Counted from the first letter of the stretch, positions 1-14,538 are shown. The stretch is DNA of 14,538 bases from Candidatus Thorarchaeota archaeon (GCA_046758445.1 JBHIAE010000065.1:1-14538), one strand, 5' to 3'. Numbers and translations are program-made. The notes: generated by a model from the sequence alone, not told the origin.

Positions 1-369
1 GACAAGATGAAGGTCAAAACTCTGCAGAGCAAAGATAGTCCCGCCGAAGTATACAGTTGCCTTTGTGATGTTGAATCCAGATGCAATCTCAGGACCTGTG
101 TTGGTCACGGTCACACGCACTGAGAACCCGAATGGTGGCCCCCCGGGCCCGATGATTGGCATGAAGTCCTGTGAGAAGTAGGCCGAGGCCTCAAACGTCA
201 GGTTGCTGACCACCACAGGATCGACAGTTCTTGAAGGGGGTGTCAAAGGAGGGGCGACCTGCCCGATAACCTCCCACTTGACCACCACTCTGATGAAGAG
301 GAATGCTATCACTATGGCTGCAAGAATGCCGAGTGCGAATTTGGTCCTGCGACCTATTGATAGATTCAC
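1..369 (-). CDS. Membrane-anchored/secreted hypothetical protein, 3'-truncated by window edge (not in ORF track)
   Basis: Manual translation from GTG at 369 is open to base 1: MNLSIGRRTKFALGILAAIVIAFLFIRVVVKW...YFSQDFMPIIGPGGPPFGFSVRVTVTNTG...; basic N-terminus plus hydrophobic helix; GAGGGG RBS-like sequence just upstream. Confidence 0.75.
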   Translation of the reverse strand, partial: MNLSIGRRTKFALGILAAIVIAFLFIRVVVKWEVIGQVAPPLTPPSRTVDPVVVSNLTFEASAYFSQDFMPIIGPGGPPFGFSVRVTVTNTGPEIASGFNITKATVYFGGTIFALQSFDLHLV

Positions 370-559
370 ATGGGCCCCTCTGTATGGGACCAATGCACCT
401 TTTGACCGATTAATGTGCTGGTCCTAGTATCATTGCCCGACTTCTTCTACGGGCACATATCGAAGCGAGGGGACTCCACATCGAAGAGAATGGTGATTTG
501 TTGTCAAGACGAGGAGGTGATAGCTTGGTCAACGGAGGCGGGACAAGAAGTGGTGGAGG

Positions 560-607
560 ATGTAAAGCCTTAAATGTAAAGTTCACCTTACGTAAAGTAG
601 ACTTTAC
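560..607 (+). promoter_or_regulatory. BRE/TATA-like promoter followed by two abutting 16-bp palindromic operators
   Basis: ATGTAAAGCCTTAAAT (560-575) resembles the tRNA promoter ATGAAAACCCTTAAAA; GTAAAGTTCACCTTAC (576-591, imperfect) and GTAAAGT-AG-ACTTTAC (592-607, perfect 7-bp arms) precede the HTH gene. Confidence 0.75.
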
Positions 608-619
608 ATCTCACTAAGC

Positions 620-865
620 GTGGTCCACATGATTGTCAATAGAATAAAGGAGATTCGAGAACGACGAATGGCGGAATCCGCCCATTCTGAGTTGTGGACT
701 CAGGAAGGTCTGGCACTTCGGTTGGGTGTCACCCGTCAGACCGTGATCTCAATGGAGAAGGGCACTTACAACCCCTCGCTTCTACTGGCGTTCAAACTGG
801 CCCGCACATTTGAGATGAGTATAGAGGAGATCTTCAACTACCGAGATGATGAGAATGAAACGTAA
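620..865 (+). CDS. XRE/Cro-C1 family helix-turn-helix transcriptional regulator (start may be ATG 629)
   Basis: NRIKEIR...TQEGLALRLGVTRQTVISMEKGTYNPSLLLAFKLARTF...IEEIF is a canonical HTH_3/XRE signature. Confidence 0.93.
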   Translation: MVHMIVNRIKEIRERRMAESAHSELWTQEGLALRLGVTRQTVISMEKGTYNPSLLLAFKLARTFEMSIEEIFNYRDDENET

Positions 866-1217
866 TCAAGCTGTACTCGTAGTCGCTGGAGCTCTGATTC
901 TTGCTTTGGGTTGGGTCTTCGACCCCTGGATTGTAGGGCCATGGGACACAATTCTCTTTGCAGTTCCACTGTCATTAGTTGGAACATTCTTGATCCTCCA
1001 GTTCATGGAGGAATATGAAGACGAGCGACTTGCGCATATTCGCAATATCTCAGCGCGCAATGGCTACTTGTTCGTGCTTCTTGCATTACCTCTCGTTTGG
1101 ACATCGACTCTGTTTCTACAGATATCTGCATTGACAACAGCCGGTCTCGTGTTTCTCGTGTGGTTTGCATCCTTGGGCGTTCTGTATCTCTCGGGAATCT
1201 ACTACTACAGGCGCTAG
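855..1217 (+). CDS. DUF2178-like 4-TM membrane protein (alternative starts 846/849)
   Basis: Four hydrophobic segments with a central DERxxxIxxxSARNGY motif; overlaps the end of the XRE gene, the usual pairing for this family. Confidence 0.75.
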   Translation: MKRNQAVLVVAGALILALGWVFDPWIVGPWDTILFAVPLSLVGTFLILQFMEEYEDERLAHIRNISARNGYLFVLLALPLVWTSTLFLQISALTTAGLVFLVWFASLGVLYLSGIYYYRR

Positions 1218-1222
1218 TGGTG

Positions 1223-1266
1223 AACCCCGTCCAGCATTAGCAGGTTGGGAGTCTAGCCACTACTTA
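1223..1266 (+). repeat. Degenerate, core-less copy of the repeat arm found after sites 6341 and 12785
   Basis: 34/44 ungapped identity to 12822-12865 (AACCCCGTCCAGCATTAGCAGGTTGGGAGTCTAGCCACTACTTA vs AACCCCGTTCAGCAATAGCGGACAGGGAGTCTGGCATCTACTCA). Confidence 0.75.
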
Positions 1267-1270
1267 CCGA

Positions 1271-1669
1271 CTAAGCACGTTGATTAACGGAGAGGCGTGT
1301 TACGATAGATCTTCTTCTGAGCATCGCCAAGAGAATCAACATGACACCACAGAGGAGAAACGCCACTCCTACGAGTGGAAAGACCCACCACTCTATCAGT
1401 TGGACGTTCAGAGCCAACTGTGTGTACATCAAAAGAACAGATCCAACACCGACTAGCACAGAACCCAAGAAGTTCAGGTTGGTGGCCTTGCTGTCCATCT
1501 GGTCATTTACGAAAAGGTCGCCTGCCATCACTATGATGAGGAAGATTCCGATTCCACCGACAATGAAGTTCCAAACGTAGTAGTCAGTACTCATCGTGGG
1601 GGTATACCCCGCCAGAAGAACCAGTACCAAGCCGATGAGCAGAAGTGCCTTGGAGTACTGTCTTTCCAT
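1271..1669 (-). CDS. Hypothetical 4-TM membrane protein
   Basis: ORF 1271..1717; start moved to ATG 1669 (MERQYSK) because GGTGAGG lies directly upstream; four hydrophobic helices and basic C-terminus. Confidence 0.75.
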   Translation of the reverse strand: MERQYSKALLLIGLVLVLLAGYTPTMSTDYYVWNFIVGGIGIFLIIVMAGDLFVNDQMDSKATNLNFLGSVLVGVGSVLLMYTQLALNVQLIEWWVFPLVGVAFLLCGVMLILLAMLRRRSIVTRLSVNQRA

Positions 1670-1764
1670 CCTCACCGCAACCAGTTCCTGAACCTGCTGA
1701 ACAATAAAAGAATGCATGTGTTTTTGAACACTACTGACAAACTCTTCCGTGGGGAGGTCTTTCG

Positions 1765-2060
1765 CTGCAGAAACGATATCCGTTCGCGGCGCTCGCCGTG
1801 CTATTTTCCACAGTTGTCACTCCGATTGCAGAGGTACAATGGAAGGATATGTTCATTTTGAGTGACCATGAGTTGTACTTCGTTTAGGGCACTTACAGTC
1901 TACAGAGAAACCGTATAGGGATTTACTGGTTAGGTGCAACGAACTACTACCCATCTCTGGGTCTTCTGAATCTGGTGGTTCTCTGGGCACTGTTTGGCGT
2001 TGTCCTGTCGGTCATTGTCCTTTGGTCGTCCAGGGTTAATTATCGGCCTGACCATCATGA
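1765..2060 (+). pseudogene. Probable decayed membrane-protein gene
   Basis: GGGGAGGT RBS (1751-1758) then CTG-CAG-AAA-CGA; frame reads LQKRYPFAALAVLFSTVVTPIAEVQW...YFV*GTYSL...LGLLNLVVLWALFGVVLSVIVLWSSR with TAG at 1885-1887; 3' boundary approximate. Confidence 0.4.
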
Positions 2061-2067
2061 CTACCTT

Positions 2068-2457
2068 TCAAATCTCATCCTCCTTAGGCTCAGGCTGTCT
2101 AATGATCCTCAAGATTATCACGAATGAGATGATTAGTAGGATTAGTTGAGCGGGGATGAAGAACACAAAGACATAGACAACGAACTGGAACGGCGAAAGC
2201 GCAAACAGATACGTTACGACCGGGTAGGAGAAGATGACTACAAGCTCCAAGACAAGCACTGGCCTTCCAAATCGACGATACCAACCTCCACTCGCCAAGT
2301 CTCTCTTATGAATTGAAGCAAGCAATTTGCCAGCTGCACCTGTGCGCGCCTGCTGAAACCATAGGAGTCCCTTGAAGTACAAGACTGCTATCACAATGAT
2401 TGTGAAACCCAGAGTCAGCAGTACAAGCGTGAGCGGGTCCTAGGCATTTGCCCGCAT
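2068..2457 (-). pseudogene. 3-TM membrane protein with premature TAG at codon 6 (or shorter CDS from GTG 2394)
   Basis: GGTGAA RBS then ATG 2457: MRANA*DPLTLVLLTLGFTIIVIAVLYFKG..., in frame with ORF 2068..2394; the stop at 2440-2442 lies just before the first TM helix, which the GTG 2394 start would truncate. Confidence 0.6.
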
Positions 2458-2870
2458 AACTTCACCAATTCCTTAGTTGTCAATTTACGCAATATACATT
2501 TCCAAATCGATACTGTTCATGAATTCGCAATCTTACAAATGGTAGATACTACAAGTTGTGGACCACTGTCACTGTTGTGGTTGCACCGGATGCACTGAAG
2601 GTCTATCAAGAGATTGCGGCATGAGTACAAGGGCAAATGTGTGGACTCTCGTACGAAACACGCAGAAGAACGAAGTGACTGTGTATCGTATTGTAGCCTC
2701 TCCTCCCCAAGCCCTTACTCATGCATCTTAGACAAGCTGCCAACTTGTCCAGTGGATGAACTTGCTGTTTATTTCTGAAGCTCCTCTTACGATTGGACGA
2801 AAGAGAGAAGTGGAGTCGAGTCGATTGCATAGTGAGAGTCTTGTCCTAATCACTATGAGAAGCTGATTCC

Positions 2871-3563
2871 ATGGACATCCGAATGCGCAGGGCAAGTAGA
2901 TTGCTTGCTTTGACAGCAGTGATAGTGTTCGTCACAGCATTGTCATCTTACTGGCTGACTGGTCCGCCCGTTCTTCACTCCTGGGAGAAGGAGGGCTCAA
3001 TACTGTTTTCTGACACTGGAACCGAGGTCAGTCTGCCCTGGGTTTCCAATCTCACACTCGAGGCTGAACGGGACCCATCGACAAACGACACGCAAGTAAT
3101 GGCGATCATAGATGGAGAGATAAGAGCGACTCTAAGGGATGCAGAGCTCTCCTTTGAGATGGAGTCCTTCTATTTCACGCCCAACTCTCACTACTCTGTC
3201 AACGAAACAAAACTAGTCATGCTGATTTCAGAAGACTCAGTTGTGGGCTGGAACCAGTCGTTCTACGAGCATTCCAGCCCCTACATGTTCTTCTATACTC
3301 TCAACAGAACACGCCCTGTCAATTCCAGTGTTCCCACAACATACACCCTTCGAATGATCTGGAACTCAACCTTGACGTTCATACCTGAAACTAGCACCAG
3401 CAGCGAGTTTGAAGTGACTCTTACCCTCTCAATTCGCTTCACTCAGATTGCAATGGGAGTAGACCCAACCGTCTTCAGGTATATTGTTGCGGTCGAGATA
3501 TCTCTGGGCATAGTGTCAGCAGCCTTTCTCTATTCTAGAAATAAACTTGTAATCGTTGAATAG
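2871..3563 (+). CDS. Hypothetical membrane-anchored extracellular protein
   Basis: 230 aa; N-terminal signal/TM, beta-rich middle with several N-x-S/T sequons, C-terminal TM helix. Confidence 0.8.
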   Translation: MDIRMRRASRLLALTAVIVFVTALSSYWLTGPPVLHSWEKEGSILFSDTGTEVSLPWVSNLTLEAERDPSTNDTQVMAIIDGEIRATLRDAELSFEMESFYFTPNSHYSVNETKLVMLISEDSVVGWNQSFYEHSSPYMFFYTLNRTRPVNSSVPTTYTLRMIWNSTLTFIPETSTSSEFEVTLTLSIRFTQIAMGVDPTVFRYIVAVEISLGIVSAAFLYSRNKLVIVE

Positions 3564-3761
3564 CGCCAGCCGAACCCATTTGAGTCGCCATTCTTCTGCT
3601 ATTCTTCTTCCAAGGCTCAAATACAATCCCTTGTGACTATACCTTCTCCGGACTCATATTTGTTAGCGAAGATTTCAATCTAGGAGGTATTATAATCAAG
3701 TTATACAGCCCCCAAGAACAGATTTTAGGAAGCTTCTCCTGGTCGTTTTGGGCGAATTGGA

Positions 3762-6302
3762 ATGGGGGTTCGTAATCTCTCTATGTGCCTAGCTCTCCTG
3801 GGCATTCTAGTTCTAACTCTAGCTACTGGAACAATGCAATCGACTGCCTACGTAGTTGATGAAACCCACGGGGCAGCCACTTCTTCTCAGGTGACCCGCG
3901 ACTTGGAGTTCACTCTCGGAAAGGGCTTTCAGGCCTCAAACTACGTTGATAAGCCAGATTTGGCCGACCGGTCCGCCGCGGACGTCACTGGCAGTATAGG
4001 AAGCTTCCTGCCGAGTGGTCTGCAAAGAGTGACTACAGTCGACATCTACTACACCTATGTTACTCTATCAATCTCACAGATTCATGTTATTGAGGATAGG
4101 GATTTTGGTGCTGGTGAGGTCTATCTTGAGGTCATATTCAATGATTATGAGCATGACATCTTTGACAACGGCGGGAGCTACTACGTTGTCAACGATGGGG
4201 ACTATGTGACAACATCCATCTCTGTGTCTTCTGAACAGTATTCCATCGACGGGTGGTTCATAGTGGAGATAATCGGTTGGGAGGATGATGCAGACGCAGA
4301 CCAGATAGATGACTACATGGGGGGCGAGTACTTTTCGGTCGACCTGAGTGGGCTTACATCTGTAGGATATGAGGGCTGGTACGTGTTGAACGACTATCCA
4401 CCAGTCGGAGGAAACAATGCTGAGCAGATAGAGGTGTATCTCGACCTTGACTTCACGATGGTCGATAGTCTGACATATCCAGACGACTTCATGTCACCAA
4501 GTGGAGATGGGTCTTATCTTATCTCAGCAATCTATCAACCCAAGATTCACTATGATGTGACAGATGGTGGCAACAATCCTGGAATCAGTGTGATTTTCCA
4601 ACAGGTATTTCGAGGTTATGACCCAGCCATAGGAGCTGATGCATACCTGATCTACTACATGTTATACTATGAACAGGAGAGAGACAACTTCGGTCTAAAC
4701 TTCGGTCACTACTATGACTTCGAACCACTACTTCTCTACGTCCAGTCTTTGGGCTCCGTGCCTTATCGGATTGTGTTTAGAAATGTAGGAACGCACACTC
4801 TACCCCCAAAGCTAATCATCCAAGACTACTACGCACCTACAGTATCTGGTTCGACCAATGTGTCGGTCACAACTGAACTATGCCCGCTTCTAGGTGACCA
4901 TGCCATGGTGGACTACGAGGTCAAAGACAACTATTGGTCGACATCTAGTTTCCAGCACAAGTCCGAAACCGGGCTCAGTCCATTCATGAATGTGCCAATT
5001 CTCACTGTGACAAACACCTATCACCAGATGGAGCTAGGAGTCCCGCTCACAGTGACGGTAGACTCTGGACTCAACTGGATGGCTCTTCAGCCCATGTCTG
5101 ACTCTGTGATAGAATGGGGCTACAACCTGCTGGACGAGGCATTTGCCAGTCCAGTCAATGTCTACGAGGGTGTGACTCTCTGGAATGGTGGCGACTACAA
5201 GGTACCAGAGAACATGTCATTGACTTTTGACATGCTGCGCAATCCGTTCCTGTTCCCCTATGTGGTGGACTGCTACGAGGAGGTGGTACACTACACCGAG
5301 AGCGCACAAGACTACAAGGAGAATGGTTTCTACTACGATATAGACCTCCTACTTGAGTTTAGAGTTCCAGCCACTGTGACGTTTGAAATACCGACGACTG
5401 TGTATGTGGGTCAGACCTACGATGTGACAATCGATCTTCAGCTTGATCCCAACGACATTACTGTGGCATTCAGCTATGATGTGATGCTGGGTTACGTCCT
5501 GCATTGGTGGTTCATAGGGGTCGAGGAAGACTCTACGTACTCGGGGGATTACAAGTTCAAGCTGGCATTGAGCGATTTCGCGGACACTCTCCAGTCACTC
5601 GGATTCGGTCCAGAGAGTGTAGTTGGAGCGCAGTTTAACAACTGGTTCACAGTCACTGGCTTCTCTACAAGCACTGACCTGCTGGGAACACTGCTTGACG
5701 CGACTGTGGAGGTACACTTGCTTGAAGTACTGAGCACCATAATGGGACCAACAAGCGTTGGGTGGCTAGTTGGTCTGATTGAGGTATTCCTAGACAGTGT
5801 GAACCTCGTTGTGTCACCTGAGGTCAGCGGCAGTGTCACAACAGGGATTGAAGCCATGAACTCAGCGATTGTTCTAGACACTGACACCCTGACCTTTCAG
5901 GAGGGCAACACCAGACAGACAGTCCAGATGACGGTGGTCGGTGGGCATACTTCCACAGGCATCTCGTTGTCCAACGTGCAGTACCATGTATTGTTCGCCA
6001 CTGACTGGGGCATAGACTTCGACTTCACAGACACCATGAACTACTTCGTTTCCGACTTCTCTGTGTTCTTGGGGACATTCCCCGAGATCACAATTTCTAG
6101 CGACGACCATTCAATAGGAGCGAGTCTTGCGACCGGGTACACAGAGGCACTCACTATGAGCGTGACAAGTGCGCCTACGACGACCACTTCGGGAGTCACA
6201 GGACCCGGTGATGTACTGGGTTCCTTGCTTCTACCGTTGGGCCTGGGCGGGGTTGTCATTGTGGCGCTCGTAGTGGTAATGTTGAGAAGAAGACAAGGGT
6301 AG
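3762..6302 (+). CDS. Large secreted, C-terminally anchored cell-surface protein (putative C2-like and NPP1/Vps62-like domains)
   Basis: 846 aa; signal peptide; acidic; Thr-rich linker (TSAPTTTTSG), TM helix and RRRQG tail; domain calls are from motif resemblance only. Confidence 0.88.
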   Translation: MGVRNLSMCLALLGILVLTLATGTMQSTAYVVDETHGAATSSQVTRDLEFTLGKGFQASNYVDKPDLADRSAADVTGSIGSFLPSGLQRVTTVDIYYTYVTLSISQIHVIEDRDFGAGEVYLEVIFNDYEHDIFDNGGSYYVVNDGDYVTTSISVSSEQYSIDGWFIVEIIGWEDDADADQIDDYMGGEYFSVDLSGLTSVGYEGWYVLNDYPPVGGNNAEQIEVYLDLDFTMVDSLTYPDDFMSPSGDGSYLISAIYQPKIHYDVTDGGNNPGISVIFQQVFRGYDPAIGADAYLIYYMLYYEQERDNFGLNFGHYYDFEPLLLYVQSLGSVPYRIVFRNVGTHTLPPKLIIQDYYAPTVSGSTNVSVTTELCPLLGDHAMVDYEVKDNYWSTSSFQHKSETGLSPFMNVPILTVTNTYHQMELGVPLTVTVDSGLNWMALQPMSDSVIEWGYNLLDEAFASPVNVYEGVTLWNGGDYKVPENMSLTFDMLRNPFLFPYVVDCYEEVVHYTESAQDYKENGFYYDIDLLLEFRVPATVTFEIPTTVYVGQTYDVTIDLQLDPNDITVAFSYDVMLGYVLHWWFIGVEEDSTYSGDYKFKLALSDFADTLQSLGFGPESVVGAQFNNWFTVTGFSTSTDLLGTLLDATVEVHLLEVLSTIMGPTSVGWLVGLIEVFLDSVNLVVSPEVSGSVTTGIEAMNSAIVLDTDTLTFQEGNTRQTVQMTVVGGHTSTGISLSNVQYHVLFATDWGIDFDFTDTMNYFVSDFSVFLGTFPEITISSDDHSIGASLATGYTEALTMSVTSAPTTTTSGVTGPGDVLGSLLLPLGLGGVVIVALVVVMLRRRQG

Positions 6303-6340
6303 GAAACATGTACAAACTTCCTCATCGGCACTTACTTAAT

Positions 6341-6442
6341 CGAGTTCTATGAAAACCCTTGAAAACCGCAAGTACGCAGACCCCTTCAGCAATAGCGGGC
6401 TGGGGAGGCCACTACTCATTGCGTAACCACGGCAGTCAATGT
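6341..6442 (+). repeat. 28-bp dif-like site (6341-6368) plus conserved downstream arm
   Basis: CGAGTTCTATG-AAAACC-CTTGAAAACCG; first 20 bp identical to 12785 and 14434; 6394-6411 is 16/18 identical to the tRNA 5' end; 6412-6442 is 24/31 identical to 12859-12889. Confidence 0.9.
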
Positions 6443-6837
6443 GGCTGGGTTAGTCATTCTGTCACAGTTCTTTCCAGCTCAATTGCTGCCTGCAGCACAG
6501 TTGACACTGCAAGTAGTTCCCGTCATTGGTCCCCTTGTTTTCGCAACAACATATGTGAACACTGATCGACCAAAACCTCTGGTGATAATCTAGCAGACCT
6601 CAGCAAGCAAGCCATCTGCGAGTCCGAGCTTGGATGAAATGATTCTTATATTAGAAGAACTTTTCATGTGAAACAACCTAGGGGGCGGTTTCGAAACTCA
6701 AAGTGCATGTAGAGCAAGGACATCGTGTCGGAGAGAAGGACCTCACTGGTCTACATTCTCAGCGAAGACACAGGTACACGTGAATGTTCGGATCAGATAC
6801 CTAACCGTACCTCTAGTGTGAAATAGGAGGGTGAAGT

Positions 6838-7362
6838 ATGAGTGGAGATGACGATGGGGCAGAAGCCCGCGTGTCAATTATCAATGCTGTGAAGAGTCCA
6901 CTGGGGTTCTTCACGCTAGTTATACTCGTTCTAGAGAGTTTCCTTGTGGCCGCATCGGCGGCAACACAACAGATTCCTATGTGGATGCCCTTTGCCATCA
7001 TGACGTTGCTCATAGTCTGTGTAGTTGTGTTAGCGTGGGTCAGGCCTGAATTAGTGGGTGCCCCACAACCTGAGAGGCATGTCACCATGAGATTCCCAGA
7101 TGGCTATCAGATTGACTTCGACGATGACAGTGGTGAAATGGTTGTTAGGCCCAAACGTGGCTTGGGCACAAGGACTGTCTTCACGCCATCATGTAACGAA
7201 GAGGGCAGTTGGTTCCATACACTACCTCATCATGTGGGCTCCGACGATCAAATCAGAATAACTGTCAATGACACTCAAGCACGAAAGTGGAGGACAACAC
7301 CATTCATCCCTCGCTCAATTACAAGAGAGATGAATCTGGTTGTAGAGGGTGGAGGTGCATAG
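6838..7362 (+). CDS. 2-TM membrane protein with soluble beta-rich C-terminal domain
   Basis: 174 aa; GGAGGGTGA RBS; IINAVKSPLGFFTLVILVLESFL...WMPFAIMTLLIVCVVVLAW helices; operon with pYEATS gene. Confidence 0.85.
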   Translation: MSGDDDGAEARVSIINAVKSPLGFFTLVILVLESFLVAASAATQQIPMWMPFAIMTLLIVCVVVLAWVRPELVGAPQPERHVTMRFPDGYQIDFDDDSGEMVVRPKRGLGTRTVFTPSCNEEGSWFHTLPHHVGSDDQIRITVNDTQARKWRTTPFIPRSITREMNLVVEGGGA

Positions 7363-7365
7363 ACG

Positions 7366-7683
7366 ATGAGCCTTGAGAAGCTTGAATTCAAGTTCAATAA
7401 CACGTCTGAGCAAGTCGAGTCCCGCAAAATCCGAGGAGAAGAATACAAGTGGTTCAACTGGGAGGTCTTCATGGAAGAGCCTGAAGAGAAGCTAAAGCTA
7501 GTGGAATCAGTTGAGTATCGACTTCACGAAACATTTCCCAATCCAATTCGGACCATATATGACTCGAGCACCAAGTTCGCTCTCAAATCCTCTGGGTGGG
7601 GAGTGTTCAGAATCTTCATCACAGTCTATCTCAAAGATGGGAGAGAGGTGGAAGCCAGTCACTATCTGAAGCTGTATGGATAG
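7366..7683 (+). CDS. Prokaryotic YEATS (pYEATS) domain protein
   Basis: FNWEVFM...VESVEYRLHETFPNPIRTI....KFALKSSGWGVFRIFITVYLKDG matches YEATS hallmarks (VxYxLHxTFxNP, FxLxxxGWGxF); GGAGGTG RBS. Confidence 0.92.
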   Translation: MSLEKLEFKFNNTSEQVESRKIRGEEYKWFNWEVFMEEPEEKLKLVESVEYRLHETFPNPIRTIYDSSTKFALKSSGWGVFRIFITVYLKDGREVEASHYLKLYG

Positions 7684-7749
7684 CGGCTTACCGTAGACGC
7701 AAAGGCCGTAGATACTACAACTACGGTGACTACGACTATCACGACGACT

Positions 7750-8473
7750 GGTCAGAGAGCAATAGGCTGCAGAGTTACACGGTCGGAAGTGTTCTGGCGA
7801 GCTGTTTCAGTTTGAAGACATCGAGAAGAGAGGAGAAGGAAGTAAGGCCGAGTATCGAGTCTCCTATGAGTTGTACAAGGAGTACAGAGAGTTCTTCGAG
7901 AGTGAAAAGGTGGAGTCGTAGCCCAAACTCGTCCGCATCACTGAGGCTGAGCAGAAGGACCTAGTTGGCTGGATAGGTCAGTGGAAAGACAGTCAGAACC
8001 TGGATATCCTGCCCCATCTGGAGCACTTCTTCTTGAAGGGCGGGAGTCTGACGAACTTCTCTGAGCAGCTCATTCTTCGGTCCAAGAAGGAGGTCCTGGT
8101 CGTGAACCCCTTCGTAGACCAATGTGAACTGAGCGACTCCCTGTGGAAGACAGTGGAGGAAGGAAAGGATGTTATCCTCATTGCGAGGTCACCCGAGGAA
8201 GAGAAGGACCAGAAGCATCGAACTCGTAACGAGAAACAGCACAAGGTCCTGAGAGAGCGGGGTGCGAGAGTCGCTTACGACCAGAGGGGTCATGCGAAGT
8301 TGATTGTCGTTGAAAAGGCTGTGGCGGTTGTTTCTTCCATGAACCTCACCGGGCTTTCCACCGGAGAATCATCGTGGGAGGCTGGGCTGGTGACAAAGGA
8401 GGACACTGTTGTTGAGTCGATAGTCGACTCTATCTATGGACTGCTTGAGAGGCCAGATTCTGAGGCGCAGTGA
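7750..8473 (+). pseudogene. Decayed phospholipase D (HKD) nuclease-like domain gene
   Basis: Frame of ORF 8033..8473 extends upstream (ELFQFEDIEK...YRVSYELYKEYREFF) through an in-frame TAG at 7919-7921, with a likely frameshift near 7797; motif HAKLIVVE...SSMN (HxKxxxxD with D>E); no clear start, so the 5' boundary is approximate. Confidence 0.7.
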
Positions 8474-8549
8474 AGGCTCTTAGTCTGGAATGAAGGGGAT
8501 TGATTCGAGATGATTGAGCGTTCTCTTATTGGACTGGTTGTGGCAGCTG

Positions 8550-8569
8550 TCGAGGATCCGTTTCCTCGA
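8550..8569. other. Small hairpin between convergent genes
   Basis: TCGAGGA-TCCGTT-TCCTCGA, perfect 7-bp stem. Confidence 0.35.
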
Positions 8570-8611
8570 ATAGTGTGAGCGATGTGTTTTGCGTGTTGCG
8601 AGGCCACGCGC

Positions 8612-9136
8612 CTACTTACTTAGATGTCTAGCCATTCTCAGAATGGCAAGTGTGGAGGGATCGTACTGTCCTTTATCTTGGGGTTCTTCAAGATATTTGA
8701 ACAAATCCTCAAGTATGTCCTCAAACCAGACTAGTTCAATCCCGGCTGATGTCAGAGCTTCAATCCGCTCTGCAAATGCAGTCTTGCCGAAATGCTTTCG
8801 CGGGGTAACTAGCACCTTTCTCACAGCGGGGGCACTGACAACTCCGAAAGATTCTTTGATGATAGTACGAATTTCCTTCTCACGATGCTTGTTTTTCAGT
8901 TGTTCAACCAAGGCGGGTATCTTCTCTGATTCTGTGGCACCTATCCAGTCTGTAGTACGCCACTTAATCTCATAGTCGGCGAATTTCTCTCCTCCATCAG
9001 TTGCCAGAATGTCTATCTCGCGTGTCATCCTCTTGTTCTCTTTGCTCATGTACGGGTAGGGTATGTTCATCATCACAAACTGTTTTCTACAAAACTGAAG
9101 CCAGACCCTCACGACATCCTCTGCAGCGTTTGTCAT
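8612..9136 (-). CDS. PD-(D/E)XK superfamily (restriction endonuclease-like) nuclease
   Basis: AEDVV...REIDILA...DYEIKW catalytic pattern; start moved to ATG 9136 after a GGTGA RBS. Confidence 0.8.
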   Translation of the reverse strand: MTNAAEDVVRVWLQFCRKQFVMMNIPYPYMSKENKRMTREIDILATDGGEKFADYEIKWRTTDWIGATESEKIPALVEQLKNKHREKEIRTIIKESFGVVSAPAVRKVLVTPRKHFGKTAFAERIEALTSAGIELVWFEDILEDLFKYLEEPQDKGQYDPSTLAILRMARHLSK

Positions 9137-9374
9137 CGCATCACCATTAAGTATGGCATTGAAGTTGCACAATATTCTTTCGGAGAACGACTATGGCTCA
9201 GATACCCGAATTTCTTGATCATAGAAAGCTGTTAGAAGCCTCACTTCTTTCAGCCTCGTATCAGACTCATGTCGTCCTCTCCCTAATAGCGACACAATGC
9301 CAGAGCCTTGGTGGAGGTTTTATAGATTCGACGCTACGTTCTTATGTGCAGGCTTTGATTGTGTCGTGGTCGAT

Positions 9375-10652
9375 ATGGAACAGAGTCGAGTGACTGACTT
9401 CGACATCCGCGAAGAAGACGCAGAGGAAGATTGGACCTATGCTGGAGCAGATACCAGATACATGACACATGGTCTACATACCTATCCCGCCCGCATGATT
9501 CCACAGATAGCAAGAAGGCTAGTTCTAAATTACTCACAGGGGGGTGAGCTCGTCTGGGATCCATTTTGTGGCTCTGGTTCTGTGCTTGTGGAGTCGATGC
9601 TTCTAGGAAGAAGATGTATTGGAACCGACCTTAATCCCTACGCAGTCTTCCTTTCCAAGGTGAAAACTAGGCCTATTGAACAAACACTTCTCCGAGAAAC
9701 CACCGAGTCAATCATTCATAGGGTAAAATCACTTCAACAATCAAAGAGAAAGAAGGTGGATATCCCGGACATTCCCAATATCGATTACTGGTTCAAACCG
9801 TATGTCCAACGAAAACTGGCAATAATCAGAGAGGAGATCAACTCTCTTGAGGATTCGACTACAAAGGACTTCCTAAGACTGTGTTTCGCATTGACGGTAC
9901 GGGAAGTTTCAAACCTGAAGAAGCGGGAGTTCAAGATTGTTCGAATGAGAAAACCCAAGCTTGAGGAGTTTCGTCCTGACGTGTTTCAGTCTTTTGTGAA
10001 TCAGGTGCGAAGATGCGTTCCTCTTATGAAATCATTCACTACCGGCCTACCGGAGAACGTGGAGATGGCCGAAGTACTGGAAGTTGATAACAGAGCAGCC
10101 CCTATCAATCCGAAGTCGGTGGACTTGGTCGTCACATCCCCTCCCTATGGAGACCATGGCACGACTGTGGCATATGGGCAGTTCTCAAGGTATCCTGCAC
10201 TCTGGATTGACCTGGACTCTGATGATGTTAGGACCGTAGATCGTCGTGGACTTGGGGGAAGGAACACTCGCGAATATTCTTCATCTGAACTTCCTAGTGA
10301 AACCCTAGTCAAGACTTATGAGAAGGTTCACAAGAACAGTCCGAAGAGGGCACGTCAACTGTACAACTTCATGTATGAGTTGAATGAGTCATTTCAATCC
10401 ATACATGAGAAACTAAGGCATGATGCAAGAGCCTGCATAGTTGTTGGGAATCGTCTTATGAGCCGTGTAAGGATACCCACCAATGCAATCATCGTTGAGC
10501 TCGGTTCACAAATGGGATTGGAGCATGAGTGTACGATTCCACGGAGTATTCCCATAAAACGTATGCCGTGGCAAAACGCGCCCGAGAATGTGGAAGGCAG
10601 CAAGGCAGATACCATGCACACTGAGAACATAATCATCCTCAGAAGAGGCTAG
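9375..10652 (+). CDS. N4-cytosine DNA methyltransferase, M.MvaI-like (alpha motif order)
   Basis: THGLHTYPARMIPQIA, motif I DPFCGSG before motif IV VVTSPPY; start probably ATG 9375 (ORF open from 9297). Confidence 0.93.
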   Translation: MEQSRVTDFDIREEDAEEDWTYAGADTRYMTHGLHTYPARMIPQIARRLVLNYSQGGELVWDPFCGSGSVLVESMLLGRRCIGTDLNPYAVFLSKVKTRPIEQTLLRETTESIIHRVKSLQQSKRKKVDIPDIPNIDYWFKPYVQRKLAIIREEINSLEDSTTKDFLRLCFALTVREVSNLKKREFKIVRMRKPKLEEFRPDVFQSFVNQVRRCVPLMKSFTTGLPENVEMAEVLEVDNRAAPINPKSVDLVVTSPPYGDHGTTVAYGQFSRYPALWIDLDSDDVRTVDRRGLGGRNTREYSSSELPSETLVKTYEKVHKNSPKRARQLYNFMYELNESFQSIHEKLRHDARACIVVGNRLMSRVRIPTNAIIVELGSQMGLEHECTIPRSIPIKRMPWQNAPENVEGSKADTMHTENIIILRRG

Positions 10653-11365
10653 ACCAATCTCTCTGTATGCGCATAGAGTTGAGGTATGTCTGTTTCGAAC
10701 ATCCGATAACCCGGGCCGTGGTCTCTAACTCTACCGTCCGGCTTGATATGCATTCGCCAGTCAAACACGATCTTGCCCCTCCTGAGAAGGTTCAACAATC
10801 GTCCCGCGTCTGCCCTTGCAAGAAGATACGCCTCATTGTAGTGAAAGAACTCAATCTTTCCATCCACTTTCCGTTCAGCAAGCACCAATACGAGGTTCTC
10901 AACCTTCCTAGTCAATACATCCTGTAAGGACGCTAACTCCTCATAGGCGACTATCTCCCCGTTATGTACGAATTCTATTCTTCCCCGTTGATCATAAATG
11001 AGAATCCGCCAGCCCAAACTGTTGGTTTCTGTGGCTGAAACGGTGCAATATAGGGACTGACGGCCTTTCTTAGAATCCCAATAACCATGCTCAGTAACAA
11101 GAGTCCTTGGATCTATCCCCTCTACACGTTTCGGAACCTTTGAGAAAAGCGTAACAAGGTTTCTTTGGCTCTTTCTTGTGGCCTTAATCTCGAAGACACC
11201 CCAGTCTGGAATGGCAATATTGTTCTCAGCATATCCGAGTAGTGCCTCCAAAGTATGCCCGACTCCGGTTGGCCCCTTTCGTGCCGTTCTTACCCAGCCC
11301 AAGTTCTTGATAGTCTGAATCTTCCTCGTTAGTTCCTCCACTGTCATTTCAGGTGCGCTAGTCAT
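10649..11365 (-). CDS. MvaI/BcnI family type II restriction endonuclease
   Basis: GPTGVGHTLEALLGYAENNIAIPDWGVFEIKATRK...LVTLFSKVP...RDHGPGYR is the characteristic MvaI/BcnI pattern; adjacent to an m4C MTase. Confidence 0.92.
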   Translation of the reverse strand: MTSAPEMTVEELTRKIQTIKNLGWVRTARKGPTGVGHTLEALLGYAENNIAIPDWGVFEIKATRKSQRNLVTLFSKVPKRVEGIDPRTLVTEHGYWDSKKGRQSLYCTVSATETNSLGWRILIYDQRGRIEFVHNGEIVAYEELASLQDVLTRKVENLVLVLAERKVDGKIEFFHYNEAYLLARADAGRLLNLLRRGKIVFDWRMHIKPDGRVRDHGPGYRMFETDIPQLYAHTERLV

Positions 11366-11653
11366 TGCGCCTACCCATCCCCGGTAAACAGTCGGGACAG
11401 TTGCAGATATAGCTTCCTGGAGGTCATGCTCCGAGAGTTTCGTGCGTACACGTGCATCAAGACCTTTCTCCTAGACGCTGAGAAATCTACCTCAACAGAG
11501 GCTGCTCATTTAAATGCACTACTGAATATGTTTCACTTGAATTCAGGTGGGACTGTGGAATTAGCAAGGATTTGCCAATATGCACTTGCTGTACCAAACA
11601 ACGGAGATGCGAGATATCTCACGATTGGTCAGGACAAGGTGGAGTGTAGCGGG

Positions 11654-12154
11654 ATGTCATCAGAAGATAATGACAAGAAAGTACTGGAACCGGTGATGAT
11701 TGACAATCGGACAAAGTCTGTCGTGTTTATTTCGGGAGTGTTGGTAGCGATATCCTTGGTTTTGACCGACTTCTTGGTAATCAACTTCGGCTCGAATCAA
11801 ATCGTTGTTCTTGGTGTGAGTCTTCCGATAAATGTTATAGTTTCATCGCTGTTCGTACTAAGTCTTGTCGCAGGCATTCTAATAGCAAGGGCATATCGTG
11901 AGAACAGTGCGCTCACTGTCATTGTCTATGGGGGGTTCTGGTTCACTGCCGTGCTTTTTGCGTATCACACTGCATCTCCCTATGGATATCCCTTGATTGT
12001 TCTGTTTCCGTGTGCTCTCGCCATAGGAGGGCTGGGCCTTGGGCTATACAGAGTTCTTCAAGGTGACAGAGGAATTGACGATTTGTTGATGTGGGTTCTT
12101 TTGGCCAGCACTGCCATAAACCTCCTCTACTTCTTGGTTGGGGGGATTCCATGA
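11654..12154 (+). CDS. Hypothetical multi-pass membrane protein
   Basis: ORF 11426..12154; start probably ATG 11654 (MSSEDNDKK, after GGTGGAG); about five TM helices. Confidence 0.75.
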   Translation: MSSEDNDKKVLEPVMIDNRTKSVVFISGVLVAISLVLTDFLVINFGSNQIVVLGVSLPINVIVSSLFVLSLVAGILIARAYRENSALTVIVYGGFWFTAVLFAYHTASPYGYPLIVLFPCALAIGGLGLGLYRVLQGDRGIDDLLMWVLLASTAINLLYFLVGGIP

Positions 12155-12642
12155 ACAGTAACCATTCAAGTTTCTACAAGGGCATATTGACGCTCATTAC
12201 TATAGTAGGTGCACTCGTGTCAGGCTACCTTGTCTTGCCAAACATTGGATTGGATACACTTCTGGTTTTCAGTGTCAAGGCCTTTCTGATTGGTGCGACC
12301 ATTGGCGTCGCAGCAATGAAGAAACGTAGGGTGGTAATTGAGAAGTACAGATTGGGAATTCGTACCTACAAGAAATATGCTGAACTGGAAGACCCGTCTG
12401 GTTTCTGGTTCATTCTCGGGTTTGGGTTAGTTGCTGTTACGATTTCGATTCTCCTAGTTACAGAATCCTTTGCGTTCACAACTCTGTTTGTCTTTGCATC
12501 GGGTTTCATGTTTGTTTACTCCGACGCAGCCGATGAGTTGGTAGGAGCGCATGCATTTGTAAGATCACTTGCATATCTGCTTATACTCATCACATGCTTC
12601 GTGATTGTAGCGAATCTGATAGCGTGGCTACCACCAATGTAG
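12151..12642 (+). CDS. Hypothetical multi-pass membrane protein, translationally coupled to upstream gene
   Basis: ATGA start/stop overlap at 12151-12154; about five TM helices. Confidence 0.78.
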   Translation: MNSNHSSFYKGILTLITIVGALVSGYLVLPNIGLDTLLVFSVKAFLIGATIGVAAMKKRRVVIEKYRLGIRTYKKYAELEDPSGFWFILGFGLVAVTISILLVTESFAFTTLFVFASGFMFVYSDAADELVGAHAFVRSLAYLLILITCFVIVANLIAWLPPM

Positions 12643-12784
12643 GAGAGCCTCATGCCCCCTGCCTAGCTTCTCTGGGTTTCTGATTTCTGATGCCCGCTCC
12701 AAATGAATCCAGCACCGAACAAATCCGTCCTCATAGTTGTCCTTCTCTTGTGAAGTTGTTGAATCTGTCCGGACCTCATTCATA

Positions 12785-12889
12785 CGAGTTCTATGAAAAC
12801 CCTTAGAACTCCGCTCTGTGCAACCCCGTTCAGCAATAGCGGACAGGGAGTCTGGCATCTACTCATTAGCTGGCCACGGTGGTCAATGT
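12785..12889 (+). repeat. 28-bp dif-like site (12785-12812) plus conserved downstream arm
   Basis: CGAGTTCTATG-AAAACC-CTTAGAACTCC; arms are 9/11 inverted-complementary (perfect GAGTTCTA/TAGAACTC); downstream arm shared with 6369-6442 and 1223-1266. Confidence 0.9.
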
Positions 12890-13174
12890 AAGGGTGTAAT
12901 TCCGTCCAGAATGTCCTCATTTACGAGAATGAAGGCAGATGTATGGACTGGCTGGATAAGGAAAGCGCGGTCTTACACTAAAACGAATAGTCGATAGTCT
13001 GGCAGAGCGAGCTAGGAGGACGGGATTCAGAATCAGGGCCCAGAACCTGCTTTGCTGTTTTGTCTTAGGTTGCCCAAGAACAGCTGGAACGCATCACAGG
13101 TTCAGCATTTCTCATCAAATGCACACAAGATTTATGCCAGCATGATATGTCCAAGAATCGGATCGTGGTTAGGA

Positions 13175-14203
13175 ATGTCGAAAACAGATTACTTCAAGCT
13201 TGATTTCTGGAAAGAAGTTAGGACAAGAGAACCATATCGCCGATATCGCATAGTCGATTTCCTTGGTATTGGGGGCACTGCTGCGAGCTTCCTAGCAGTC
13301 TGCATATCACCGAAGGAATACATCGGTCGATTAGTCGCGATTCAGTTCTTCAGAAAGTATTCAGTACCTGAAAGGCTGAACAAATTCTTAGAAGCGTTCA
13401 GTTTCCTAAGTGATTGTACGCACCCGTCCATTGTGAACGTGTATGGCCTTCACACCTACTATGAACGTCCAATGATAGTCACTGAGTATCTTCCTCTGAC
13501 TCTGCATGATGTAATTCGGAAAAAGAAATCTTCCATTGTTGAGAAGACTAGCTTTGCAATGCAATTGCTTTCGGCCTTGGTGTTCTTAGAGCAACAGAAA
13601 GTAGTGCACAGGGACATCAAGCCATCCAACATATTTGTCAAGGGGAAGAGCTGCATGCTAGGGGATTTTGGGATGATGAAGAGGATTGAAACGACATCGG
13701 ATGATGAAGACATCATAGAAGCGATGGCTGTTGCTGACACGTACCTCGATGGAACTGAAGTCTATCAGATACCGCTTACTGAATATGGCATGATTGACGC
13801 CAAGGAGGTTGAGAACAGCGGCATAACCGTGACCGGACATTATTGGAGTCCTGACAAGGTGCTCGATTATGCGGGAATAGAAGACATAACTCCGGCCTCG
13901 GATGTGTATCAATTGGGACTGGTGCTTGCTCATCTGTTTACAGGGTGGAATCATCAACCCAAATTGCCAAGAGATGGTCGAGGTGAACCAGATCTTGACA
14001 TGGCTCTACAAGTCGCATTGGGGCCAGAGAGTGTACGTCGAATCCCATCCTATGCTGGACCGGGAATTGCCAATCTTATTTCAAAGATGCTCGAAAAGAA
14101 CCCGTCGGATCGACCTCAAGCGAAAGACTTGATTGTATCATGGATTGGAGTCTTCGAGGAGGTTACAAGGGCCGCTAGGGTTATAGAAGGGCGCGTCTTC
14201 TAG
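13175..14203 (+). CDS. Hanks-type Ser/Thr protein kinase family protein (possible pseudokinase)
   Basis: LGIGGTA Gly-loop, HPSIVNVY, VHRDIKPSNIF, LGDFGM, SDVYQLG, KMLEKNPSDRP; beta3 reads VAIQ instead of VAIK; start probably ATG 13175. Confidence 0.9.
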   Translation: MSKTDYFKLDFWKEVRTREPYRRYRIVDFLGIGGTAASFLAVCISPKEYIGRLVAIQFFRKYSVPERLNKFLEAFSFLSDCTHPSIVNVYGLHTYYERPMIVTEYLPLTLHDVIRKKKSSIVEKTSFAMQLLSALVFLEQQKVVHRDIKPSNIFVKGKSCMLGDFGMMKRIETTSDDEDIIEAMAVADTYLDGTEVYQIPLTEYGMIDAKEVENSGITVTGHYWSPDKVLDYAGIEDITPASDVYQLGLVLAHLFTGWNHQPKLPRDGRGEPDLDMALQVALGPESVRRIPSYAGPGIANLISKMLEKNPSDRPQAKDLIVSWIGVFEEVTRAARVIEGRVF

Positions 14204-14247
14204 CATTGGTGTATGTCTTCTCACAGTCACCATCAGTCTTCCTTAGG

Positions 14248-14267
14248 GGTGAGCAGTAGCGCTCACC
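14248..14267. other. Hairpin downstream of kinase gene
   Basis: GGTGAGC-AGTAGC-GCTCACC, perfect 7-bp stem. Confidence 0.35.
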
Positions 14268-14433
14268 GGAAATCTAGTTCAGTCTGTTTCCTCACTGCTT
14301 GTTTTCGTACCAGTGTAAGCAAAAGTACGAGTGAAATTCTGAACAGGTTGACAAGCGAGATTATTCCGCGTTTCTGAAACACATTCCCGTCACTTTGGCA
14401 CTATGCAACCTCGTTCGCTGATGCACACTCACA

Positions 14434-14461
14434 CGAGTTCTATGAAAACCCTTAAAACCCG
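14434..14461 (+). repeat. 28-bp dif-like site overlapping the tRNA-iMet promoter
   Basis: CGAGTTCTATG-AAAACC-CTTAAAACCCG; arms 8/11 inverted-complementary; first 20 bp identical to the other two copies. Confidence 0.9.
14444..14457 (+). promoter_or_regulatory. BRE + TATA box of tRNA-iMet
   Basis: GAAAACC-CTTAAAA ending 27 nt before the mature tRNA 5' end; typical archaeal spacing. Confidence 0.7.
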
Positions 14462-14483
14462 CATCGTTTCAGCTACAACTTAC

Positions 14484-14538
14484 AGCGGGTTGGGGAAGCC
14501 AGGCCTATCCCGCGGGGCTCATATGAGCGGAAACGCTT
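14484..14538 (+). tRNA. Initiator tRNA-Met(CAT), 5' half plus start of an intron; truncated by window edge
   Basis: A1-starting acceptor strand AGCGGGT, D-stem GGGA/TCCC, anticodon stem CGGGG (G29-G31 initiator hallmark), CT-CAT-A at 14518-14523; the expected 3' stem is replaced by TGAGCGGAAACGCTT. Confidence 0.9.

Follow-up and report, generated by a model that had tools for sequence, protein, structure and literature searches.

The window, the whole stretch of 14,538 nucleotides that was analysed, is contig C65 of a Candidatus Thorarchaeota genome (G000) and ends within the initiator tRNA gene, tRNA-iMet. Genes and gene cassettes are interspersed with copies of a 75-130-bp direct repeat, here called the unit, which also occurs on C80, the second array contig of this genome; features are on the plus strand unless stated otherwise. 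The left end (1-605) is the non-coding part of an HTH cassette, of which 424-543 is homologous to the blocks following units at C80:3251-3370 and window 12900-13016; the unit expected before this cassette lies off the contig in G000 and is present in a related genome, G007. The gene for an XRE-type HTH_3 regulator (620-865), in genomes G003 and G005 the conserved neighbour immediately upstream of tRNA-iMet, is followed by the second gene of this conserved left neighbour pair, encoding a small membrane protein with the C terminus ...YYYRR (846-1217). A truncated unit (1223-1252), consisting of the 3' part of the spacer and AGCAGGTTGGGAG, contains neither the 28-mer described below nor the promoter, and at this junction in G007 a different cassette comes next. 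The DNA of the adjacent gene for a 148-aa membrane protein (1271-1717, minus strand) is 89.6% identical to the gene right of unit 1 in G004, compared with ∼74-77% for core genes. The cassette at 2793-3563 encodes a 230-aa protein (ORF 2871-3563); in metagenome contigs L078 and L079 a full unit immediately precedes this gene, the unit being deleted in the window, and two independent Logan contigs terminate at 2838. The 846-aa secreted or surface protein (3762-6302) has an N-terminal signal-like segment, a C-terminal transmembrane anchor and a basic tail, and matched no Pfam family.

Unit 1 (6332-6409) comprises the 28-mer (6341-6368), a spacer and the tRNA-like AGCGGGCTGGGGA (6394-6406), and is continued by a conserved E block to ∼6442. 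The cargo of cassette 1 encodes a prokaryotic YEATS-domain protein (7366-7683), a PLD-like nuclease resembling DrmC (8033-8473), a Type II N6/N4 DNA methyltransferase (9297-10652) and an MvaI/BcnI-family type II restriction endonuclease (10649-11365, minus strand). Copies of the 3' part of the PLD gene with ∼88-89% identity are present near units in G004 and metagenome contigs. Two overlapping orphan ORFs of 242 and 183 aa (11426-12642) lie beside unit 2; identity as an integrase was considered and rejected because they have no family match and no relatives. Unit 2 (12776-13016), with the 28-mer at 12785-12812 and a degenerate tRNA-like AGCGGACAGGGAG at 12838-12850, has a 245-bp block in common with C80:3132-3369. 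The sole gene of the following 1649-bp cassette encodes a Ser/Thr kinase-fold protein (13052-14203), defence-associated (mad6 / PD-T4-6-like), in which the VAIK motif reads VAIQ. Unit 3 (14425-14483) is the working tRNA-iMet promoter with a BRE-like GAAAAC (14444-14449) and a TATA-like TTAAAA (14452-14457) ∼29 nt before tRNA nt 1, in agreement with the assignment of the last site as BRE/TATA in an earlier note on this DNA. The remainder (14484-14538) is the 5' exon of tRNA-iMet through CAT-A (14484-14523) and the start of an intron; the contig stops within this intron, and the rest of the gene is absent from the assembly. Over its first 40-51 nt the gene matches complete tRNA-Met(CAT) genes of relatives at 95-100% identity.

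The earlier note had described three 28-bp sites of the same orientation with a common arm and spacer, resembling dif. The 17-mer CGAGTTCTATGAAAACC has exactly three matches in the window, all on the plus strand, at 6341, 12785 and 14434 (0.01 expected by chance; three matches in 0 of 200 shuffles), and exact identity among the sites extends over 20 nt, running through CCCTT, with diverged sequence on either side. Recomputed arm complementarities were 6/11, 9/11 and 8/11, the values originally given. The probability of at least 8/11 is ∼0.0015 and of at least 6/11 ∼0.035 among random 28-mers of G000, and the three values count as one observation since the copies are homologous. The underlying imperfect dyad is AGTTC-N14-GAACT, with arm matches of 6-9/11 in 16 units. 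Spacings of 6444 and 1649 bp and intergenic placement (39, 143 and 231 nt past the preceding stop codons) were also correct, site 3 lying ∼30 nt upstream of nt 1 of tRNA-iMet. The sites are therefore real, but the 28-mer is a mere part of the longer direct repeat, and the count of three is too low: the truncated unit at 1223-1252 is a fourth and C80 holds four more, giving eight in G000, all on these two contigs.

Past the 28-mer the repeat continues for ∼45 nt with the TATA-to-start spacer and the beginning of the tRNA. A unit contains the whole tRNA-iMet promoter (BRE/TATA and a ∼30-bp spacer) and tRNA nt 1-12, the tRNA part ending at the D-stem/D-loop junction, and in many copies conserved blocks flank the unit, ∼30 nt long on the upstream side and 50-200 nt on the downstream side. 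When 25 distinct units of five genomes and five metagenome contigs were aligned, two conserved blocks emerged, and in most copies conservation stops abruptly on the right at tRNA nt 12/13; in some units the tRNA stretch is nt 1-7 or nt 1-48 instead. The 28-mer is absent from 5 of the 25 junction units, which keep the tRNA-start block, the more universal of the two. Within each array all units point the same way. The unit is not traversed by an ORF, frames closing within 10-20 codons after the tRNA-like segment, and no attC-like hairpin was found (RNAalifold on 16 units: 3 pairs, -1.5 kcal/mol, no covariation). At its centre the 28-mer contains the promoter core of tRNA-iMet, ATGAAAACCCTTAA; it is located upstream of complete tRNA-iMet genes in G005, G016 and G017 and before the single tRNA-iMet of other genera. 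Since the core is conserved in genera without arrays, invariance of the 28-mer centre needs no recombinase. The dyad arms lie outside this core. The possibility of an ordinary promoter motif was also checked, and the motif is not one that promoters generally carry. Among 37 tRNA genes, tRNA-iMet alone has such units, and every insert duplicates its whole promoter.

Units were detected in this genus only, in 5 of 17 genomes. The complete chromosome of G004 (CP070658.1) has three tandem units, the middle one keeping tRNA nt 1-48 and the last being the intact tRNA; this array thus displays direct repeats with part of the tRNA and the intact gene at one end. Array content varies, with breakpoints at the repeats, from near-empty in G003 to 5.3 kb in G004 and ∼13 kb in G000. 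In G003 the HTH and membrane genes are followed by one pseudo-unit and then the tRNA, and it is there that the ∼13 kb is inserted in G000. The G007 arrangement equals C80:6037-7766, C65:1-1249 and C80:7731-8130, the HTH cassette of the window being inserted exactly at a C80 unit. The 230-aa and PLD genes recur in other contexts behind or beside units. The repeats coincide with gene blocks gained, lost or shuffled in relatives, the pattern anticipated in the earlier note, and the units mark cassette junctions; shuffling between genomes is exact to the junction and the exchange is horizontal. Cassette DNA is ∼90% identical to G004 and 93-95% to G007, compared with 74% and 88% for PheRS and 70-81% for flank DNA. 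The contrast of ∼90% with ∼74% for the core indicates that species of one Thorarchaeota genus exchange cassettes. Most partner switches fall at unit edges, although the switch points are not constant. A single internal chimera, between a C80 unit and a G007 unit, switches within or just after the 28-mer, and recombination in or beside this segment has therefore taken place at least once. Logan contigs in one sample end inside units 2 and 3, but not at the coordinates expected of a unit 2 x unit 3 product.

Cassettes range from 0.83 to 6.4 kb; many carry defence genes, several have housekeeping-like genes (SDR, solute-binding protein, NYN), and none contains a recombinase gene. The cargo of the window, proposed to be defence and surface-protein genes, is largely defence genes plus one surface protein. 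No recombinase was found in the two gene sets bounded by the three sites with Pfam, PHROGs, NCBIfam, PADLOC or six-frame genome searches with PF00589, PF16795 and PF00239. The units and the annotation bear out the original description: gene sets free of a recombinase form an array, and its anchor is the tRNA-iMet promoter. Across ∼45 kb of arrays from five genomes and five metagenome contigs, neither an integrase gene nor a fragment of one was detected, and none was located beside an att-type site with four HMM libraries and six-frame searches. PF16795 (SSV-type) had no match in G000, and with no SSV-type or other integrase at the units, no Int(N)/Int(C) halves were found. Six-frame searches with PF00589 identified two strain-specific genes in G000 and one each in G004 and G008, but none in G003, G005, G006 or G007, these MAGs being 65-93% complete. 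No PF00589 match lies on C65, on C80 or within ∼0.7 Mb of the G004 array, the sole tyrosine recombinase of G004 being 0.7 Mb distant; DNA beyond the tRNA in G000 is unassembled. The two tyrosine recombinases of G000 have no ortholog in the other array genomes, and no tyrosine or serine recombinase common to the array genomes was detected in these MAGs, only 65-93% complete. For the host XerA postulated to act in trans no counterpart was found, the PF00589 searches revealing no conserved tyrosine recombinase in the genus. No IMG/VR contig carries the unit.

The explanation that we favour, with somewhat more confidence than doubt, is that the cassette array is real, is built on att-type repeats at the 5' end of the tRNA and follows pTN3-type logic, the sites being the upstream parts of att-type direct repeats that copy the tRNA-iMet promoter and tRNA nt 1-12. 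A circular DNA segment with one unit would recombine with the unit before tRNA-iMet and land upstream of the tRNA, which would keep a full promoter and 5' end while a pseudo-unit remained at the far side of the insert. Repeated insertion would stack cassettes, recombination between units would delete, excise and reshuffle them, and small deletions would wear away old units; later shuffling may proceed by homologous recombination between units. We infer that circles were intermediates, where the crossover lay and which kind of enzyme acted, and the insertions were most likely made by the tyrosine integrase of a mobile element, acting in trans or since lost, a view based on the pTN3-like targeting of the tRNA 5' side with the promoter brought along. 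Points against it are the lack of an integrase in the arrays, of a unit in IMG/VR and of a common recombinase, as well as the tiny cassettes, some housekeeping-like cargo and the non-constant switch points.

Bacterial ICEs undergo tandem accretion, and integrase-less CIMEs (cis-mobilisable elements) are flanked by att sites. The units are similar in that integrase-free, att-bounded segments with internal att copies are arrayed at one tRNA locus and modules are exchanged between tandem elements; they differ in that a cognate element with an integrase was not found in these genomes, up to eight units and very small segments are present, and the att takes in the entire promoter at the 5' side of the tRNA. 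The pTN3-like elements, SSV-family integrative elements of Thermococcales (Cossu et al. 2017; review PMC8371274), have integrases that use the tRNA 5' half, the tRNA then being driven from the element promoter (PMC8371274). Archaeal attB sites may extend beyond the gene, and module exchange between tandem elements is described for archaea too (PMC8371274). As with the units, the tRNA gene is targeted on its 5' side, the 5' part is re-supplied by the integrated DNA, the tRNA is expressed from an insert-brought promoter, and flanking direct repeats hold tRNA 5' sequence. In pTN3-like elements, however, attP lies inside the integrase ORF, which is split into Int(N) and Int(C), whereas the unit is free of a through-running ORF and of an integrase; only 12 tRNA nt are duplicated here, together with the tRNA's own promoter, and the inserts are 0.8-6.4-kb cassettes rather than plasmids or viruses.

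Less probable, and put forward tentatively, is a gene-capture platform of Asgard archaea in which the tRNA-iMet promoter/5'-end unit would serve as a movable module for recombination. Small promoter-bearing cassettes, largely of defence genes, could be taken up, stacked, rearranged and transferred from one species to another with no cassette- or array-encoded integrase, driven either by homologous recombination of the host alone or by a so far unrecognised recombinase family. As in integrons, small adaptive or defence cassettes, mostly promoter-less or single-gene, are stacked at one site, shuffled and exchanged; unlike in integrons, there is no IntI beside the array and no attC-like hairpin, the sequence itself is conserved, and each unit contains a promoter. 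The stricter version, in which the ∼75-bp unit is a portable homology patch, RadA recombination inserts, excises and shuffles one-unit circles and a site-specific recombinase was never involved, is rather unlikely. It accords with the absence of a recombinase in, near or common to the arrays and of the unit from viral or plasmid contigs, with the varying switch points, and with identical 20-mers amid diverged flanks, the expected trace of identity-requiring crossovers. It leaves unexplained the first duplication, the sharp edge at tRNA nt 12/13 across genomes and the conserved arm-like, attP-resembling flanks on both unit sides; moreover, perfect inter-unit identity of only 20-30 nt is short for efficient homologous recombination, and tRNA genes are classic integrase targets (PMC8371274).

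The reading originally proposed, a dif-like 11-6-11 28-mer at which a trans-acting XerA-like recombinase exchanges strands in AAAACC, as in IMEX/pdif, is improbable. The dyad is real, if imperfect, with arms outside the conserved core, the one chimeric junction is located at the 28-mer, and like IMEX/pdif the cassettes have no recombinase of their own. A 28-bp substrate is nonetheless not found at every junction, given the 5 of 25 that retain only the tRNA-start block; the repeat runs at least 45 nt further, the spacer and inner arms are BRE/TATA and hence conserved for another reason, and no conserved Xer-like gene was detected in the genus, the two of G000 being strain-specific. Eight clustered copies are also unlike a dif site, and the site is not the dif of the chromosome. 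A pdif module is bounded by oppositely oriented sites, pdif sites alternating in inverted orientation, whereas the units are direct. Least probable is a non-mobile origin, in which units would be strong-promoter copies from local segmental duplication kept to drive or regulate neighbours and the dyad an operator, e.g. for the adjacent HTH protein: although each unit has a complete promoter, 5 of 9 first downstream genes share its orientation and the XRE-type HTH gene is a conserved neighbour, the other 4 of these 9 first genes point the opposite way, the dyad elsewhere occurs only inside ORFs and therefore has no regulon, the 12 tRNA nt are needless for a promoter, cassette DNA is far more alike between species than core genes, and identical cassettes have different neighbours in different genomes.

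Mobile DNA classically lands at tRNA genes, in nearly all cases on the 3' side, and the gene therefore keeps its own promoter. Here an essential initiator tRNA is targeted from the 5' side by up to eight recombinase-less cassettes encoding restriction-modification, a PLD nuclease, a YEATS protein, a kinase and surface proteins, a concrete and testable route by which genes flow and defence genes turn over among Asgard archaea. A new lineage and a new form would be added to the rare pTN3-type 5'-side logic, with the units as natural portable promoters. If no integrase is involved, this would be a cassette system run by homology or an unrecognised enzyme, and if the platform reading is true, a functional counterpart of integrons built on the promoter of an essential tRNA.

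The window is one entire contig (C65) of a MAG of 3.25 Mb in 113 contigs. The 17-mer CGAGTTCTATGAAAACC has exactly three occurrences (6341, 12785 and 14434), always on the + strand, where 0.01 copies are expected by chance and none of 200 shuffles gave three; identity among the three sites is perfect over 20 nt. The sites are intergenic and spaced by 6444 and 1649 bp, and their right arms are complementary to the left arm at 6, 9 and 8 of 11 positions, all as described in the earlier note. Alignment of the three regions with other genomic copies revealed a unit in which the 28-mer is followed by a spacer of ~25 nt and then by AGCGGGTTGGGG, identical to nt 1-12 of the tRNA downstream of site 3. 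A unit HMM detected eight copies in the genome, confined to two contigs. Those on C65 are unit 1 (6332-6409), unit 2 (12776-12853), unit 3 (14425-14499) and a truncated unit without the 28-mer (1223-1252), and those on contig C80 are at 1721 (truncated), 3131, 4266 and 7687. Comparison of 25 distinct units gave two conserved blocks, GTTCTATGAA..CC.TT.AAACTC and AACCCGTCCAGCAATAGCGGGTTGGGG; five of the 25 lack the first, which is the 28-mer, and retain the second. Divergence sets in sharply after tRNA nt 12/13 in most copies, after nt 6-7 in one class and after nt 48 in a single copy. Many copies also have an upstream block of ~30 nt (...TTCGNCGGTC...ATTCACA) and a downstream block of 50-245 nt (e.g. 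CTACTCATT...CCACGG.AGTCAATGT). Since conserved blocks lie on both sides, the units resemble attP sites in an arm-core-arm organization. The unit shows no consensus fold and no covariation, and the window contains no Rfam family, so that a structured RNA and an attC-like hairpin were both rejected. Further intergenic copies of the outer dyad AGTTC-N14-GAACT are absent from the genome; a role as regulon operator is without support, the other instances all lying within long ORFs. Downstream of the unit, the kinase (12853-13016), HTH (305-605) and NYN (C80, 3206-3372 in extract L044) cassettes have in common a non-coding block of ~245 bp at 68% identity, in every case 5' of the first gene. The block lacks an open frame and an Rfam match, and could be either an att arm or a 5' leader common to the three.

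The contig stops inside a tRNA intron, which is why ARAGORN and Rfam missed this tRNA. Positions 14484-14523/34 match, at 95-100% identity, the initial 40-51 nt of complete tRNA-Met(CAT) genes of relatives, which have A1:U72 and the G29-31:C39-41 anticodon stem, hallmarks of archaeal initiators. The 3' part of tRNA-iMet is absent from the assembly, and the elongator tRNA-Met is separate, on contig C90. The sequence TTAAAA (14452-14457) is centred ~29 nt 5' of tRNA nt 1 with the purine-rich, BRE-like GAAAAC immediately upstream, a spacing that is ordinary archaeal promoter geometry. The core C(Y)ATGAAAACCCTTAA stands at the same distance before the single complete tRNA-iMet of relatives G005, G016 and G017 (another genus). 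Contrary to the possibility raised earlier, the motif is not a widespread promoter motif, ATGAAAACCCTTAA being found in units only, and a duplicated 5' region is seen at none of the 36 other tRNA genes of the genome. The last unit of the window serves as the working tRNA-iMet promoter, and a unit thus comprises the full promoter together with 12 nt from the start of the transcript. The site is an att-type duplication of the promoter and 5' end of tRNA-iMet, not a 28-bp dif-like Xer site. ARAGORN also reported tRNA-Val, tRNA-Ile and tRNA-Arg with introns of 599, 1472 and 1285 nt on contigs C8, C25 and C34, which may be artefacts or ORF-carrying introns; many other tRNAs of the genome have introns of 13-68 nt at several positions.

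The gene array at the tRNA-iMet promoter is real, as had been observed. Cassette 1 (6341-12785) encodes a pYEATS protein, a DrmC-like PLD nuclease, a type II methyltransferase with an MvaI/BcnI endonuclease, and orphan ORFs; upstream of it, an 846-aa protein combines a signal-like segment with a membrane anchor at the C terminus. Cassette 2, of 1649 bp, holds a single kinase-fold gene (13052-14203) of a defence-associated type (mad6 and PD-T4-6 models). The HRD and DFG motifs of this kinase are intact and the beta-3 VAIK motif reads VAIQ, indicating that the catalytic lysine is missing; no relatives were found with the kinase as query against the contigs of the genomes. Within its ORF (13670-13738) is a weak match to the C/D-box sRNA-like Rfam family sR5 (22 bits, gathering 40, E = 0.16), probably due to chance. 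The cassettes of C80 encode an SDR, an NYN-domain protein, a solute-binding protein and a DM13 protein. A 125-nt unit query matched five of 17 genomes of the genus (the present genome G000, G004, G006, G007 and G008) and none of 69 genomes from 15 other genera of the family, in which the tRNA-iMet 5' region is single-copy. Units were also present on five metagenome contigs, in one case two units only 830 bp apart. A viral or plasmid attP carrying the unit is without support, no IMG/VR contig having a match, and such an array was not found in the Asgard mobile-element paper PMC11529989.

Searches with Pfam, PHROGs, NCBIfam and PADLOC found no recombinase on C65, in agreement with the recombinase-free gene sets reported earlier, and none on C80 or in the inter-unit ORFs of G004. 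A recombinase hidden among the unassigned ORFs was rejected, PHROGs and NCBIfam giving nothing; a search of 5.8 billion proteins yielded no relative of the 242-aa ORF beside unit 2. A split SSV/pTN3-type ('suicidal') integrase around the units was excluded by the lack of an open frame through the unit and of a PF16795 match. Six-frame searches revealed tyrosine recombinases on C34 and C52 only, no SSV-type integrase or PF16795 match in the genome, and no serine recombinase in the five array genomes. Neither tyrosine recombinase has an ortholog in the other array genomes. The C34 enzyme (384 aa, C-terminal zinc ribbon, C34 27332-28486, L045 7333-8487) is also without support as an array-adjacent, integron-like integrase since its neighbours are core genes (PheRS alpha/beta, Ras-like GTPase, CBS, AlaX); orthologs are missing from 15 of the 16 other genomes in the genus, and the gene may record an additional integration event distinct from the array. 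C34 also carries an ortholog of a gene downstream of the G004 tRNA-iMet. The sole tyrosine recombinase of G004 is at 1.10 Mb, and none was detected in G003, G005, G006 and G007, MAGs that are 74-87% complete.

On balance, we lean towards serial Campbell-type insertion by the integrase of an element, acting in trans or since lost, followed by remodelling through recombination between units. The nearest precedent is the pTN3-like system, where attB is the 5' half of a tRNA and an element promoter drives the recombinant tRNA (PMC8371274). Unlike that system, the array has no integrase, split or whole, what is duplicated is the tRNA's own promoter, and the inserts are small cassettes. A platform driven purely by homology is rather unlikely. 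Pairwise comparison of units with one common neighbour placed the switches mostly at unit edges, which is uninformative because all units are homologous. The C80 unit at 7747 and the G007 unit at 1712 form an internal chimera, having the left neighbour and 28-mer in common and the TATA-to-start spacer exchanged; units have thus recombined within the 28-mer or directly behind it, and at other places too. The Xer/dif model of the earlier note, in which a trans-acting XerA-like recombinase would use the 11-6-11 arms, is improbable, given a unit longer than 28 bp, the copies without the 28-mer, and no such recombinase common to the array genomes. Duplication of the promoter in a non-mobile form is about equally improbable.

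Logan assemblies of three runs (SRR29324601-03) have contigs 100% identical to the window. Contigs end at 2838, the cassette boundary set by metagenome contig L078, in two runs, and also at 12841, nt 4 of the tRNA-like segment of unit 2. SRR29324603 has the kinase cassette on a contig of its own (1648 bp, 12812-14459), whose overlap with the neighbouring contig is k-1 = 30 nt. The ends are graph branch nodes within units. A simple deletion or circle from units 2 and 3 does not fit as their origin, the expected branch being at 12805/14433; the coordinates show only that other sequences in the sample share at least 30 nt with the units, and as a proxy for circles and empty sites they are suggestive only.

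Synteny breakpoints coincide with units, as anticipated, in G003, G004, G007 and metagenome contigs L078 and L079: units are the cassette junctions, and cassettes move. In G003 an HTH gene and a small membrane gene have 80% aa identity to window 620-1217, with one pseudo-unit ~66 nt past the membrane gene and the real tRNA 56 nt beyond it; relative to this genome, window ~1220 to 14434 is an insertion. The G003 locus (contig C15, ~18.95 kb; L043 10954-11250) consists of the promoter with a degenerate AGCGGATTGGG, 45 nt of unrelated sequence and tRNA-iMet. As this tRNA has no promoter of its own, its transcription must start at the pseudo-unit and include a ~70-nt leader; the arrangement resembles the scar of an eroded cassette. 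In G005 (contig C5, L041 6574-15285) 13 kb with four tandem paralogous SBP_bac_5 genes and no units separate the HTH/membrane pair from tRNA-iMet, indicating that the same locus also grows by ordinary gene duplication. The complete chromosome G004 (CP070658.1, bin8) has three tandem units at 418.3, 421.4 and 423.7 kb and two further units elsewhere. The last of the three is an intact multi-intron tRNA-iMet and the middle one a displaced fragment keeping tRNA nt 1-48. The tRNA-iMet introns follow nt 37 and lie in the T-arm (L040 3718-3905, ~423.7 kb), and the displaced 5' fragment (L040 1436-1600, ~421.4 kb), 2.3 kb upstream and ending at nt 48, has different ones (D-loop and anticodon). The differing sets indicate two alleles in tandem, which fits the movement of tRNA introns by att recombination, an idea of Sugahara 2012 as cited in PMC8371274.

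Contig C504 of G007 is a mosaic of C80 6037-7766 (94.6%), C65 1-1249 (93.6%) and C80 7731-8130 (92.8%), placing the window HTH cassette exactly between the SBP and DM13 cassettes that are adjacent in G000. L078 and L079 carry the 230-aa gene (2871-3563) immediately after a full unit, one that the window has lost by deletion. Just past the tRNA-like 12 nt, L079 and L078 (both reverse strand) differ by a 62-nt indel with GGG microhomology at its flanks and a 9-bp inverted repeat TATGCAATC...GATTGCATA; window 2793-2837 has the long form. Exact-protein look-ups for the HTH, membrane, 148-aa and 383-aa kinase proteins, aimed at sequence to the left of the window, returned no records. The 148-aa gene (1271-1717) has 89.6% DNA identity to the gene beside G004 unit 1, compared with 74% for PheRS DNA and 70-81% for the flank of the G004 tRNA locus; against G007, cassette DNA is 93-95% and PheRS 88% identical. 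Since the cassette DNA is more similar than that of PheRS and the flank, the results indicate that cassettes have been exchanged horizontally within the genus.
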